Shown here one piece after another: positions 1-64,000 of a stretch of DNA of 64,000 nucleotides. Below the pieces are notes generated by a model that searched no databases, was not told the DNA's origin, and saw nothing but the letters and a program-made list of their open reading frames with translations. A program made the position numbers and the translations under genes. Numbering within the stretch: position 1 is the first letter of the stretch; each line of letters opens with the position of its first letter. The stretch comes from Candidatus Poribacteria bacterium (GTDB lineage: Bacteria; Poribacteria; WGA-4E; PCPOR2b), in NCBI GenBank assembly GCA_965208325.1, contig OZ242326.1, positions 3,584,001 through 3,648,000 of the forward strand, given 5' to 3'.

Positions 1-509
1 ATAGCCACGTTTCCAATACCCACGACGACTACGCGCTGATGATCCAGATTAAAGTGTGCATCCACGTAATCGGGGTGTCCGTTGTACCAAGCGACAAACG
101 CGGTCGCGGTGTAACTGCCCTCGAAGGCTTCACCGGGAATATTGAGCCTTCGGTCTGTTTCATTGCCGACTGCAAATACAACCTGATCGTAGTGCGCCGT
201 GAGGTCCTCCGCTTGCAGATCTCGTCCGAACTGGACGTTTCCGAAGAAACGGAATCGTGGATGCGCGGCAGTGCGTTCGTACACCCGAATCACATTTTTG
301 ATTTTTTGGTGGTCTGGTGCTACCCCAAACCGAACAAGACCATACGGGGTAGGCAGCCGGTCAAAGATGTCGACATCAACAACAACGTCTTCTTGTTGGA
401 GCAGCGCTTCTGCCGCATAAAAACCGGAAGGTCCCGAGCCGACAATGGCGGTACGAAGCGGTCTTTGCTCACTGCCCACAGGGTACTGATGATTTGTTAC
501 CTCGGTCAT
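1..509 (-). CDS. Ferredoxin/adrenodoxin-NADP+ reductase (FprA-like), 5' part only; runs off the window
   Basis: Manual minus-strand translation from ATG 509 with AGGAG RBS at 516-520: [37 protein letters not shown]...[27 protein letters not shown]. Shows the FAD-binding GxGxxG motif and the GLVRxGVAPDH family motif. Absent from the ORF track because it is truncated. Confidence 0.9.
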
Positions 510-617
510 ACTAAACTCCTAAAAACAGTAGCTTAATTTTATGGTCAATTCCATTCACGTTTACGCAAGTTTCGGCGGGTGCGGTTTCCAACTGCGCTTA
601 TAAAATTTGATATAAAC

Positions 618-643
618 CGGTTCGGCTAGAAAACCGAACCTAC
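618..643 (-). repeat. GTAG-type REP-like palindrome
   Basis: Reverse strand reads GTAGGTTCGGTTTTCTAGCCGAACCG: a GTAG foot followed by a hairpin. Confidence 0.6.
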
Positions 644-1053
644 TACGGTGTAAAAAAATAATGGGTGCATCTATTTTAATCACCTCTCACACGCCGGTCA
701 ACGGAAATCTTAGCACGTTTGTGTTGGGATTTGTTGACATTTGACAAATTGAAGCACCACCAATCCGGTAGGTTTTGGGCGGGCACAAGACCCGTCCGTA
801 GATTTTTTTGGCGAATTACACGGTCGATTGTTGCATTGGCAGCACCAAAATGTCAACACGCGCTATTCACGAGGATGGTTTACACATTGTGCTGGAATCA
901 ATTAGGGCTTGGAAAACCAAATCGACAGATATGGAGTAGTGGTATCCATATATTGCTCCGTTACAGAAACAGAGTTTTTAAGAAAAAAAATTCTGTTTCA
1001 AGTTACATTCTGCGTTGCTTACACGGCTACCTTGTGTCGGCATAGCCAAGCCA

Positions 1054-1890
1054 TCAAACCTCAAATCGTGCCAATCGTTTTTGCGCGTAACCAGCTAAGC
1101 TCCGTGTCGGCGGTTCATGCAAATAGCCGACAGGTGAACAGATTGCGGTGACACTGCCAACCTGCTGATGGAACGGGAAATGGGAGTGACCAAAGAGCGC
1201 ATGGGTGACAAGCGTTTCATTTTGGCAGATTTCACCTAGCCCTTGACTGCCCATGAATGCACTAAAGAAATCCCACGGGAGTTTGCCGCGATAGCGCACG
1301 CAGGCCTGAAATGGAACGTGGTGGGTTACCACAACGATACGGCGAACTGAATCCTTAATTGTATTAATCTGACTTTGCAGTTCATTTTCAAATCGTTGTG
1401 CAACTTCTACGTCATCCGTTCCCCACTTTGCGAATTTCAAATCGTTCCAAACCGCCCCAAACAGTTGTTTTGCGGCGTATCTCTCTATCGGAATCTTGTA
1501 TGAGTCCTTTCGAAAAGAGTAGTCATACCATCCGATTGTCCCGCAAATCCCAACGTCGTTTACAACAAGCGGGTCAGTAGTGAGCGGGTGGAAACCGCAC
1601 TCGCGGCAAACCGTCTCAATGGCACAATATTTTTGCTGACTGGTGACATGTGGGCGTTCGGTAACCCAAATATCGTGATTGCCCGCCACGAATAACTTTG
1701 GACAAGCAAGACCTGACTCGGAGAATTCGGCAAGAATCTTGGCGAGTTCAAGCAGGTTGGCAGAGAGATCGCCGGCTAGGACGAATATGTCCAAATTTGC
1801 GTCTTCAGCCGCCTCAACGATATAGGGAAGTACCAGCTTATTCAGCGGGGAGGCATCGATATGAAGATCCGAAATGAGACCGATTTTCAT
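1054..1890 (-). CDS. Calcineurin-like metallophosphoesterase
   Basis: Motifs SDLH, AGD, GNHD, THH and GHSH. Start trimmed to MKIGLISDLH (ORF track starts at 1944). Confidence 0.9.
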   Translation of the reverse strand: MKIGLISDLHIDASPLNKLVLPYIVEAAEDANLDIFVLAGDLSANLLELAKILAEFSESGLACPKLFVAGNHDIWVTERPHVTSQQKYCAIETVCRECGFHPLTTDPLVVNDVGICGTIGWYDYSFRKDSYKIPIERYAAKQLFGAVWNDLKFAKWGTDDVEVAQRFENELQSQINTIKDSVRRIVVVTHHVPFQACVRYRGKLPWDFFSAFMGSQGLGEICQNETLVTHALFGHSHFPFHQQVGSVTAICSPVGYLHEPPTRSLAGYAQKRLARFEV

Positions 1891-1952
1891 TTGCTTCAAA
1901 ATCGGCTGATTATGAAATGTGGTTGGGTTAGGTTCACCGTGCAAGCGAAGCG

Positions 1953-3383
1953 CTACATGGATTGAGATTCAATCTGGTCGAGTAATTCAGCGAGGAATGT
2001 GCCTAAGCCGCTATCTTCTTGAGGCTGCTGCTGTTGTGCCTGCAGGGTTTTTCGGAGCGCTTGGATTGAGACACTATCACCAATCCTGGCAATGGCATCA
2101 ACCACAGTCAGTTTAATGGTTGCATCAGTGGTAAGTCTCAGCGCGTCGATTAACACGTTTCGCGCTTTTTCTCCACCAATGTTACCGAGCGCCGACGCTG
2201 CGATGTCTTTGACACTGGCATCGCCGCCCTTAAAAGCTGCGATGAGGGCATCGACAGCGGGGGCGCCAATCTGACTGAGGGTGAGGCCTGCCTGAAAACG
2301 CACGCCTGGGATTTCCTCACCATCCTCCATCACAGCGATTAAATCTGCGATAGCGGACGAGGGTTTGAGGTTTCCCAGAATGGAGAGGCAAGCACGTCGA
2401 ATTTCTTGATCCGGTTCGACGACACGCTTGATATATTTTTTTGCCAACTCCACCATTCGCTCTGTATTTACTTTCTGGTGGAGTGCTACGGATCTGTGCC
2501 GAAATTGTGTACCGAATGGATTTGTAAGTACCGCCCGATTTTCCTCAAGGTCGACAGTGACCAGCCCAAGGATTTCAGCGGATTCACGTTGATGCTGAGA
2601 CAATTCATCCGCTGGAAGCTCGTCTGTACCCGCCCGCCTGAATTGCTGTAATAGATTGTCCAGATGCCCCAGTGTCACGAGGCGTTCCAGTGATTTGGCG
2701 GCGGGTTTCCGCAAAGAGATTTCCGGGCTATTTTCAAGGATTTCTGTTAAGTCGTCCACCGCCTGTGCATCGCCCAGATTTCCGAGGGCAATGACCGCTG
2801 CGATTTTCACGCCGATGAGTTCGGTTGTCCGGAATTTTACTTTGGAATCGTATTTGGCGAATTCACGCATTGCTTCCTTGTAGTCCTTAATTGTTTTGAT
2901 GTTTCGCTCATCAATTACGCTTTTGATGGTATCATTTACTTTAATATTGGCTATATCAGCGGGACTCCCGGGTTCGACTTTGCTGACCTGATTTCCATTG
3001 ACGGTTAAGCCGACCTTATCGCCTGTTCTTCGGACGGACATACGAATGTCTCTACCGTCCGTAAACTTCAGGATAAAATTATTGTCGTCTTTCATCGCCT
3101 TTTTCTCATCGTAGTCCCCGATTTCGTTGATGAATCGTTCGCCAATCACATAGGTGATCAGTTCGCCGGGTTCTAATTTCGCTCTGGCTGCGGGACCGTT
3201 TTCCTTGACATCAATTATTACTACCCCGGTTGTTGACCACCGGTTATCAAGGTCGCTGTCTAACTGCTGGACTTCCATTTGAAGTCGATTATCGTAATAA
3301 CGATTTTCTCCGGCGCAGCCGATCACAGACAGACAGATTAGCGTGCTTAAAAGCGCGTAAAGTTGTATTTTCCGAATCATCAA
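1953..3383 (-). CDS. Lipoprotein with PDZ domains and HEAT/PBS-lyase repeats
   Basis: Lipobox-like LSVIGC; two PDZ-like segments (VKENGPAARAKL, VEPGSPADIANIKVND); C-terminal HEAT repeats (ALGNLGD, ALGNIGG). Confidence 0.75.
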   Translation of the reverse strand: MMIRKIQLYALLSTLICLSVIGCAGENRYYDNRLQMEVQQLDSDLDNRWSTTGVVIIDVKENGPAARAKLEPGELITYVIGERFINEIGDYDEKKAMKDDNNFILKFTDGRDIRMSVRRTGDKVGLTVNGNQVSKVEPGSPADIANIKVNDTIKSVIDERNIKTIKDYKEAMREFAKYDSKVKFRTTELIGVKIAAVIALGNLGDAQAVDDLTEILENSPEISLRKPAAKSLERLVTLGHLDNLLQQFRRAGTDELPADELSQHQRESAEILGLVTVDLEENRAVLTNPFGTQFRHRSVALHQKVNTERMVELAKKYIKRVVEPDQEIRRACLSILGNLKPSSAIADLIAVMEDGEEIPGVRFQAGLTLSQIGAPAVDALIAAFKGGDASVKDIAASALGNIGGEKARNVLIDALRLTTDATIKLTVVDAIARIGDSVSIQALRKTLQAQQQQPQEDSGLGTFLAELLDQIESQSM

Positions 3384-3483
3384 AATTCCTTTCCGAAAAT
3401 AGAGGTATTCGCCAAAGCCCTTGGCTTGAAATCTGGATGTTGGCGGGTATTACAGGTAACCGCGGCGTCATGAGACGATTTGG

Positions 3484-4380
3484 CTATCTCAACTCGGCAA
3501 CAACTTCTCGGCTGCCTTGTTCACCCAAAACATCCAACAGGGGCTTAACGGCTTTTTCATCTCCCAATTTTTCTAACGCTTGAATTGCGTCAACTCGCAT
3601 TGCCGATCCCTTGTTTTCGACGATTTTGACTAGCTCTTGTACGGCAGAGCCGCCAATTTTGCCTAATGCTTCAACCGCGAGCCGCCGAACTTCGGAAGCT
3701 TCTCTGTCTTCCTTGCGTTTGGCTGACCCGGAGTTGATTACCTGCACTAGCATCGGGATGGCACGCTCATCGCCAATTTCACCGAGTGCTTTGACTACAT
3801 TCAAGCGGGTTTCCATCCGTTTGTAATCCATCAATTCTTCGAGAATAGGCATAATTGTGTCTGGGTCTTGCTTTGCAATTGACGCCAATACCAACTGCGC
3901 ATCATGCCGGTCGCGATTGTCTTTGGATTTAATGGCTTTTTTTAGCGCCTTAAGAAGGTCATTCCGATCTCCCTGCGTGTAAACGAGATAGAGCGCTTCG
4001 AGCGCTGCATCTTGTACTTCGCGCGATTGGTGCCTTAAGGTTTCAAACACGAGGATTTCTAAGTATTTGCGCTCATCGTTCTGGTAGGCGATAAACATGT
4101 GCTTGCCTCGTTCTATAATAGAGGCTTTTATTATGGCTTGTGTTTGGTCTTCAGCATAGAAATCCTCAGAATCGTAATGACCGAGAAGATAGTGCGCCTC
4201 GGCGTTATCGGGCTCTTCAACAATTGCCGTTTTAAATCGCTCAACGGCGCGCGCTTCCTTATTCCGTTTTTCCGACTTGATGAGTTCTTTCCCTTTCGCA
4301 AGGTTTTCGTTTTGGCTGCCGCAGCCAATCAAAAGCATCCCAACTGGTATAAAGCACAGCTTGAAAAGTGTTTTGATCAT
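3484..4380 (-). CDS. Lipoprotein with TPR-like and HEAT repeats
   Basis: Likely start MIKTLFK with LLIGC lipobox; TPR-like EPDNAEAHYLLG; HEAT repeats ALGEIGDERAIPML, ALGKIG, ALEKLGDEKAVKPL. Confidence 0.75.
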   Translation of the reverse strand: MIKTLFKLCFIPVGMLLIGCGSQNENLAKGKELIKSEKRNKEARAVERFKTAIVEEPDNAEAHYLLGHYDSEDFYAEDQTQAIIKASIIERGKHMFIAYQNDERKYLEILVFETLRHQSREVQDAALEALYLVYTQGDRNDLLKALKKAIKSKDNRDRHDAQLVLASIAKQDPDTIMPILEELMDYKRMETRLNVVKALGEIGDERAIPMLVQVINSGSAKRKEDREASEVRRLAVEALGKIGGSAVQELVKIVENKGSAMRVDAIQALEKLGDEKAVKPLLDVLGEQGSREVVAELR

Positions 4381-4510
4381 TTTAAACTCCAAGTCCGTAA
4401 AGTGAAACATTAGGTATTTCGAATTGAGTGGACAGAATTTACGGTCAAACGACAATCCTTTACCGACTCGAACTGGGCGGCCTTTCATTAACTCATTGCC
4501 GCGATATGGA

Positions 4511-6889
4511 CTACTTTAAGCTGACAACGATGTCGCTATCAGTAGGTTGTCCATTTTGACCGATTCGCAGTTGGCGTTCCGCATCCACTACGTCTCGATT
4601 GATATTATCAATACATCGACCAAGCTTGTCCAATAGCGCGGTGTGCCCGACCATCGCCCGGCGCATCTGTCTAAGGAGATCGATGACTAGGCGAAACGAG
4701 CGGACAAAATCGCCGTCAGCTAGGTTCACATATTGGTGAAGGTCTTCAAATTCACAACCTTGGCTCCACGCGAGGATGGCGGTACTCAATTTCGATTCCA
4801 ACTTGGGAATCTCCTCGACTACACGATGCTTCCTTTCCAATGTTTGAACGTGCTCGATTTCGCTGTCAACTTCCCGCACCATCTGTATTAATCGTTTGTC
4901 TTTCAGCTTCCGATAGTGATGAAGGTCCTTTCTCGATTCACAAACAATCGCCATGATGATTACATTGATTTCGTCTTCAACTGCGTCTTCAAAGAATCCC
5001 CTGAAAAGCAACTGGGTAATTTGAATTTCGTAACCGTAGATTTGGGAAGCAGCACGTCCTTTGGGTAGTAGTCCGGAACCATCAATGTAGCCAAGTTTTC
5101 CAAGCACTTTCAGTCGGTTGGCAATCTGGTTTCGTTGATAATTCTTGTAATATTCCCTCCGATCCTGGAGGTCACGTATGTGGTCGGCGGATTTCTCAAT
5201 TTTTTGGTACCGGGCAAGGCACACTTTTAGCTGAACACATTCGCAGCAGAGATTTTCACGTTTCGTGGATTCAATACTCCGAAGCTGCCGCTTAATACGT
5301 GTAAGTTTTTTCAAACGCAGCTTCTGACTTCCGCGTCCGCGCTGTTTTCGCTTTACCTCCGCGCGTTCCGTTCTCAAGCGGTGAGAACCTTCTTCAAGTC
5401 GGTCTAAGAGACGGTTATAACCGCTGATTTGCTCCGATGCATCAATGCCCTCATGAATGCACACGGGGTGCGGCAGCCGATTGAATTCCCGCTTTAGACC
5501 TTTCATTTCGGACTCAATTTCGCCGATTCGCTCGTAGTTCTGGAAATTACTCAGGCTTGAGGTACAGACATCATAAATTTCATCCCCGTATTTTTCATAT
5601 AGGTTCAGGATACTTGAATATGATAGATTAAACTGACTTTCGATGGGTTCAATTTTATCGGAGATGATACGCTGAATCTGATTGACATCTGCAAATCTTG
5701 GATTGACTCGCGCATAAACATAACCGACGGTATCGATTCCACGACGTCCTGCCCGCCCCGCCATCTGGTGGTATTCGCGCGCTTTCAGATATCGAAAATT
5801 AACGCCATCGTACTTTTCTAGGCTGTCGAAGACGGCAGTACACACCGGCATATTGATTCCGACAGCGAACGTCTCCGTTGTAAAAAGAAGTTGAATCCGT
5901 CCAGACGCAAACAGGTGTTCAACCACCTCTTTTAGGGTCGGCAGCATACCAGCATGGTGATATACTACGCCCTTTGAGACTAGATACCGAAACTCCTCAA
6001 TGTTCTTTTCGCCATGAATGTTGTACCGTGCGCAGAGCGAATCGAACACGCGAAGGATTTCATCGCGATTTTTAGCAGACAAAAAACTGTGGTTGGCATA
6101 ATATTCGGCGTTTTTCTCGCACCCTTTACGGCTAAAACAGAAATAGAGGCAAGGGAGTTGCCCCATCTTCTGAATATGCTGAATGAGGTCGGCGCGAATA
6201 ATCTCGGGAAATTTGGACGCGCCAATTTCGTCCACAGATTGATTGTGAAATCCTGCGTATGCAATCTCCTCCTGAATTCCGCGAAGATTGCCGATATTTC
6301 CAATTCCGTAACCCTCAAGGTAAAGGCGGTGTTGCAAAGGCACTGGGCGTTCAAGGTCTTCAACAACCTCGATTCTTCCCTCACGAACACTTCGCATCCA
6401 TTCCGCAAATTGATGGATGTTCGGGATGGTTGCGCTCAAGCAGGCGAATTTGATGTGTTGCGGTGCGAAAATGATGCTCTCTTCCCAAACCGTTCCGCGC
6501 TCAATGTCATTAATATAGTGGATTTCATCGAAGATAACATATTCGATGCCTTCTAATCGGGTGACGTCGTCGAAGATGGCATTCCGGAAAATCTCGGTCG
6601 TCATGAGTAACACTTGCGCCGATGCATTGAGCGTTACATCGCCTGTGACGATTCCGATGGCATTTCCGTATTGCTGATAAAAGTCGCGGTACTTCTGATT
6701 ACTTAAGGCTTTAATCGGAGCAGTATAGATTACGCGGCGTCCTAGCCGAATACACTTTTCGACGACATATTCGGCAATTACCGTCTTGCCGGCGCCCGTT
6801 GGCGCGGTAACGATGACGGAATGGTTTTGATCTATTGCATAGATTGCATCCTCTTGAAACCGGTCTAGCTTGAAACCTTTATAAATCAT
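4511..6889 (-). CDS. Ski2/HelY-like DExH-box RNA helicase with DSHCT C-terminus
   Basis: APTGAGKT, APIKALSNQKY, DEIH, SAT and QMAGRAGRRG motifs; C-terminal GDFVR..R..IDLL. Confidence 0.93.
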   Translation of the reverse strand: MIYKGFKLDRFQEDAIYAIDQNHSVIVTAPTGAGKTVIAEYVVEKCIRLGRRVIYTAPIKALSNQKYRDFYQQYGNAIGIVTGDVTLNASAQVLLMTTEIFRNAIFDDVTRLEGIEYVIFDEIHYINDIERGTVWEESIIFAPQHIKFACLSATIPNIHQFAEWMRSVREGRIEVVEDLERPVPLQHRLYLEGYGIGNIGNLRGIQEEIAYAGFHNQSVDEIGASKFPEIIRADLIQHIQKMGQLPCLYFCFSRKGCEKNAEYYANHSFLSAKNRDEILRVFDSLCARYNIHGEKNIEEFRYLVSKGVVYHHAGMLPTLKEVVEHLFASGRIQLLFTTETFAVGINMPVCTAVFDSLEKYDGVNFRYLKAREYHQMAGRAGRRGIDTVGYVYARVNPRFADVNQIQRIISDKIEPIESQFNLSYSSILNLYEKYGDEIYDVCTSSLSNFQNYERIGEIESEMKGLKREFNRLPHPVCIHEGIDASEQISGYNRLLDRLEEGSHRLRTERAEVKRKQRGRGSQKLRLKKLTRIKRQLRSIESTKRENLCCECVQLKVCLARYQKIEKSADHIRDLQDRREYYKNYQRNQIANRLKVLGKLGYIDGSGLLPKGRAASQIYGYEIQITQLLFRGFFEDAVEDEINVIIMAIVCESRKDLHHYRKLKDKRLIQMVREVDSEIEHVQTLERKHRVVEEIPKLESKLSTAILAWSQGCEFEDLHQYVNLADGDFVRSFRLVIDLLRQMRRAMVGHTALLDKLGRCIDNINRDVVDAERQLRIGQNGQPTDSDIVVSLK

Positions 6890-7031
6890 CTATGATTCCC
6901 CAGTGTTACACGCCATGATTATAACTGTTTCTGTGTTTTTTGTCAATTGCGAAATCTAATTGTGCGTTAGGCAGTGTATGTGCTAATCCGGCCACTTGTC
7001 GAAAATTTGCCTAATTACTGGGGGAATTCGC

Positions 7032-7060
7032 TTGCGGCTGAACTCAAACTGTGCTACATT
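7032..7060 (+). promoter_or_regulatory. Putative sigma70 promoter
   Basis: TTGCGG-17 nt-TACATT with an extended -10 TG. Confidence 0.4.
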
Positions 7061-7065
7061 TAAGA

Positions 7066-7280
7066 CGTCAAGCGGCTGCATTAGGCGTCAAAATTGACAT
7101 TACCTCTAAATACCTGAGCGGCATTCCGAGCTGCCTTCATAAAACAACAGATTGCCCCTTCATCCGATGAGAACAGCGATTAGTGGTGAGTGACGAATGA
7201 TTCATGGCGAGTGAACCGTACAAGATAGCGCGAGGAGAACAAACGGCTCACCTTTATTTCATCAAGTGAATACCTTGACG
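7066..7280 (+). ncRNA. Candidate structured non-coding RNA (about 215 nt), family unknown
   Basis: Begins just downstream of the putative promoter. The 5' end CGTCAAG is complementary to the 3' end CTTGACG, followed by a T-run. Several internal hairpins and no ORF. Confidence 0.3.
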
Positions 7281-7383
7281 CGTATGTTTTTTGCCCAATT
7301 TGTGTGGTGCATACATCAAGCATGATGATTATTTTCCATGCTACTCCTGTAATTTGCTGAAGCGAAGAAAGGAGGTTAAAATC

Positions 7384-7719
7384 ATGGACTTTGGCACATG
7401 GTCACCATCACACACAATGCTTGTGCTCGTAATTGTCGTGGCTTTCCTTGGACAAGTCGCCGTTTTGTTTTATCGCACTGCACAACTTGAGAAGCGGATG
7501 GACAAGCAATACAACGAATTACGAAGGTAAGGAGAACACCTCGAGAGTCGAATCGACAAACGCATTGATGAGGTCAGAGCTGAAATCAGTGATGTGCGAC
7601 CCGAAATTGCTAATCTGTGAACCGATGTTCAATCTGAAATCAATGATGTGGGAACTGAAATCAGCAAACTCAACCAGAACCACATTGAACACTTGAGGCA
7701 CCGCAACCACAGTGAATAA
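7384..7719 (+). pseudogene. Membrane-anchored coiled-coil small protein with two in-frame stops
   Basis: AAGGAGG RBS, N-terminal TM helix, then heptad-like repeats (IDEVRAEISDVR). The frame continues through TAA 7528-7530 and TGA 7618-7620 to TAA 7717-7719. Confidence 0.65.
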
Positions 7720-8367
7720 CTTGAACGCTGATTTTATGGCTGTTTGGAGAATCGCATGAGACAACAAATTAAAATCCGCCCGGAATAATTGAGACGATAA
7801 AGAAATTAAATTTACGACATAAGAGAAGAGAAACGCCTGAATAATGATTGAAGGGAAAGGACCTACACCTTCCCCGTTCCTGATGAATTGTCTGATTGGA
7901 CAGAAAAATGTCACTTCCAATATCGTCCCGCCTTCGGAATCGTAAATCCTATCAAATCCCTTCATAAAGAAATCAGATTCACTGGCTTAATTCTGTTTAT
8001 GAACGCTGCTACGGCGCAATTCAGCAATTCGTGAGGATTCTCATAGAGTTGGGTTGCCTAGCCCTCGAATGGTATTTCCAAGATTGCCAGTCGATATGTG
8101 CGGGTCCACGTTTAGCCCCTTTAGACGTACAGTTAGAGGCATGTTTAGAACTACGTTTAGAAGTGCGGCAACTCACGCAGCGAATTGATGAATACTTTGC
8201 AGAGTTTCAGTGGAAACTAACACCTGAACGGCTACCGCTAGATGATGAAAAATGCCCCTCTAGCCGCAGGATGTTTTTCAGTTTCTTGAAGGCACTGGAC
8301 GCAGGCGCATGAAGAATGGGGGCGTTCTTCCGACGCACCCGACAAGACGATTAGTGTTTGGTGAAAT

Positions 8368-9357
8368 ATGTTCAAAAAAGCCTTGTGTATCGGCGAGTTG
8401 GTCATCGATTTTGTCTCAACAGCAACTGATAAATCCCTTGCAGAATGCGCCGGTTTCACCAAAGCGCCGGGCGGCGCGCCGGCGAATGTCGCCGTAGGAT
8501 TGTCTAGACTTGGGCTAGAATCGGGATTTATCGGCAAAGTTGGGGATGACCCATTCGGGAATTACCTGCGGAAGACACTCGAAGAGAACGGCGTGGATAC
8601 ATCGAGTCTCATATCGGGAACTGGTTGCCGTACAACGCTGGCATTTGTTGCGACGCGTTCCGACGGGATGAAGGACATTATCTGTTATCGGAATCCTGGG
8701 GCGGATATGCTTCTCACGCCTGACGAAATCAACGAAACCTACATTCAATCTGCAGATTTGTTCCACTACGGTTCGGTAAGTTTAAGCCATCAACCGAGCC
8801 GCAACGCTACGCTAAAGGCGATACAGTGTGCAAAGGACGCCGGTGCATTTATCTCCTACGATCCGAATCTGCGGTTGATGCTGTGGGATAGTCCGGCAGA
8901 TGCTAAACGCTGGATTTGGGAAGCCATGCAGTATGCAGATGTTGCAAAACTTGCCGAGGAGGAGTGGGAGTTTGTGACGGGCACATCGGATTTGCAACGC
9001 GGCAGTGAACGCATTCTGGAATCGGGCGTGGGTTTGGCCGTCGTGACACGGGGGGAGCACGGTTGTTATTTCAACGACGGTCGGATTCATGGATATTTGG
9101 ACGGGTTTCAAGTTGATGTAGCCGACCCACTTGGTGCAGGTGATGGGTTTGTTGCAGCGATGCTAGCGAAGCTGATGCAATCATTTGGCGCGGGGCGAGC
9201 GCCGGTGCAACTCGACGCGGACCAACTCCGAGAAATCATGACCTATGCGAATGCGGCTGGCGCATTGAGTACACAGCGGGTGGGGTGTATTCCGTCGCTG
9301 CCGACGGCATCGGAAATTGACGCGTTTTTGAGCTTACCTGCCGACCTCCCATGCTAG
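8368..9357 (+). CDS. PfkB-family carbohydrate kinase (fructokinase-like)
   Basis: [22 protein letters not shown] and DPLGAGDGF motifs. Confidence 0.93.
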
Positions 9358-9852
9358 ATGTTGCAATTCTGGACCGATGAGTTTCTCCCAGGCTAACTGC
9401 ACGGCTGCGGACGACCCCGGCGTCGAGATGACCACCTTCCCGCGGTACACGCCTGCTGTAGCGCGCGAGAGCATGGCTGCGGCGCCCACCTGATCGTAGC
9501 TAAACATCCGAAACAGCTCGCCGAAACCCGGCAGGGTTTTCTCAAGTTTCCGGCTCAAGACGTCAAAGGTATTATCGCGCGGAGCGATCCCGGTCCCCCC
9601 GTTGAACAAAATCACACGTGCGTCTCCGTCTGCCAACGTATCTAGCACCGCATTTACCTGTGTTGGTTCGTCCTTAATCAGTTGATACGCTGTTACCGTG
9701 TGTCCATCTTCTTTCAACCGCTGACGAAGATATGCCGCATTCTTATCCGTTTCCGGGGTTCGTGTGTCGCTAACAGTGACAATTGCCACGGGGACGGGAC
9801 CGTGTTCTTCAGCTAATTTTCTATGTTGTTCAGTGCTTGTTGAAGTTGCCAT
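9334..9852 (-). CDS. moaB: Molybdenum cofactor biosynthesis protein, MoaB/MogA family
   Basis: [32 protein letters not shown] and PGS motifs. Start trimmed to [10 protein letters not shown]. Confidence 0.88.
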
Positions 9853-9875
9853 TTTTTTCTCCGTCTGAGTGGAAA

Positions 9876-9900
9876 GGGCAACCACAAGGGTTGCCCCTAC
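9876..9900 (-). repeat. GTAG-type REP palindrome
   Basis: Reverse strand reads GTAGGGGCAACCCTTGTGGTTGCCC. Confidence 0.7.
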
Positions 9901-9964
9901 ATGGAATAGGTCCAATATGTGGGCAGGTCTTGTACCTGCGCAATTACCATGCAATTTCGTCGGA

Positions 9965-10729
9965 TTACGCTTTTTCTTCTTCAGCGTTTGTTATAAACGG
10001 GGTCAGTAGATCGATTGGGATTGGGAAGACGAGCGTCGAGTTTTTCTCGGCAGCCACTTCGATGAGGGCTTGTAAGAAGCGAAGTTGGATTCCGGTCGGA
10101 TTCCTGCTCAATATTGTCGCCGCCTCTGTTAACGCTGTGGACGATTCCAACTCGCCCGCGGCGTGCGTCAGTTTTGCTCGTCGTTCTCTTTCCGCTTCCG
10201 CCTGTTTTGCCATTGCGCGTTGCATCTCCGCCGGGAGATCGACGTGCTTGATTTCCATTGCGAGGACGTGAACCCCCCAGTCTTGGCTGTGCTTCCGGAT
10301 AATTGCCTCCAAGTCTTGATTAAGTTTCTCGCGTTCAGACAGGAGTTCATCGAGTTCAGCTCGTCCGAGAACGCTTCGAAGCGTAGTCTGCGCTAGTTGG
10401 CTGATGGCAAACCCGAATTCTTCCACCTCAATGACTGCCTTATCTGCGTCAACGACCCGGAAAGACAGCACCGCGTTCACATTTACCGAGACGTTGTCTC
10501 GGGTGATTACGTCTTGGGGCGTGACATCTTGTACTATGGTACGCAGGCTGACTCGCTGCATCCGCTCAATCCAGAATGGAATCAGCAGAACGAATCCGGG
10601 ACCCCGCACGCCGCTTAAACGTCCGAGCCGAAAGACAACAGCTCGTTCGTACTCTTTGAGAATGCGAACGGAAGTTAGGATAAGCACCAATCCTACAACA
10701 ATAGCAATACCTATTTCTATTTGCGGCAT
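9965..10729 (-). CDS. SPFH/band-7 stomatin-like (slipin) membrane protein
   Basis: [31 protein letters not shown] and [15 protein letters not shown]. Confidence 0.93.
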
Positions 10730-10867
10730 TTACATCTCCTTGTGTTGAGTATATGTATTGAAATACGGTGCCAGTGTCCAGCGAACAGTAAATGCTAATC
10801 ACTGGTTGCTAGCTATAGCTCTTAAGAAGGGGGATTGCGCATAATCGTCCAAACCTAATCTGCGCGG

Positions 10868-11827
10868 TTATTGTAATCCTTCTTCGGCTTTTCTTGCGTA
10901 TATTGCCCACAGGACAAAGCTGGTTGTTTGCAAATTTGCCTTTGAACTCTCAAGCTCGATTGGCGTAGCACTGACAAAACTCCCATCTTCCTGCTGGACG
11001 CTCCGCAAATAACCGATAGCGACCTTGTCGGCGTTTAGGGGATCGCCGCCCGCAACTAGCGCAAGAATGGCGTATGCTGTAATTTCAGGATCACTCGGTT
11101 CATTCTTTCGCCTGCCGAATCCGCCATCCTCATTTTGCATCTGTTTTAACCATGCAAGTTGTGTGTCAATGTCGTAGACCAATGCTAAACCTTGCAAAAC
11201 CCATGCCGTTACGAGAATTTCGGATTTCGCACCTCGCGCCATCGACCAACCGCCGTCTAGGTTAATTCGTTTTTCGAGCCAACCGGCGGCTTTCGGTACG
11301 GGGGAAAAGTTTTGTTTGAATTTAAGTCTTCTAAGACCCGCCAAGACGGCGCCTGTGTAGAGGGGGTTACCGGGTTGGTGCATGCTGCGCCCCCAGCTCC
11401 CATCATCGTTTTGAACCTCTTTTATCCAATTGAGACCCTTGTATTGAGCCTCTGCATCCGTCCCCGCTTTAGCCAGCGCCATTAGAATGAAAATGGTGTG
11501 GGCTGTGTTAGCGTTCCAACTACCGTCTTGTTTCTGATGCTTTATCAGGTAGAGCACGCCTCTACGTATTACACTTGAACCCGTGCCCCAACCCTGAAAC
11601 ATCAACGCTTGCATAACAAACGCTGTGACCTCAACGTCGCTTTCGCCGCCGGCAATGATGGGCCAACCGCCATCGGCATTTTGCGCTTGTACCAGATATG
11701 ACGCCGCAATTTCAGTGGTCTCAAAGATAGATCGTGCGGCAGCGGCCTCTGTCGCGTTGAGGTTCAGGAGTAGTAGCAACGAAAACAGCCAGAAGCTGCG
11801 GAAATGAAAACAAAGATGTTTTTTCAT
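10868..11827 (-). CDS. Secreted prenyltransferase/squalene-cyclase (QW) repeat protein
   Basis: Signal peptide ending AEAAA; repeated QNADGGW, QKQDGSW, QNDDGSW, QNEDGGF and QQEDGSF. Confidence 0.82.
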   Translation of the reverse strand: MKKHLCFHFRSFWLFSLLLLLNLNATEAAAARSIFETTEIAASYLVQAQNADGGWPIIAGGESDVEVTAFVMQALMFQGWGTGSSVIRRGVLYLIKHQKQDGSWNANTAHTIFILMALAKAGTDAEAQYKGLNWIKEVQNDDGSWGRSMHQPGNPLYTGAVLAGLRRLKFKQNFSPVPKAAGWLEKRINLDGGWSMARGAKSEILVTAWVLQGLALVYDIDTQLAWLKQMQNEDGGFGRRKNEPSDPEITAYAILALVAGGDPLNADKVAIGYLRSVQQEDGSFVSATPIELESSKANLQTTSFVLWAIYARKAEEGLQ

Positions 11828-11952
11828 TGGTATTTTCCGAGGAAAATCAAGCCTAAATCGAATCTCCCATGCTGATTTCTAAGTTTGAAGAGTTTTCAAG
11901 ATTTTTCAGGTTTATGATGGAAAAAGCGAACTAAAGGAGTATTTGCAAATTT

Positions 11953-11976
11953 CGGCACACGGCGTGTGCCTACTAC
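11953..11976 (-). repeat. GTAG-type REP palindrome (related copy near 17562-17588)
   Basis: Reverse strand GTAGTAGGCACACGCCGTGTGCCG; the related copy reads GTAGTAGGCATACGCCTTGTGCGG. Confidence 0.6.
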
Positions 11977-11999
11977 TTTGGGCATTGGGTAAAAACCAA

Positions 12000-13154
12000 C
12001 TAACTAGACCAGATTGGCGTCAAGACCTTCGTCAATTGAAGAAGGCTTTTCAGGTTGTGAGCTGGCAAGAAATGGTCGACATGCAGCAAAGCGGTACGTA
12101 TTCCTCGACAGAGCGGTTGGTAACCTTCGCATCCAAGCAAGGGGTTCAGCCAAATCACTTTGTATGCGCGGCGATGCAACATCTCCATTGCCGTCCGCAG
12201 CAAATTCGGATCGCCTCGATCCCAACCATCACTGATCAAAATTACAACGGACCTGTAGGCTGAGAATGACGGTGCAAACTCCCGATAAAAGGCGATGAGG
12301 CTTTCACCAATTTTTGTTCCGCCTGACCAATCTGGCACGACCTGTGCTATCTCACGAAGTCCGTCTTCGACTGTTTTGCGCCGCAAAATGCCGGTAATGT
12401 TGGTCAGCCGTGTGCTAAAGATTGCCGCCTCGATTTCCACAATTTCTCGCTGCATCCCGAAAATAAACTGGATAAGAAATTTCGAGTAACAGTCCATGGA
12501 AGCGCTGACATCGCAGAGCAGCAAAATTTTGTTCTTCTTAACTTTCCGGCGCTTACGGATTAGCTTCAACGGTTCACCACCGTAGGCAATGTTTTTTCGC
12601 CAACTGCACCGAAAATCGATTGTATCCCCTTTGATGCCAACTTTCCGGCGGCGGCTCAATTTGGTCGCCAGGAGGGACGCAAATTTAGCGATGATTTGGC
12701 GTGCTTCCTCAATGTCGGCCGCTGTGTAATGACTGAAATCCTTTTGGGTCAAAACATCATTAGGACTATACGCGATTGCGTCCTCTTTATCTCTGTCTTC
12801 ATCCTCATCAACCTCCCCCCATTCTCCCAGATTAAACATTTTGTCATCATCAGCGAAACTCTGCGGATCGGATGTCGACTTGGCTTCAATTGCTTCAAGC
12901 GCCAATGCCTTCAAGTCGGGGCGCGGGTGTTGCCAGAACAGATTGAAAGCGGTATCAAAAAGCGCCCGATCTGATTCACTCGCGATCAGGTTTGTTCTGG
13001 CTGCGTGGTAAAAATCGCCGCGCTGCGTTATATCAATCCATTCAAGACTTCGACAAAAGCTAATTTGGTTTGTCGTCGTCACATTTACGCCTATCTGCTT
13101 AAGCAATCGACAGAACACGGCGATTTCTTGAAGGAGGGTGCTTTGATTAACCAT
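12000..13154 (-). CDS. coxE: CoxE-like VWA-domain protein
   Basis: LCDVSASM, FSTRLT, WSGGTKIG, ILISDGWD and WLNPL motifs; adjacent to a CoxD-like ATPase. Confidence 0.88.
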   Translation of the reverse strand: MVNQSTLLQEIAVFCRLLKQIGVNVTTTNQISFCRSLEWIDITQRGDFYHAARTNLIASESDRALFDTAFNLFWQHPRPDLKALALEAIEAKSTSDPQSFADDDKMFNLGEWGEVDEDEDRDKEDAIAYSPNDVLTQKDFSHYTAADIEEARQIIAKFASLLATKLSRRRKVGIKGDTIDFRCSWRKNIAYGGEPLKLIRKRRKVKKNKILLLCDVSASMDCYSKFLIQFIFGMQREIVEIEAAIFSTRLTNITGILRRKTVEDGLREIAQVVPDWSGGTKIGESLIAFYREFAPSFSAYRSVVILISDGWDRGDPNLLRTAMEMLHRRAYKVIWLNPLLGCEGYQPLCRGIRTALLHVDHFLPAHNLKSLLQLTKVLTPIWSS

Positions 13155-14137
13155 TATAGATTGTTAAATACCCTCAACGACGCCGCTTGCGAGCGAACAG
13201 CAGATTTATCATCTCCAATTTTCTCAAAGATTGTGTCCGGAGGTAGTTTGGCTCTATTTACCAGTTCACCAATGTTAACTTCCCGTACACACTGAATGTC
13301 GTCCTGAAATTTGAAGATACAACCCAGCGTTTCCTCAACGACGTTTGAATCCAATCCATCCTTTCCCAGCGCGATGAGCGCCAGTCCCCAATCCAGCGTC
13401 TCCGCGATTCCCGGTTTTTTATAGTAGTCGCCTTCACGGAAGAACTGCATCATGTTGCAGAGCTGTTGAGCGAGTGCGTCATTGATGTGCGGCAGTTTAG
13501 TCTTGACAATCGACAATTCCTTCTCGACCGAGGGGTAATCAATCCACTGGTAGAGACACCGGCGTTTTAGGGCTTCGTGAACCTCCCGCGTTCGGTTTGA
13601 AGTCAAGACTACGCAAGGGATATGCTTCGCCTCGATAGTCCCGATTTCCGGGATTGTAATCTGAAAATCCGATAAGATTTCAAGGAGGAAAGCTTCAAAC
13701 TCGCTGTCACTTCGATCGACTTCATCAATGAGCAGGACTGGTGGAACTGCGCCATCACTCTGAATAGCTTCGAGGAGTGGGCGCTTTAACAAGAAAACCT
13801 CACTGAAAATGTCTACACCAATCCGATCCTTGTCAATTCCCCGCGCCTCGTCAATTCGTAGTTGAAGCATCTGTTTGGTATAGTTCCATTCGTACAGGGC
13901 ACTGTTCGCATCAAGGCCTTCGTAGCATTGCAGTCGGATAAGTTTCCCGCCTGTTGCATCCGCTAAAACGCGCGCCACTTCTGTTTTACCGACGCCGGAT
14001 TCCCCTTCAAGGAAGATTGGTTTGTTCAGATGACTGGCTAGGAAAACCGTTGTTGCTAACGCTCGGTCAGCAATATAGTGATGATTCGCAAGTGCGTCCT
14101 GTATTGCTTGGATGGAGTGGAACATAATTACGGCCAA
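13154..14137 (-). CDS. coxD: CoxD-like MoxR-family AAA+ ATPase
   Basis: GESGVGKT, LQCYEGLD, LLIDEVDR, TSNRTRE and KPGIAETLDW. Confidence 0.9.
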   Translation of the reverse strand: MAVIMFHSIQAIQDALANHHYIADRALATTVFLASHLNKPIFLEGESGVGKTEVARVLADATGGKLIRLQCYEGLDANSALYEWNYTKQMLQLRIDEARGIDKDRIGVDIFSEVFLLKRPLLEAIQSDGAVPPVLLIDEVDRSDSEFEAFLLEILSDFQITIPEIGTIEAKHIPCVVLTSNRTREVHEALKRRCLYQWIDYPSVEKELSIVKTKLPHINDALAQQLCNMMQFFREGDYYKKPGIAETLDWGLALIALGKDGLDSNVVEETLGCIFKFQDDIQCVREVNIGELVNRAKLPPDTIFEKIGDDKSAVRSQAASLRVFNNL

Positions 14138-14194
14138 TCCTTCATGGTAATACGGTGCGTGTTACGCATTGCCTAATTCCTAACCGGTACCCTA

Positions 14195-14800
14195 TCAGCG
14201 CACAACCACGTCCCTTAATGCTTCCAAGTAATCTTCACGGTAGTCGATGTCTCTAATCACACGATCGGTATCGACAACGACGTAATGAATGTCGTGCGCA
14301 TACTTTCGAAAAAGCGATCTGACACCGCCGTTCTCCGGTTCAAGCGCGAGGATGTCGGCGGCGTAACGGCGATCGAAAATGACGGGATGTCCTCGTCGAT
14401 TGTCATAGCTCGGAAGCGTAATCCCGCGGTCAGTTTCTGCGTACGCGTCAACTACCAGATTAATTAGATTGGATGTGATGAACGGTTGATCTACGAGCGT
14501 CAGAGCGAAGGCTTCCGCTGAATCGGAAATCGAACGCACGCCGCACTGCGCAGAGGTCAGCATCCCGCTCCGATATTCGGTATTAAACACAATCTTGACC
14601 GGTTTGTGCTCAATGCACGCTTTAACCTTTTCCGCTTCATGCCCTATTACGACAACGACGTCGTCGAGTTTCGATCCCAGCAGGTTATCAGTTACGGTTT
14701 CGATAATGGTACTTCCCTCGAATGGCAGAAGTTGTTTCGGTTCGCCGATGCGAGTGGATAGCCCGGCTGCGAGGATAATTCCCGATATTTTGGGGTTCAT
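14195..14800 (-). CDS. mocA: Molybdenum cofactor cytidylyltransferase (MocA-like)
   Basis: ILAAGLSTRIGEPKQLL, DQP, RGHPVIF and DID motifs. Start trimmed to MNPKISG. Confidence 0.82.
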   Translation of the reverse strand: MNPKISGIILAAGLSTRIGEPKQLLPFEGSTIIETVTDNLLGSKLDDVVVVIGHEAEKVKACIEHKPVKIVFNTEYRSGMLTSAQCGVRSISDSAEAFALTLVDQPFITSNLINLVVDAYAETDRGITLPSYDNRRGHPVIFDRRYAADILALEPENGGVRSLFRKYAHDIHYVVVDTDRVIRDIDYREDYLEALRDVVVR

Positions 14801-14878
14801 TTTTGTCAGAATACAGACATAATTCGGCAAAAATTCAGCGTGCAAGATTTGTGCTGCGCGTTGTCAGATTCCGATACC

Positions 14879-15199
14879 TCATCGAATTTTGACGGCAGTT
14901 CCGCTCACTGACACCATCAACATGCCATTCCCCTCACCAAGCACTTCATAATCAATGTCAACGCCGACGACAGCATTGGCTCCACGTTCTGCCGCTTCCG
15001 ACTCCATTTCACGCAGGGCGGTCTCGCGGGCATTGACAAGTTTGTCCTCATACGCACCCGCTCTGCCACCAATTATATCCCGGATGCCGGCGAGGAAATC
15101 TCGAAAGATGTTTGCACCCATAATCGCTTCTCCAGTGACGATACCGAGATAGCCGGCAATCTGCTTGCCTTCGATGTTTGGTGTCGTTGTTGTAATCAT
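14879..15199 (-). CDS. UPF0145/YbjQ-family protein
   Basis: [37 protein letters not shown] and SGTAV. Confidence 0.92.
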
Positions 15200-15264
15200 T
15201 ATTTTCCTTTAATGATGTGACTGGAACTCTAGGGTATAAACGACCAGTGCCGCCATCGCACATA

Positions 15265-15295
15265 GAAACCGAGTTTTTCCAAAAAACTCGGTTTC
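15265..15295. repeat. Perfect 14-bp inverted repeat (REP-like)
   Basis: GAAACCGAGTTTTT-CCA-AAAAACTCGGTTTC. Confidence 0.75.
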
Positions 15296-15376
15296 AGCCG
15301 ACTACTCCCCGCTGACATTGAACAACAGCGCAATAGTTTGGTTGATATGGGTTACCATTTAACAGTTCAATTCTGA

Positions 15377-16252
15377 TTAGGGACTGTTCCCGAATTTTGC
15401 AGCTAAGTTCTCGCCGCTACCGTTGCCTGATAGCACTCCGATTTTCTCGTCGTCGGTTGGAGGTTCTTCTTCCGGTAAGGCAAACCGATATATTCTGTCC
15501 TCATCTGGATTCTCCATTAGGCGGTCAATGTAGGCATAGGGAAGATTGGTTTGCTCTTGTATCTCCTCGCGATTCAAGCCGCTTTTTATCATACCGATTA
15601 CCTCCCCATCAACCCGTTGACGCGCCAAATCGTTTTTAATTTGATCTTCATCGAGGCGCGTTTGTCTTGTTATTTCGTCAAAGCTTTCACCCTCCCACAG
15701 CCTATCCCGGGCTATTTCAGGCCGTATTCGATTAGTGTATTCTTCTATTTCCGCTTGAATTTGCGCTCCTTCTTCGGCTTCCCTTTCTAAGGTTTCTTGC
15801 TCGGTTCGGGTAACGGGCGGATTGACGCTCTTGACGGCTTGAATTAGCGGCAGCAGTGCTTTTGGAAGAAGCGTTAGCCGTTCTTTTGGGCTAAGGGACG
15901 AAATCGTGGGTTCCAAAATGTCAAACGCGGCGTTCAATGCCCTCTCAGACTTGGATTCGAGTTGCCGGATGCGCTTTTCTCGCCCTTTAACATGATTAGC
16001 CTGCATTAGCCCATATTGCTTAGCCCGTTTTTCTGCGTTGTATCGGCTGTCGTTCGGGTTGACGGTGCAGACGGCTTCCTTTGCCCAGCGGTGGTCGGCT
16101 TTCGGATCGCCGGTTGAACGCTCCGGGTACCGAGCGACAAGCGCGTCTGCGACTTCGGCGGTGCTAAAGTCCTGCACAAACAGCACGAGCCATTCAGCGA
16201 GTTCGGATTGCGTTTGATGGTACGGGTTTTTGAAGCTTCGTTTTTCGCTCAT
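15377..16252 (-). CDS. Hypothetical protein with possible HTH motifs
   Basis: 291-aa ORF preceded by TGTGATATAAT (extended -10, 16350-16360). Two C-terminal HTH-like segments: GESFDEITRQTRLDEDQI and GLNREEIQEQTNLPYAYI. Confidence 0.65.
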   Translation of the reverse strand: MSEKRSFKNPYHQTQSELAEWLVLFVQDFSTAEVADALVARYPERSTGDPKADHRWAKEAVCTVNPNDSRYNAEKRAKQYGLMQANHVKGREKRIRQLESKSERALNAAFDILEPTISSLSPKERLTLLPKALLPLIQAVKSVNPPVTRTEQETLEREAEEGAQIQAEIEEYTNRIRPEIARDRLWEGESFDEITRQTRLDEDQIKNDLARQRVDGEVIGMIKSGLNREEIQEQTNLPYAYIDRLMENPDEDRIYRFALPEEEPPTDDEKIGVLSGNGSGENLAAKFGNSP

Positions 16253-16403
16253 TTTTTTTGCATTCCCGGGAATTTTGGTTCAATTTTGGGGGATTTTGTC
16301 TATTCGACGGTAAAAGTCATACTAGATATTGCGTTATGCAACAAACCATATTATATCACATTTTGGCTAAATGATGCAGGCAACTTTTTTGACAGAGGTT
16401 TGA

Positions 16404-16552
16404 ACCTAAACAGGAACGGAATGAGTAGTTTTGCAGTAGTAAGCGCAAGAAAAAAGCCGAGAACAGATGTTCCCGGCTAGAGGTGGTAGAAATAAATATC
16501 TTCTAGGTTACTGGTTGATTGTGAGACTGCGCCTGGTGGCGGTCACGCGCCA
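16404..16552. repeat. 149-bp diverged direct repeat, copy 1
   Basis: Colinear with 17677-17825 (offset 1273). Identical blocks: GAACGGAATGAGTAGTT, the 34-bp GCAAGAAAAAAGCCGAGAACAGATGTTCCCGGCT, and GTTGATTGTGAGA. Confidence 0.9.
16450..16478 (-). terminator. Rho-independent terminator inside repeat copy 1
   Basis: Minus strand AGCCGGGAAC-ATCT-GTTCTCGGCT followed by a T-run. Confidence 0.75.
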
Positions 16553-16748
16553 GATTGAGCGAACTAACATACTCAATCGTAGTTTTTCATGAATCCGAAA
16601 TGTCTTCCATGAATTGAATACCTCGCGAATAACCAAAAGCGTTGGGTTACGCGACATCATTACCGCTATGAAATAATTTAAACGTACGAACCGCTTACAA
16701 AATATTGCGCGCTTTTAATGATATCCGCTTAACCCAACCTACAAGTGC

Positions 16749-17279
16749 TCAGCAGCAGTATTTCTCAAGCTCTTTCGCCTCCCGCTCTTTGCAGCAGGCC
16801 TTTTCGGTTTCATCAGCTTCTACTTCTGCAATTGCTTCTATACTCTTGATATAGTCTGCGGGAAGATATGCTTCCCGTGCTCCTTTCAATACATAATTCT
16901 TGTACCAAGAATACGGCTTCAAGCATGGGTCTGTCTTCTTAGGATTAGCATAGTAAGTTACCGCACTTATGGTGGAACCGCAGTCCAATTCCACCGTGAC
17001 GTATTTTTCATAATAACCGCTTCCTAATCCCTCATAACAATCAAGGATTTTTTTGTGTTTGTAATCAATGTCATACACGCGTCCCCATACCACGTCTGCC
17101 GCTGATGAAAGTACAATATCGCACTTGCCGGATTTATCCTTACCCTTCTTGTGAAATTCAAGACGGTGGCAACGGAGTATTGCCCTAGCTATCGGTTGGG
17201 CAGAATCTACTCTTTTTCGAAGTCTTTCTGAGGACATGTTTGAACCATACGCAAAATACTTTGTAGTACCCATTGGCAT
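16749..17279 (-). CDS. Gamma-glutamylcyclotransferase (AIG2-like) family protein
   Basis: YFAYGSNM, VVWGRVY, LDCYEG and PYSWYKNYVLKGARE..LPADYI. Confidence 0.88.
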   Translation of the reverse strand: MPMGTTKYFAYGSNMSSERLRKRVDSAQPIARAILRCHRLEFHKKGKDKSGKCDIVLSSAADVVWGRVYDIDYKHKKILDCYEGLGSGYYEKYVTVELDCGSTISAVTYYANPKKTDPCLKPYSWYKNYVLKGAREAYLPADYIKSIEAIAEVEADETEKACCKEREAKELEKYCC

Positions 17280-17676
17280 TCCTTTCTACTTTGTTGACAA
17301 AAAAATGTAGGTTTTGTCAAATGGATTCGATTCCGTGATGAAACACGGCTGCAATCCTCATAGGAGTTTCGCACTTTATTAGTAGTGAACGACTATTATT
17401 GTTCCTTAGAGAATAGAGAGATTTATGAGGTATTTAACCTTATAACTTATAATATTTGCGCCTTTTTAAGATGAATCGTCCGCAATGTAGTAGCCATATG
17501 CCGTACGCTGTAACGCTCGCCCTATGCTGCTGACGGGCTTCAAAGCAATAAATGCAAATTTCCGCACAAGGCGTATGCCTACTACTACGCCTTGAATGAT
17601 CAACTTCGTAAGTCCTAAACACATTAACATATTAGGGCTATTTTTTTGCAGGAATGGGGGTTAACACGGGTAAAGC

Positions 17677-17825
17677 ACCTAAACGAGAACGGAATGAGTA
17701 GTTGTGGAGTTGCAAAAGCAAGAAAAAAGCCGAGAACAGATGTTCCCGGCTGGAGGTGTCGGAGATAGATATTTCTCAGCTTCCTCGTTGATTGTGAGAG
17801 TATGCCATACGGTGATTACGCGCCA
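17677..17825. repeat. 149-bp diverged direct repeat, copy 2
   Basis: Matches copy 1 at 16404-16552. Confidence 0.9.
17723..17751 (-). terminator. Rho-independent terminator inside repeat copy 2
   Basis: Same hairpin and T-run as 16450-16478; lies 3' of the 63-aa ORF. Confidence 0.75.
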
Positions 17826-18007
17826 ATTTGTGGTCTAAATTGGCTTGGCAATTTATTGTTATCTTTAGACTTGAGCGTATGTTTGGAATCCTTGTTCTTC
17901 TTCAGCAAGGCTTCCATAAACGGATCTTTAGGCGTAAGTCTTAGGAACCGGTCGCGGAGATATTCGTTGCGCGCCTCCTTTTTGCTTTTATTCTGTTTAT
18001 TTTCCAT
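17816..18007 (-). CDS. Small basic (Lys-rich) hypothetical protein, 63 aa
   Basis: MENKQNKSKKEAR... with a strong AAGGAGG RBS, upstream TGTGATATAAT (18066-18076) and a downstream terminator. Confidence 0.6.
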   Translation of the reverse strand: MENKQNKSKKEARNEYLRDRFLRLTPKDPFMEALLKKNKDSKHTLKSKDNNKLPSQFRPQIGA

Positions 18008-18380
18008 TAGTGGTGACCTCCTTTCATGCAATAGTGTACGATGTATCGCTACAACCCGCGCAACCATTATATCACATTCCTCCGCATTTGCCCAATTTGA
18101 TATTCGCATGGACTAGCGCAATATGCGGAGAATGAAGGGTATAAAGTAATCTGTTTTTACGGAGCACAGTTTCTGTAGGTTGAGTTAAGGGCGAATTACG
18201 CAAAACGGTTCACACGGCAATTACAGTTGCGAATGCCGAACGATTCGATTTGCATTACACGCCTACGGCAACTCAACGATTAATGTTGAACGCGAAGTGT
18301 GTTGCTGACCGGTGGTTGCGGAAGACTATCGTAGACGCTAGAAAACTAGTGAAGGCTTGAAAACTATCGCGCAGAGTTTA

Positions 18381-18412
18381 CTATCGCCTTCCCTATTTGC
18401 TCAATTGATCGC
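18381..18412 (-). repeat. Dispersed ~32-bp repeat family GATCAACTGAGTGAATAGCGAAGGCGATAG
   Basis: Reverse strand GCGATCAATTGAGCAAATAGGGAAGGCGATAG; matches copies at 27928, 56709 and 61859. Confidence 0.75.
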
Positions 18413-18433
18413 CTTTAGTCGCCGTATGGGTTG

Positions 18434-19648
18434 TTACGCCCATTGACGAAACTTGGACTTTTTTAGTATCGACAAAAAGAACCCAGCCTCAACGGAATCA
18501 GGCAAAGGTTTCAATCGCCCTTTGTCAATTTTGTGAAGCACCTTCTTAACGTCGAGTGGTGCACCTTCCGTTAGAGGATCGGTGGAACCTGAAACTATAG
18601 CGTACAATAGCCAGTCCCGTTTCTGTGGGTCTAACGTCTCGTCCGTGCCTTCCACAAATCCTTCACTTGATGTTATCGTCGTGACAAGTTCGGCAGGACT
18701 GGCATTTTCACCTGTCGTGTGTGCTTCAATTAGACTCTTTATCCATGACCGTTCAACCTTGTTAAACGTTCTGTTACACCATTGTACGACCGTATCGGTT
18801 GCTAATTGACCGTCAATCCTTTTATTGATCTTCTTAACGTTCTCATTGAATTCGCGTTTGATTGTAGTGCGCCTCTTATTTGTCGCATCACGTATAACTT
18901 TGGATTCATGAGCAACAATGCCTTCAATCCGCGTTTTAAGTTCTCTGTCTATTTTGTTTAACACCCTCTGGAATGTTGTTCTAGTCGCGCGCATTTTAGC
19001 GTCAATATCTGAGATCGTTTCAATACCTTCTTTTTGAATATCGACAACCGTTCCGCGACCTGCTTTTTTCTCATTATCAATTACGCCTTGAATACGAAGC
19101 CTTGCAGCTCTCCGCGCTTCTTCGCGCTCAACTATCGTATTGGTTTCACGGTTAAGTTTTTTTATGGATTCGTCTTGCGCTATTTTCAGTCTATTGATAA
19201 CAGCATCCGTTTCCGCCTCGATTTCGCCAACTTTTGTTCTTGTCTCCTGCTCTGATAATCCCCGTTTTCTCTGCAACTCTGACAATTCAGCATCCCGTGC
19301 TGTTTCTGTATCAATTCTTAGGTTTTCGGCATCGGCTTTCGCTTGCGCAACTTCAGGACTGGTGTGTTTTATTGCTTTGAGATCTGCCAATAACTCATTT
19401 TCAAGTGCGCGTAAATCTTCATCATGTTTCAATTTAGCCTTGTAAAGTTCGGCATCGCGTTTCTTCTCGTAAGGTGCGCTAACCTCCTCTTTTGCTTCGC
19501 GGACAATCCGAACAATTTCGTCGCTGTTATTCCTTAGGAAGTTTCCTAAATCAGCTTCCGACATCACTCTGTCGTTCATAAGTTCACCAACAAATTCGTA
19601 AAGAACTCTAAACGTTTGGCCGATACCTTCGCGTCCATGTTTCGGCAC
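18434..19648 (-). CDS. Hypothetical long coiled-coil protein with small C-terminal domain
   Basis: 404-aa ORF with a highly charged helical centre; no family recognised. Confidence 0.7.
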   Translation of the reverse strand: MPKHGREGIGQTFRVLYEFVGELMNDRVMSEADLGNFLRNNSDEIVRIVREAKEEVSAPYEKKRDAELYKAKLKHDEDLRALENELLADLKAIKHTSPEVAQAKADAENLRIDTETARDAELSELQRKRGLSEQETRTKVGEIEAETDAVINRLKIAQDESIKKLNRETNTIVEREEARRAARLRIQGVIDNEKKAGRGTVVDIQKEGIETISDIDAKMRATRTTFQRVLNKIDRELKTRIEGIVAHESKVIRDATNKRRTTIKREFNENVKKINKRIDGQLATDTVVQWCNRTFNKVERSWIKSLIEAHTTGENASPAELVTTITSSEGFVEGTDETLDPQKRDWLLYAIVSGSTDPLTEGAPLDVKKVLHKIDKGRLKPLPDSVEAGFFLSILKKSKFRQWA

Positions 19649-20002
19649 AGGGATTTGAATAAATCAGTGACCTCAAGGAGATCTACGGGGCAGCGGTCAA
19701 AACATTAACAATCCATGTGATTCGTTTGCGGGTCACGACTTTGGAGGTTCCTTTAGTGATTGCGCCTGACCATTTTGCACCAGGCATTTTGCGTTACGTG
19801 TTAGGATCAATTGCCGTTTTCCCAAACGTAGACGACTCGTTGGGTCCCGATACGCAGGTACCAAACGTAGCACAAACGCCATGCTTTCAGTACCCTCTTT
19901 ATCTCTGTATTGCTTGTTTCCCTTTGATCGCCGCACCCAACCTCAAACGAAAACATCAGTTTTATATCGCCCATACCAAATTCATCACCGTTCACTTATT
20001 GG

Positions 20003-21814
20003 TTAAATGTCCCACAACAGCACTGTGCCATCGGTGCTTCCGCTGGCAAGCGTTTTTCCGTCTGGGCTAAATGCTACGCCATTCACTTGGGCCGTATGCC
20101 CGGAGAGCGTCCGGCGAGGTTTTCCCGTGCTGACATCCCATAAACGGACGGTGTTGTCCACACCCCCGCTTGCGATGTTGTGTCCATCGGGACTAAAGGC
20201 TACGCTCTCGACACATCCCTTATTCCCAGAGAGGGTGCGGAGGTGTTCGCCCGTACCAACTTTCCATAAACGGACGGTGAGGTCCCCACTCCCGCTTACG
20301 ATAGTTTGTCCATCGGGACTAAAGGCTACGCTCTCGACACGTTCCTGATGCCCAGAGAGTGTGCGGATTTGCTCGCCCGTGCTAACTTCCCATAGAAGGA
20401 TGGCGCCATCCGAGCTCCCGGTGGCGAGTGACTGTCCATCGGGGCTAAAGGCTACACTAGTGACGTGATTCTTAATCCATGTAAGTGTGTAAAGTTGTCT
20501 ACCTGTATTAACATCCCATATGATGGTTCTGGTTAAATCCCCGGTGGCGAGCATGTGCCCGTTGGGGCCAAACGCTATGTTATAGGCACTAATACAATCT
20601 CCGAGGGTGTGGAGGCGGTTGCCTGTGCTAACGTCCCATAAGATGATGTCTCCCACGCTCCCAGAAGCGAGTATCTGCCCATCTGGACTAAAAGCTACGC
20701 TCTCGACACTAGTCCGATGCCATGAAAGTGTGCGGCTGTGTCTACCCATACCAAACTCCCATAGATGAACTCTTGCGCCGAAATCACCCGTGCCCCCGCT
20801 AGCGAGCGTGTGTCCATCTGGACTAAAGGCGACACTCAGGACACTTTCCTGATGCCCAGAGAGTGTGTGGACGTGTTCGCCCGTGGCAACATTCCAAAAA
20901 CGGACGGTGTTGTCTGAGCTCCCGGTAGCGATAGTGGTTCCATCGGGACTAAAGGTTACGCTATTGACATCATGCGTATGCCCCGAGAGAGTGAAAAGAT
21001 GTTTCCCAGTGCCAACCTCCCATAAATAGATGATACCACGAGGGTAAGTTTGGCCTCCACTTGCCAGCGTGTTTCCATTTGGACTAAAGGCTAGGCTCAC
21101 ACTGTCTCCTGGAGGCCCAGAGAGGGTGTAGAGGTGTACACCGTCAACGCTCCATAAACATATGGAATTGTCCCTGCTTCTGCTAGCGAGCGTGTGTCCA
21201 TCCGGACTGAAAACTATACGTTTCAAATCGGAGGTATGCCCTCCGAGCGTGTGTATGAGTTTGCCCGTGCCAACATTCCATAAACGAACGGCATGGTCCC
21301 TCCATCCACCTGCGCTGGCGAGTGTTTCTCCACTGGGACTAAATGATATACTGACGACACCACCCGTATGCCCCGAGAGGGTACGGACGTGTCCGCCTGA
21401 GCCAACATCCCATATACGGATGGTACCGTCATGGCTTCCGCTAGCGATGATATTTCCGTCCAGACTAAAGGCTACGGTATTGACAATATCCGTATGTCCT
21501 GTGAGTGCACGGAAATGCCTACCCGTGTTGACATCCCAAAGACGGATACTTTCGTCCCAATTCCCGGTAGCGATTGTATTTCCATCCGGACTAAACGATA
21601 CGCTCAGGACATCACTCGTCGAATGCCTTGCGAGGAGAGCGAGCTCTTGACGGGTTTCAACATGATAAAGCCAAACGCCGATAGAGGTCGCGACCGCCAG
21701 ACGTGTATCGTCAGGAGAATACTGTATTTCCCTTATTATGCCTTTGCCCAAGCGGAGTTTTGCACTTTCGGGTAAACTGAATTGCGTATAGTCTAGTTCA
21801 AGCGGGTTATCCAC
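20003..21814 (-). CDS. WD40-repeat protein (about 13 repeats)
   Basis: Repeated GH...V.SVAFSPDG.TLASGS.D.TVRLWDV units; N-terminal YTQFSLPESAKLRLGKG. Confidence 0.95.
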   Translation of the reverse strand: MDNPLELDYTQFSLPESAKLRLGKGIIREIQYSPDDTRLAVATSIGVWLYHVETRQELALLARHSTSDVLSVSFSPDGNTIATGNWDESIRLWDVNTGRHFRALTGHTDIVNTVAFSLDGNIIASGSHDGTIRIWDVGSGGHVRTLSGHTGGVVSISFSPSGETLASAGGWRDHAVRLWNVGTGKLIHTLGGHTSDLKRIVFSPDGHTLASRSRDNSICLWSVDGVHLYTLSGPPGDSVSLAFSPNGNTLASGGQTYPRGIIYLWEVGTGKHLFTLSGHTHDVNSVTFSPDGTTIATGSSDNTVRFWNVATGEHVHTLSGHQESVLSVAFSPDGHTLASGGTGDFGARVHLWEFGMGRHSRTLSWHRTSVESVAFSPDGQILASGSVGDIILWDVSTGNRLHTLGDCISAYNIAFGPNGHMLATGDLTRTIIWDVNTGRQLYTLTWIKNHVTSVAFSPDGQSLATGSSDGAILLWEVSTGEQIRTLSGHQERVESVAFSPDGQTIVSGSGDLTVRLWKVGTGEHLRTLSGNKGCVESVAFSPDGHNIASGGVDNTVRLWDVSTGKPRRTLSGHTAQVNGVAFSPDGKTLASGSTDGTVLLWDI

Positions 21815-21905
21815 GAGGTGAACTCTATTCTATCGCCTAATAAGTGGGCGGGTTAAAGATTTTGAGAAATTTTTACGCGGGACAGATTTGCAATGCGTCC
21901 AATAA

Positions 21906-22544
21906 TCATCGCGGTAGTGAGCCATATTTGGCAAACTCATTTGCCACCACCTCTGCAAGCTGCCGCACAATCTGTTCTGCATCATCAATGTCAGCTCTGG
22001 AATAAGAGGTTTCAACAAGGTTACTTGAATCAAGTTCTTGAATGCCGACCGCAAATTTATTTTCTGAACGGTGATAAAAGCGAGCCAATCCTCTTTGTAT
22101 CAGTGGCATACGCAACTCCTCTTCCCAACGAAGTGAAATTTCATCAAGGAGAATCGCACGGTATCCTTGGGGGGTCATATCAACTCGTAAGATAAATCCC
22201 CCCAAACTTAAATCATGACCTAAGTTGAATCGAAGACGAACGCGGGAGTCGATAGTCGTAATCTTTTCATTTTGGAACCAATTTATGTAAGCATCAAAAC
22301 GCGCTAGGGAGTTTTGAATCCTAGGTTTATTATTTAGTCTATAACTTTGAAACAACTTCTTGGTATACTCCCTAGCTTCTTGTAAATTCCCATCTCGGTG
22401 AAAGCGACAAATTCCTTCGCGGAGACAATGGTTGTAACTTGTTCCACGAAAAGTTGTATTAACTTGTTTTGAAACCCATTGGGACGGATTTCGCTGGCAT
22501 TGGGCAAGTTGACTGTGGCTGATTTTACTATGAGCGATTCTCAT
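21906..22544 (-). CDS. Hypothetical protein, possible degenerate PD-(D/E)XK (RecB/Cas4-like) fold
   Basis: ISHSQLAQCQRNPSQW resembles the N-terminal S.S.L...CP motif; LGGFILRVD resembles G.IDR.D. ATGA overlap with the queC-like gene. Confidence 0.6.
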   Translation of the reverse strand: MRIAHSKISHSQLAQCQRNPSQWVSKQVNTTFRGTSYNHCLREGICRFHRDGNLQEAREYTKKLFQSYRLNNKPRIQNSLARFDAYINWFQNEKITTIDSRVRLRFNLGHDLSLGGFILRVDMTPQGYRAILLDEISLRWEEELRMPLIQRGLARFYHRSENKFAVGIQELDSSNLVETSYSRADIDDAEQIVRQLAEVVANEFAKYGSLPR

Positions 22545-23842
22545 GACAGAAACGGGGTTAGGGCGGCATACCGACTGAGTACGGTCCGTGCTTCCCGTGA
22601 AAATCGTCTATACATTTCAATAACTTTATCAGCGTTAAGATTAAGCGAGTATAGTTCAGGCCACTCACTCATAATGTCTTCAGCTGACGATTCCTCGATT
22701 TTTACGACGAATTCCGTCAAATCGACGATGTTCCGCCGACCTATGTCCTCAGGGTCTATTTGACTGATTTTCTCTTCCCAACAATTTCTACCATATGCTG
22801 TCGAATCTTCAAAAATTAGGAATTCAACAGCGATACGCCGAATAAAGCATGGAATACATGCGCCGCAATGTGTGATACCAGCAGGAAGACGAGAATTACG
22901 CCAACAACTGTTTGTTATCGGAATTATGTCGGGAAAGAGGTTTATGACCTTCTTGACAACTTCTGCTTTCGTCAAATGAACATACGGATTTAAAATTTGG
23001 AACGGCGCATCGAGTGCTTCCGCCAAAAAGACCTCCATACCGACTAAAATGTCTGGATGGGCTGTATGTGTGGAGAATGCTCCAATTCGACCTTGCGTCA
23101 ACGGTAGATGAATAGCCATCTGTCCATTCTCCGCGAGATAGACTATTTCGACTTGCCCCGTTCGGCGCGCTACAAGCGCACCGAGCACAAGAAAGAGAAA
23201 CGAGCGTGTTCGTTGACTACTTTCTACGTCATGGTCCAATTGGCTTGGTCCGCCGTCCCGCGAAGAAACGAAAAATCGGTAGTGCGGGAGATTCAATCCA
23301 CGATTTTTTAGTTCTGCAGCTAAATTTATCTGTGCCTGCGCTGTTGCCCGATTTCGTGTTATGTGGCTTACGAGTTGTAGCGTTTTCTCCTTTTGGCCAA
23401 ACTCGATGGCGGCAGCAAGCGAGTCCAATCCTCCGGAAAAGAGAAGTGTTCGCCCGCCTCCTTGAGTAACCTGTATATTCTTTTCGGGATCGCCAGATAC
23501 TTGTCTCAAATTAACCCTCCAGGCGTCATTTGAGAGATTTCGGAGAATCTCTTCGATTCTCGAAGTGATTGGCTGTAAGCGAATAGAATTGACAACCGGT
23601 ATCTGTAGTTCAATTCGTCTGGAAATGTCCTCTCGGACACCACGGGCCGTGGCTCGGTCTGCCGCAAAGATGGACGCACCAATCAGCAACAAATCCGATT
23701 CCAAACTCGTCAACGATCCAAATACTTTCTCAAAACGATCTTCTCCTGTAGACAGGTTCTTTCCCACTTCAAGTATGTGATCGCATTTTCCATCCTCATT
23801 GCCTCCTCGACGGACAAAATATGAAATCATTGCGTACTCCAC
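22541..23842 (-). CDS. qatC: QatC-like (QueC/7-cyano-7-deazaguanine synthase family) PP-loop ATPase
   Basis: LLFSGGLDS PP-loop; QRTRSFLF; ENG...PL...R.GA.ST.T.HP; NPY...TKAEVV; SCW...HCGACIPCFIRR Zn site; N-terminal IFAADR...RRIELQIPV extension typical of QatC rather than housekeeping QueC. Confidence 0.85.
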   Translation of the reverse strand: MEYAMISYFVRRGGNEDGKCDHILEVGKNLSTGEDRFEKVFGSLTSLESDLLLIGASIFAADRATARGVREDISRRIELQIPVVNSIRLQPITSRIEEILRNLSNDAWRVNLRQVSGDPEKNIQVTQGGGRTLLFSGGLDSLAAAIEFGQKEKTLQLVSHITRNRATAQAQINLAAELKNRGLNLPHYRFFVSSRDGGPSQLDHDVESSQRTRSFLFLVLGALVARRTGQVEIVYLAENGQMAIHLPLTQGRIGAFSTHTAHPDILVGMEVFLAEALDAPFQILNPYVHLTKAEVVKKVINLFPDIIPITNSCWRNSRLPAGITHCGACIPCFIRRIAVEFLIFEDSTAYGRNCWEEKISQIDPEDIGRRNIVDLTEFVVKIEESSAEDIMSEWPELYSLNLNADKVIEMYRRFSREARTVLSRYAALTPFLS

Positions 23843-24399
23843 TCTCCGCTAAGGGATGCAATCACGGCAGAAATATAATTCCGCCATCCTCGTGGATTGG
23901 CGGTTATGGGGGCTACGGCTCTTGCGGCATCGCGTGCGATGTTACGCAGATTTTCTTTGAGAGCGATCGAATCGGTTGTTGTTTGAATACGCCCCGAAGC
24001 CCCGACGAAGGAAGGTAAATCGCGGGAAGCATAGTATGATATAGCTTCAGCAAAAAGTTCTGCAGCAAACCCAACGGAACCGCTTTCGGTTGCTGATGCA
24101 CGTGCCAACGCTCGTTTGGCCATATCAAAAGTGAGACCTACTGCGTACTGTTCATTCAATGAATGGTTAAATGATTGAACAGCGTTTGCGGGCGGTAACC
24201 TCTGCTCGGCAATTTCACACGCCGACGCTATTAATGGATTCGCCAACTCTTCAATCAATCGTCCATCTCGATCCATAACGGCCGATCGCCAGAGTTCCTC
24301 GCTCTGTCGCTCGACAGGCCAGTTCAAGTCGCCTAATACAGCTAGCACTGGTCGCCAGTTGGGTGTATTCGGGGATGATTGATTGCTCGATGTTCCCAC
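23827..24399 (-). CDS. QatB-like helical protein (N-terminus MGTSS)
   Basis: GTG start, MGTSSNQSSPNTPNW, all-helical body, overlaps the qatC-like gene by 16 bp. The assignment rests on the N-terminal motif and gene position. Confidence 0.65.
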   Translation of the reverse strand: MGTSSNQSSPNTPNWRPVLAVLGDLNWPVERQSEELWRSAVMDRDGRLIEELANPLIASACEIAEQRLPPANAVQSFNHSLNEQYAVGLTFDMAKRALARASATESGSVGFAAELFAEAISYYASRDLPSFVGASGRIQTTTDSIALKENLRNIARDAARAVAPITANPRGWRNYISAVIASLSGEWSTQ

Positions 24400-24401
24400 G
24401 A

Positions 24402-25331
24402 CTAAACTCCGTTTTTTATACGTTCATCATCAACAGCCTGCAATTCTTTCTCAATGACGCTGAAATGAATACGTCCGCCCTTAAAAACTTGATTCCACCG
24501 GATACCATTACGAACGTCTGGTTTCCGTCTGAAAAGATTGACAGTTGCCGCAAGAACATTGGCATCAATAAAAGATAAGGGCACTTTGGCTTCAGCGCTA
24601 AATTCCAGACACAGTTCTAATAATCGAGCATCGTCCTGTTTAAATTCGGAAGAAGAGACAAGTGCCCCGTACAATTCCACATGACCACGCTGCCTGACGC
24701 GTTGCTGTTCAACATATTCAGCGAGCGGGCGTAACTTCGACCATACGACGTTAAAGCCGTCAGCAGATGCTTTTGTATCAACGACGAGGATCTGGCTTGT
24801 AGGTATTTGAGCCAGCATATCGCTGACACGACGACCACTTAAACGACCACCCAATCTTCTAACACGGCGTCCGAAAATAAATTCTAATCCGGAACAGACC
24901 AAATCCTCAAAAATTAACCACGCTTCGCCTTGTGTTTCACCAGCGGGCAACTGGTTCTTTGCGGCGGTTATCAAAGCTTGCTCGTACTCCGGGCTGAGCG
25001 CATGCCACGATGGAACCGCCCCACCAAGTGCTTCAGTAAAGTCTTCCCACGAAATTGTCTTTTCACTTGGTATGGGAGATACAATAACTGGGGTACGATT
25101 TTGATTTTGAGCGGAATGGTAAATGTCATCGATCTCCGGCTCAGACAGTTCATCAAGATCGGTGACAGCAATCAGGTATGGGATGCTCGCCCCAAGAATA
25201 TCTGTTCGTTTACATCGAATTTCGATATGACGAGGTTGCCTATGGCTACCCTCTATAGAATAGCCGGCAACGATTAGTGTCCGAGTAGCGGTTTGCGTTT
25301 GGGGGAAAGTTAAGTGACCGTCGTCCACCAT
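24402..25331 (-). CDS. Two-domain protein with C-terminal FokI/Mrr-like restriction-endonuclease domain
   Basis: FEDLV...LGG...SD...LVVDTKAS..GFN...EYVEQ...VSSSEFK. Likely start MVDDGH with AGGA RBS (ORF track starts at 25391). Confidence 0.7.
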   Translation of the reverse strand: MVDDGHLTFPQTQTATRTLIVAGYSIEGSHRQPRHIEIRCKRTDILGASIPYLIAVTDLDELSEPEIDDIYHSAQNQNRTPVIVSPIPSEKTISWEDFTEALGGAVPSWHALSPEYEQALITAAKNQLPAGETQGEAWLIFEDLVCSGLEFIFGRRVRRLGGRLSGRRVSDMLAQIPTSQILVVDTKASADGFNVVWSKLRPLAEYVEQQRVRQRGHVELYGALVSSSEFKQDDARLLELCLEFSAEAKVPLSFIDANVLAATVNLFRRKPDVRNGIRWNQVFKGGRIHFSVIEKELQAVDDERIKNGV

Positions 25332-25570
25332 TTTATTCCTGCTTGATCGAATTATCCCTTTATTGCTAAGATTCGATTCCATTTGCAACACTCAATTTGA
25401 GACGTATTCATTACAGAGCCATTCAGAAAATCTGCTAGTTAGAGAAAGATTAGTGTTGGCAGCTTTCAGTTGGGTTTTTATCGCCATTGCTATTCGCTCG
25501 CTTAATTCGTTGGTAAGGGGGAGGATATACCGAACAGATTCAGAATTTGGAGCAGAGTTCATTTATTCTT

Positions 25571-26686
25571 TTATTGCGACCTGCCTCTGGCGGTGATTTC
25601 CCAGATGGATTCGACGGTGTCGTTTCGGAGGGCGTAGTAGCGGTTGTGGAGGTTTACGGTGGTGCAGCAGTGGGTGGGCACGATTTCGATTTTGTCGCCG
25701 GGTTGGAGATTAACGTCGCCTTGCGCGGTCATTTTGCCGTGTTCTTCAGAAAGCCCAGTCATCTCCAAGCCTGCAATCCCTGCGGGCTGCGGGATTCCGA
25801 ATTCTTTAGCCAGGACTTTCAGCCCAGCATCGACTATGACCCGCGACGGATTCGGACGACTCACGACAGCGGTCATTACCGTCAATGAACTGGCGAAGCG
25901 ATCGCCAATCCCTTCGACATCACCGTAAGTCGAATCCATGAAGATATAGGATCCCGCTTGGATTTCGGTCATTTCGGGGTGTGTGCCGGTAATTGCATAA
26001 GTGCCTGTGCCTCCGCCGCTCATAATCTTGACCGGTACGCCGTTACGTTCGAGTACGTCTTTGGTCTCAACGAGCAGCTCGACGGATTCGTCCGTCTGTT
26101 TTTTCCGTTCAGCGAATGACGGTATGGCGACGGTATGCCCCTCATAACCCATCAACCCTTCAAATTGAAGCCCAGTGGATTTCAGGACGAGACGCGCCAA
26201 GTCGAGCGTGGGTTTCCCGGGTTCCGTGCCGCAGCGGTTCATACCGGTATCGACTTCGATAAGTATTCGCAGCGTTACGCCTTTTGCTTCCGCGGCAGCC
26301 GAAAGTTGAGCGACGTTATGCGGGTCGTCGACAGCGACCATAATTTCCGAGTGACCGGCAAGGTTGACCAGACGGGCAATCTTCGCCGCACCAATAATCT
26401 GATTAGCGATGAGCACATCGCGGATGCCTGCGTGGACCAAGGCTTCAGCTTCACCGAGTTTGGCGCAGGTTATACCGATCGCGCCCGCTTCGATCTGTTT
26501 GTGTGCGATGATTGGGGTCTTGTGCGTTTTTGCGTGTGGGCGGAGATCTGCATTGACAGATTTGAAGAAGTCCGCCATCTTCCGGATATTCGCCTCCATA
26601 ATGTCCAAATCAATTAGCAGCGCCGGGGTGTCAATTTCCGATTTGGGGGCGCCAATGAGTGTATCGAGATGCGGTGACGACATCAA
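25571..26686 (-). CDS. DSD1-family PLP-dependent enzyme (D-threonine aldolase/D-serine dehydratase-like)
   Basis: TPALLIDL, RPHAKTHK, GLMGYEGH, SGGGTGT, SEEHG and PTHCCTTVNLH. Confidence 0.9.
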   Translation of the reverse strand: MMSSPHLDTLIGAPKSEIDTPALLIDLDIMEANIRKMADFFKSVNADLRPHAKTHKTPIIAHKQIEAGAIGITCAKLGEAEALVHAGIRDVLIANQIIGAAKIARLVNLAGHSEIMVAVDDPHNVAQLSAAAEAKGVTLRILIEVDTGMNRCGTEPGKPTLDLARLVLKSTGLQFEGLMGYEGHTVAIPSFAERKKQTDESVELLVETKDVLERNGVPVKIMSGGGTGTYAITGTHPEMTEIQAGSYIFMDSTYGDVEGIGDRFASSLTVMTAVVSRPNPSRVIVDAGLKVLAKEFGIPQPAGIAGLEMTGLSEEHGKMTAQGDVNLQPGDKIEIVPTHCCTTVNLHNRYYALRNDTVESIWEITARGRSQ

Positions 26687-26695
26687 TTCGTCTCC

Positions 26696-27703
26696 TTAGA
26701 GCTGTTTAACGGGATTGGAGAGTACGCCGAGTTCATCGACTTCGATTTGAACGACATCGCCGGGCGCCAACGGCAACTCATTCGGGACGATGATGCCGGT
26801 GCCGGTAGAGACTACGGTGCCGATAGGGATGGGGTTGTCTCGGCAGAGAAATTCGGTTAGTTCTTCAAACTTCCATTTGATTTGAGACGTGTTCACGTCG
26901 CCCTCGTAGAGCAACTCGCCGCCGCGGATAATGGTGCATTTGATATTCAGATTGTAAGGGTCGTCGATTTCGGACGGTGTGACGAACATGGGACCCAGCG
27001 CGCAGCAACCGTAGAATACCTTCGATGGAGGCAGGTAAAGCGGATTTTCACGTTCGATGTCCCAAGCGGAGACATCGTTACAGATTGTATATCCGACGAT
27101 TTCTCCGTCCGCGCCAAGGATATAAGCCAATTCAGGCTCAGTTGCGGTGAGTTTAGAGTCGCTCCGAATACCGATAAAGTCGTTGGGGCCGGCGCATCGG
27201 GACTTCGTTCCTTTGAAGAAGATTTCCGGGCGGTTTGAGTGATAGACGCGGCTGTAAATGTCCTGTTCACTGTCATCATCGCGCATTTCGGCGCTGCGTT
27301 TGTAGGTCACACCGCAACCCCACACCTCTGGCGGATCAATCGGCAGCAAGAGGTGAGGCACGTTCAAATCCGGCGTGGTGTTGAGATCTGATAGTTTGAG
27401 CGAATCTTTATCGCGGCTAGCCTGGTTAGGAAGAACGGCTTCGGTTGAGCCGCTAGCAAAATGATCTTGAATATCTGCCAGCAGAACGCCCATGCTGACT
27501 CCCTCTTTGTAGGAGAGTTTAATCAGTTCAAGGACATCCGGCGCTTCGCCGCTGGTAACATCAATAATTACTTCGTCGGGCTCTAACCGACGCGTCATCA
27601 AGCCGCGATCGCCGTCGCTGGCGATGTCGGTAGCCAAGTCGCCTCGCGTTACGATGCCGACGCGTTTGCCAAGGCCAGGTTGATAGAATTGTATCAGTTT
27701 CAT
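26696..27703 (-). CDS. Fumarylacetoacetate-hydrolase family protein, 2-keto-3-deoxypentonate dehydratase (XylX/KdaD)-like
   Basis: EVWGCGVTYKRS, IYSRVY...RPEIFFK, EPEL, NDVSAWDIERENPLYL and TGTGIIVP. Confidence 0.85.
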   Translation of the reverse strand: MKLIQFYQPGLGKRVGIVTRGDLATDIASDGDRGLMTRRLEPDEVIIDVTSGEAPDVLELIKLSYKEGVSMGVLLADIQDHFASGSTEAVLPNQASRDKDSLKLSDLNTTPDLNVPHLLLPIDPPEVWGCGVTYKRSAEMRDDDSEQDIYSRVYHSNRPEIFFKGTKSRCAGPNDFIGIRSDSKLTATEPELAYILGADGEIVGYTICNDVSAWDIERENPLYLPPSKVFYGCCALGPMFVTPSEIDDPYNLNIKCTIIRGGELLYEGDVNTSQIKWKFEELTEFLCRDNPIPIGTVVSTGTGIIVPNELPLAPGDVVQIEVDELGVLSNPVKQL

Positions 27704-27806
27704 CTTTTTCCTTAAGATTATGAGGAATTACGCAAATTGAACAGAGTTCGCTCAGTCGATACTATACGGTCGCTTGATTCCACCAAATCCCTTACTCCAG
27801 CATTGC

Positions 27807-27896
27807 GCGGGGCAAGATGCCCCGCCTACAGGGCGTGCTGGCGCGTGCGGGGCAAGATGCCCCGCCTACAAGGCGTGGTGGCACACGCGGGGCAAG
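27807..27896 (-). repeat. Tandem GTAG-REP cluster, 40-bp period
   Basis: GCGGGGCAAGATGCCCCGCCTACA at 27807 and 27847, with a partial third copy at 27887. Confidence 0.8.
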
Positions 27897-27927
27897 GAAG
27901 ATCTCTATCGCACGCGCACGGGATTTA

Positions 27928-27956
27928 CTATCGCCTTCGCTATTCGCTCAGTTGAT
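27928..27956 (-). repeat. Dispersed ~32-bp repeat family copy
   Basis: Reverse strand ATCAACTGAGCGAATAGCGAAGGCGATAG. Confidence 0.75.
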
Positions 27957-27997
27957 TCCCCATCTGGGGCTGTGTGAAATGAATTTCCAAATAGGTT

Positions 27998-28450
27998 CTA
28001 TCGTGTTGTTGCCGATTGTGCCAGTGTCTCAACGCCTTTAAAGAATTTGCCGATTGTCATTTTGGCTGCCCCAGTGATGATTCTTTGACCGACGCGGGCA
28101 AGTTTTCCGCCGACATTCAATTTTCCATCAAGTGCGACTCCGGTCTGATTTTGTTCGGTTTCCTTCAGTGTAAAATCGCAGAAGCCATTGATGAATCCAA
28201 TCTTGCTGGCGCCTTCGACGACGAGCCGGTATGCTAACACCGGTTGTTTGTTTTCCATCTTCACAATGCCGGTATACACGCCTTTGATTCCAGCAACGCC
28301 GACATTTAGTACCGCTTCGTAAGCGTCATCGCCAATCGATTTGAGTCCTTCACATCCTGGGATACACTGCTGCAGGTACTCAGGATGTGTAAGATACTCC
28401 CAAACTCTTGCAGGAGCCGCAGAAACTGTGTATTCGCCTTTGATTTTCAT
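27998..28450 (-). CDS. coxG: CoxG (SRPBCC family)
   Basis: VWEYL..P..L..CIPGCE and VGGKLARVGQRII; cox operon context. Confidence 0.88.
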   Translation of the reverse strand: MKIKGEYTVSAAPARVWEYLTHPEYLQQCIPGCEGLKSIGDDAYEAVLNVGVAGIKGVYTGIVKMENKQPVLAYRLVVEGASKIGFINGFCDFTLKETEQNQTGVALDGKLNVGGKLARVGQRIITGAAKMTIGKFFKGVETLAQSATTR

Positions 28451-28605
28451 GGTTACATTGCCTCAACCGGCACTGCAACTGATACCGGTATTGGCACCGG
28501 TTCATCCAATATCGCTAGATTGTATCTATCTTGGCGGGGAACTGCTAGTGCTTTCTCATACTGCTAAAGTTATCGGCTTCACTGGTGGATAGTGCAGTAC
28601 AAATA

Positions 28606-29463
28606 TCAAGAGGCGGCGCTTTCGATTGCACGATGGGTATACACTCTCGCCAAATTCTTGCGGTATGCCTCGCTGGCGTGGATATCTTCTAAAACATCAT
28701 CTACACCATCAACGGCTTTTTCTGCGGCTGCGGCAATGTTTTCAGCAATGAGGGCTTTGCCTCTCAAATCTGATTCAACGCTCGCCGCCCGGTAAGGAAC
28801 ATTAGAGACACCGGTAACGCCGACAGCAAGGTTTTGGCAAATATCTCCAACCTGCGAGAGGATAACCGCAACGCCAGTAAGGGCAAAGCCGGATGCAATC
28901 TGAGGCAGCTTCAGGTATGTCCCTTTAGTGTTTGCGCCGGGTATGGGCACGTGAATTTCAGTAATAATTTCTTCCGGCTCAATCGCGGTCGTATACAAAT
29001 CTTCAAAGAACTCGGACGCTTTAATTGAGCGTTCACCACCTTGGCCGACGGCTTTAATTTCAGCGTCGAGCGCGAGAACCGCAGCGGGCCAATCGGCGGC
29101 TGGATCGGCATGCGCAAGGCTGCCCCCGATGGTGCCTTTATTGCGAACCTGAACATCGCCAATCGCAGCCGCAGTTTGTGCAAGCAGCGGAATCTTCCGA
29201 TGCGCTAAATCTGACGTCTCAAGTTCATAGTGCGTCGTGAGTGCGCCGATAATCAATGTACCGCTCGACTCGGATATCCCCTTTAAGGCGCCGATTTGAT
29301 TCAGGTCAACGATTACATCGGGTTCAGCCAACCGCAACTTCATGGTTGGAATTAGACTATGTCCTCCGGCGAGTAGCTTTGCGCCCTCTCCATTTTCTTT
29401 CAAGAGCGCCAAGGCCTCATCAACTGACGTCGGTGCAATGTATTCAAAACTTCCCGGAATCAT
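28606..29463 (-). CDS. coxM: Molybdo-hydroxylase FAD-binding medium subunit
   Basis: LAGGHSLIPTMKLRLA and IGDVQVRNKGTIGGSLAHADPAAD. Confidence 0.92.
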   Translation of the reverse strand: MIPGSFEYIAPTSVDEALALLKENGEGAKLLAGGHSLIPTMKLRLAEPDVIVDLNQIGALKGISESSGTLIIGALTTHYELETSDLAHRKIPLLAQTAAAIGDVQVRNKGTIGGSLAHADPAADWPAAVLALDAEIKAVGQGGERSIKASEFFEDLYTTAIEPEEIITEIHVPIPGANTKGTYLKLPQIASGFALTGVAVILSQVGDICQNLAVGVTGVSNVPYRAASVESDLRGKALIAENIAAAAEKAVDGVDDVLEDIHASEAYRKNLARVYTHRAIESAAS

Positions 29464-31820
29464 TACTCACTCACTCCTTTCTTTGCGTCTTCAATCACCT
29501 GCCACACGCGATTCGGTGTCAAAGGCATCTCAATATCCTTAACGCCCAATGGAGACAAGGCGTCCACAACTGCATTGACGATGCACGCCGTTGATGCAAT
29601 TGTTCCGGTTTCACCCACTCCCTTGACGCCCATTGGATTTGCGGGAGATGGTGTCACGGTGTAGTCATTTTCAACACTTGGCACTTGTGTGGCTTTAGGG
29701 ACAGCGTAGTCCATCAGCGATCCGGTCAGGAGTTGACCGTTTTCATCGTAAACCGCGCCCTCGTACAACGCCTGGCCTAACCCTTGTGCGATGCCGCCAT
29801 GTACTTGTCCGGTAACCAGCAGCGGATTGATGATATGTCCGATGTCATCCACTGCAACATACCTCTGAATGTCGATTTCCCCAGTGTCGGGGTCAACCTC
29901 AACAATCGCAATGTGGGCACCAAACGGGTTTGTAAATTTTTCCGGTTCAAAGAAATGCGTCGCTTCAAGTCCGGGCTCGATATCCGGCGGTAGATTCACG
30001 GCGTTGTGAGCCGCAGCAGCAACAGTTGCGAACTCGACAGCTTGCGCGGGCGAACCTTGGACGAAAATTTTTCCATTTTCGAACACAAGATCGTCGGGAT
30101 TCGCTTCCAGCAAATGCGCCGTGAGTTTTGCCATTTTATCCTTCACTTGGCGCCCCGCGACAAGCATTGCTGTTCCGCCGACGGGGGTTGCCCGGCTGCC
30201 GAACGTCCCGATTCCCTGAGGCTGCCGGCCTGTGTCGCCGTGGATAACCGCAATATCATCGATATCAACTCCCAACTCATCGGCCATGATTTGGGCAAAG
30301 CTAGTTTCCTGCCCTTGCCCGTGCGGCGAAACACCTGTCAAAACAGTTACCTTTCCGGTGCGTTCAATTCGAACGGTACTGCTTTCCCAGCCGCCGCCGG
30401 CTACGCCGATTGACGGCCCAAATCCGCTGATTTCCGCATAAGTGCAGATACCAATTCCCACGTATTTTCCCTGCTTGCGACGCGCCGACTGCTGGTCACG
30501 CAGGTCGTCATAATTGATAATTCCCAACGCCTTGTTGAAAGTTTCCTGATAGTTCCCGCTGTCGTAGATGATTCCAGTCGGAATTTCAAATGGAAATTCG
30601 TCCGGCTGCGGGAAGTTCTTGAATCGGATATCTTTTGGATCCATTCCCAGTTTTTGTGCGGCAAGGTCTACCATGCGTTCGATGATGTAGGTCGCTTCCG
30701 GACGCCCTGCACCGCGATAGGCGTCTGTCGCCATTTTGTTCGTTAAGACGCCAATCAATTCCAATTTGATATTGGGGATTTTATAAGCCCCCGGAATCAT
30801 GAGATATGTCAGAACAGGAATAATCGGTGTGAGCAACTGATAGTAGGCTCCCATATTGGCGAGCAGTTTGGCGCGAAGCCCTGTGATGGTCCCGTCGTTA
30901 TTGACTGCGATCTCAACGTAGTTGATTTGATCCCGCCCGTGAATGGTTGATGTGAAGTTTTCGCCGCGTTTTTCAATCCATTTCACAGGTTTGCCGAGTT
31001 GAATCGCCAAATATGCTACCACAGCCTCTTCCGCGTACACATTAAGTTTACTGCCGAAGGCGCCGCCTACCTCAGGCGCGATGACACGGATTCTGTGTTC
31101 AGGAAAATCTACAAGAAGCGACAGGAATGTTTTGAGATGATGCGGGATTTGCGTTGACGACCAGACAGTCAATGTCCCTTCTCCGCGGAGGTATTCGGCT
31201 AAAACCCCCCGCGGTTCCATTGCAATCGGGATAAGTCGTTGATTCACAAGGCGATGCGAAATTACGTGGTCCGCTTCGGCAAAAGCCTTGTCAACATCGC
31301 CGGCATCCAACGGCATGGTAAAAGCGATATTGTCACCAAATTCTTCGAAAATAACTGGCGAGTCTGGTTCGATAGCTTTATCCATATCTACGACAACCGG
31401 TAACTCTCGGTACTCAATTTCAATCAGATCCAACGCGTCTCGGGCGATATAGGGGTCAGTTGCTACGACCGCTGCAACAGGTTCACCAACGAATCGCACG
31501 CGTCCTACAGCTAGAGCGGGGTGATCGGGAATTTTAAGACCCTCAATTTCCGCGGCGCAGGGAACTGAACTGACTTTTTCCCTAATATCCTCTCCGGTGA
31601 TTACCGTAACAACGCCGGACAAACGCTTCGCCGCTTCCGTATCAATATTTTCGATTTCTGCGTGCGCGTAGTCGCTGCGGAGAAATGCACAGTGCAGCGT
31701 ATTTACCATTTTAAGGTCATCGACATAATGAGATAGCCCCTGGATTAACCTTGGATCTTCGCGCCGCTTAATGGGAGCGCCAATCAACCGGCTGGGTCCT
31801 GCTAGAGTCGCCATCAGCAT
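29463..31820 (-). CDS. coxL: Molybdo-hydroxylase large subunit (form II CoxL-like/aldehyde oxidoreductase)
   Basis: RREDPRL, VGGAFGSK, AYRGAGRPE, HGQGQET, HGGIAQGLGQAL and KGVGE. Confidence 0.9.
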   Translation of the reverse strand: MLMATLAGPSRLIGAPIKRREDPRLIQGLSHYVDDLKMVNTLHCAFLRSDYAHAEIENIDTEAAKRLSGVVTVITGEDIREKVSSVPCAAEIEGLKIPDHPALAVGRVRFVGEPVAAVVATDPYIARDALDLIEIEYRELPVVVDMDKAIEPDSPVIFEEFGDNIAFTMPLDAGDVDKAFAEADHVISHRLVNQRLIPIAMEPRGVLAEYLRGEGTLTVWSSTQIPHHLKTFLSLLVDFPEHRIRVIAPEVGGAFGSKLNVYAEEAVVAYLAIQLGKPVKWIEKRGENFTSTIHGRDQINYVEIAVNNDGTITGLRAKLLANMGAYYQLLTPIIPVLTYLMIPGAYKIPNIKLELIGVLTNKMATDAYRGAGRPEATYIIERMVDLAAQKLGMDPKDIRFKNFPQPDEFPFEIPTGIIYDSGNYQETFNKALGIINYDDLRDQQSARRKQGKYVGIGICTYAEISGFGPSIGVAGGGWESSTVRIERTGKVTVLTGVSPHGQGQETSFAQIMADELGVDIDDIAVIHGDTGRQPQGIGTFGSRATPVGGTAMLVAGRQVKDKMAKLTAHLLEANPDDLVFENGKIFVQGSPAQAVEFATVAAAAHNAVNLPPDIEPGLEATHFFEPEKFTNPFGAHIAIVEVDPDTGEIDIQRYVAVDDIGHIINPLLVTGQVHGGIAQGLGQALYEGAVYDENGQLLTGSLMDYAVPKATQVPSVENDYTVTPSPANPMGVKGVGETGTIASTACIVNAVVDALSPLGVKDIEMPLTPNRVWQVIEDAKKGVSE

Positions 31821-31839
31821 AACCTCCTTTCATTCTTCA

Positions 31840-32313
31840 TTAACTCTGCATTTTTTGTGCAGCATATTGAACAGCATTAACGATATGCTGATAACCGGTA
31901 CAGCGGCAAAGATTTCCTTCTAATCCGTGCCGAATCTCGGCTTCCGTAGGATTGGGATTACGCTCAAGCAACTGACTTGCCGCCATAATCATGCCGGGTG
32001 TGCAGAAACCGCATTGTAAACCGTGGCATTCCCAAAATCCTTCCTGGATTGGGTGCAAATCTCCGTTTTCCGCCAAACCTTCAATGGTGTTGATTTCCGC
32101 GCCGTCCGCCTGAATTGCCAGCATTGCACATGTTTTGACAGCCATGCCATCCACGATGGCTGTGCATGCGCCGCATATGCTGGTTTCACATCCAATGTGT
32201 GAACCGGTCAGGCCGGCAACGTCTCGGATGAAGTGGATTAACAGCATTCGAGGTTCAACCTCAGCGGTGTAATTGGTGCCATTAATTTTCGTGTTAATGA
32301 CTTTCTTACTCAT
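31840..32313 (-). CDS. coxS: Molybdo-hydroxylase (2Fe-2S) small subunit
   Basis: [19 protein letters not shown] and GNLCRCTGY. Confidence 0.93.
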
Positions 32314-32718
32314 TTGTTAACCTCACTTTCCTTCCGATATACCGCCAGCGAACAGGTTTTTGAATTACGTCAAAAACCGAAGTAGCAATCTTCGCCGCAC
32401 ATTATCGGAATTTGTTTTGGCTGACACAAAAAAAGATGTTATAGCTCGTTTAGCGACCCACAGAGAAGCAAGTTACTGGTTTGGCAAAATGATAAAAAAC
32501 CTTTAAAATCCTCTATTTCCTTGCACATTAACCGCCAAAGTTAGGTGCGGACATTCGCTATAATTGACAAATATTTCCGCGGGATTTTCAATGGTAAGTA
32601 CTCTATCTGAATTCGGTGCATTGTATCATAAACCGGCGATTTATATCAACAACAAAAGCGGCGGGGGTTCTCGCCTGCTTATACTTTCTTTGTAGTCATT
32701 GAGGAATCTACTGATTGA

Positions 32719-32787
32719 CAATCGAGGCTGGTAAGCCTCTCCTACAAATTCGATAGCGCAATCGAGGCTAGGAAGCCTCTCCCACAA
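32719..32787 (-). repeat. Tandem REP pair, 40-bp period
   Basis: CAATCGAGGCTGGTAAGCCTCTCCTACAA and CAATCGAGGCTAGGAAGCCTCTCCCACAA. Confidence 0.75.
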
Positions 32788-32845
32788 TACTAAAGAGATA
32801 AGATTAGGCCGGTGCAGGGGGCGGGCGGGAGTGTGCAAAAAACGC

Positions 32846-32874
32846 TTGCTTCTTTTTTTTATCTGTTATATACT
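32846..32874 (+). promoter_or_regulatory. Putative sigma70 promoter of the nuo operon
   Basis: TTGCTT-17 nt-TATACT. Confidence 0.5.
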
Positions 32875-33302
32875 ATCCACTTGACTTTGTGACAAAAAGA
32901 TACAATCTAGGCGTAGGCAGGGTTCTAACTGAACATTAAAGTTTGGGCTTGCAGGGTTAAGGGTGGGGACGGCACTTGCTACAGAAACAAGAATTTGCCT
33001 TATGAGTTTAAGCTAATTTCACCGATAACTGATATGGTACTGAATGCTTCAATGTTTGCGCCGTTGCCTCAACTGCACCGCATTACCAACGACGAACGGT
33101 GTCCCTCAAGAATTGGATAGGTGTGGCTAATTCAAACAAGAATAGTACATATAGGATTAACACGATTGGTAGTAGCGCCGTTGATTGCAGGTTTTTTTGT
33201 TAGGATTGAGATTCGCTTGAGCGAATGTGTCGCGATTCGGAGATTGCTCCTACAGTGAAGCGCCAAGCAGCGTGACATAACAACTGGAGTGAGGGATAAA
33301 AG

Positions 33303-33713
33303 GTGAACACCCTCTGGCCGCTGGCCGTGTATTTTGCAGGTGTCATTTTCTTGGTAGGACTTGGCATGGTCGGCTTGTCCTTCCTTTTGGGTCAGCGTCA
33401 CAAGGATAGGGCGACCGGTGAACCCTACGAATCGGGCATCGTGTCGCAAGGGTCGGCTCGAATCCGGCTTTCCGCCAAGTTTTACCATGTTGCAATGTTC
33501 TTCGTAGTTTTCGATTTGGAAGCCGTGTTCATCTTCGCTTGGGCGGTTGCCATTCGCGACTTGGGATGGCTGGGATATATAGAAGTCATAATTTTCATCG
33601 GTGTTCTGTTTGCGGGTCTTGTATATCTGTGGCGAATGGGTGCACTCGACTGGGGCAGCAGACCGCGGATACAAATCCCTGCCGAGATGAAAAGCGGTCT
33701 GAAAGAGAATTAA
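33303..33713 (+). CDS. nuoA: NADH-quinone oxidoreductase subunit A
   Basis: [18 protein letters not shown] and GALDW. Confidence 0.95.
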
Positions 33714-33717
33714 GCTT

Positions 33718-34362
33718 ATGCGATGGTGGTTTAGCAAATCGACTGATTTACGTCAAACCCCTGAAATTCAGAGCGGTTCCCTTGAAGAGGCTGTCCACCG
33801 CAATGTGCTATTGGCGCGTTTACAAGATTTGCTGGCTTGGGGGCGGAAGAACTCCATGTGGCCCTTTAACTTCGGTCTCTCGTGCTGTTTCGTAGAGATG
33901 GCAACTAGCATTACGAGCAAATACGACATTGCACGGTTCGGCGCCGAAGTGATTCGCGGCACGCCTCGCGAAGCCGATGTCATGGTGATTGCCGGCACCC
34001 CGTTTATCAAAATGGCGCCAATAATAAAGCGGTTGTACGAACAGATGATGGAACCGCGCTGGGTTATATCCATGGGTTCATGCGCCAATTCCGGCGGAAT
34101 GTACGATATCTACAGCGTGGTTCAGGGTGTTGACAAGATTTTGCCGGTTGATGTGTATGTACCGGGCTGCCCACCAAGGCCTGACGCCTTCATGGAAGGG
34201 ATAGTCGAGTTGCGGGGTGCAGTTGGGTCGGAACAGCGGCCGCTGAGTTGGTTTGTTGGTCCGCAGGGTGTGGTAAAGCCGGACATGCCCGCTCGACGCG
34301 ACTTGAAACGCGATGAGCGGCGGCAAGTTGATACGCTGCGTTCCCCTAATGAAGTGCGGTAA
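33718..34362 (+). CDS. nuoB: NADH-quinone oxidoreductase subunit B
   Basis: [20 protein letters not shown] and PGCPPRP. Confidence 0.97.
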
Positions 34363-34496
34363 CCACATAACGGCGCGGAATCCCGACTATAGAATTTATA
34401 GTAAAACCAAAAATTATTTATGCAGTCGATAGGCGCGGTTGGAATCCGCAACTGCCGTGACGTGTGTAAATATGAATGGAATAGACTATAACTGCG

Positions 34497-36239
34497 ATGA
34501 GCGATTCACCCCTCCTTATTGAAGAACTTCAAGGCAAATTCGGAACTGTTTCAGCACAAGCAACGGCTGACGGCGTGCCGCTCCTTTGGGCGTCAAAAGA
34601 TACAATTTGCGATGTTCTGCGCTATCTCAAAACCGAGGTGGATAAGCCGTACCGCACGCTGTACGATCTCACGGCTATAGACGAGCGCGTCCGAACCAAC
34701 CGCCAAGATCAGCCGGATAGCGACTTCACGATTGTATATCACCTCCTTTCCTATGAACGCAACGAAGACATTCGTCTCAAGGTTGCGCTCCAAGATGAAT
34801 ACCCCTCCATCCCGACGGTGACCGATATTTGGCCCTCTGCAAATTGGTACGAACGCGAAGTTTGGGATATGTTTGGCGTTACATTTGAAGGGCATCCCCA
34901 CTTGAGGCGCATTCTCATGCCTCCAACTTGGGAGGGTCATCCACTCCGCAAGGAACACCCTGCGCGCGCCACCGAGATGGGCGAGTTTGAGTTGCCGGAT
35001 GAAAAACAGGACTTAGAACAAGAGGCGCTTCAATTCCGACCCGAGGATTGGGGGATGGAGCCTCACGGGAAAAACGGGGATTATATGTTCCTTAACCTCG
35101 GTCCCCAGCATCCGGGTACGCATGGCGTGCTCCGCTTTGCGCTTCAACTCGACGGGGAGGAGATTCTTGATGTGGTTCCTGACATCGGTTACCACCATCG
35201 AGGGGCGGAGAAGATGGGCGAACGCCAATCTTGGCACACATTCATCCCGTACACGGATCGCATTGACTACCTCGGCGGCGTCATGAATAACCTCGCCTAT
35301 GTGTTGGCTGTGGAAAAATTGGCGGGGATTGAGGTGCCTGAAAGAGTCAAAGTTGTGCGCATAATGATGTCCGAAATATTCCGCATAGCGAGCCATTTGG
35401 TCTGGTACGGCACGTTCGCTCAAGATATCGGTGCACTGTCACCGGTGTTCTACATGTTTAACGACCGCGAACGCATTTTTGAAATTGTTGAAGCGATTTG
35501 CGGCGGACGGATGCATCCGAGTTGGTTTCGCATTGGAGGTGTGGCGCAAGATTTGCCCAATGGTTGGGACAACCTGATTCGGGAATATTTGGACTATTTA
35601 CCGCGCCGACTTGATGAATACGACAAGATGGTGATGCGGAACCGTATCTTCAAGAAACGGACGCAAGGAGTTGGCGCTTATACCGTGGATGAAGCGATTG
35701 AATGGGGTGTGACAGGACCGGGGCTGCGCGCCTGCGGCTTTGAGTGGGATTTCCGAAAGAAACGCCCGTATTCCGGTTACGACCAGTTCGAATTCGATAT
35801 ACCGACGGCTCAAGCCGGGGATTGCTATGATAGAGCTGTTGTTCGTATTGAAGAGATTCGCCAGAGTTTACGGATTATCGAACAATGTATGAACAATATG
35901 CCTTCGGGGCCGTACAAGTCTGACCATCCACTGGCAACGCCCCCGCTTAAAGAGCATACGATGGAAGACATTGAGACACTGATTAACCATTTCCTGAATG
36001 TGAGTTGGGGTCCGGTTATCCCAGCGGGGGAAGCTTTTTTCGGAATTGAGGCGACGAAAGGGAACAACGGCTACTATCTGATTAGCGATGGCAGCACTAT
36101 CCCTTATCGCGTACGGATTCGCGCGCCGTCGTTTCCTCACATGCAGATGCTGCCGCTAATTAGCCGGCGTGCGATGGTTCCGGATTTATTGGCGATATTG
36201 GGCGCTATGGATTTTGTGTTAGCGGACATTGACCGTTGA
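34497..36239 (+). CDS. nuoCD: NADH-quinone oxidoreductase fused subunit C/D
   Basis: [39 protein letters not shown] and C-terminal ADIDR. Confidence 0.97.
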
Positions 36240-36296
36240 CGATAGAAAATTTAGAGGGCAAGATAATAAATTGCCATTCCGTATTGAGATAACGCA

Positions 36297-36764
36297 ATGC
36301 TGACAGAAGAAGAACGGCGAGAAATCGAGGAAGAGTTTGAGCATTTTGATTATAAGCAGGCGGTAAGTGTTGATGCATTGAAGATTGTCCAAAAACATCG
36401 GGGCTGGGTATCGGATGAAAGCATCAAGGACATCGCTGAACTTTTGGAGATGTCCCCGGCAGAGTTGGATGGTGTTGCGACATTCTACAATTTGATTTAC
36501 CGCAAGCCGGTCGGAAAGCATGTGATTCTGCTCTGCGATAGCGTGAGTTGTTGGGTCATGGGGTGCGATCGGATGCGTGCGCATTTCACAAAACGCCTCG
36601 GCATTGATTTCGGAGAGACGAGTGAGGACAATGAGTTTACGCTGTTGCCGATGCAATGCCTCGGCACGTGCGATCATGCGCCCGCGATGATGATTGATGA
36701 AACGCTTCATAGAGATTTGGACGAAGACAAGATTGACGGAATCATTGAGCGATACAAGGGATAG
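36297..36764 (+). CDS. nuoE: NADH-quinone oxidoreductase subunit E
   Basis: GVATFY, CDSVSC and CLGTCDHAP. Confidence 0.96.
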   Translation: MLTEEERREIEEEFEHFDYKQAVSVDALKIVQKHRGWVSDESIKDIAELLEMSPAELDGVATFYNLIYRKPVGKHVILLCDSVSCWVMGCDRMRAHFTKRLGIDFGETSEDNEFTLLPMQCLGTCDHAPAMMIDETLHRDLDEDKIDGIIERYKG

Positions 36765-36769
36765 TCGGC

Positions 36770-38068
36770 ATGAGCGAACCTATCAGGGAAAAACCGCTTA
36801 CGAAAAACATTTCACCCGGCGAGGCGCCGTTCGATTTAAAGCAATATGAGACCGGCGGCGGCTATCAGGCTGTCCGCAAAGCAATGACGGAGATGGCTCC
36901 AGAGGACGTTACCGGCGTTGTCAAAGAGGCGAATTTAAGGGGCCGCGGCGGCGCGGGATTCCCGACGGGTATGAAATGGAGTTTTGTTCCTATGGGGGAT
37001 AGGGCGCCTAAGCGCAAGTATCTCGTTGCCAACGCCGATGAAATGGAGCCGGGAACGTTTAAAGATAGACTTCTTCTAGAAGGCGATCCGCATCAGTTCA
37101 TTGAGGGGATGATTCTCGCGGCATATGCAATCCAAGCGGACGTTGCTTACATTTTTCTACGGTGGGCTTACAAAAAGGCGGAAGCGTTATTGGGAAAAGC
37201 AATCGCTGAAGCGTACGATGCGGGATTCCTCGGTAAAAACATCCTGGGATCGGGGTACAATCTAGAGCTTTACCTACACACAAGTGCTGGCCGCTATATC
37301 TGCGGCGAGGAGACTGCGCTCATGAATGCATTGGAGGGCAAGCGGCCGATTCCCCGTACCAAACCGCCCTTTCCACAGACCAGCGGATTGTGGGGCAAGC
37401 CGACGATTGTACAAAATGTAGAGACACTCTGCAACGTACCGCATATTGTTGCCAATGGTGCTGATTGGTATAAGAGTTTGAGTTTTAGCGGCAACGGCGG
37501 AACAAAACTCTTTGGCGCAAGCGGCAAAATTAAGCGGCCGGCGATTTGGGAACTTCCCCTTGGAACGCCGATGCGGGAGCTACTGGAGGAACATGCGGGT
37601 GGAATGCAGGATGGATTGAAGTTCCGCGGCGTGCTGCCCGGCGGCGCATCCACAGATTTCTTGGTCGAGGAGCACTTGGATTTGCCGATGGACTACGAAC
37701 CCGTGATGGAAGCGGGAAGCCGTTTAGGGACGGGTACCATGGTTATCCTCGACGATAAGACGTGCCCAGTGGGTATGATTCGCAACCTTGAACTCTTCTT
37801 CACGCGTGAATCTTGCGGTTTTTGCACGCCGTGCCGTGACGGCATACCTTGGACGCATCGTCTATTGGATGCCATCGAAACGGGGAACGGAAAGCCTGAA
37901 GATATCGACAACCTTGATTTCATTATTAATACAATTACTCGAATGCTTGGGCGCACGTTTTGCGCTTTTGCGCCGGGCGCCGTGGAACCTTTACAGAGCG
38001 GGTTGAAGTATTTCCGGGATGATTTTGAGCAGCATATCAGGGAGAAACGATGCCCGTACGCGTCGTAG
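36770..38068 (+). CDS. nuoF: NADH-quinone oxidoreductase subunit F
   Basis: RGRGGAGFPTG, NADEMEPGT, YICGEETAL and ESCGFCTPCRDG. Confidence 0.97.
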   Translation: MSEPIREKPLTKNISPGEAPFDLKQYETGGGYQAVRKAMTEMAPEDVTGVVKEANLRGRGGAGFPTGMKWSFVPMGDRAPKRKYLVANADEMEPGTFKDRLLLEGDPHQFIEGMILAAYAIQADVAYIFLRWAYKKAEALLGKAIAEAYDAGFLGKNILGSGYNLELYLHTSAGRYICGEETALMNALEGKRPIPRTKPPFPQTSGLWGKPTIVQNVETLCNVPHIVANGADWYKSLSFSGNGGTKLFGASGKIKRPAIWELPLGTPMRELLEEHAGGMQDGLKFRGVLPGGASTDFLVEEHLDLPMDYEPVMEAGSRLGTGTMVILDDKTCPVGMIRNLELFFTRESCGFCTPCRDGIPWTHRLLDAIETGNGKPEDIDNLDFIINTITRMLGRTFCAFAPGAVEPLQSGLKYFRDDFEQHIREKRCPYAS

Positions 38069-38122
38069 CGGCTAACAGTTGACGCATACCTTTCACATTC
38101 TAAGCTGATTGAAGAATCGACA

Positions 38123-40852
38123 ATGGCGACGATTTATATTGACAATAAACCTTTTGAAGTTGCCGATGACCAGAACTTGCTGCAGGCGGTGCTTTCTTTG
38201 GGGCTGAATCTCCCCTACTTTTGCTGGCATCCTGCATTGGGTTCGGTTGGCGCGTGCCGCCAGTGCGCAATAAAGCAGTTTCGTGATGAAGAGGATTCGC
38301 GCGGCAAGATAGTCATGGCTTGTATGACGCCGGTGAATTCCAAGAGCCTCATTCCTCCGCTCAATGAGACACGTATTTCCGTTGATGATGAAGAGGCGGA
38401 ACATTTTCGAGAGAGCGTCATCGAATGGCTGATGGTCAATCACCCGCACGATTGTCCGGTGTGCGATGAGGGTGGAAGTTGTCATCTTCAGGACATGACG
38501 GTGATGACGGGACATAATTATCGGCGTTACCGCTTCAACAAGCGCACCCACCGGAATCAATACCTCGGACCGTTTATCAACCATGAGATGAATCGCTGTA
38601 TCGCCTGCTACCGGTGTGTCCGTTTCTATCGGGATTACGGCGGCGGAGATGACTTGTCAGTGATGGCATCGCGCGGAGAGGTTTATTTTGGCCGCTTCGA
38701 GGACGGCGTTTTGGAAAGTGAGTTTAGCGGCAACTTGGTTGAGGTGTGCCCCACCGGCGTATTTACGGACAAAACGTACAAGGAACACTATACGCGGAAA
38801 TGGGACCTTCAGACCGCACCATCTATCTGCGTACATTGCAGCCTTGGTTGCAACACCATACCCGGCGAGCGTTACGGCGAAATTCGGACGATTCTTAGCC
38901 GATACAATGGAGATGTCAACGGCTATTTCTTGTGTGACCGCGGGCGTTTCGGCTACGGTTTTCTGAATAGCGGCCAGCGCATCCGCCAACCCCTGATTCG
39001 CAACGATGCAGGCGGTTTAGAATCGGCCACTACGGAGGCTGTAGGCGATAAGTTGGCGAGCTTTCTGTCGAATGGAGCGAAGATAATTGGGATTGGATCG
39101 CCGCGTGCGTCGCTGGAAGCCAATTTTGCATTGCGAACGCTGGTGGGCGCGAATCAATTCTACAACGGCATGTCCGCGGACGATTCCCGGCTGGTGGCAA
39201 GTGCAATCCGAATTCTTCAAGAGGGACCTGCGCGTACACCCACGCTTCGGGAAGTAGAATCTGCGGATGCCGTGTTTGTGCTCGGTGAAGATTTGACAAA
39301 CACAGCACCACGGCTGGATTTGGCGGTTAAACAATCGGTGCGCCGGAAACCTATTGAGCGCGCGGCTATGCTTAGAATTCCAGAGTGGGACGATGCATCG
39401 GTGCGCGAACTTGTTCAAGACGAAAAAGGTCCGTTTTTCATTGCTACGCCGAACCCGACAAAACTAGACAAAATTGCCACCCAGACTTACCGTGCAACTC
39501 CCGACGATTTGGCGCGTTTGGGGTTTGCGGTTGCCCATGCGCTTGACCCGGCTGCACCGTCCGTTACGGACTTACCTGTCGAAGTCGCTCAACTCGCCGA
39601 TAGCATCGCACAAGCTCTCAAGGAATCAAAACGCCCACTGGTTATCTCGGGCACCAGTTGTGCAAGCGAAGCGGTCATGGAGGCCGCAGCGAATGTAGCG
39701 TGGGCGTTGTGCCAAGACGAGCGTGCCGGAGAGGTCTATTTTGTCGTACCCGAATGTAATAGCACCGGTGTAAGACTCATGGCGGAGCGCGATGTCGATG
39801 CCGCAATTGAGGCAGTGCAGGCGAACCAGGCAGATACTGTCATTGTCTTGGAAAACGACCTCTACCGACGAGCGGCAGGTAAATCAGTTGATACACTCCT
39901 TGATACCGCCGAGCATGTCATCGCGATCGACCATCAAACGCACCGAACGACTGAAAAGGCCGAAGCGGTGCTTCCCGCGGGGACTTTCGCAGAGTCGGAT
40001 GGGACATTCGTAAGCAGCGAGGGACGCGCACAGCGTTTTTATCAGGTGTTTGATTCAAACGGGGATGAACAGGAGAGTTGGAGGTGGCTGCAGGAGTTGA
40101 TGGGAGCCGCAGGCCAACTCGAAGCGCCAGCGTGGGAGAGTCTGGATGACATCACCGCAGGGCTGGCACAAGCCTACCCGATTTTTGAAGCCGTTTCAGA
40201 GATTGCCCCGCCTGCAGGATTTCGGGTTGTAGGCCAGAAAATACCGCGCCAGTCCCCCCGGCACAGTGGGCGGACATCCGTACTGGCAGATGTGAATGTC
40301 AGCGAACCCAAACCGCCGGCGGATTCGGATTCACCTTTTTCCTTCTCAATGGAAGGTTACACGGGTGCGCCGCCTTCTGCGCTAATCTCACGCTTCTGGT
40401 CGCCGGGCTGGAATTCGCCTCAAGCGATTAACAAATTCCAGATTGAGGTGGGCGGCCACTTGCATGGCGGCGACCCCGGGCGTCGTCTCATCGAACCATC
40501 GGATGATGCGAAACCCGAATACTTAAACGATGTTCCTGCCTCGTTTAAACCGCGGGACGGGGAATTGTTAATTATGCCGCTTTACCACATTTTCGGATCC
40601 GATGAGTTGAGCATCCTCGCCCCCGCCGTCGCCGAGCGGTCACCGCAACCTTATCTGGCGCTTAACCCAAATGCTGCTGCTAGTCTTCAGGTGCGTGATG
40701 GGGAAGTTGTTGAAATCACCTTGGACGGCGTTGCCCAACGTTTACCTGCCAAGATATCACCGGAGTTGCCCGAAGGCACCGCCGGGTTGCCTGTCGGTTT
40801 ACCTGGGCTATGCGGGGTTACCCTGCCAGCGTGGAGCCGCGTCAAGAAATAA
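38123..40852 (+). CDS. nuoG: NADH-quinone oxidoreductase subunit G (long form)
   Basis: FCWHP..GSVGACRQC, NHPHDCPVCDEGG.C, RCIACYRC and CVHCSLGC. Confidence 0.97.
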   Translation: MATIYIDNKPFEVADDQNLLQAVLSLGLNLPYFCWHPALGSVGACRQCAIKQFRDEEDSRGKIVMACMTPVNSKSLIPPLNETRISVDDEEAEHFRESVIEWLMVNHPHDCPVCDEGGSCHLQDMTVMTGHNYRRYRFNKRTHRNQYLGPFINHEMNRCIACYRCVRFYRDYGGGDDLSVMASRGEVYFGRFEDGVLESEFSGNLVEVCPTGVFTDKTYKEHYTRKWDLQTAPSICVHCSLGCNTIPGERYGEIRTILSRYNGDVNGYFLCDRGRFGYGFLNSGQRIRQPLIRNDAGGLESATTEAVGDKLASFLSNGAKIIGIGSPRASLEANFALRTLVGANQFYNGMSADDSRLVASAIRILQEGPARTPTLREVESADAVFVLGEDLTNTAPRLDLAVKQSVRRKPIERAAMLRIPEWDDASVRELVQDEKGPFFIATPNPTKLDKIATQTYRATPDDLARLGFAVAHALDPAAPSVTDLPVEVAQLADSIAQALKESKRPLVISGTSCASEAVMEAAANVAWALCQDERAGEVYFVVPECNSTGVRLMAERDVDAAIEAVQANQADTVIVLENDLYRRAAGKSVDTLLDTAEHVIAIDHQTHRTTEKAEAVLPAGTFAESDGTFVSSEGRAQRFYQVFDSNGDEQESWRWLQELMGAAGQLEAPAWESLDDITAGLAQAYPIFEAVSEIAPPAGFRVVGQKIPRQSPRHSGRTSVLADVNVSEPKPPADSDSPFSFSMEGYTGAPPSALISRFWSPGWNSPQAINKFQIEVGGHLHGGDPGRRLIEPSDDAKPEYLNDVPASFKPRDGELLIMPLYHIFGSDELSILAPAVAERSPQPYLALNPNAAASLQVRDGEVVEITLDGVAQRLPAKISPELPEGTAGLPVGLPGLCGVTLPAWSRVKK

Positions 40853-40948
40853 AATTCTCGATTTGAGACATTGGCAGAGGACGATAAGCGTTCATCATTT
40901 TTCAAAAACTTCCACAATCTCTTGTAGTTCTATTCTTCTATAGATGAA

Positions 40949-41914
40949 GTGCACGATATGATCCAAAGTATTCATCCGCTCATTATCACGATAGGTATTT
41001 TATTTGTTGTGGTGAACACTGCTGCTCTGCTTATCTGGTTAGAGCGGCGGCTGCTGGCGCTTTGGCAGGATCGGTACGGGCCCAACCGCGTCGGACCATT
41101 CGGGCTTTTACAGGTTCTTGCGGATATGATTAAGATTTTCACGAAAGAAGATTGGGTGCCGCCGTTTGCCGATAAACCGGTGTTTATCTTGGCTCCGGCG
41201 GTGATAGTCGTCGCGGTCCTGATGTCGTTCGCTGTCATCCCATTTTCACCAGATATCTGGGTTGTAGATCTCAATATCGGGCTGCTGTTTTTCTTAGCGA
41301 TGTCGTCAATGGGCGTTTACAGCGTGGTGTTGGCTGGTTGGGCTTCCAACAACAAATACTCCCTCCTCGGAGGTATGCGGGCTGCCGCGCAGATGTTGAG
41401 TTACGAAGTTTTTATGGGTCTGTCGCTCATGGGCGTGGTGATGATGGCGGGTTCGTTTAATTTGCGCGAGATTGTAGAAACGCAAAAGGGAATGTGGTTT
41501 TTCATTCCGCAGATTTTTGGACTTGTGGTCTTCATGGTTGCCGGCATTGCCGAGACGCACCGATTGCCGTTCGACTTGCCGGAGGCAGAGAGCGAATTAG
41601 TCGCGGGGTATCATTCCGAATATTCCGGGATGAAGTTTGGCATGTTTTTCGTCGGAGAGTACCTTGGCGTCACGCTCATTTCAGCGTTTATTACCACGCT
41701 ATTCTTCGGGGGGTGGCTGGGGCCTAGCTTCCTCCCTCCGATTGTCTGGTTCATTCTTAAAACATTCGTCTTCATCTGTTTTTTCATATTGCTCCGCGCC
41801 TCTCTTCCACGTCCGCGCTACGATCAACTTATGGCGTACGGATGGAAAGTAATGCTGCCACTGGCATTGGCGAATCTGATAGTCACCGGCGGAATTATTC
41901 TTGCAATTGGCTAG
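40949..41914 (+). CDS. nuoH: NADH-quinone oxidoreductase subunit H
   Basis: [21 protein letters not shown] and PRPRYDQ. Confidence 0.97.
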
Positions 41915-42049
41915 AATATTTGGGTGGCAAGGATTTCAAGTTCTCAACTTGGGGTTGACTTGACAAATTTTACGGGAACGAACCGAGAATTAGGTGTACC
42001 GATTGAGGTTACACATTATGTTTAAGGTGATGTGTAGTGGGGAATTATC

Positions 42050-42565
42050 ATGATTAGCTTGCTTAGGAGTATTTGGCTTGTCTTCTTACACATGTTTCGG
42101 AAACGGGTAACAATTCAGTACCCTGATGAAAAACCGAATTTGCCGCCTCGGTGGAGAGGCCGTATTGTCCTTACGCAAGACCCTGACGGCGAGGAACGTT
42201 GTGTTGCCTGCTATCTATGCGCAGTGGCGTGTCCTGTTGACTGCATTGCTCTTCAAGCGACGGAGGATAATCATGGCAGGCGTTATCCCGATTTTTTTCG
42301 TATTAACTTCTCGCGTTGTATTTTCTGTGGCTTCTGCGAAGATGCATGTCCTACCTATGCTATACAACTCACTCCTGATTTTGAGATGGCTGAATACAAT
42401 CGGCAGAACTTGGTTTACGAGAAGGAAGATTTGTTAATCAATGGTCCCGGCAAGTATCCCGATTACAACTTCTATCGGTTCGCCGGTATGTCGATTGGCG
42501 GGAAAGATAAGGGTGAAGCGGAGAACGAAGACCCGCCCGTGGATGTGCATAGTCTCATGCCATAG
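42050..42565 (+). CDS. nuoI: NADH-quinone oxidoreductase subunit I
   Basis: Two CxxCxxCxxxCP motifs. Confidence 0.97.
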
Positions 42566-42626
42566 TGCGCGATAACGTGACAGTTTTGGCCGTTGCGTAA
42601 AGCGCGAATTAGAGAATGGAAAACAT

Positions 42627-43139
42627 ATGACCGTTGTATTCTGGATATCCGCTGCGGTTACTGTCATCTCGACTGTTATGGTCATTACACGGCGCAATGT
42701 GGTACATGCGCTGCTTTATTTAATCGTGTCGCTGTTGGCGATGGCAGTGATTTTTTTCTCGCTGGGGGCTCCCTTTGTTGCGGCGTTGGAAGTAATCGTT
42801 TATGCCGGCGCTATAATGGTGCTCTTTATCTTCGTGGTCATGATGTTAAACTTAGGCGCGCGGGCGTCCCAGCAGGAGCGTCAATGGTTAAAACCGCGGA
42901 TGATGATAGGTCCGGCAATTTTGGCAGCCATCCTAATGATTGAGTTGGGGTATGCGATTTTCGCCGGCGGTGGTATAGAGATCATAACGGGCGAACCTGT
43001 AGGTGCGAAACAGGTGGGGATGTCACTCTTCGAAACCTATCTGTTGGGCGTTGAACTGGCGTCTATTCTGCTGCTAGCCGGACTGGTCGGCGCATATCAT
43101 CTCGGTCGGCGCGATAGAAGCGAGGAGGAAGAGTCGTAA
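42627..43139 (+). CDS. nuoJ: NADH-quinone oxidoreductase subunit J
   Basis: [17 protein letters not shown]. Confidence 0.96.
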
Positions 43140-43447
43140 TGGCGGCAGTTTCTATGGAACATGGATTAATTTTGGCAGGCGTCCTCTTTGCGTTAGGGCT
43201 TATTGGTGTCCTTGTGCGCCGAAATATTATCTTTATGCTAATGTCGATTGAGGTCATGTTAAACGCATCGGGCTTAGCGTTTGTCGTCGCCGGATCTAAT
43301 TGGGGAACGGCGGATGGACAGGTGATGTTTATATTCATCTTGACAATGGCAGCAGCAGAAGTTGCTGTCGGTTTGGCGTTGGTACTTCAACTGTACCGCC
43401 GATTCAAGACGCTGGATGTCGACGCAGCAAGCAAAATGCGGGGGTGA
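43139..43447 (+). CDS. nuoK: NADH-quinone oxidoreductase subunit K
   Basis: RRN...[10 protein letters not shown] and [11 protein letters not shown]. Confidence 0.96.
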
Positions 43448-43448
43448 T

Positions 43449-45356
43449 ATGCTGGAATTATTGTGGCTGATTCCAATTTTGCCATTCATCGGTTTTCTGG
43501 TGTTGGTGTTAATCGGCGCTCGACTTTCCCGCGCGGGTGTTGCAGCTATCGGCGTGGGCTCGATAGGGATATCGGCGGTAGTGTCTTTGCTGTGTGGCTT
43601 TAGCTTTATGAGTTCACCGCCGCCGGGCGATGCTTTTTCACAAACGCTCTGGACCTGGATGAAGGTCGGCAGTTTTGCGCCGGGGATAACCTTTCATCTG
43701 GATGCGCTCTCTCTGCTCATGACCCTCGTCGTAACGGTTGTTGGTTTCCTTATTCACCTATATTCGACCGAGTATATGAACGACGAGGATGGATACAGCC
43801 GGTTCTTCGCTTACATGAATCTGTTCGTCGGCTCGATGTTGACGTTGGTACTCGCCGATAATCTGATACTGCTTTATCTCGGTTGGGAGGGAGTCGGCCT
43901 CTGTAGTTACCTGCTGATTGGTTTCTGGTATAAAGACCCCGCCAACGGGCTCGCGGCTCGGAAAGCCTTCACGATAACCCGGGTAGGCGATACGGCGATG
44001 GCGCTGGGTCTATTTCTTCTTTTTGCCCAATTTGGAACGCTAAACATCCACGGCGACGGTGGCATTTTGGCGATGGCAAAGTCGCAGTGGATGGAGGGTT
44101 CCGGTTTAGCTATTGCGGCGGCGGCACTGCTACTCGGCGGGGCGCTGGGCAAGTCTGGCCAACTTCCATTACAGACGTGGTTGCCTGATGCAATGGCAGG
44201 CCCGACACCTGTGAGTGCGCTTATCCACGCAGCGACCATGGTAACCGCGGGTGTCTATCTTATCGCTCGTACGTATGTCCTTTTTGAACTTGCCCCACCA
44301 GTCCAATTCGCCGTGGCGTTGATTGGAACGATAACGCTGTTTGTTGCAGGATGCAGCGCGTTGACGCAGCGCGATATGAAGCGAATTTTGGCGTATTCCA
44401 CCATCAGCCAAATCGGCTACATGTTCCTGGCGCTCGGGGTGGGTGCTTGGTCTGCTGCGATGTTCCACTTTATGACGCACGCCTTTTTTAAGGCGCTCCT
44501 CTTCCTTGGCGCGGGCGTGGTGATATTGGCGCTTCATCATGAACAGGACATATTTAATATGGGAGGCTTGCGGCGTGCGCTGCCTTTAACATCCAAGACG
44601 TTTATTGTCGGCGCCGCTGCGTTAGCCGGTTTTCCATTCATTACCGCCGGTTTCTACAGTAAAGATTTGATTCTCTGGAAAGTGTGGTCAGCGCATCAAC
44701 CGTGGCTTTATATAGTGGGGCTGGGAGGAGCGCTGCTCACCGCTCTTTACTCTTTCCGACTGGTATTCATTGCCTTCTTTGGCGAGGCGAAAGGCCATGT
44801 GGTCAATAAGCCGGGTGCCTGCATGAAGATTCCACTGACGATTTTGGCAGCGTTAGCAATTATCGGAGGTTTAATTGAACTACCACATGCATGGGGAAAT
44901 TGGCAGCCGTTCTCGAAATTCATGGAATCCGCATTCCCGTTGACTGCCTCAGTTGAGCATGGTGGACACGGCAAGGCAGCGGCGGAATTGATTCTACAGG
45001 GCATCGCTGTTGTTGTTTCAGTCGTGGGCATATCCTTGGCGTACCTGTTCTTCCTGCGCAAACGAACCTTCGTTGAGGGTGTTGCAGGCTCGTCCGTCGG
45101 CGTTGCCGTGCACCGTTTTTGGTTTGCGGGATGGGGCTTTGATTGGTTATATGACAAGGTATTCGTCCAGCCCGTGGTCTGGGCAGCGCGCATCAACAAG
45201 AATGACATCATTGATTTTATCTATCGTTTATTCGCGGGAATTATACAGATTTTCCACTTTATTTTTTGCCTCACGCAAACCGGGCGTGTACGATGGTATG
45301 CGGTTGGAATCGCGTTTGGCGCCGTCGTCATTGTGGCGATGGTTGTGTTGTCTTAA
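43449..45356 (+). CDS. nuoL: NADH-quinone oxidoreductase subunit L
   Basis: WEGVGLCSYLLIGFW and WLPDAMAGPTPVSALIHAATMV. Start trimmed to MLELLW. Confidence 0.96.
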   Translation: MLELLWLIPILPFIGFLVLVLIGARLSRAGVAAIGVGSIGISAVVSLLCGFSFMSSPPPGDAFSQTLWTWMKVGSFAPGITFHLDALSLLMTLVVTVVGFLIHLYSTEYMNDEDGYSRFFAYMNLFVGSMLTLVLADNLILLYLGWEGVGLCSYLLIGFWYKDPANGLAARKAFTITRVGDTAMALGLFLLFAQFGTLNIHGDGGILAMAKSQWMEGSGLAIAAAALLLGGALGKSGQLPLQTWLPDAMAGPTPVSALIHAATMVTAGVYLIARTYVLFELAPPVQFAVALIGTITLFVAGCSALTQRDMKRILAYSTISQIGYMFLALGVGAWSAAMFHFMTHAFFKALLFLGAGVVILALHHEQDIFNMGGLRRALPLTSKTFIVGAAALAGFPFITAGFYSKDLILWKVWSAHQPWLYIVGLGGALLTALYSFRLVFIAFFGEAKGHVVNKPGACMKIPLTILAALAIIGGLIELPHAWGNWQPFSKFMESAFPLTASVEHGGHGKAAAELILQGIAVVVSVVGISLAYLFFLRKRTFVEGVAGSSVGVAVHRFWFAGWGFDWLYDKVFVQPVVWAARINKNDIIDFIYRLFAGIIQIFHFIFCLTQTGRVRWYAVGIAFGAVVIVAMVVLS

Positions 45357-45491
45357 ATGCGCGTGGATGGTATGCGGATGAGGTAACGTAGGTTACGTTG
45401 ATAGACTTGATCAGCCAACTACCTAACATGTCTTTTATTCGGTGTTTCCCCTATTGAACCAATCTGTTGGATTCGTAATTAGCGATTACTT

Positions 45492-47114
45492 ATGATATTA
45501 ACGTGGCTCATTGTCATTCCACTTATCGGCGGTGTTCTGGCGTGGATTTTGGCTCGCCAAAATTCTTCATTACCACGCTGGATTTGCCTGCTTGCTCTAG
45601 CGATAGACCTGGTTTTGGTATTGGGGCTTTGGGTACAACATTCTGATCAGGTTGCGTTATCGGGCGGTTCTGATTGGTTGGTTGAATTAGATGCACCATG
45701 GATTCCCATTCACAAAGGCACAATCCACTTCCACCTGGGTATGGACGGTCTGAGCCTTGTAATGATTGCGCTCACCGTTTTCTTGGGAATTGTGAGTGTA
45801 GGCGCCTCGTGGACCGAGATTAAGGAGCGCGTTGGCTTTTTCCACTTTAACCTGATGTGGATAGTGTCGGGGATTATGGGCGTGTTCCTCGCGCTGGATC
45901 TTGTGCTCTTCTATTTCTTCTGGGAAATGATGTTGATACCAATGTATTTCTTGATTGGTATCTGGGGACATGAGAACCGCATCTACGCGGCAGTTAAATT
46001 CTTCATTTTTACGCAGGCGAGCGGCTTATTTATGCTGTTGGCGATTGTGGGATTGTATTTCATTCACGGGGGTGCCAGCGGCACCTATACGTTTGATTAT
46101 ACACAGTTGCTTGACAACTCGATATCAGCGTCTACAGCGAAGTGGTTGATGCTGGGTTTCCTCGTCGCTTTCGTTGTGAAACTACCTGCCTTTCCGGTGC
46201 ATAGCTGGCTGCCTGATGCGCATACTGAAGCACCCACGGCGGGCAGCGTTATTCTCGCCGGGCTTCTGTTAAAGACCGGCGCCTATGGGCTGCTGCGCTT
46301 TGTGGTGCCGTTGTTTCCTGATGCTGCCCGCGACTTTGCTCCTATAGCGATGCTGTTTGGCGTGATTGGCATTTTGTACGGCGCCATCCTCGCCTTTGCG
46401 CAAACCGACCTGAAGCGGTTGGTGGCGTACACGAGCGTGAGCCACATGGGATTTGTACTTTTGGGCGTCTTCGCCTGGAATGAATTGGCGCTGCAGGGCG
46501 TCGTGATACAGATGATTTGTCACGGCATCAGTACCGGCGCACTCTTTATTCTCGTAGGTGCACTTTACGAGCGGATTCATACTCGTGACTTAAATCGAAT
46601 GGGCGGTCTTTGGGCAGCAGTCCCGCGTATGAGCGCAGTGGGGATGGTCTTCGCCATGGCGTCACTTGGGTTGCCGGGATTAGGCAACTTTGTCGGTGAG
46701 TTTTTGGTGTTGATGGGAGCTTACCAAGTCAACATCACAATGACTGCACTGGCGGCGGTCGGCCTTGTCTTTGCTACGGTATATTCGCTGTGGATAATGC
46801 AGCGTGCTTTCCACGGTCCTATTCAGGAGGATTTGAAACTGCCGGATCTTTCAGCCCGCGATATGGCGATGATGTTGGCTTTAATCGTTGCAATCGTTTG
46901 GTTGGGGCTTTATCCCCAGCCGGTACTCAACACAACTAAACCCGCGCTAGAAGAACTTCAGGAAAAAACATCTCAAAGAAACGGATTACTGCCAAACCGT
47001 GAGATGGACGGTACGAAGTTGGAAAAGCGCTTCATGGGCCGTTGGACTCATCGAAATTCTGTGCAATCTGTACAATCATCACCACCTGAATTCCGTACCT
47101 GTGAATTCACCTAA
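45492..47114 (+). CDS. nuoM: NADH-quinone oxidoreductase subunit M
   Basis: FFWEMML.PMY, HSWLPDAHTEAPTAGS and AYTSVSHMG. Confidence 0.96.
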   Translation: MILTWLIVIPLIGGVLAWILARQNSSLPRWICLLALAIDLVLVLGLWVQHSDQVALSGGSDWLVELDAPWIPIHKGTIHFHLGMDGLSLVMIALTVFLGIVSVGASWTEIKERVGFFHFNLMWIVSGIMGVFLALDLVLFYFFWEMMLIPMYFLIGIWGHENRIYAAVKFFIFTQASGLFMLLAIVGLYFIHGGASGTYTFDYTQLLDNSISASTAKWLMLGFLVAFVVKLPAFPVHSWLPDAHTEAPTAGSVILAGLLLKTGAYGLLRFVVPLFPDAARDFAPIAMLFGVIGILYGAILAFAQTDLKRLVAYTSVSHMGFVLLGVFAWNELALQGVVIQMICHGISTGALFILVGALYERIHTRDLNRMGGLWAAVPRMSAVGMVFAMASLGLPGLGNFVGEFLVLMGAYQVNITMTALAAVGLVFATVYSLWIMQRAFHGPIQEDLKLPDLSARDMAMMLALIVAIVWLGLYPQPVLNTTKPALEELQEKTSQRNGLLPNREMDGTKLEKRFMGRWTHRNSVQSVQSSPPEFRTCEFT

Positions 47115-47135
47115 CCTAGCTGAAAAAGGTAATTC

Positions 47136-48620
47136 GTGACGACGACAGACCTCTTAGCGATAACTCCCCTCATTATTTTATCGGCTGCTTCAGTCGTGCT
47201 TCTGTTAGTGACTGCCTTCTACAGAAATCACAAGGTAATTGCCGTATTGGCATTGATGGGGATTGCCCTAGCATTTGCGTCACTTCCAATGGTTTCCTCC
47301 GAGGTGTCACTGCCATTTACGGTAACACAACTTATCATCCTCGACGGTTACGCCCTGTTATACATGGGGCTTCTCTTTGCGGTGAGTTTTGTTGTGATTC
47401 TGATTGCCCATGGCTACCTTGAGAAACGCCAAGGCAATCACGAAGAGTTTTATATTCTTGTACTCCTGGCGACGTTGGGTTGCGCAGTATTAGTTGCGAG
47501 CAGCCACTTTGCATCTCTCTTCTTGGGATTGGAAATCCTCAGCGTTTCCCTTTATGTTTTGATTGCATATTTGTACACCGATGAGCGGAGTATTGAGGCG
47601 GGGCTAAAATACTTGGTGCTGGCTGCAGTTTCTTCGGCGTTTCTCCTCTTTGGAATGGCGCTGGTTTATGCTGAACTTGGGACAATGGAATTCACTCAAA
47701 TGGCGTCTCATGCTAATGCCGGCAATCATAGCATGTTGTTGCTCGCGGGCATGGGGCTGATGGTCGTCGGCATAGGGTTTAAGCTCGCAGTAGTGCCTTT
47801 TCACCTTTGGACACCGGATGTGTACGAGGGTGCGCCGGCGCCGGTAACTGCTTTCGTTGCAACGGCTTCCAAAGGCGCCGTGGTCGCACTACTCATGCGA
47901 TACTTTGCTACAGCGGACAGCTACGCCCACAGTTCATTATTCCAAGTATTTACTGTCATCGCTATCGCTTCGATGTTTGCTGGAAACCTGATGGCGTTAC
48001 TCCAGAATAATGTCAAGCGTATCTTGGCTTACTCGTCGATCGCACATTTGGGTTATGTGTTGGTAGCCTTTATTGCTTTCCGTGCAGACGAAATGATGGC
48101 GGTAACGGCGGTAACATTCTATCTGGTAGCTTACTCTGTGACTACCTTAGGCGCCTTTGGTATTATCACAGTGTTATCCCCGGGTGACAGGGAGGCAGAT
48201 GCCATAGATGATTATCGAGGACTCGCTTGGCATCGGCCGTGGCTCGCCGGTATATTTACGGCGGTGCTGTTGTCTCTGGCTGGTATCCCGCTCACGGCGG
48301 GCTTTGTCGGAAAATTCTACGTTGTGGCTGCGGGTGTTGGATCCGCCTTATGGCTGTTGTTGGTGCTGCTCGTGGTGAATAGTACCATTGGGCTTTACTA
48401 TTACCTGCGAATTGTTGTTGCGATGTACCGAACCCCAGAAGACAAAGCGGGTGAGGCAGCGACCGGGCTAACGGCTGCGGAATCACCGACTACGCCTGCC
48501 TCTTTGCCGTTGATTGGCGGCGTAGTTTTGGCGGGTCTCACGCTACTTATAGTCTGGTTGGGGGTGTATCCAGCGACGTTGATGCGCGTGATAAAGGTGG
48601 CGGTGGATACGCTTGTTTAA
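47136..48620 (+). CDS. nuoN: NADH-quinone oxidoreductase subunit N
   Basis: EAGLKY, FK...VPFH.WTPDVYEGAP and KRILAYSSIAH. Confidence 0.96.
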   Translation: MTTTDLLAITPLIILSAASVVLLLVTAFYRNHKVIAVLALMGIALAFASLPMVSSEVSLPFTVTQLIILDGYALLYMGLLFAVSFVVILIAHGYLEKRQGNHEEFYILVLLATLGCAVLVASSHFASLFLGLEILSVSLYVLIAYLYTDERSIEAGLKYLVLAAVSSAFLLFGMALVYAELGTMEFTQMASHANAGNHSMLLLAGMGLMVVGIGFKLAVVPFHLWTPDVYEGAPAPVTAFVATASKGAVVALLMRYFATADSYAHSSLFQVFTVIAIASMFAGNLMALLQNNVKRILAYSSIAHLGYVLVAFIAFRADEMMAVTAVTFYLVAYSVTTLGAFGIITVLSPGDREADAIDDYRGLAWHRPWLAGIFTAVLLSLAGIPLTAGFVGKFYVVAAGVGSALWLLLVLLVVNSTIGLYYYLRIVVAMYRTPEDKAGEAATGLTAAESPTTPASLPLIGGVVLAGLTLLIVWLGVYPATLMRVIKVAVDTLV

Positions 48621-48668
48621 GTGGATAAGGGTTTGTACTTTATAACTTGATAACTTGCACGGCAGAGA

Positions 48669-49280
48669 GTGAGCGGTGTGGCAGACAATTGTGAGATAGA
48701 CGAGTTAATTGAACAACTGGGTGAAGCAGATACAGAAACCCAATCTACTGCGGTTTCAGAACTGGTTGAAATTGGTGAGCCCGCTATACCCGCATTGATA
48801 GAGGCATTAGCCGATGTCATTTGGGATGTATGCGATTGCGCTGCTGATGCATTGGCTCAGATCGGCGTCCCTGCCATCCCCGCACTAATAGAGGCACTTG
48901 CAGATGAACAAAAGAATGTGAGGCTAAATGCCGCGGATGCACTAAGTCGAATCGGTGCACCGGCAGTGCAGGCGTTAATTGAAGCGCTCAGCGATACGTA
49001 CCAGCCTGTGCGAGAAAATGCGGTTCGCGCCTTGAGTTTAATTGGTAAACCTGCGAATGAAGCGGTGCCGGCTTTAATTCAGGCGTTGCGCGATGATGAC
49101 ACAGAGGTTCGCGTTTATGCAGCGGTCGCACTCGCAAATATCGGTGAGTTTGCGAAAGATGCAATCCCCGCGTTGATTGGCGCGTTACGCGATGAGTCCG
49201 AACGCGTCTGCCAGCACGCGGCTTTTGCACTGCAAAAGACCAGAAGCCCGGAAGCAGAAAAAGCGTTGAGTCAGTTGTAA
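48669..49280 (+). CDS. HEAT/PBS-lyase repeat protein
   Basis: Repeated AIPALIEAL.D....VR..AA.AL..IG units. Confidence 0.88.
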   Translation: MSGVADNCEIDELIEQLGEADTETQSTAVSELVEIGEPAIPALIEALADVIWDVCDCAADALAQIGVPAIPALIEALADEQKNVRLNAADALSRIGAPAVQALIEALSDTYQPVRENAVRALSLIGKPANEAVPALIQALRDDDTEVRVYAAVALANIGEFAKDAIPALIGALRDESERVCQHAAFALQKTRSPEAEKALSQL

Positions 49281-49315
49281 AAGTTGGAGGGTTTTACGTG
49301 CAAAATAGAATTCAT

Positions 49316-49363
49316 TTGAAAAAAAAGGCTTTTTGTGGTATCCTTTTGTGAATGTATTCCAAA
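49316..49363 (+). promoter_or_regulatory. Putative sigma70 promoter with adjacent Rex-like operator
   Basis: TTGAAA-17 nt-TATCCT with extended TG, then TTGTGAATGTATTCCAAA (49346-49363) versus the Rex consensus TTGTGAANNNNTTCACAA. Confidence 0.45.
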
Positions 49364-49643
49364 ATGTCCTACCTATTGTTTTTACCCAGACCTGAAAATA
49401 TAGACGCGACGCAGCAGTTGGCGAATACCAGGAATTTTAAAAATGTTCAGCGGTACTGACGAATTCCGAGATTTGATTGGATAAAGAGTCAGTGATTTGC
49501 TGAACTATTTTTCATCTTATATCCTGAAATTTCGCGGCTTTTCGAGGGCCGCTCAAGATTGAGAAGTTCAGATAAAAACAGAACACAAAAATGAAACGCC
49601 TCATATTTTCAGATAATTGAAGTCTGCAATAAAGAGGAATAAA

Positions 49644-51425
49644 ATGTCAAAATTTGATTTTGTAATTGCTATGGGCGGCGCGCCGGGTCAGGGACTTGAA
49701 AGTGCAGGTCCCGTATTGATAAGGATTTGCGCTCGCCGCGGGCTTTCTGCATTCGCTTACAGCGCGTATCAGTCGTTGATCCGCGGCGGTCATACCTTTT
49801 TGACCATCCGAATCTGTTCGGAACCGGTCGCTAACCATGGTGATAGGATAAATATGGTCATTGCATTGAATCAGGATGCGATGGATAAACACCTTCAGAA
49901 TATTGCTCCGGGCGGGGTGATTCTTTATAACAGCGATAATACCTCCCCGCCAAATAATACTCCCGAAGATGTCCAGCTATGCGCACTCTCCTTTAAGGAA
50001 TTGAGCAATAACAGCCGAAATAGAGTTATGCTAAATACGCTAATGCTTGGCGCTACGCTCTACATAACAGGCGCCGGCTTGGAAGAACTTGAAGACATCT
50101 TGACAATTCAGTTCAAGCGAAAGGGCCAGGAAGTTGTTGATGAGAACATAGGTATTGCGCGCGCCGGTTATAATCATGCTGCCGAACATTTTACCCCGTT
50201 TTCAACGCCGTTCCCAAATCAGGATAAGCCGCTCGCCGTGACGACTGGCAACGAGGCGATGGCGATGGGCGGTGCGGCAGCGGGCGTCAAATTTTACTGC
50301 GCTTATCCAATGAGCCCATCGACAGGCGTTCTGCACTGGATGGCTGCGAACGCGAGAGATTTGGGCATTATGGTTCGTCAGGTTGAGGATGAAATCGGGG
50401 TTGCTAATATGGCGATTGGTGCCGCCCATGCGGGCTGCCGCGCTATGTGCGCAACTTCGGGCGGCGGATTTGCTTTGATGAGTGAAGCCGTCGGCAGTGC
50501 GGGTATGATGGAGATACCAACTGTTTTTATAAATGTGCAGCGCGGCGGTCCTTCAACCGGGTTACCGACCAAGACGGAGCAGGGCGATTTATGGCAGATG
50601 CTCGGCGCCAGTCAGGGAGATTTTCCAAAGATAATTGTCGCGCCGACCAGTATTGCCGATGGTTTCCACACAATTCCCGAACTTTTTAATTTAGTGGATA
50701 AATTCCAGTGTCCAGGAATGATCATCTCCGATCTCACGCTTTCTATGGGATACACGACCATAGATCCTGAAGAAATCAATTGGAATCCGGAGATAGACCG
50801 AGGCGAACTAATTGCCGATGACAACGTCAGCGGCGAAAAATACCTGCGATTCAAGGTTACTGAGAGCGGAATCTCTCCGCGGGCATTGCCGGGGACGGCC
50901 GGGCACGTACACGTCGTAGCAACTGACGAACACGATGAAGATGGCGGCTTGATTACTGATGAATTTACAAACCCGCACATACGCCGAGAGATTATGGAAA
51001 AACGGCAGCGCAAAATGGAAGGCATTAGTGCGTTAATGCCGCCGCCGGATCTCATAGGCGCTGAAGACGCCGATATCACATTAATTGGCTGGGGTTCTAC
51101 GGAAGATGTTATTGAGGAAGCCGCCAGCTTGTTGAGAACGGCAGGATACAGCGTCAATCATGTGCATTTCAAATGGCTTTACCCGATAAATGAAGATAGG
51201 ACTAACCAGGTACTGTCCAAATGTAAACGAGCAATTATTGTGGAATGTAACTACACAGGCCAATTTGCACGCTTCTTGCGTGGTGAAACCGGCTTCAAAG
51301 CTGATGGGCATATTCGCAAGTATGACGGAGAGCCGTTTATGCCGCACCATGTAGTGGATGGTGTTAAAGAGATTGAGGCTGGTAAAACAGATTTGTATGT
51401 ACCGTATCAAGAAATTGTGGTATAA
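49644..51425 (+). CDS. korA: 2-oxoacid:ferredoxin oxidoreductase alpha subunit (gamma-alpha fusion)
   Basis: GGAPGQG, IRGGH, YPMSPST, EDEI, TSGGGFALM and QRGGPSTGLPTKTEQ. Start trimmed to MSKFDF. Confidence 0.92.
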   Translation: MSKFDFVIAMGGAPGQGLESAGPVLIRICARRGLSAFAYSAYQSLIRGGHTFLTIRICSEPVANHGDRINMVIALNQDAMDKHLQNIAPGGVILYNSDNTSPPNNTPEDVQLCALSFKELSNNSRNRVMLNTLMLGATLYITGAGLEELEDILTIQFKRKGQEVVDENIGIARAGYNHAAEHFTPFSTPFPNQDKPLAVTTGNEAMAMGGAAAGVKFYCAYPMSPSTGVLHWMAANARDLGIMVRQVEDEIGVANMAIGAAHAGCRAMCATSGGGFALMSEAVGSAGMMEIPTVFINVQRGGPSTGLPTKTEQGDLWQMLGASQGDFPKIIVAPTSIADGFHTIPELFNLVDKFQCPGMIISDLTLSMGYTTIDPEEINWNPEIDRGELIADDNVSGEKYLRFKVTESGISPRALPGTAGHVHVVATDEHDEDGGLITDEFTNPHIRREIMEKRQRKMEGISALMPPPDLIGAEDADITLIGWGSTEDVIEEAASLLRTAGYSVNHVHFKWLYPINEDRTNQVLSKCKRAIIVECNYTGQFARFLRGETGFKADGHIRKYDGEPFMPHHVVDGVKEIEAGKTDLYVPYQEIVV

Positions 51426-51436
51426 GGAGGAATCAC

Positions 51437-52336
51437 ATGGCAAAGGATGATAAACCCATTAAAGCCGCACCAACAGCGAAGGATTTTAAGGGAAGTGTAT
51501 CCCCAGATTGGTGTCCAGGCTGCGGTGATTTTGGGGTATTGAGGGCGCTTGAGATGGCGTGCGCGAAAACCGGACGCGAACCGCACGAGTTTGTGACGAT
51601 AAGTGGAATCGGATGTTCTTCCAATTTGCCCGGCTTTTTTAATACTTATGGAATGCATACGCTTCACGGCCGATCGCTTGCTGTGGCTACCGGCGTCAAA
51701 CTCGCCAACCACAATCTCAAAGTAATCGTGACCGGCGGGGATGGCGATGGTTTTGGTATCGGCGGCAACCATTTTATGCATACCATGCGCCGCAATATCG
51801 ATCTCCTATACATTGTGATGGATAACCAGATTTACGGATTGACAATCGGTCAAGCCTCACCCACGAGCCGAATGGGAATGAAGACAAAGAGTACCCCCTT
51901 TGGCACCGTCGAACAACCTATCAATCCGCTCGCGTTAGCGATTGTTTCAGGCGCAACCTACGTTGCGAGAGGATTTAGCGGTGACACGAAGCATCTCACC
52001 GAACTGATGTACAGAGGCATGGAACACGAAGGATTCGCGTTTGTAGATGTTTTCAGCCCGTGTATTACCTTCAACAGAGACAACACATTCGCATATTTCA
52101 AACAACGTGTGAGGAAACTCGAAGAAACTGACCATGATCCCAATGATATGCAAGCAGCGATTACGCAAGCCATGACATGGGACGAGGAAATCCCCATCGG
52201 GCTGTTTTATCACGACACGAGTCGTTCGTCTCTTGAAGAACTGGAGCCAGTCCTTCATGAAGGTGTTCCGCTTGCACATCAGCAACTCGGCATTACAAAG
52301 GAGCAGGGAGATGCCATCATCAGAAAGATGATGTAA
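51437..52336 (+). CDS. korB: 2-oxoacid:ferredoxin oxidoreductase beta subunit
   Basis: WCPGCGD, SGIGCSS, LHGR, GGDGD...N TPP motif and SPCITFN. Confidence 0.93.
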   Translation: MAKDDKPIKAAPTAKDFKGSVSPDWCPGCGDFGVLRALEMACAKTGREPHEFVTISGIGCSSNLPGFFNTYGMHTLHGRSLAVATGVKLANHNLKVIVTGGDGDGFGIGGNHFMHTMRRNIDLLYIVMDNQIYGLTIGQASPTSRMGMKTKSTPFGTVEQPINPLALAIVSGATYVARGFSGDTKHLTELMYRGMEHEGFAFVDVFSPCITFNRDNTFAYFKQRVRKLEETDHDPNDMQAAITQAMTWDEEIPIGLFYHDTSRSSLEELEPVLHEGVPLAHQQLGITKEQGDAIIRKMM

Positions 52337-52397
52337 TCCGAGTGCGCTAGCTAGTCAGGTTTTTGAGCAAGTGCGAGAATTTGTCTTGTTTTCTCCG

Positions 52398-52434
52398 AAA
52401 CAGCCCCGATTGCTGATTGGGGCTGTTTTTATTT
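52398..52434 (+). terminator. Rho-independent terminator after korB
   Basis: AAACAGCCCCGAT-TGCTG-ATTGGGGCTGTTT followed by a T-rich tail. Confidence 0.8.
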
Positions 52435-52545
52435 GTGGGAAAAGCCTTAAGACAGTGCCAGTGGCGTGTGTCCTGTTGCCAGCAAAAGCGTCTTTACTAA
52501 CCATCAACTGCTAGTCAATACTTCTACTTACGCGGGTATTTTAGT

Positions 52546-55242
52546 ATGAATTGTGAAGTTATAGACAATGAATCATCGGAAATGGAAATTGCTGAACTGC
52601 ACGAATGGTTCGATTCCTTGGATTATGTCTTGCAGCGTCATGGGCCGGTGAGTGTCCAGCGTCTATTACGTACATTAAACATCCATGCGTTTGAGCAGGG
52701 CGTTCGATTTCCTTTCACGGCCAATACACCCTACATCAACACCATCCCGGCAGAGCAGGAAGTTCAATTTCCGGGGAATAGAGAAATTGAGCGGCGAATC
52801 AAGAACATCATCCGTTGGAATGCAATGGCGATGGTGGTGCGTGCCAACCGCGATGACAGTTCCGTCGGAGGACATATTTCAAGCTATGCGTCCGCGGCTA
52901 CATTATATGAGGTTGGTTTTAACCACTTTTTCCGTGCTAAGAGTGAAGACCATGAAGGTGATTTGATCTATTTTCAGGGACATGCCTCACCCGGGATTTA
53001 TGCTAGGGCGTTTTTGGAGGGCCGTCTGTCCAAACAAGATTTGGAGAACTTTCGCAAAGAACTACAACCCGGGGGCGGCCTCTCATCGTATCCTCATCCG
53101 TGGTTGATGCCCATCTTCTGGCAATTTCCCACAGTTTCCATGGGACTTACGCCGATTATGGCGATTTATCAAGCTCGGTTTATACGCTATCTTGAGGATA
53201 GGGGATTAAAGGCGCCGAGCGATGCAAAAGTGTGGGCTTTCCTTGGCGATGGCGAAATGGACGAACCGGAATCCCTTGGGTCAATCTCTCTGGCTTCCCG
53301 AGAAAAATTAGACAACCTAATCTTTGTAATTAACTGCAACCTACAGCGGTTGGATGGTCCCGTGCGGGGTAACGGCAAAATCATACAAGAACTAGAAACT
53401 GTCCTACGGGGCGCTGGGTGGAATGTAATCAAAGTTATTTGGGGGGACGACTGGGACCCGCTGCTCGCTGAAGACCACGAAGGGCATTTGTTAAAGCGGA
53501 TGGAAGAGGTTGTTGACGGGCAGTACCAAAAGTACAAGACGGGTTCCGGGGCAGAATCCGGACGGTATATCCGCCAACACTTTTTTGGTGAGGCGCCTCG
53601 CTTACTGGAACTCGTTAAGCACCTTTCCGATGAACAGCTCTACAAGTTGAGGCGGGGCGGGCACGATCCCAAAAAAGTGTATAATGCATATAAAGCCGCA
53701 TTCGATCACAAGGGCGCCCCTTCTGTTATTTTGGCGAAAACAATAAAAGGATACGGCCTCGGTGAAACCGGTGAAGGCAAGAATATCACTCATCAACAGA
53801 AGAAGTTGAACGAGGAGGAGCTTCGTGAATTTCGAAGCCGTTTTAATATCCCGATTTCGGACGATGAAGTTGCCGAAGCGCCGTTTTACAGGCCGCCGGA
53901 CAATAGTCCGGAAATTCAGTATTTGCACGAACGCCGGCGGAAACTCGGCGGCTACGTACCTAGGCGTACGGTAATGGCACCACCCCTTAAACGCCCGCCG
54001 GAACTTCTGTTTGCAGAGTTTTACAAAGGATCGGACGGTAGGGAGGTTTCCACGACAATGGCGTTTGTGCGGATGCTAACGAAAATGCTGCGGGATAAGG
54101 AGATTGGCGAGCTAATTGTGCCGATCGTGCCTGATGAAGCTCGCACTTTCGGAATGGAAGCCCTGTTCCGCCAGGTTGGCATTTACTCGTCCGTCGGGCA
54201 ACTTTATGAACCTGTTGACGCCGACACGCTGCTCTACTATAAAGAAAGCAGAGATGGACAAATCCTAGAAGAGGGACTTACCGAAGCGGGTTCTATGTCT
54301 TCGTTCATGGCCGCGGGCACTGCTTATGCGACCTTGGGCATCAACACTATCCCCTTCTTCATCTTCTATTCCATGTTTGGGCTTCAGCGGATTGGCGATT
54401 TTATATGGGCGGCTGGCGACATGCGTTGCCGGGGGTTCCTTATCGGTGCAACTTCAGGCCGTACCACGCTCGCTGGCGAGGGGCTGCAGCATCAGGACGG
54501 ACATAGCCATCTGCTGGCATATTCCGTCCCAAACCTCCTCACATATGACCCGGCTTTCGCTTACGAACTGGCTATCATCATCCAAGACGGTATCCGCCGG
54601 ATGTATGAAGAACAGGAAAGCATCTTCTACTATCTAACCGTAGGAAATGAACCGTACGTTATGCCGCCTTTGCCCAATGAGGAAGTTAAGGATGGCATCC
54701 TCAAGGGGATGTACAAGTACAAAGGGACAAAGTTAAAAGGGGCGAACCTGCATGCTCAACTTTTGGGGAGCGGTTCTATCTTGAATGAAGTTCTAAAGGC
54801 GGGGCAGATTCTTGAAGATCGCTACAACGTCGCTGCGGATGTGTGGAGTGTTACGAGCTATAAACAGTTGTACCGCGATGGAGACTCTGTCGAACGTTGG
54901 AATATGCTGCATCCGTCCGAGTCATCGAAGATTCCTTATGTAACCGCATGTTTCGAAGATGCCCCCGGTGTTTTTGTGGCGGCTTCGGATTATGTCAAAG
55001 CGCTTCCAGATTCGATTTCTCAATGGATACCTAGACCGCTTGTTACCTTGGGTACAGATGGATTCGGCAGAAGTGATGACCGAGCCGCACTGCGAGATTT
55101 TTTTGAAGTGGATGCCAAGTTCATTACGCTGGCGACGCTAAATGCGCTTGCCTGCGAAGGCAAGATTTCATTTGACGTCGTAAAAGCTGCGATGCAAGAA
55201 TTGGAGATAGACTCGAAAAAACTCAATCCTATGGATGTTTAA
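52546..55242 (+). CDS. aceE: Pyruvate dehydrogenase E1, homodimeric type
   Basis: YINTIP, GGHISSYAS, SSYPHPWLMP, GDGEMDEPES and GEGLQHQDGHS. Confidence 0.96.
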   Translation: MNCEVIDNESSEMEIAELHEWFDSLDYVLQRHGPVSVQRLLRTLNIHAFEQGVRFPFTANTPYINTIPAEQEVQFPGNREIERRIKNIIRWNAMAMVVRANRDDSSVGGHISSYASAATLYEVGFNHFFRAKSEDHEGDLIYFQGHASPGIYARAFLEGRLSKQDLENFRKELQPGGGLSSYPHPWLMPIFWQFPTVSMGLTPIMAIYQARFIRYLEDRGLKAPSDAKVWAFLGDGEMDEPESLGSISLASREKLDNLIFVINCNLQRLDGPVRGNGKIIQELETVLRGAGWNVIKVIWGDDWDPLLAEDHEGHLLKRMEEVVDGQYQKYKTGSGAESGRYIRQHFFGEAPRLLELVKHLSDEQLYKLRRGGHDPKKVYNAYKAAFDHKGAPSVILAKTIKGYGLGETGEGKNITHQQKKLNEEELREFRSRFNIPISDDEVAEAPFYRPPDNSPEIQYLHERRRKLGGYVPRRTVMAPPLKRPPELLFAEFYKGSDGREVSTTMAFVRMLTKMLRDKEIGELIVPIVPDEARTFGMEALFRQVGIYSSVGQLYEPVDADTLLYYKESRDGQILEEGLTEAGSMSSFMAAGTAYATLGINTIPFFIFYSMFGLQRIGDFIWAAGDMRCRGFLIGATSGRTTLAGEGLQHQDGHSHLLAYSVPNLLTYDPAFAYELAIIIQDGIRRMYEEQESIFYYLTVGNEPYVMPPLPNEEVKDGILKGMYKYKGTKLKGANLHAQLLGSGSILNEVLKAGQILEDRYNVAADVWSVTSYKQLYRDGDSVERWNMLHPSESSKIPYVTACFEDAPGVFVAASDYVKALPDSISQWIPRPLVTLGTDGFGRSDDRAALRDFFEVDAKFITLATLNALACEGKISFDVVKAAMQELEIDSKKLNPMDV

Positions 55243-55345
55243 TAGTGATTAGTGACGGGTGTAAAGGCAGCGATTCGTGGATGGTGATGAGCAAACGCCT
55301 TAACTTACCACTGAACAAAAACCTGTAACAGCTTGGTGAAAAGAG

Positions 55346-56671
55346 ATGGAACAACAATTTTTGCTTCCCGAACTTGGTGAAAATATAGAAGATGGCGATG
55401 TTTTGAGCATCTTGGTATCAGTGGGGGATACCATTGATGAAGAGCAGCCGGTACTGGAAATCGAAACGGACAAGGCAGCCATTGAAGTTCCGTGCTCGGT
55501 TAGCGGTGTTGTCAAAGCGATTCATGTAGAAGAAGGTGGTAAGGCTAAAGTTGGACACCCCATCCTGACTGTGGAGACGATGGGTGAGGGTAAAGCCGTT
55601 GAGGTCGAAGCGCCTACGGCGACAAGCGTAGCTGATGATGAAGATACAATTACGCCTGAAGAATCACCTCCGGAGGCAGCGCCGGTAGTCGCATTGGAAG
55701 CCGCACGCCGCATCCCCGATACGCCGCCGACAGAGGTAATTCCTCGTGACATTGCGCCGGCATCGCCATCCGTTCGCCGATTTGCGCGTGAAATTGGAAT
55801 TGATATCAATCAGGTCACTGGTTCAGGACCTGGTGGACGAATTTCTGTTGAGGACATTAAGAATCATGCATATCAGATTAATGCTGAGCCAGCGGCACAC
55901 AGGACAGCTTCCCCGGGTGCTGCGAACCAAATTCCCGCGCCGCCGCTTCCGGATTTCTCGAAATGGGGCGAGGTGGAACGAGAGCCGATGAGCAGTGTGC
56001 GCCGTGCGACCGCGGCGCACATGGCGACTGCCTGGTCGGCTATCCCCCATGTGACTCAATCCGATAAGGCTGATATTACCGAATTAGATAAACTGCGCAA
56101 GCAATTCCGCGCGAGAACAGAAACAGCGGGCGGAAAACTGACGATTACCGCTATACTGCTCAAGATTGCCGCTTGCACTTTGCAACGGTTTCCGCAATTT
56201 AACGCAAGCGTCGATATGGCGAAGCGAGAAATTATCTATAAGAAATATTACCATGTCGGCGTAGCGGTTGATACGGATCGTGGACTTCTAGTACCGGTCA
56301 TTCGGGATGTGGATCGGAAGAGCATCATCGAACTTTCTGCCGAAATAAGCCAGATTGCCGAAAGGGCGCGCAGCAAGAAACTGACTCCTGAAGACATGCA
56401 GGGCAGAACGTTCACCATTACGAATCTTGGGGGTATTGGCGGCACTCACTTTTCTCCGATTGTGAATCACCCTGAGGTCGCGATTCTCGGGGTTGCCCGC
56501 GGCCGTATTGAGCCAGTTCTGATTAACGATGCGTTTCAACCGCGGTTGTTGTTGCCGCTCATACTGTCGTACGATCACCGGTTAATTGACGGTGCGGATG
56601 CGGCTCGATTTTTGCGCTCAATAGCGGAAATGCTTGAAGAACCTTTCTCGTTTGCTCTGGATTTGAAATGA
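55346..56671 (+). CDS. aceF: Dihydrolipoamide acetyltransferase E2 (single lipoyl domain)
   Basis: ETDKA lipoyl motif, ASPSVRRFARE and SYDHRLIDGA. Confidence 0.95.
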   Translation: MEQQFLLPELGENIEDGDVLSILVSVGDTIDEEQPVLEIETDKAAIEVPCSVSGVVKAIHVEEGGKAKVGHPILTVETMGEGKAVEVEAPTATSVADDEDTITPEESPPEAAPVVALEAARRIPDTPPTEVIPRDIAPASPSVRRFAREIGIDINQVTGSGPGGRISVEDIKNHAYQINAEPAAHRTASPGAANQIPAPPLPDFSKWGEVEREPMSSVRRATAAHMATAWSAIPHVTQSDKADITELDKLRKQFRARTETAGGKLTITAILLKIAACTLQRFPQFNASVDMAKREIIYKKYYHVGVAVDTDRGLLVPVIRDVDRKSIIELSAEISQIAERARSKKLTPEDMQGRTFTITNLGGIGGTHFSPIVNHPEVAILGVARGRIEPVLINDAFQPRLLLPLILSYDHRLIDGADAARFLRSIAEMLEEPFSFALDLK

Positions 56672-56708
56672 GCAACTAAGCAAGCAGATGAAACGAGAGA
56701 AAAGCTAA

Positions 56709-56739
56709 CGATCAACCGAGTGAATAGCGAAGGCGATAG
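56709..56739 (+). repeat. Dispersed ~32-bp repeat family copy
   Basis: CGATCAACCGAGTGAATAGCGAAGGCGATAG. Confidence 0.8.
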
Positions 56740-56783
56740 CCTCCACTCACCACTGCGCTTTTCACAGTCCTTGAGGATAGAAA

Positions 56784-58202
56784 TTGGGTTACGATAGTTC
56801 AACGCAAGTTGCTGTAATTGGTGCAGGACCTGGTGGATATGCCGCCGCATTTAGGGCTGCAGATTTGGGGATGCAAGTTGCCCTGATTGATTTGGAGCCC
56901 AATCCTGGCGGCGTCTGTCTTTACCGAGGATGCATTCCGTCCAAAGCCCTATTACATATTGCAAGGGTGCTTACAGACGCACGTGAAGCGGTTGAATTGG
57001 GAATTGAATTTACTAAGCCGGCAATTGACCTCCATCGGGTGCGCACCTGGAAAGAGGGTATGGTACAGAAAATGACGGCGGGGCTTGCGGAACTTTGTCA
57101 GCATCGTAATGTCAACTATATCCAAGGTAGAGCCAGCTTTTTGGATGCCAAGAATCTGAGAATTCAGACCGATCTGGGTGCAGAAAACACACTGTCGATC
57201 GACCATGCAATTTTAGCAACCGGCTCCCGATCCGCCACCGTACCTAACCTGCCCCTACAAGGGTCTCGCATTCTCGACTCAACGTGCGCCTTGGAACTAA
57301 ATGAAGTTCCAAGAAACATGCTAGTGGTGGGCGGCGGCTACATCGGACTTGAGCTGGGGAGTGTTTACGCGGCACTCGGAACAGATGTCTCTGTCGTGGA
57401 GATGTTACCCGGTCTGCTAACGGGCGTTGACCGTGATCTCGTCAATGTCATCTCCAAGCGGCTGGAAAAGTTGTTCAAATCCATCGTTACCAATACCAAG
57501 GTTGCGCACATGGAAGAAACCCCAGAAGGTATTCGGGTACGACTTGAAGGTGAGGACATCGAAGCGTCGGAACAAGTATTCGAGACGATTCTCATCGCCG
57601 TCGGACGGAAGCCCAACACGAGCGGTTTGGGTTTGGAAAATACAAGCGTCGAAATTGATGGGGCGGGATTTGTCGTCGTAGACGCGCAAAGGCGGACGAA
57701 GGAGCCTACAATCTACGCCATCGGAGATGTGGCTGGCGAACCAATGCTTGCCCACAAGGCATCTCATGAAGGTTTAATTGCGGCGGAAGCGATTGCCGGT
57801 CACAAAGTTGCGTTCGAGCCCCGGTCGATACCCGCTGTTGTTTTCACGGATCCGGAGATTGCATGGTGCGGCTTGACCGAGACGCAGGCGAAAAGCGAGA
57901 ATCGTTCCGCAGAGGTCGTCCGATTCCATTGGCGTGTTTCCGGTAGGGCGGCGACGTTGGGGCGTAATGACGGCCTCACCAAACTGCTCATTGATCCAGA
58001 GACCGAGCGGATATTGGGAGTGGGGATTGTCGGCGCCGGCGCTGGCGAGTTAATTGCAGAAGGCGTACTCGCCATCGAAATGGCGGCGACGGCATCCGAC
58101 CTCCAATGGACAATTCATCCGCACCCAACCCTATCGGAAACAGTCATGGAATCCGCCGAAACCTTTTTTGGACACAGCTCGCATATGTACCGGCCTAAGT
58201 AA
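56784..58202 (+). CDS. lpdA: Dihydrolipoamide dehydrogenase E3
   Basis: GAGPGGY, GGVCLYRGCIPSK and HPHPTLSE. Confidence 0.96.
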   Translation: MGYDSSTQVAVIGAGPGGYAAAFRAADLGMQVALIDLEPNPGGVCLYRGCIPSKALLHIARVLTDAREAVELGIEFTKPAIDLHRVRTWKEGMVQKMTAGLAELCQHRNVNYIQGRASFLDAKNLRIQTDLGAENTLSIDHAILATGSRSATVPNLPLQGSRILDSTCALELNEVPRNMLVVGGGYIGLELGSVYAALGTDVSVVEMLPGLLTGVDRDLVNVISKRLEKLFKSIVTNTKVAHMEETPEGIRVRLEGEDIEASEQVFETILIAVGRKPNTSGLGLENTSVEIDGAGFVVVDAQRRTKEPTIYAIGDVAGEPMLAHKASHEGLIAAEAIAGHKVAFEPRSIPAVVFTDPEIAWCGLTETQAKSENRSAEVVRFHWRVSGRAATLGRNDGLTKLLIDPETERILGVGIVGAGAGELIAEGVLAIEMAATASDLQWTIHPHPTLSETVMESAETFFGHSSHMYRPK

Positions 58203-58551
58203 CGTTGTCCTCGCCCTGTAGGGGTTCTACTTAGGTTTCTCACCACCTAGCCTTCCTGCGATTTTGCTTTCCACTCTCTTTATTTCATCCTACATAAACA
58301 ATGGCACTAATGTAATACCGAAAATCATTTGTATGCTTCGGTGGGTTCGATTGCCCAATCGAACCGGTATTAATCCATGCCCGTAAGTCCCGATGGAAAC
58401 CGCACCTACCGAAATATGTGAAAATATGTATCGAGTTGACTATGGTTAAATTTAAAGGTCATGAGTCGGTTTCCTGATTTGCATTGTAAATCGGGAAAAC
58501 AAACGGTTGCATTGAGCAAAACACAACAATCAAGCGACCGAGACTGAAGTA

Positions 58552-58580
58552 TTGACAATGCCCAATCCCAATGGCATAAT
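58552..58580 (+). promoter_or_regulatory. Near-consensus sigma70 promoter with no downstream sense gene
   Basis: TTGACA-17 nt-CATAAT with extended TG. Confidence 0.5.
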
Positions 58581-58706
58581 CGCAAGCACCACGCAGTGCG
58601 CTAATAGTGTCTACCTACCTGACACCAAAACACGCAGCTTACGGAGATTCCATTGTGGACGCCGAACCCACAGCATGGTAGATATAGATTGTCTAATGCA
58701 ACCAGT

Positions 58707-58919
58707 TTAAGCATTCTTGAATGTTTCCCAATCTATGCCTTACTGCCTAATTACATTACGAAGCGTGCCAATTTTCAGATCCTTATTGCCCCAGTCAGGG
58801 ATGACCGCTTCGTCTCCAGTTTTGGTATAAACCCAGGTGCGGTGAGATTCTGACTTGCGCTTAGGTTTTTCTTTACAACCAAGCCGCTTTAATTTTTTGG
58901 TTGTGTTTCGATACTTCAT
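58707..58919 (-). pseudogene. hicA: HicA-family toxin with premature stop
   Basis: Manual translation MKYRNTTKKLKRLGCKEKPKRKSESHRTW...VIPDWGNKDLKIGTLRNVIRQ*GIDWETFKNA; internal TAA at 58740-58742. Confidence 0.8.
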
Positions 58920-59171
58920 TGAATGCGACTACCGTTTCAAATGAGGGCATAGAATCTTCAGTCAATTCATCACCTGAATATTTAATAGCATTAGGGAGCG
59001 GACGATTATTGTGTTCATAAAGCTCTACAACGGCAGCAAAAGCATCAATTACGTTGGCTTCCATTTCATCTAATGAATCACATTCGGTTATCAATTCGGG
59101 TATTTCTTTACATGTTATGGAAATCCACCTTCCGGCTGTGATTCAAGGCGGAGGGCCAAAACACATTCCAT
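58873..59171 (-). pseudogene. hicB: HicB-family antitoxin with frameshift
   Basis: MECVLALRLESQPEGGF, then a 1-nt deletion near 59120, then ITCKEIPELITECDSLDEMEANVIDAF...RPLP. Confidence 0.8.
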
Positions 59172-59513
59172 ATTTTTAGCTATCCTTTCGTTTGCGAGTG
59201 ATTAGGTGTGTGCAATAAAATCATATTCAATTATTGGTGGTATGAATAGTAGGCCCACTCACCATTCCCACGAAGCGAAGAAACGCCACAAGCGAATACA
59301 ACAAAAATCACGTAACGATGGTTTGGAAGCAAATTATAGCATATGACCTCATTACCCATGTCAAGCAAAAAACGTGGAAAAATGCGCTACCGAAGCATCA
59401 GTCAGCAGTCAAAACCATGTACGAATCGCTCACAGCACGCATCACCGACCGCACCTTACACAAATCTTAACCGTTTACGCATTACGCTTTACTCGTTACT
59501 CTTTACCGTAGGC

Positions 59514-59562
59514 GCGATCAAGCAAGTGGATAGCGAGCGCGATAGAGATCCCCTTTCCAACC
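59514..59562 (+). repeat. Dispersed repeat family, variant B (second copy 61931-61978)
   Basis: GCGATCAAGCAAGTGGATAGCGAGCGCGATAGAGATCCCCTTTCCAACC versus GATCGAGCGAGTGGATAGCGAGCGCGATTGAGATCCCGTTTCCCAACC. Confidence 0.8.
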
Positions 59563-59590
59563 GCGCACGCAGACTATATACTCTTTTCCA

Positions 59591-59618
59591 TTGACAGAAT
59601 TGGGCGATATGATACTAT
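59591..59618 (+). promoter_or_regulatory. Putative sigma70 promoter of the kinase/regulator pair
   Basis: TTGACA-16 nt-TACTAT with extended TG. Confidence 0.45.
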
Positions 59619-59764
59619 TATTCCGTAACCATCCCCGACAAATCCGACGAGGACGTCCGGACGCACTGCCCGATGAAACCATCAACGCCGCAGCGTAGTC
59701 CGAAGTGCACAAGCAAACTCATGAACTTGATTGATTTCCGATCGTGAACCGCCAAGGAGAAGGA

Positions 59765-61858
59765 ATGGCAGACACAAAGATTTTAATTGTTGAGAACACC
59801 GGCGCTTTAGACCGAGAGATTGAGAACCGATTAAAAACGCTTGGATACACCGTTTGCACCTCGGCTTCATCTGGGGCGCAAGCCATCGAAGAGATATCGG
59901 AAATGCAGCCTGATATGGTCATGGTCAAACTGGGACTCGAAAGTGCTATGTCTGCCGTCGAAGCTGCGGAGGAAATATACTACCAGTTCAATATCCCGGT
60001 AATGTTCTTGATTGACTCGATAACGGAAAATGTATTGGAAAAAATAAAGCGGGCAGGTGTATTTGGTCATGTCTTTAAACCGTTCGACGCGAATCAATTA
60101 TACTTGGGCATAGAACAGTATCTCCACTGGCATCACGATATCACCAAATATGAAACGAACGAAGTGCAATCAAATAAAACTATCAGTGAGTTGCGCCATC
60201 AAACCCAATTGATGAAAACCGTTTTTGATAGTATGTATGACGGTATTGTCGTCCTGAGTTTAGCAGGTGAGATATTGTTCATCAACCCAAGTATACGACA
60301 ATTGTTCGGTACGGTGCCCTTGGGTGAATTACGCAGCGAATGGTCTGAAAGGCACGGTGTATTTTATCCCGATAAAGAAACACGTCTTCCAATCGATCAG
60401 ATTCTGTCCACACATCTCGCCCAAGGTGTAGCAATTAGGGATGAAGAGCTTTTCATTCGCAATGAGCAACGGACGGAGGGAGTCCACATCAGGGCTAGTG
60501 CCATCCCTTTATTTGATGAGAATCAAAAGGCTGTCGCCTGTGTGTGCGTAATTCGCGACATCACTAAGGACAAATTAGCAACCATACAGTTGGAACAAAC
60601 GATGCAGGAATTGGAAAATCAGGTTCAGCTGACGAATACCATTTTTAATAGTATGGGGGATGGCGTAATCGCTGTTGATGCAAGAGGCGCCTTCAAAATT
60701 TTTAATCCTAGCGCCGAACGAATTCTCGGAAACGGCCCATTAGATACATCGCCTGATGGATGGAGTAAGAACTATGGTTTCTTTTTCCCTGATAGAGTTA
60801 CACCCTTTCCATCAGATGAACTGGCACTTGCACGTGCCCTTAAAGGCGAATCCTCGGACGAGGTAGAGATGTTCGTACGTAACCCGAAAGTGCCGGAAGG
60901 CGTTTTTATCAGCATCAGTGGAAGGCCGCTGTATGCCGACGACAGCACTGAGAAAGGAGCCGTGGTCGTTTTCCGCGATGTGACGCATCGAGTGGTTGCC
61001 GAAGAAGCGTTGACGCAAGCATTCGCGCAAGGAAGGTTGGAAATTGTCGAGACCATCCTCCACAATATCGGCAACGCAATCAATAGCGTAATCGTAGGAA
61101 TTAACGTCCTCCACGAGCATTTAGTCGAAAATCAGCTCATCTACCGCTTCTCCGCACTTACCGACATGATTAAAGCACATCAAGAGGATTGGGTTGATTA
61201 CATCAAAAATGACCCGAAAGGGCAGCAAATTCTCCCATTTATGATCGCGCTTGCCACAGATTTTGCCGATCAAAATAAGAAGGTAGCTGAGACACTTGAG
61301 CGTGTCAGGGAAAGAGTAACGCATATCGTCGATATCATCCGCACGCAAAGATCCGATAATCAGTCTAGTATGACCTGGAAAAATATCGACCTGCGACACA
61401 CAATCTTGAGTACGGTCAAATTACAGCAGGATTCGATTGACAAAAGAGGTATCCAAGTTCATATTGACTGCGAATACGCGCCCCAAGAGATTCGCATTCA
61501 GGAGAGTCAATTTCATCAAATGTTGGTGAATCTGGTCAAAAATTCGATTGAAGCGATTGATGAACGTATTCAATCCGATAGATTCGATGAAACACCGAGC
61601 ATCAGCATCAAAGCCTATATCAACGAGGATTTTCTGTGCCTTGATGTTGCCGATAACGGCATTGGCATTGCACAGAAAAACTTGAAGTTGATTTTCACCG
61701 CTGGCTATACGACGAAGCAATCGGGGACTGGGTTAGGCCTTCATTCAAGCGCCAATTTTGTGATTGGATCCGGTGGGAAAATTGTTCCATTGAGCCAGGG
61801 TATAGGCAAAGGCACAACCATCCGAATCATGCTCCGCTGTTCCTCCGTTATTCCGTAA
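59765..61858 (+). CDS. Cytoplasmic sensor histidine kinase: receiver-like, 2x PAS, HisKA, HATPase
   Basis: N-terminal REC fold (KILIVE...KPFD), two PAS domains (FDSMYDGIVV, FNSMGDGVIA), H-box LHNIGNAINS, N/G boxes NLVKNS, DNGIGI and GTGLGL. Confidence 0.92.
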   Translation: MADTKILIVENTGALDREIENRLKTLGYTVCTSASSGAQAIEEISEMQPDMVMVKLGLESAMSAVEAAEEIYYQFNIPVMFLIDSITENVLEKIKRAGVFGHVFKPFDANQLYLGIEQYLHWHHDITKYETNEVQSNKTISELRHQTQLMKTVFDSMYDGIVVLSLAGEILFINPSIRQLFGTVPLGELRSEWSERHGVFYPDKETRLPIDQILSTHLAQGVAIRDEELFIRNEQRTEGVHIRASAIPLFDENQKAVACVCVIRDITKDKLATIQLEQTMQELENQVQLTNTIFNSMGDGVIAVDARGAFKIFNPSAERILGNGPLDTSPDGWSKNYGFFFPDRVTPFPSDELALARALKGESSDEVEMFVRNPKVPEGVFISISGRPLYADDSTEKGAVVVFRDVTHRVVAEEALTQAFAQGRLEIVETILHNIGNAINSVIVGINVLHEHLVENQLIYRFSALTDMIKAHQEDWVDYIKNDPKGQQILPFMIALATDFADQNKKVAETLERVRERVTHIVDIIRTQRSDNQSSMTWKNIDLRHTILSTVKLQQDSIDKRGIQVHIDCEYAPQEIRIQESQFHQMLVNLVKNSIEAIDERIQSDRFDETPSISIKAYINEDFLCLDVADNGIGIAQKNLKLIFTAGYTTKQSGTGLGLHSSANFVIGSGGKIVPLSQGIGKGTTIRIMLRCSSVIP

Positions 61859-61890
61859 GCGATCAACTGAGTGAATAGCGAAGGCGATAG
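61859..61890 (+). repeat. Dispersed ~32-bp repeat family copy
   Basis: GCGATCAACTGAGTGAATAGCGAAGGCGATAG directly after the kinase stop codon. Confidence 0.8.
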
Positions 61891-62032
61891 TTTTCATCAT
61901 GTTCCCCACCCCGAATCTCACAAGGGCGGAGATCGAGCGAGTGGATAGCGAGCGCGATTGAGATCCCGTTTCCCAACCTCGCCGATTCTTAGAATAAACG
62001 CAATTTTAAATTCAACCAACTAGGATATTTAA

Positions 62033-63931
62033 ATGGAATCAACAGAACATAGGAATAATCGCGTCTTAATTGTTGATGACGAAGACGGGATTCATAGCGA
62101 CTTTAAAGATATGTTGAATCCCACACGCGCGTGGGCATTAACGGATCAGTTTGCAGAAACCCTCCTTGACGAGGAGACTGAGAATAATACCTCTTTTCTG
62201 CCCGATTTTGAACTTTTGCACGCGACAAGCGGAGAGGAGGGGTACGATATTATTCGTGCGGGAAAGGAATCAAACTGTCCGATTGCGGTCGCATACATTG
62301 ATGTCAGAATGCCCCCGGGCATTGACGGGATTGAAGCAATCCGTCGCATCAGGAAGATTGAAAAGGACATTGAACTGGTCATAATGACTGCTTACACGGA
62401 TAAACCGCTGCCTGAAATTGTACGCGATATGGAACTGCTTCACAAACTGCTCTATATCCGAAAACCATTCGCGCCGGAGGAAGTTCAGCAAATTACACTC
62501 GCCCTTGTCCAGAAGTGGAACATCGAACGTGAGTTAGCCAAAAAACAGCAGCAAGTCATAACCGATCATCATAGGCTTGAAACCATACTTGATTCTACCC
62601 CCGATGCGGTCGGAATGTTCGATGACGAGGGAAACCTATTGTTTGCAAATCAACACTATCAGCAGCTTTTTGACTTTACAGAAGAACAGTTGAGACAGAT
62701 GTCCCCTAACGAACTAAAAACACGTATTGACGTCCGTTTCCGAACGCCCGAACTTTCCCAACTAGGGCATGCGCCGCCCTCTGATAACCTTGAAAACGTA
62801 GTCGAGGAGATTGGAGATACGAGCCTATCAGGTCCGAGGTTATTTTATCGCTCGATTACTCCGGTGGGGAATGATCAATGCGATTTTGCCGGTAACGTTG
62901 TCAGTTACCGCGATATGTCCAAAGAGCTTGAGATGCAACAGATGAAAACTGAGGTGCACCGCTTACGCGCGGAACTTAACACCGTTCACTCCTTTGATGA
63001 AATAGTATGCAAAAGCCAAATCATGCAGCGGATGTTCGCATTGATGCAACGTGCTGCTGAAAGTGACATTAACGTACTTATTTCAGGTGAGAGTGGGACT
63101 GGTAAAGAATTGGTTGCACGCGCAATCCACTTTAATGGATGTAGGAAGACCGGCCCATTTGTTTCAGTTAATTGCGCTGCCATTCCTGAAACTCTAACTG
63201 AAAGCGAGCTATTCGGACATGAACGAGGGGCTTTCACCGGCGCTGCAACCAAGCGTATCGGCAAATTTGAACATGCAAATGGAGGAACTATCTTTTTTGA
63301 TGAAATTGGCGATATGCAGTTAGCGCTGCAAGCGAAATTGTTGCGTGTTCTCCAAGAACGGCAGATTCAACGCGTCGGTAGTGCAACCAATATCCCAGTC
63401 GACATTCGCGTAATATCAGCGACAAATCAGGAATTGGACGCCATGGTGGAAACGGGATCCTTCCGGGAAGATCTATTCTATCGAATCGCCGCTTTTCCAA
63501 TCGAGGTGCCGCCGCTTAAAGACCGGCGCGAGGATATTCCTCTTTTGGCGCGCCATTTTCTGAAGACCTACGCCGAAAAAACGTCGAAATCCATTAAAGC
63601 CATTTCCGCCGATGCGTTGCAATTGTTGATGCGATATGACTTTCGCGGAAACGTACGCGAGTTACAAAACATCATTGAACGCGCTGTTCTGCTTGAGACC
63701 ACAGAACTGTTGCAATCGAGCAACCTACCACCGCAGATTTCTTCTCAACCCATCTTATCTTCAGCTGATTCAACAACAGTCCTGCCGTTGGAAGAGGTCG
63801 AACGTCAAATACTAGCCCACGCGCTCAAAGCGACAGCTAATGATGTCACGAAGGCTGCCCAAGCATTGAAAATCGGCCGATCAACCCTTTATCGGAAATT
63901 GAAGTCATATAAACTCCTCGGTTCGGATTAA
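62033..63931 (+). CDS. Sigma54-dependent response regulator (REC-PAS-AAA-HTH Fis)
   Basis: VLIVDDE, IDVRMPPG, GESGTGKE, GAFTGA, FFDEIG, GNVREL and IGRSTLYRKL. Confidence 0.94.
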   Translation: MESTEHRNNRVLIVDDEDGIHSDFKDMLNPTRAWALTDQFAETLLDEETENNTSFLPDFELLHATSGEEGYDIIRAGKESNCPIAVAYIDVRMPPGIDGIEAIRRIRKIEKDIELVIMTAYTDKPLPEIVRDMELLHKLLYIRKPFAPEEVQQITLALVQKWNIERELAKKQQQVITDHHRLETILDSTPDAVGMFDDEGNLLFANQHYQQLFDFTEEQLRQMSPNELKTRIDVRFRTPELSQLGHAPPSDNLENVVEEIGDTSLSGPRLFYRSITPVGNDQCDFAGNVVSYRDMSKELEMQQMKTEVHRLRAELNTVHSFDEIVCKSQIMQRMFALMQRAAESDINVLISGESGTGKELVARAIHFNGCRKTGPFVSVNCAAIPETLTESELFGHERGAFTGAATKRIGKFEHANGGTIFFDEIGDMQLALQAKLLRVLQERQIQRVGSATNIPVDIRVISATNQELDAMVETGSFREDLFYRIAAFPIEVPPLKDRREDIPLLARHFLKTYAEKTSKSIKAISADALQLLMRYDFRGNVRELQNIIERAVLLETTELLQSSNLPPQISSQPILSSADSTTVLPLEEVERQILAHALKATANDVTKAAQALKIGRSTLYRKLKSYKLLGSD

Positions 63932-64000
63932 CGCCCCTAATGGTTGCACAAACGCATAATCCTCCGTACCGGTTGTGGTTCCAATCCGTCATTCATCTTG

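Follow-up and report, generated by a model that had tools for sequence, protein, structure and literature searches.

A four-gene cassette in Candidatus Poribacteria, apparently an undescribed relative of Qat

The window considered here, a stretch of 64,000 nucleotides from the genome of a Candidatus Poribacteria bacterium, carries a compact four-gene cassette that resembles the Qat defence system and, as far as we can tell, has not been described. Our preferred reading, which we hold with moderate confidence, is that the cassette is a horizontally mobile anti-phage defence unit of four genes built on a QatB-QatC core and acting through the mechanism set out in the final section. The evidence comes from the layout of the locus and its recurrence across phyla, from the motifs and predicted docking of the QatB-like and QatC-like proteins, and from the folds of the two proteins that stand on either side of them.

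Layout, conservation and mobility of the cassette

The cassette comprises four co-oriented open reading frames (ORFs) on the minus strand, spanning 21906-25331 in the order g1-g2-g3-g4. The features of the locus are as follows.

g1, 24402..25331, minus strand: FokI-type nuclease fold, 309 aa from the ATG used by homologues (the longest ORF runs to 25391)
g2, 23827..24399, minus strand: QatB-like small protein, 190 aa, GTG start
g3, 22541..23830, minus strand: QatC-family, QueC-like ATP-dependent enzyme (the longest ORF runs to 23842)
g4, 21906..22544, minus strand: 212 aa, RecB/Cas4 fold without the canonical (D/E)xK
ORF of 56 aa upstream of g1, 25392..25562, minus strand: probably no gene, outside the system
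Inserted segment holding the entire cassette, 21830..25540, unstranded: indel relative to same-genus genomes

The first-pass annotation had described four packed, co-oriented genes, and the ORFs, the 2 bp that separate g1 from g2 and the ATGA shared by g3 and g4 are all as it had them. Its 16-bp overlap between g2 and g3 is true only if the longest g3 ORF is taken. Because the homologues of g3 start MISYFVRR, matching the ATG at 23830, that ATG is the most likely start, which turns the g2/g3 junction into a second ATGA overlap, of 4 bp. Upstream of g1, the 56-aa ORF was weighed as a possible regulator but dismissed, as tblastn returned no match to it in any related locus; it overlaps a stretch that can be aligned to an intergenic, repeat-bearing region of the same-genus genome G035. 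Promoter and terminator consensus scans gave no excess over the shuffled expectation.

The four genes, put forward at first pass as a single operon, occur together in other genomes across phyla. Inspection of the loci retrieved via g1 reveals the order g1-g2-g3-g4 in 19 of 26, and in the 18 loci retrieved independently via g2, g1 and g3 flank g2 without exception and g4 follows in 16. Carriers fall in at least six phyla (Poribacteria, Acidobacteriota, Gemmatimonadota, Bacteroidota, Chloroflexota and Nitrospirota), and at finer rank include, going by record titles, Cyclobacteriaceae, Anaerolineales, Nitrospira and the isolate Granulicella sp. S156. Loci with g1 only are all contig-end cuts or fragments, and degraded copies of the cassette are present in five loci (L013, L021, L024, L025 and L026). 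Since identical gene order and junctions of 1-4 bp are found in other phyla, the packing is not a product of chance. The same recurrence in at least six phyla, seen with either of two anchor genes, together with the constant company of g2 and g3 wherever an intact g1 occurs in the loci examined, makes it extremely improbable that the four genes are mere neighbours without a joint function.

The cassette is accessory and mobile in character. Relative to same-genus genomes it is a clean 3.7-kb indel, missing from all three of those compared (G033, G034 and G035), which bears out the accessory location proposed at first pass. Homology to these genomes stops at window positions 21794-21829 and restarts at 25541-25552, and the gap that corresponds to the cassette in G035 is 211 bp. 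The inserted segment, with a GC content of 0.460 where the window as a whole has 0.491, ranks in the lowest 10% of 3.7-kb windows, and its flanks contain no target-site duplication, terminal inverted repeat or standout direct or inverted repeat. In the window the cassette is flanked by genes for a WD40 protein and a D-serine-dehydratase-like protein, neither of them a defence gene by Pfam. Of 176 genomes of the phylum, 4 have the cassette. Within 4.5 kb of it, 7 of the 18 scanned loci have genes for a transposase, an integrase, a resolvase or conjugation, and on one IMG/VR contig a terminase lies next to g1 and g2. Type I R-M, Mrr-like or PADLOC candidate defence genes are found near the cassette in L011, L012, L018 and L061; elsewhere, the flanks of most scanned loci have no PADLOC match at 1e-8.

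Such surroundings invite an alternative explanation, in which the cassette would be a selfish addiction or stabilisation module. Its main effect, akin to that of a toxin-antitoxin pair, would be the retention of a mobile element; g1 would be a toxin restrained by the QatBC-like pair, and defence would be incidental. The frequent adjacency to transposases, integrases and conjugation genes is consistent with this explanation, as are the patchy cross-phylum distribution with a QatC tree that departs from taxonomy, the intact catalytic set of g1 and the existence of degraded copies. In the window, however, the cassette stands by itself in the chromosome, without adjacent element genes, and a set of four conserved genes that includes an ATP-dependent modifying enzyme would be elaborate for a module of this kind. 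Moreover, the homologous QatBC core is experimentally anti-phage (PMC13279940). We therefore regard an addiction module as unlikely.

The QatB-like and QatC-like proteins

g3 is QatC-like. It matches the PADLOC QatC model at 2.9e-55, the solved QatC chains 9zee_B and 9vlk_A at 3.7e-28 and 3.6e-26, and Pfam QueC at 1.2e-7, and its 429-433 aa include the N- and C-terminal extensions of QatC. Against the NCBIfam equivalog NF041925 (QatC) it scores 207.7 bits, below the cut-off of 280, and it therefore represents a divergent QatC branch. In a quick tree the g3 family groups as a separate clade (SH-aLRT 99), which a long branch divides from eight canonical QatC proteins, and its identity to plasmid-borne QatC is ~26-33%. 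The QatC-type QueC motifs that were pointed out at first pass are invariant in 19 sequences, namely SGGLDS, TxT…HP, P(x)4TK and the zinc motif C…CGxCxxC…RR; g3 thus retains every QatC signature motif given in PMC13329287. For canonical QatC, the reaction has not been reconstituted in vitro, and the base-recognition residues are unlike those of Cap9 and QueC. The deazaguanine precursor had been expected to come from outside the window, and genes for QueC (258 bits) and PTPS/QueD-like proteins, as well as a weak QueE-like match, are indeed located elsewhere in the genome.

The case for g2 as a QatB-like protein begins at its N-terminus. In an alignment of 50 sequences, M1 and G2 are nearly invariant and T3, S4, S9, P10 and W15 are invariant. 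The resulting MGTS…P.W pattern reproduces the MGTS and Pro/Trp positions of QatB described in PMC13279940, and the same motif opens 7 of 8 translations of canonical QatB. This N-terminal tail is essential in QatB, according to PMC13279940 and PMC13639016. Profile searches gave a different outcome from the motif. The window g2 was unmatched by the PADLOC and NCBIfam QatB models, none of the 50 family members matched the NCBIfam model, and the g2-family profile returned chance-level matches to all PDB chains (best E 0.28), with no QatB chain among them. Alignment of the g2 family with the eight canonical QatB proteins by hhalign covered 19 N-terminal columns at a probability of 16%, and ESM Atlas placed g2 with a cluster that carries PF28083 QatB on 15% of its members (0.87, rank 15), which is a lead only. 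At 190 aa, g2 is also shorter than QatB in the eight canonical loci (252-295 aa). The QatB-like label given at first pass is supported by the N-terminal motif and the predicted docking described next, and not by QatB HMMs.

Structure prediction of the g2-g3 complex yielded an ipSAE of 0.92 in all three runs, where the best of three controls reached 0.00. Among 157 solved complexes 116 come up to the mark of 0.92, as do 2 of 215 mismatched pairs. Between runs at least 95% of contacts agree, and pLDDT for the partner is 91. On the g2 side the predicted interface involves the tail (residues 1-10 included), on the g3 side loop 247-258 and the C-terminal extension, and these elements are also the ones used in the published QatBC structure (PMC13279940). 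Because QatBC structures have already been solved, the docking result may partly reflect likeness to them. In this model, g2 is the presumed N-terminal-glycine substrate of g3.

The identity of that substrate separates protein modification from a second alternative, in which the cassette would carry out modification-dependent restriction, with g3 making a 7-deazaguanine derivative for DNA or RNA and the nucleases telling modified from unmodified nucleic acid in a Dpd-like manner. QueC-family enzymes do feed 7-deazaguanine modification of DNA (PMC13329287), and nuclease folds occur in two of the four proteins. Yet a transglycosylase-like gene is absent from the cassette, with no such match for the four proteins in Pfam, PADLOC or NCBIfam, and g3 has the remodelled site of QatC (TxT) in place of the substrate motifs of canonical QueC. 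Two features of g2, its invariant N-terminal glycine motif and a tail predicted to insert into g3, point to a protein substrate, and we consider nucleic-acid modification improbable.

Nuclease folds of g1 and g4

Two domains make up g1. The N-terminal domain (~11-104) has a small fold of the Hjc/VRR-NUC kind that lacks a catalytic motif, and the C-terminal domain (~111-290) has a FokI-type cleavage fold with a PD-(D/E)XK core and its D…D-x-K residues. The DTK motif (D185, K187), D171 and E142 are invariant in 64 sequences, such that the E/D/DxK set is intact and the FokI-like nuclease named at first pass is confirmed at the level of fold and motif. PF09254, the FokI cleavage-domain family, was not matched by g1 in local Pfam at E<=0.001; a precomputed annotation assigns it to the window g1 and to many homologues. 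At E<=0.01, g1, g2 and g4 matched no family in Pfam, PADLOC or NCBIfam, and tblastn against a plasmid collection left g1 unmatched. Fold and motifs together suggest that g1 is the DNA-cutting effector.

g4 has a RecB/Cas4 fold of the degenerate PD-(D/E)XK kind, in agreement with the first-pass assignment, and it is the fold alone that matches Cas4/RecB nucleases. D122 and Q150 never vary, but position 134 is mainly G, K does not occur at position 136, and Ala or Ser takes the place of the Tyr. That is to say, g4 lacks the catalytic D…(D/E)xK…QxxxY set of PDDEXK_1, and the Pfam PDDEXK_1 model was unmatched. What remains is a pocket with invariant Arg, Asp, Gln and aromatic residues from which the catalytic lysine is missing. 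No cysteine is invariant in 19 cross-phylum sequences, which leaves no four-cysteine Fe-S cluster of the Cas4/AddB type. ESM Atlas returned unnamed clusters of ~200-aa proteins and a PDDEXK_1 cluster at 0.92. Judged by these features, g4 is possibly a sensor, reader or adaptor and not a nuclease.

Relation to known systems and a proposed mechanism

The QatABCD anti-phage system is one that Gao et al. reportedly described in 2020. In canonical Qat, QatA is a KAP-family P-loop NTPase encoded upstream of QatB, and QatD is a TatD nuclease encoded downstream of QatC. The cassette resembles this arrangement in having a QatC-family g3 and, directly upstream, an MGTS…P.W protein that is translationally coupled to it in B-then-C order. 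It differs in having the FokI-type g1 at the QatA position and the degenerate RecB/Cas4-fold g4 at the QatD position, in a QatB-like g2 that is shorter and unrecognised by QatB models, and in a g3 clade that sits on a long branch. Searches with the four proteins against Pfam, PADLOC and NCBIfam revealed no P-loop/KAP protein (QatA), no Walker-A NTPase and no TatD (QatD). The absence of QatA and QatD reported at first pass accordingly holds for the window cassette but not for the whole family, since one relative (L015, Gemmatimonadales; 1 of 18 scanned loci) has a QatD (PADLOC 1.4e-69) overlapping the end of g4. A 591-aa protein upstream in L015 was tested as QatA and was unmatched.

Type IV CBASS (bioRxiv 10.1101/2025.04.06.647259) is similar in pairing a QueC-family enzyme with an adjacently encoded partner whose N-terminal glycine it presumably modifies. 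In contrast to that system, the cassette contains neither a CD-NTase nor a Cap10 transglycosylase-like reader, and its four proteins were unmatched by the CBASS families of PADLOC. g3, at 429-433 aa, belongs to the QatC branch and has a remodelled substrate site, whereas Cap9 is ~185 aa, and the putative effector is a directly encoded nuclease and not a protein activated by a nucleotide signal. Unlike FokI and type IIS enzymes, g1 has no FokI-type DNA-recognition domain and no methyltransferase partner. Unlike the Cas4/RecB family, including the AdnA/AddB nuclease domains and the Argonaute-associated ACE1, g4 has neither the (D/E)xK lysine nor the Tyr of the Q…Y helix.

The QatB-QatC core of Qat has been characterised (PMC13279940; PMC13376578; PMC13639016), and PMC13279940 reports that QatBC by itself protects against some phages. 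Three structural papers from 2026 present QatBC as the functional core and leave open both the purpose of QatB modification and the mode by which phage is stopped. In the available portion of PMC13434339, 98.1% of 631 qat clusters are canonical ABCD and a variant such as this one is absent from the survey. PMC13329287 gives QatA/QatD neighbours for only about one third of the QatC sequence cluster, and its supplement lists no PF09254, FokI, nuclease, PDDEXK or Endonuc among QatC-cluster neighbours. The cassette architecture was found in neither PADLOC-DB v2, NCBIfam and Pfam nor the literature searched, in keeping with the first-pass view that it is uncatalogued.

Gene content, folds, motifs, gene order and the accessory, mobile nature of the cassette are observed. 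Under the preferred reading of an anti-phage unit, we infer the defensive role, the chemistry and which protein senses what. g3 would activate a 7-deazaguanine-type carboxylate, supplied by the host Que pathway, using ATP, and would link the activated group to the exposed N-terminal glycine of g2, whose tail would occupy the active site of g3. The state of this modification would govern g1, a FokI-type nuclease that would need pairing to cut DNA and that would destroy phage DNA or, as an abortive response, host DNA. g4, its catalytic lysine lost, would sense, or act as an adaptor for, either DNA ends or the modified tail. A more speculative extension, to which we assign a low probability, is that the g2 tag acts as a tethered signal read by g4, with tag recognition assembling g1 or licensing its dimerisation. 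If so, the cassette would be a minimal, fully nuclease-wired Qat that reveals the purpose of the QatBC modification, and g4 would be a second type of reader for protein deazaguanylation beside Cap10.

Current libraries (PADLOC-DB v2, NCBIfam) would flag at most a lone QatC at this cassette, and the cassette may explain part of the QatC cluster that is without QatA/QatD neighbours. It couples the QatBC core to a candidate DNA-cutting effector and a degenerate nuclease-fold protein, and its QatB-like protein is about one third shorter. With such an effector and a shorter QatB-like protein, it would therefore be a simpler system with an output, DNA cleavage, that is easily assayed, and a cultured carrier exists in Granulicella sp. 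S156 (L061).

Gene layout and conservation of the four-gene order

The cassette consists of four co-oriented minus-strand open reading frames (ORFs), as the first-pass annotation had claimed:

24402-25331, minus strand: g1, FokI-type nuclease; ATG at 25331 assigned from homologue starts (longest ORF to 25391)
23827-24399, minus strand: g2, QatB-like small protein; GTG start
22541-23842 as longest ORF, minus strand: g3, QatC-family QueC-like enzyme; ATG 23830 favoured by orthologue starts
21906-22544, minus strand: g4, degenerate RecB/Cas4-fold protein; ORF

Roughly 120 g1 homologues are ~309 aa long and share a start equivalent to ATG 25331. That annotation's 2-bp gap between g1 and g2 and its ATGA overlap between g3 and g4 both stand, and its 16-bp g2/g3 overlap holds for the longest ORF. 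However, because the N-termini of g3 orthologues read MISYFVRR, corresponding to ATG 23830, the 16-bp overlap is probably a longest-ORF artefact, and with the favoured start the g2/g3 junction would also be an ATGA overlap. The 56-aa ORF at 25392-25562, located between g1 and the next gene, was rejected as a gene, since a counterpart was absent from every related locus examined and the ORF covers a stretch that aligns with intergenic DNA in a same-genus genome.

The proposed survey of homologue neighbourhoods bore out the gene order. A g1-anchored pattern search, restricted to one genome per species, yielded 26 loci, and tblastn with ORF calling placed g1-g2-g3-g4 in order on a single strand in 19 of them, where neighbouring genes typically overlap by 1-4 bp or lie a few bases apart. 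Among these 19, the genes are split at L024, a contig end cuts inside g1 at L004, and at L014 g2 (1119-1682) is interrupted at codon 4 (MGT*) by an in-frame stop, inside the essential N-terminal motif, which could be due to recoding, sequencing error or decay to a pseudogene. The other seven comprise three loci cut by contig ends (L007, L009, L023) and four remnants: in L013, g4 is missing and the end of g3 is disrupted, and L021, L025 and L026 retain pieces of g1 only. An independent g2-anchored search returned 18 loci, all with g1 and g3 and 16 with g4; 17 lie on contigs already known from the g1 search, and the sole new one is a complete cassette in the isolate Granulicella sp. S156 (L061). 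The hosts, as named in the sequence records, are Poribacteria, Cyclobacteriaceae, many Acidobacteriota, Gemmatimonadota, Anaerolineales and Nitrospira, and one g2 homologue carries the label Bathyarchaeota. One Poribacteria MAG holds several cassette copies or fragments on different contigs (L002, L004, L021), and comparison genome G146 gives four g1 matches; these multiple copies could represent paralogy or strain mixture.

The QatBC-type core

Inspection of 19 g3 orthologues from several phyla confirms the QatC-type QueC motifs noted in the first-pass annotation: SGGLDS, S-T-x-T-A-H-P, E-N-G, an R-x-R-x-F stretch, P…TK and C…H-C-G-x-C-x-P-C-x-x-R-R are all invariant. PMC13329287 lists these motifs as signatures of the QatC cluster, and PMC13279940 describes two invariant and essential QatC threonines, both among the motifs kept in g3. 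g3 matches the PADLOC QatC model (2.9e-55), Pfam QueC (1.2e-7) and solved QatC chains (9zee_B, 3.7e-28; 9vlk_A, 3.6e-26), and scores 207.7 bits against the NCBIfam QatC equivalog, below its curated cut-off of 280. Identity to 135 plasmid-borne QatC-like genes is only 26-33% (tblastn). A quick maximum-likelihood tree groups the 19 orthologues in a single clade (SH-aLRT 99), separated from eight canonical QatC by a branch length of 2.71.

The expectation of at most partial Qat matches was correct for PADLOC, where g3 matches QatC and g2 matches nothing. g2 likewise had zero matches among Pfam and NCBIfam models, none of 50 family members matched NCBIfam QatB or any relevant NCBIfam family, and a family profile searched against the PDB did not find QatB chains. 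Alignment of the family with eight canonical QatB translations (hhalign) is limited to the first 19 columns. All 50 members share T3, S4, S9, P10 and W15, and nearly all share M1, G2 and P13, giving the N-terminal consensus MGTS-x4-SP-x2-P-x-W; canonical QatB begins MGT(S/T) in 7/8 plasmid loci, mostly with …SP-L-x-P-x-W. According to PMC13279940 and PMC13639016, Qat defence requires the MGTS motif, Gly2 and the Pro/Trp stretch, and the latter reports an N-terminal 7-amido-7-deazaguanine adduct detected on a QatB peptide.

Structure prediction placed g2 and g3 in a complex with an ipSAE of 0.92 in 3/3 runs (best of three controls, 0.00), a mark reached by 116/157 solved complexes and 2/215 mismatched pairs, with at least 95% contact agreement between runs and a partner pLDDT of 91. 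The predicted interface joins g2 residues 1-10 to loop 247-258 and the C-terminal extension of g3, paralleling the published QatBC interface. Because QatBC structures exist, the docking score may partly reflect likeness to them and to that extent would not be independent evidence. QatB equivalence of g2 is well supported, not proven, and its helical body may be either homologous or just analogous to that of QatB.

The source genome encodes a canonical QueC (258 bits) and has three PTPS/QueD-like genes, two of them adjacent; its QueE match to the E. coli-type model is weak, and that model falls under cut-off in most control genomes too.

Accessory and mobile setting

The cassette is missing from three same-genus genomes (94-96% complete). 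Because same-genus homology to the window breaks off at 21794-21829 and picks up again at 25541-25552, an interval of 211 bp in comparison genome G035, the cassette is a 3.7-kb indel. Its GC content (0.460 versus 0.491 for the window) puts it in the bottom tenth of 3.7-kb windows; the signal is weak. g1 occurs in 4/176 genomes of the phylum, the source genome (G000) included, and in 0/28 others of the same family.

Flanks of 18 related loci were scanned, covering 132 ORFs against Pfam and 112 of these against PADLOC. Transposase, integrase, resolvase or conjugation genes lie within 4.5 kb at seven loci (L001, L003, L005, L008, L010, L013, L018). Most flanking ORFs had no defence match in these searches; those found were a type I methyltransferase with a restriction fragment (L012), an Mrr-like nuclease with two PADLOC candidate families (L011), PDC-M05A (L018) and a Cas-associated PD-DExK family (L001). 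In the cultured Granulicella isolate (NZ_LMUH01000018.1), the cassette has a DnaE2-type polymerase gene on one side and, downstream on the other, a gene for a 504-aa protein with an Mrr-like nuclease domain. On a 7.3-kb IMG/VR contig (L072), genes for a DnaB-like helicase and for a gpA-type terminase, the latter in two ORFs, directly precede g1 and a g2 homologue; the contig runs out within g2, leaving its first 107 residues (MGTSRNDPSP…). The cassette is conserved and mobile across phyla.

The cassette's own neighbours in the window are ordinary genes. A 603-aa protein (20003-21814) consists almost wholly of WD40 repeats (12 Pfam stretches), and its gene contains a 126-bp tandem repeat (20136-20455); dozens of 63-70% DNA matches scattered over same-genus genomes place it in a large paralogous family. 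Two genes from the cassette, a charged, probably coiled-coil 404-aa protein (18434-19648) lacks a Pfam family and matches PADLOC ZorA weakly (E 0.008). An intergenic 40-bp unit is repeated 2.3 times at 27806-27896, and nearby sequence (about 27748-27874) has many 78-94% matches in a same-genus genome, which suggests a dispersed REP-like element.

Nuclease-fold partners and relation to Qat

The AlphaFold2 model of g1 (pLDDT 90.9) has two domains. Since E142, D171, D185 and K187 are invariant across 64 sequences, the C-terminal domain is expected to have nuclease activity. The cleavage domain of FokI itself is known to cut only as a dimer.

Across 19 cross-phylum g4 orthologues, W23, Y37, Y86, W89, R120, D122, R145, P147, Q150 and Q169 are invariant. 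On the strand where (D/E)xK is expected, most members read LLG-x-x and none has the lysine, the Q…Y helix lacks its tyrosine, and there are no invariant cysteines, so the label "degenerate PD-(D/E)XK" was apt. A g4 profile searched against 1.84 billion cluster representatives recovered 530 members at E<=0.001 (451 at 1e-10), nearly all stand-alone proteins of about 200 aa.

A Gemmatimonadales MAG (L015, OY970303.1) carries a five-gene form, g1-g2-g3-g4-QatD, in which a TatD nuclease (10449-11297; PADLOC QatD 1.4e-69) overlaps the g4 end. The genes upstream encode a 591-aa protein and a DnaN-like sliding clamp; as the 591-aa protein has no family match, QatA was not found at this locus. The QatBC-type core can therefore pair with either accessory set.

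The full-text literature searched, which mostly excludes subscription papers, did not contain the cassette architecture, and a FokI-like or Cas4-like partner is unmentioned in the available text of PMC13279940, PMC13639016, PMC13329287 (with supplement), PMC13376578, PMC13434339 and the Cap9/Cap10 preprint. PMC13434339 assigns the canonical ABCD layout to 98.1% of 631 qat clusters, with QatD conserved in essentially all known operons. According to PMC13329287, only some 34% of the QatC sequence cluster has KAP and TatD genes nearby, so there is space for arrangements of the present kind.

The observation of a QatBC-type core beside different nuclease-fold partners is confirmed, and its interpretation is supported. 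The operon and fold assignments are solid; the anti-phage role and the mechanism are inferred. The cassette is best described as a Qat variant, in which a QatBC-type core is joined to a FokI-type effector and a degenerate RecB/Cas4-fold partner.

Follow-up and report, generated by a model that had tools for sequence, protein, structure and literature searches.

The question raised by this locus is whether a small protein that begins MGTSS and is encoded directly beside a QueC-like gene is the partner that the QueC-like enzyme modifies at its N-terminus, and to what kind of system such a pair belongs. A sequence-only reading of the window, by which we mean the whole 64,000-nucleotide stretch of DNA analysed, had proposed that this protein accepts a 7-deazaguanine at its N-terminal glycine and that the modification gates a neighbouring nuclease. 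The best-known setting for a comparable pair is the QatABCD anti-phage system, reportedly described by Gao et al. in 2020. Structures of QatBC are available (9zee/9zef and 9vlk/9vll) from three 2026 structural papers, in which both the way in which QatBC acts against phage and the group that QatC puts on QatB are left open (PMC13279940, PMC13376578, PMC13639016). Here, we argue that the 190-aa protein, named B190, is probably the acceptor partner of a divergent QatC-type ligase, and that the coupled four-gene cassette in which it lies is probably a variant of the Qat anti-phage system that catalogues do not yet contain. Our literature search returned no QueC/QatC-like anti-phage variant with FokI, and the table of QatC-cluster neighbourhoods in PMC13329287 might already include this context.

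The acceptor gene, its start codon and its tail

The N-terminus was found exactly where the sequence-only reading had placed it, with the opening codons GTG GGA ACA TCG AGC AAT CAA TCA TCC CCG giving (M)GTSSNQSSP (Table 1). This GTG is the earliest in-frame start codon of the open reading frame, and 2 nt separate it from the TAG stop of the upstream gene (24404-24402). The equivalent ATG or GTG is also the earliest in-frame start in 13 of 18 related loci, and its position relative to the upstream stop ranges from a 1-nt overlap to a 7-nt gap in the 16 loci for which both ends could be placed. Together with the GGAG that precedes the GTG, these observations speak against a true start elsewhere, which had been named as an outcome that would refute the proposal. 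The overlap with the queC-like gene also holds, its extent depending on the start of gene 3: 16 nt if translation begins at GTG 23842, and 4 nt (ATGA) if it begins at ATG 23830. The second start, which gives 429 aa and an ATGA overlap with the B190 stop, is the likely one, and relatives of gene 3 start at the equivalent position.

Table 1. Features of the cassette, with positions counted from the first letter of the window.
Feature	Positions	Strand	Description
Gene 1 (X), C-terminal half FokI-like PD-(D/E)XK nuclease (likely)	24402..25391	minus	longest ORF 329 aa
GGAG, Shine-Dalgarno-like	24407..24410	minus	7 nt 5' of B190 GTG; read from sequence
Gene 2 (B190), proposed N-terminal-glycine acceptor	23827..24399	minus	190-aa helical protein, GTG start
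Acceptor tail (M)GTSSNQSSPNTPNW	24355..24399	minus	codons 1-15 of B190
Gene 3, QatC-type QueC paralogue, PP-loop ATP pyrophosphatase	22541..23842	minus	433 aa from GTG 23842
Gene 4 (Y), RecB/Cas4-like PD-(D/E)XK fold	21906..22544	minus	212 aa; degenerate catalytic motif

Conservation of MGTS among homologues, on which the proposal also depended, was extensive. An (M/V/L)GTS N-terminus was present in 114 of the 120 homologues among the matches listed (down to 43% identity) and in 112 of 117 further full-length representatives (50% clustering), while [ST]P at positions 9-10 together with W15 occurred in 113 of the same 120 homologues. In the B190 alignment (A1, 51 sequences), G2, S4, P10, and W15 were invariant, and T3, N6, S9, and P13 were each found in at least 90% of the sequences; the mean frequency of the top residue was 0.74 over positions 1-16 vs. 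0.58 over the remainder of the protein. The exceptions comprised homologues with a GTS motif just internal to a probably over-extended start (P0092, P0111, P0223, and P0239), homologues without the tail (P0089, P0170, and P0213), one with a different N-terminus (P0212), and substituted tails reading MNTS (P0018), MGNS (P0025), and MGHS (P0116). The family is by no means rare, since the B190 acceptor profile matches 296 clusters formed at 50% identity (E ≤ 0.001) and the genome loci are spread over five phyla.

The QatC-type enzyme and its predicted complex with B190

The neighbouring enzyme, recognised earlier as QueC-like, can be assigned to the QatC type. Gene 3 matched the PADLOC QatC model (E 2.9e-55), the NCBIfam QatC family (NF041925, E 2.6e-61, model positions 9-389 of 398) and the solved QatC proteins in the PDB (9zee_B, 3.7e-28; 9vlk_A, 3.6e-26). 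The motifs LLFSGGLDS, STHTAHP, and HCGxCxPCxxRR were invariant in its alignment (A4, 16 sequences), so that gene 3 has in common with QatC the SGGxDS PP-loop, Thr-x-Thr-x-His-Pro, the Zn-binding Cys cluster, and the N- and C-terminal extensions, which the NF041925 match spans. In the 433-aa numbering, S136/D140/S141 align to S156/D160/S161 of Pseudomonas aeruginosa QatC, and T258/T260 to T278/T280; gene 3 thus has the QatC-like Thr-x-Thr and not the Tyr/Asp of Cap9 and QueC. On the other hand, it is a divergent member, its score of 207.7 bits lying below the curated NF041925 cut-off of 280 and its identity below 33% to the 25 plasmid QatC matches listed (all 135 plasmid matches were below 60%).

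Structure prediction, suggested earlier as a way of seeing whether the N-terminus of B190 enters the QueC-like active site, yielded a predicted complex. The B190 and gene 3 proteins were predicted to associate with an ipSAE of 0.92 in three of three runs, whereas the best of three controls reached 0.00; the runs agreed in at least 96% of contacts, with partner pLDDT of at least 91. Of 157 solved complexes 116 attain this mark, as do 2 of 215 mismatched pairs, a calibration that is only rough here (custom alignments, riding ligands). On the B190 side, the predicted interface comprised residues 2-10 and 118-148, and on the enzyme side residues 234, 241, 243-254, 256, and 355-396 (429-aa numbering), with T254/T256 of the Thr-x-Thr in the interface loop. 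Tail and Thr-x-Thr loop therefore both belong to the interface, which was output as a residue list per protein, without pairing of tail residues 2-10 to enzyme residues. The same two enzyme surfaces are reported to be engaged in the solved P. aeruginosa QatBC complex (PMC13279940), and QatBC forms a 1:1 complex via the active-site loop and the C-terminal helices, as predicted for B190 and its enzyme. Part of the complex score may stem from the resemblance between this enzyme and QatBC structures already solved.

B190 compared with canonical QatB

B190 and QatB have in common an MGTS N-terminus followed some residues later by Pro-x-Trp, and in both systems the partner gene lies directly 5' of the QatC gene and is translationally coupled to it. 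In the canonical QatB alignment (A6, 46 sequences), M1, G2, T3, S4, and P16 were invariant and W18 was found in at least 90% of sequences; judging by its sequence, B190 has both MGTS at the extreme N-terminus and the Pro-x-Trp of the tail, P13/W15 aligning to P16/W18. These positions matter in QatB, where defence is lost with the G2D substitution and when the Pro16/Trp18 stretch is removed (PMC13279940). The sole match in a profile comparison (hhalign, A1 with 51 sequences vs. A6 with 46) aligned B190 residues 1-16 to QatB residues 1-19, with a probability of 10%. A 25-column match to only four QatB sequences (probability 5%) was considered spurious, and the comparison was redone with the 46.

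Beyond the tail, no resemblance in sequence was found. The flexible tail and helical body proposed earlier agree with the AlphaFold2 model (mean pLDDT 93.8, pTM 0.90, pLDDT below 50 for residues 1-3), in which only residues 1-12 are coil, helix 1 starts at residue 13, and the rest is all-helical, with nine helices; solved QatB is a globular protein of ten helices. Canonical QatB is ∼270–290 aa long, vs. 190 aa for B190, and its disordered N-terminal tail is given as 30-90 residues (PMC13279940), vs. ∼12 in B190, which lacks a long disordered region of this kind. B190 had no family match in Pfam, PADLOC, NCBIfam or PDB sequences (0 NCBIfam families at E ≤ 0.1), and no QatB model recognised its body: NF041924 had 0 matches in the whole genome (eight candidates scored), and PADLOC QatB matched none of the 51 B190 members at E ≤ 10. 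A precomputed Pfam family was absent from all 120 B190 homologues among the matches listed, whereas PF28083 was carried by all 120 canonical QatB relatives among the matches listed. Searches of PDB sequences with the single B190 sequence and with its profile gave no match, the sole profile row (IFT122B, E 0.19) being taken as chance. Foldseek of the B190 model against the PDB returned nothing at E ≤ 0.001 (top row E 0.64), and the best VIA-align wide score, Z 4.5, falls in the range that is uninformative for helical proteins with this tool; no QatB chain was in the Foldseek and VIA lists, whose libraries may or may not hold QatB structures. We consider B190 a probable functional equivalent of QatB, well supported as an acceptor, with a body that is not recognisably QatB.

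Two other accounts of what B190 is bear on this conclusion. If the MGTS start were an artefact of a wrong start codon or of a chance ORF, the in-frame GTG at codon 18 could serve instead, and GTG starts are rarer than ATG; however, a family matched by 296 representative clusters, with the tail as its best-conserved portion and with a start that is earliest in frame in 13 of 18 loci, abuts the upstream stop and here follows a GGAG by 7 nt, makes such an artefact extremely improbable. More serious is the idea that B190 is a QatB orthologue whose sequence has diverged too far to be recognised and whose disordered tail has mostly been lost, the cassette then being a plain Qat system in which the accessory genes were exchanged. 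The shared N-terminal motif with similar spacing, the same coupled position directly 5' of the QatC gene, the all-helical body, and the predicted use of the same two enzyme surfaces would all fit such descent, but the 51-vs-46 profile comparison shows nothing past residues 1-19, the lengths differ (∼190 vs. 270–290 aa), and among the matches listed PF28083 is present in 120 of 120 QatB relatives while 120 of 120 B190 relatives are without a Pfam family. We regard orthology as a possibility to be kept in mind, though not a likely one, and continue with B190 as a functional equivalent of QatB.

Flanking nuclease-fold genes and genomic context

The neighbouring nuclease of the sequence-only reading corresponds to gene 1, whose alignment shows an invariant D...DxK signature. 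Its likely start is ATG 25331 (309 aa), as in relatives, and in this numbering E142, D171, D185, and K187 were invariant (A2, 16 sequences), with D185/K187 aligning to DTK of FokI. The gene 1 profile aligned vvDaKA to IVDTKA of FokI 1fok in the PDB, a weak match (E 0.46), and the nearest Atlas language-model clusters were FokI cleavage-domain proteins (score 0.97, 218/256 features), with FokI_cleav_dom annotated in 87–95% of their members. Gene 1 itself had no Pfam, PADLOC or NCBIfam match, PF09254 FokI_cleav_dom matched none of the 16 members at E ≤ 5, and weak RmuC matches were found in 5 of the 16 (best 3.4e-4). Gene 1 has in common with FokI an invariant acidic residue followed by D-x-K in a hydrophobic strand, but not a recognisable FokI DNA-recognition domain, and its N-terminal half has no assignment; from the motif and these weak or indirect matches, a FokI-like nuclease is the likely assignment.

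Gene 4, which overlaps the gene 3 stop by 4 nt, was modelled with a pLDDT of 92.1, and Foldseek matched the model to the AdnA nuclease domain (4.8e-7, TMq 0.71), the Cas4-family ACE1 (2.1e-6), Dna2, AddAB, and Cas4, with 15 PDB chains at E ≤ 0.001. The rows listed were RecB-family/Cas4-like nuclease domains plus one DinG helicase entry, and these matches (E 4.8e-7 to 9e-4) suggest a RecB/Cas4-like fold for the modelled protein. APE0525, the sole row in a PDB profile search (E 0.1), was rejected as a relative, the predicted fold giving RecB/Cas4-like instead. Like RecB/Cas4-like nucleases, gene 4 has a motif in an N-terminal helix and, following Gly-x3-Arg, an Asp that does not vary (D122 in alignment A3), but it is a stand-alone protein of ∼200 aa, the consensus strand that follows D122 is GYRAILLG, and neither a (D/E)xK motif nor a Cys cluster was present in the invariant columns of A3 (no Lys, no Cys). 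Catalysis is therefore doubtful in a protein lacking both the conserved (D/E)xK and the four-Cys iron-sulfur cluster.

The cassette order, FokI-like nuclease, B190 acceptor, QatC-like ligase, and RecB/Cas4-fold protein, was recovered in 16 of the 17 loci that could be assessed, the full set of 18 coming from five phyla, Poribacteria, Bacteroidota, Acidobacteriota, Nitrospirota, and Gemmatimonadota. The pairing of B190 with the QueC-like gene, central to the original proposal, is general: in every one of the 18 loci the QatC-like gene lies directly 3' of the B190 homologue, and the overlapping or abutting stop and start codons indicate translational coupling. The upstream nuclease gene was likewise present in all 18, and the downstream gene in 16 of 17 (absent in L006, while L017 ends at a contig edge). 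The arrangement differs from qatABCD, in which a KAP NTPase (QatA) and a TatD protein (QatD) occupy the positions taken here by the FokI-like and RecB/Cas4-fold proteins. Gene 1 carries a nuclease motif where QatA is expected, whereas all canonical loci compared had a P-loop NTPase gene 5' of QatB; the fold of gene 4 is RecB/Cas4-like and not a TIM barrel, and among 15 related loci scanned, L012 alone has a TatD_DNase gene directly after the cassette.

In the window, the cassette lies among cox-type dehydrogenase genes; a scan of the ORFs in 7522-36236 gave no integrase, a scan of 10000-35000 no tRNA, and PADLOC no other defence gene in the six cassette-side proteins. Promoter and terminator counts were within shuffle expectation, and no RNA data set was listed among eight sequencing runs that contain this stretch. 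A G+C island was considered, the cassette having 0.42–0.49 vs. 0.52–0.54 in some flanks, and this mild dip was judged too weak. Elsewhere, of 15 loci scanned, five have a transposase or integrase adjoining the cassette (L001, L003, L005, L006, and L010), and two have Mrr/NucS or HsdM nearby (L014 and L018).

The attached group and the function of the cassette

The closest precedent for the proposed chemistry is the deazaguanylation of CdnD by Cap9 in type IV CBASS, as described in a preprint (Wassarman et al., 2025, 10.1101/2025.04.06.647259). There, a QueC-like enzyme ligates the group to the N-terminal Gly of its partner after Met removal and the acceptor tail enters the active site, as would be the case for B190. 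However, the CD-NTase, the TGT-like Cap10, and the cyclic-nucleotide effector of type IV CBASS are absent from the cassette (no CD-NTase or TGT family match in the six proteins around the enzyme), the acceptor motif is MGGS in Cap9 systems vs. MGTS in B190, and Cap9 recognises the base by Tyr/Asp, whereas gene 3 has the QatC-type Thr-x-Thr and QatC-type extensions. The earlier statement that such enzymes attach deazaguanine to an N-terminal Gly is right for Cap9 and only partly right for QatC. Attempts by Gao, Wassarman and Kranzusch to reconstitute the QatC chemistry did not succeed, and they called the reaction unresolved (PMC13279940); Oh and Bae described the first substrate of QatC as unidentified (PMC13376578); and E. 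coli QatB gave an NDG-modified GTSKAY peptide by LC-MS/MS, yet an intact mass without modification (PMC13639016). The host genome holds QueC (258 bits), three PTPS/QueD-family matches, Tgt, and a full-length QueE-like radical-SAM match of 78 bits, below the cut-off, and its TGT matches lie away from the cassette; these matches suggest that the host probably supplies 7-deazaguanine precursors. The earlier claim that B190 is the modified substrate thus stands in its acceptor role, which is well supported by tail conservation, synteny, and the predicted complex, while deazaguanine as the attached group would follow by analogy with Cap9, and the idea that the modification gates the nuclease draws no support from these results.

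It may also be that B190 binds the enzyme with an unmodified N-terminus, as a pseudo-substrate or regulatory plug, or that it bears a group other than 7-amido-7-deazaguanine. In QatC, Thr-x-Thr replaces the Tyr/Asp that reads deazaguanine in Cap9 and QueC, which the authors take as a hint of a different substrate (PMC13279940), and the first substrate that two groups could not identify (PMC13279940, PMC13376578) and the NDG-free intact mass of E. coli QatB (PMC13639016) point the same way. Yet NDG was seen on the GTSKAY peptide of that same protein by LC-MS/MS (PMC13639016), the PP-loop serines are invariant here and essential in canonical QatC, the precursor pathway is probably present in the host, and the invariance of Gly2 suits a nucleophile better than a plug, and we are inclined to doubt a plug or a different group while still taking it seriously. 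At the level of the cassette, the two PD-(D/E)XK-fold proteins could belong to a mobile-element maintenance or addiction module or to a repair module, not to an anti-phage system, considering that the window shows no defence island, that locus L008 has ImuA/ImuB/DnaE2-like neighbours, and that only the QatC-like protein of the four matches a PADLOC model. This appears unlikely, since every relative of the enzyme that has been characterised works in defence against phage, contexts differ from locus to locus (transposases, integrases, an ArdC-bearing element, restriction genes), as is typical of defence cassettes, and the phyletic spread is patchy over five phyla.

Proposed mechanism and significance

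With B190 as acceptor in an anti-phage cassette, the protein is most likely tagged at its first glycine by the QatC-type enzyme, and the following sequence of events can be proposed. Bacterial methionine aminopeptidase removes Met ahead of Gly. Met1 of B190 would be lost in this way because Gly follows it, and for E. coli QatB the removal of Met was shown by Edman sequencing (PMC13376578). The helical body is then predicted to dock via the invariant YYASRDLPS block (residues 122-130) and R96/R100 onto the QatC-specific loop before Thr-x-Thr and the C-terminal helical extension, and the 12-residue tail to put the Gly2 amine into the PP-loop active site. There, the enzyme would adenylate a carboxylate, which by analogy with Cap9 may be 7-carboxy-7-deazaguanine, and attack by the Gly2 amine would form an amide. 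More speculatively, the tagged complex and the two nuclease-fold proteins might jointly attack incoming foreign DNA. Cutting would then likely fall to the FokI-like protein, while the Cas4-like gene 4 product, lacking (D/E)xK, would more likely be a DNA-end binder or adaptor. A FokI-like nuclease domain must pair to cut. As a tentative extension, MGTS...Pro-x-Trp may be a portable tag read by QatC on at least two helical scaffolds without detectable relationship, with tagged B190 as the switch or adaptor licensing the FokI-like nuclease; we see this as a guess worth pursuing, although hardly the expected outcome.

Current catalogues would miss the cassette, given that NCBIfam names neither core protein and PADLOC only the enzyme. 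It appears to keep the enzyme chemistry and the acceptor tail while altering everything else: the acceptor is compact, modelled with confidence, and has a tail of only 12 residues, one nuclease retains its full catalytic signature, and another protein of nuclease fold is added. Because tail, PP-loop, and docking surfaces are kept and other parts changed, a comparison with canonical Qat would tell essential parts from interchangeable ones. If the extension to a portable tag and a licensed nuclease were true, this would be the first system of the Qat type whose effector is explicit and can be assayed, and would offer a route to what the QatBC core does to phage. It could also be the easier system in vitro, because chymotrypsin would release a short N-terminal peptide, ending at Trp15, that is well suited to mass spectrometry.

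A probable acceptor protein beside a QatC-type enzyme

The 190-aa protein of the Poribacteria cassette is likely to accept a group on its N-terminal glycine from the QatC-type enzyme encoded next to it, a reading well supported by its conservation, by synteny and by a complex prediction run with controls. The reverse complement reads GTG GGA ACA TCG AGC AAT CAA TCA TCC CCG, giving (M)GTSSNQSSP, as the sequence-only reading had it. No start codon precedes this GTG within the ORF; it lies 2 nt beyond the TAG (24404-24402) that ends the upstream gene and 7 nt downstream of a GGAG, and it is well supported as the start. The overlap with the queC-like gene was also present, the acceptor stop lying inside the enzyme gene by 16 nt if the enzyme starts at GTG 23842, or by 4 nt (ATGA) with ATG 23830, the start used in relatives. 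In the AlphaFold2 model (51-sequence input; mean pLDDT 93.8, pTM 0.90), residues 1-12 had no secondary structure and were followed by nine helices, matching the flexible tail and helical body expected from the sequence, so that the first description of the ORF was accurate.

A search of a 5.8-billion-protein collection returned 184 relatives at E ≤ 0.001. Among the 120 listed, on which our counts are based, nearly all had 185-191 aa, none carried a precomputed Pfam family, 114 started with (M/V/L)GTS, and 113 additionally combined [ST]P at residues 9-10 with Trp at 15. Two of the six exceptions, homologues P0092 and P0111, had the GTS motif just inside starts that were probably over-called, another (P0089) was a truncated entry, and the remaining three were substitutions (MNTS, MGNS, MGHS). 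A profile search of 1.84 billion representatives yielded 296 clusters at E ≤ 0.001 (244 at E ≤ 1e-10), and of the full-length representatives (≥183 aa) not already counted, 112 of 117 started with (M/V/L)GTS. In the 51-sequence alignment, G2, S4, P10 and W15 were invariant and T3, N6, S9 and P13 reached at least 90%, with a mean top-residue frequency of 0.74 over positions 1-16 versus 0.58 in the rest of the protein. Given these counts and the conservation of the tail, MGTS is a conserved family terminus, and there is no sign of a true start elsewhere, two points on which the acceptor proposal could have failed. In one acidobacterial relative (L018:6985-7010), the gene reads …GTA GTC CCT GCG GGC ACC TCG…, with GCG at the start-codon place and no in-frame ATG, GTG or TTG upstream; a sequencing error, a dead copy or an unusual start would each explain this.

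The enzyme and its predicted complex

Gene 3 matched QatC in PADLOC (2.9e-55), QatC in NCBIfam (2.6e-61; 207.7 bits, under the 280-bit equivalog cut-off), QueC in Pfam over its C-terminal part only, and the solved QatC chains 9zee_B (3.7e-28) and 9vlk_A (3.6e-26). In the PDB alignment, its SGGLDS fell on S156/D160/S161 of Pseudomonas aeruginosa QatC and its Thr-His-Thr-Ala-His-Pro on T278/T280/H282, which, according to PMC13279940, stand where QueC and Cap9, the QueC-like enzyme of type IV CBASS, have a Tyr/Asp base-recognition pair. Both motifs were invariant across 16 gene 3 sequences, as were QRTRSF, ENG and the Cys cluster C...HCGxCxPCxxRR. Since all 135 QatC-like matches in 72,556 plasmids had less than 60% identity (26-33% for the 25 listed), we place the enzyme on a branch of its own within the QatC type. 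Relatives' starts indicate a 429-aa protein from ATG 23830, and the longest-ORF start is probably too far upstream. At locus L006 (7637-9070), the QatC-like ORF was about 48 residues longer at the C-terminus, and two ORFs of 454 and 402 aa without an assigned family lay downstream.

We predicted the complex of this 429-aa form (16-row alignment) with partner residues 2-190 (51 rows), ATP and Zn. The enzyme-partner ipSAE was 0.92 in three of three runs, while none of three controls exceeded 0.00, with contact agreement between runs of at least 96% and partner pLDDT of at least 91; in the tool's calibration, the score mark was attained for solved complexes in 116 of 157 cases and for mismatched pairs in 2 of 215, counts that are only roughly valid here, and the pass can come partly from likeness to solved QatBC structures. 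The predicted interface comprised the partner's tail (residues 2-10), its most conserved block (residues 118-148, including Y122, S125, R126, D127, L128, P129, S130 and K148), R96 and R100, and on the enzyme the Thr-x-Thr loop (residues 234, 241, 243-254 and 256) and the C-terminal helical extension (residues 355-396, with invariant R365/R366). In the solved P. aeruginosa complex, QatB is held by the same two enzyme surfaces (PMC13279940). On the suggested check of whether the N-terminus enters the active site, the prediction puts the tail in the interface; the model output does not give the enzyme residues that contact it.

Relation to QatB

An alternative is that the 190-aa protein is simply a QatB, and the two termini do resemble each other: in an alignment of 46 canonical QatB sequences, M1, G2, T3, S4, G9, L14 and P16 were invariant and W18 reached at least 90%, and the only match in a profile-profile comparison joined residues 1-16 to QatB 1-19 (MGTS...P.W; E 0.0031, probability 10%). 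The helical bodies did not align in that comparison. NCBIfam QatB (NF041924) matched neither the protein nor anything in the whole 4.7-Mb genome, PADLOC QatB matched none of 51 family members even at E ≤ 10, and the PDB sequence set, in which QatB is present as 9vll_A, gave no match even to the family profile; we therefore rejected a QatB assignment by sequence. All 120 listed relatives from a canonical QatB search carried PF28083, and the disordered tail of QatB spans 30-90 residues versus ~12 here. Fold searches with the 190-aa model gave no convincing match in libraries that may not include QatB structures. The two families appear to have in common an acceptor tail and, both physically and in gene order, the same tie to the enzyme; the profile comparison and library searches detect no common body.

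Cassette architecture and accessory genes

Features of the cassette and its surroundings
Feature	Coordinates	Strand	Basis or description
Gene 1, FokI-like PD-(D/E)XK candidate	24402-25391	-	invariant-residue pattern and weak matches
GGAG	24410-24407	-	upstream of acceptor GTG, read from sequence
Gene 2, probable acceptor gene	23827-24399	-	190-aa ORF
Gene 3, QatC-type QueC paralogue	22541-23842	-	PADLOC, NCBIfam, PDB and Pfam matches
Gene 4, RecB/Cas4-like fold	21906-22544	-	predicted structure
WD40 protein, 603 aa	20003-21814	-	12 repeats by Pfam, almost wholly WD40; 91 nt downstream of cassette
404-aa charged protein without family	18434-19648	-	next after WD40 gene
cox-type group 1	12003-14845		CoxE-like VWA, AAA ATPase, MobA-like gene
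cox-type group 2	28001-32313		CoxG, FAD-binding subunit, large molybdopterin subunit, 2Fe-2S subunit
40-bp unit, 2.3 copies, 88% matches	27806-27896		intergenic, between FAA-hydrolase-like and CoxG-like genes

We compared 18 genome loci that encode members of the 190-aa family; their hosts are Poribacteria, a Cyclobacteriaceae bacterium, Acidobacteriota, Nitrospira and Gemmatimonadales. All 18 had a QatC-like gene directly downstream of the acceptor gene and a gene 1 homologue upstream; a gene 4 homologue followed the enzyme in 16 of 17 assessable loci, being absent there from L006, while L017 ended at a contig edge. Stops and starts overlapped or abutted throughout. Genes 1, 3 and 4 of L016 and the acceptor gene of L017 were split over two frames, which may reflect decay of these copies or errors in long-read assembly.

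Gene 1 had no match in PADLOC, Pfam or NCBIfam. Its invariant E142, D171, D185 and K187 form a pattern typical of PD-(D/E)XK nucleases, the nearest language-model clusters were FokI cleavage-domain proteins (score 0.97), and its profile aligned vvDaKA weakly to FokI IVDTKA (E 0.46); among 16 members, five weakly matched RmuC and none matched Pfam FokI_cleav_dom. The longest-ORF start is again probably too far upstream, relatives indicating ATG 25331 (309 aa). Gene 4 belonged to no sequence family, and its confident model (pLDDT 92.1) had a RecB/Cas4-like nuclease fold, matching AdnA (4.8e-7, TMq 0.71), then ACE1, Dna2, AddAB and Cas4. Given that its alignment kept one Asp (D122) and lacked both a (D/E)xK motif and a Cys cluster, catalysis is doubtful.

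In contrast to this arrangement, all four plasmid qatABCD loci compared had the order NTPase, QatB, QatC, QatD, and both QatA (KAP-type NTPase) and QatD (TatD) are absent from the Poribacteria cassette. One of 15 loci scanned had a QatD-like gene alongside (L012:9490-10335, TatD_DNase, 6.6e-47), with its start 11 nt short of the RecB/Cas4-like gene's end; given that dnaN and rnpA adjoin this locus, it may be a housekeeping TatD. With the general principle in print since 2026, our finding is not categorically new, but the cassette differs from catalogued Qat systems in acceptor family, enzyme branch and both accessory genes. Our literature searches, whose scope did not extend to the supplementary neighbourhood table of PMC13329287, turned up no account of it.

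Chemistry and precursor supply

Attachment of 7-deazaguanine by defence-associated QueC paralogues, cited in the sequence-only reading, holds for Cap9, for which N-terminal deazaguanylation of the CD-NTase is established (10.1101/2025.04.06.647259), and holds only in part for QatC. Gao, Wassarman and Kranzusch were unable to reconstitute QatC activity and describe the reaction as unresolved (PMC13279940); Oh and Bae found by Edman sequencing that QatB begins at Gly and call the first substrate unidentified (PMC13376578); and a third group detected an NDG-modified GTSKAY peptide by LC-MS/MS, yet no modification by intact mass (PMC13639016). The chemistry of the Poribacteria cassette shares this uncertainty. 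The host genome encodes QueC, QueD-family proteins, a QueE-like radical-SAM enzyme and Tgt, so a deazaguanine precursor is plausibly available. A deazaguanine is the putative adduct on the 190-aa protein, and gating of the adjacent nuclease by it is a hypothesis.

Genomic surroundings

The surroundings of relatives' cassettes varied by locus, with a transposase or integrase next to the cassette in 5 of 15 loci, restriction-type genes in 2 of 15, and an ArdC-bearing element at L010, a pattern consistent with a defence cassette that is mobile. Two groups of cox-type dehydrogenase genes flank the cassette in the window, and the intervening stretch, cassette and neighbours together, may be inserted; the G+C dip at the cassette was only mild, and no tRNA was found between 10000 and 35000. 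Neither the WD40 gene nor that of the 404-aa protein, possibly a coiled coil by composition, was conserved beside the cassette in relatives. Several short, mutually overlapping ORFs encoding repeated peptides arise from the 40-bp repeat.
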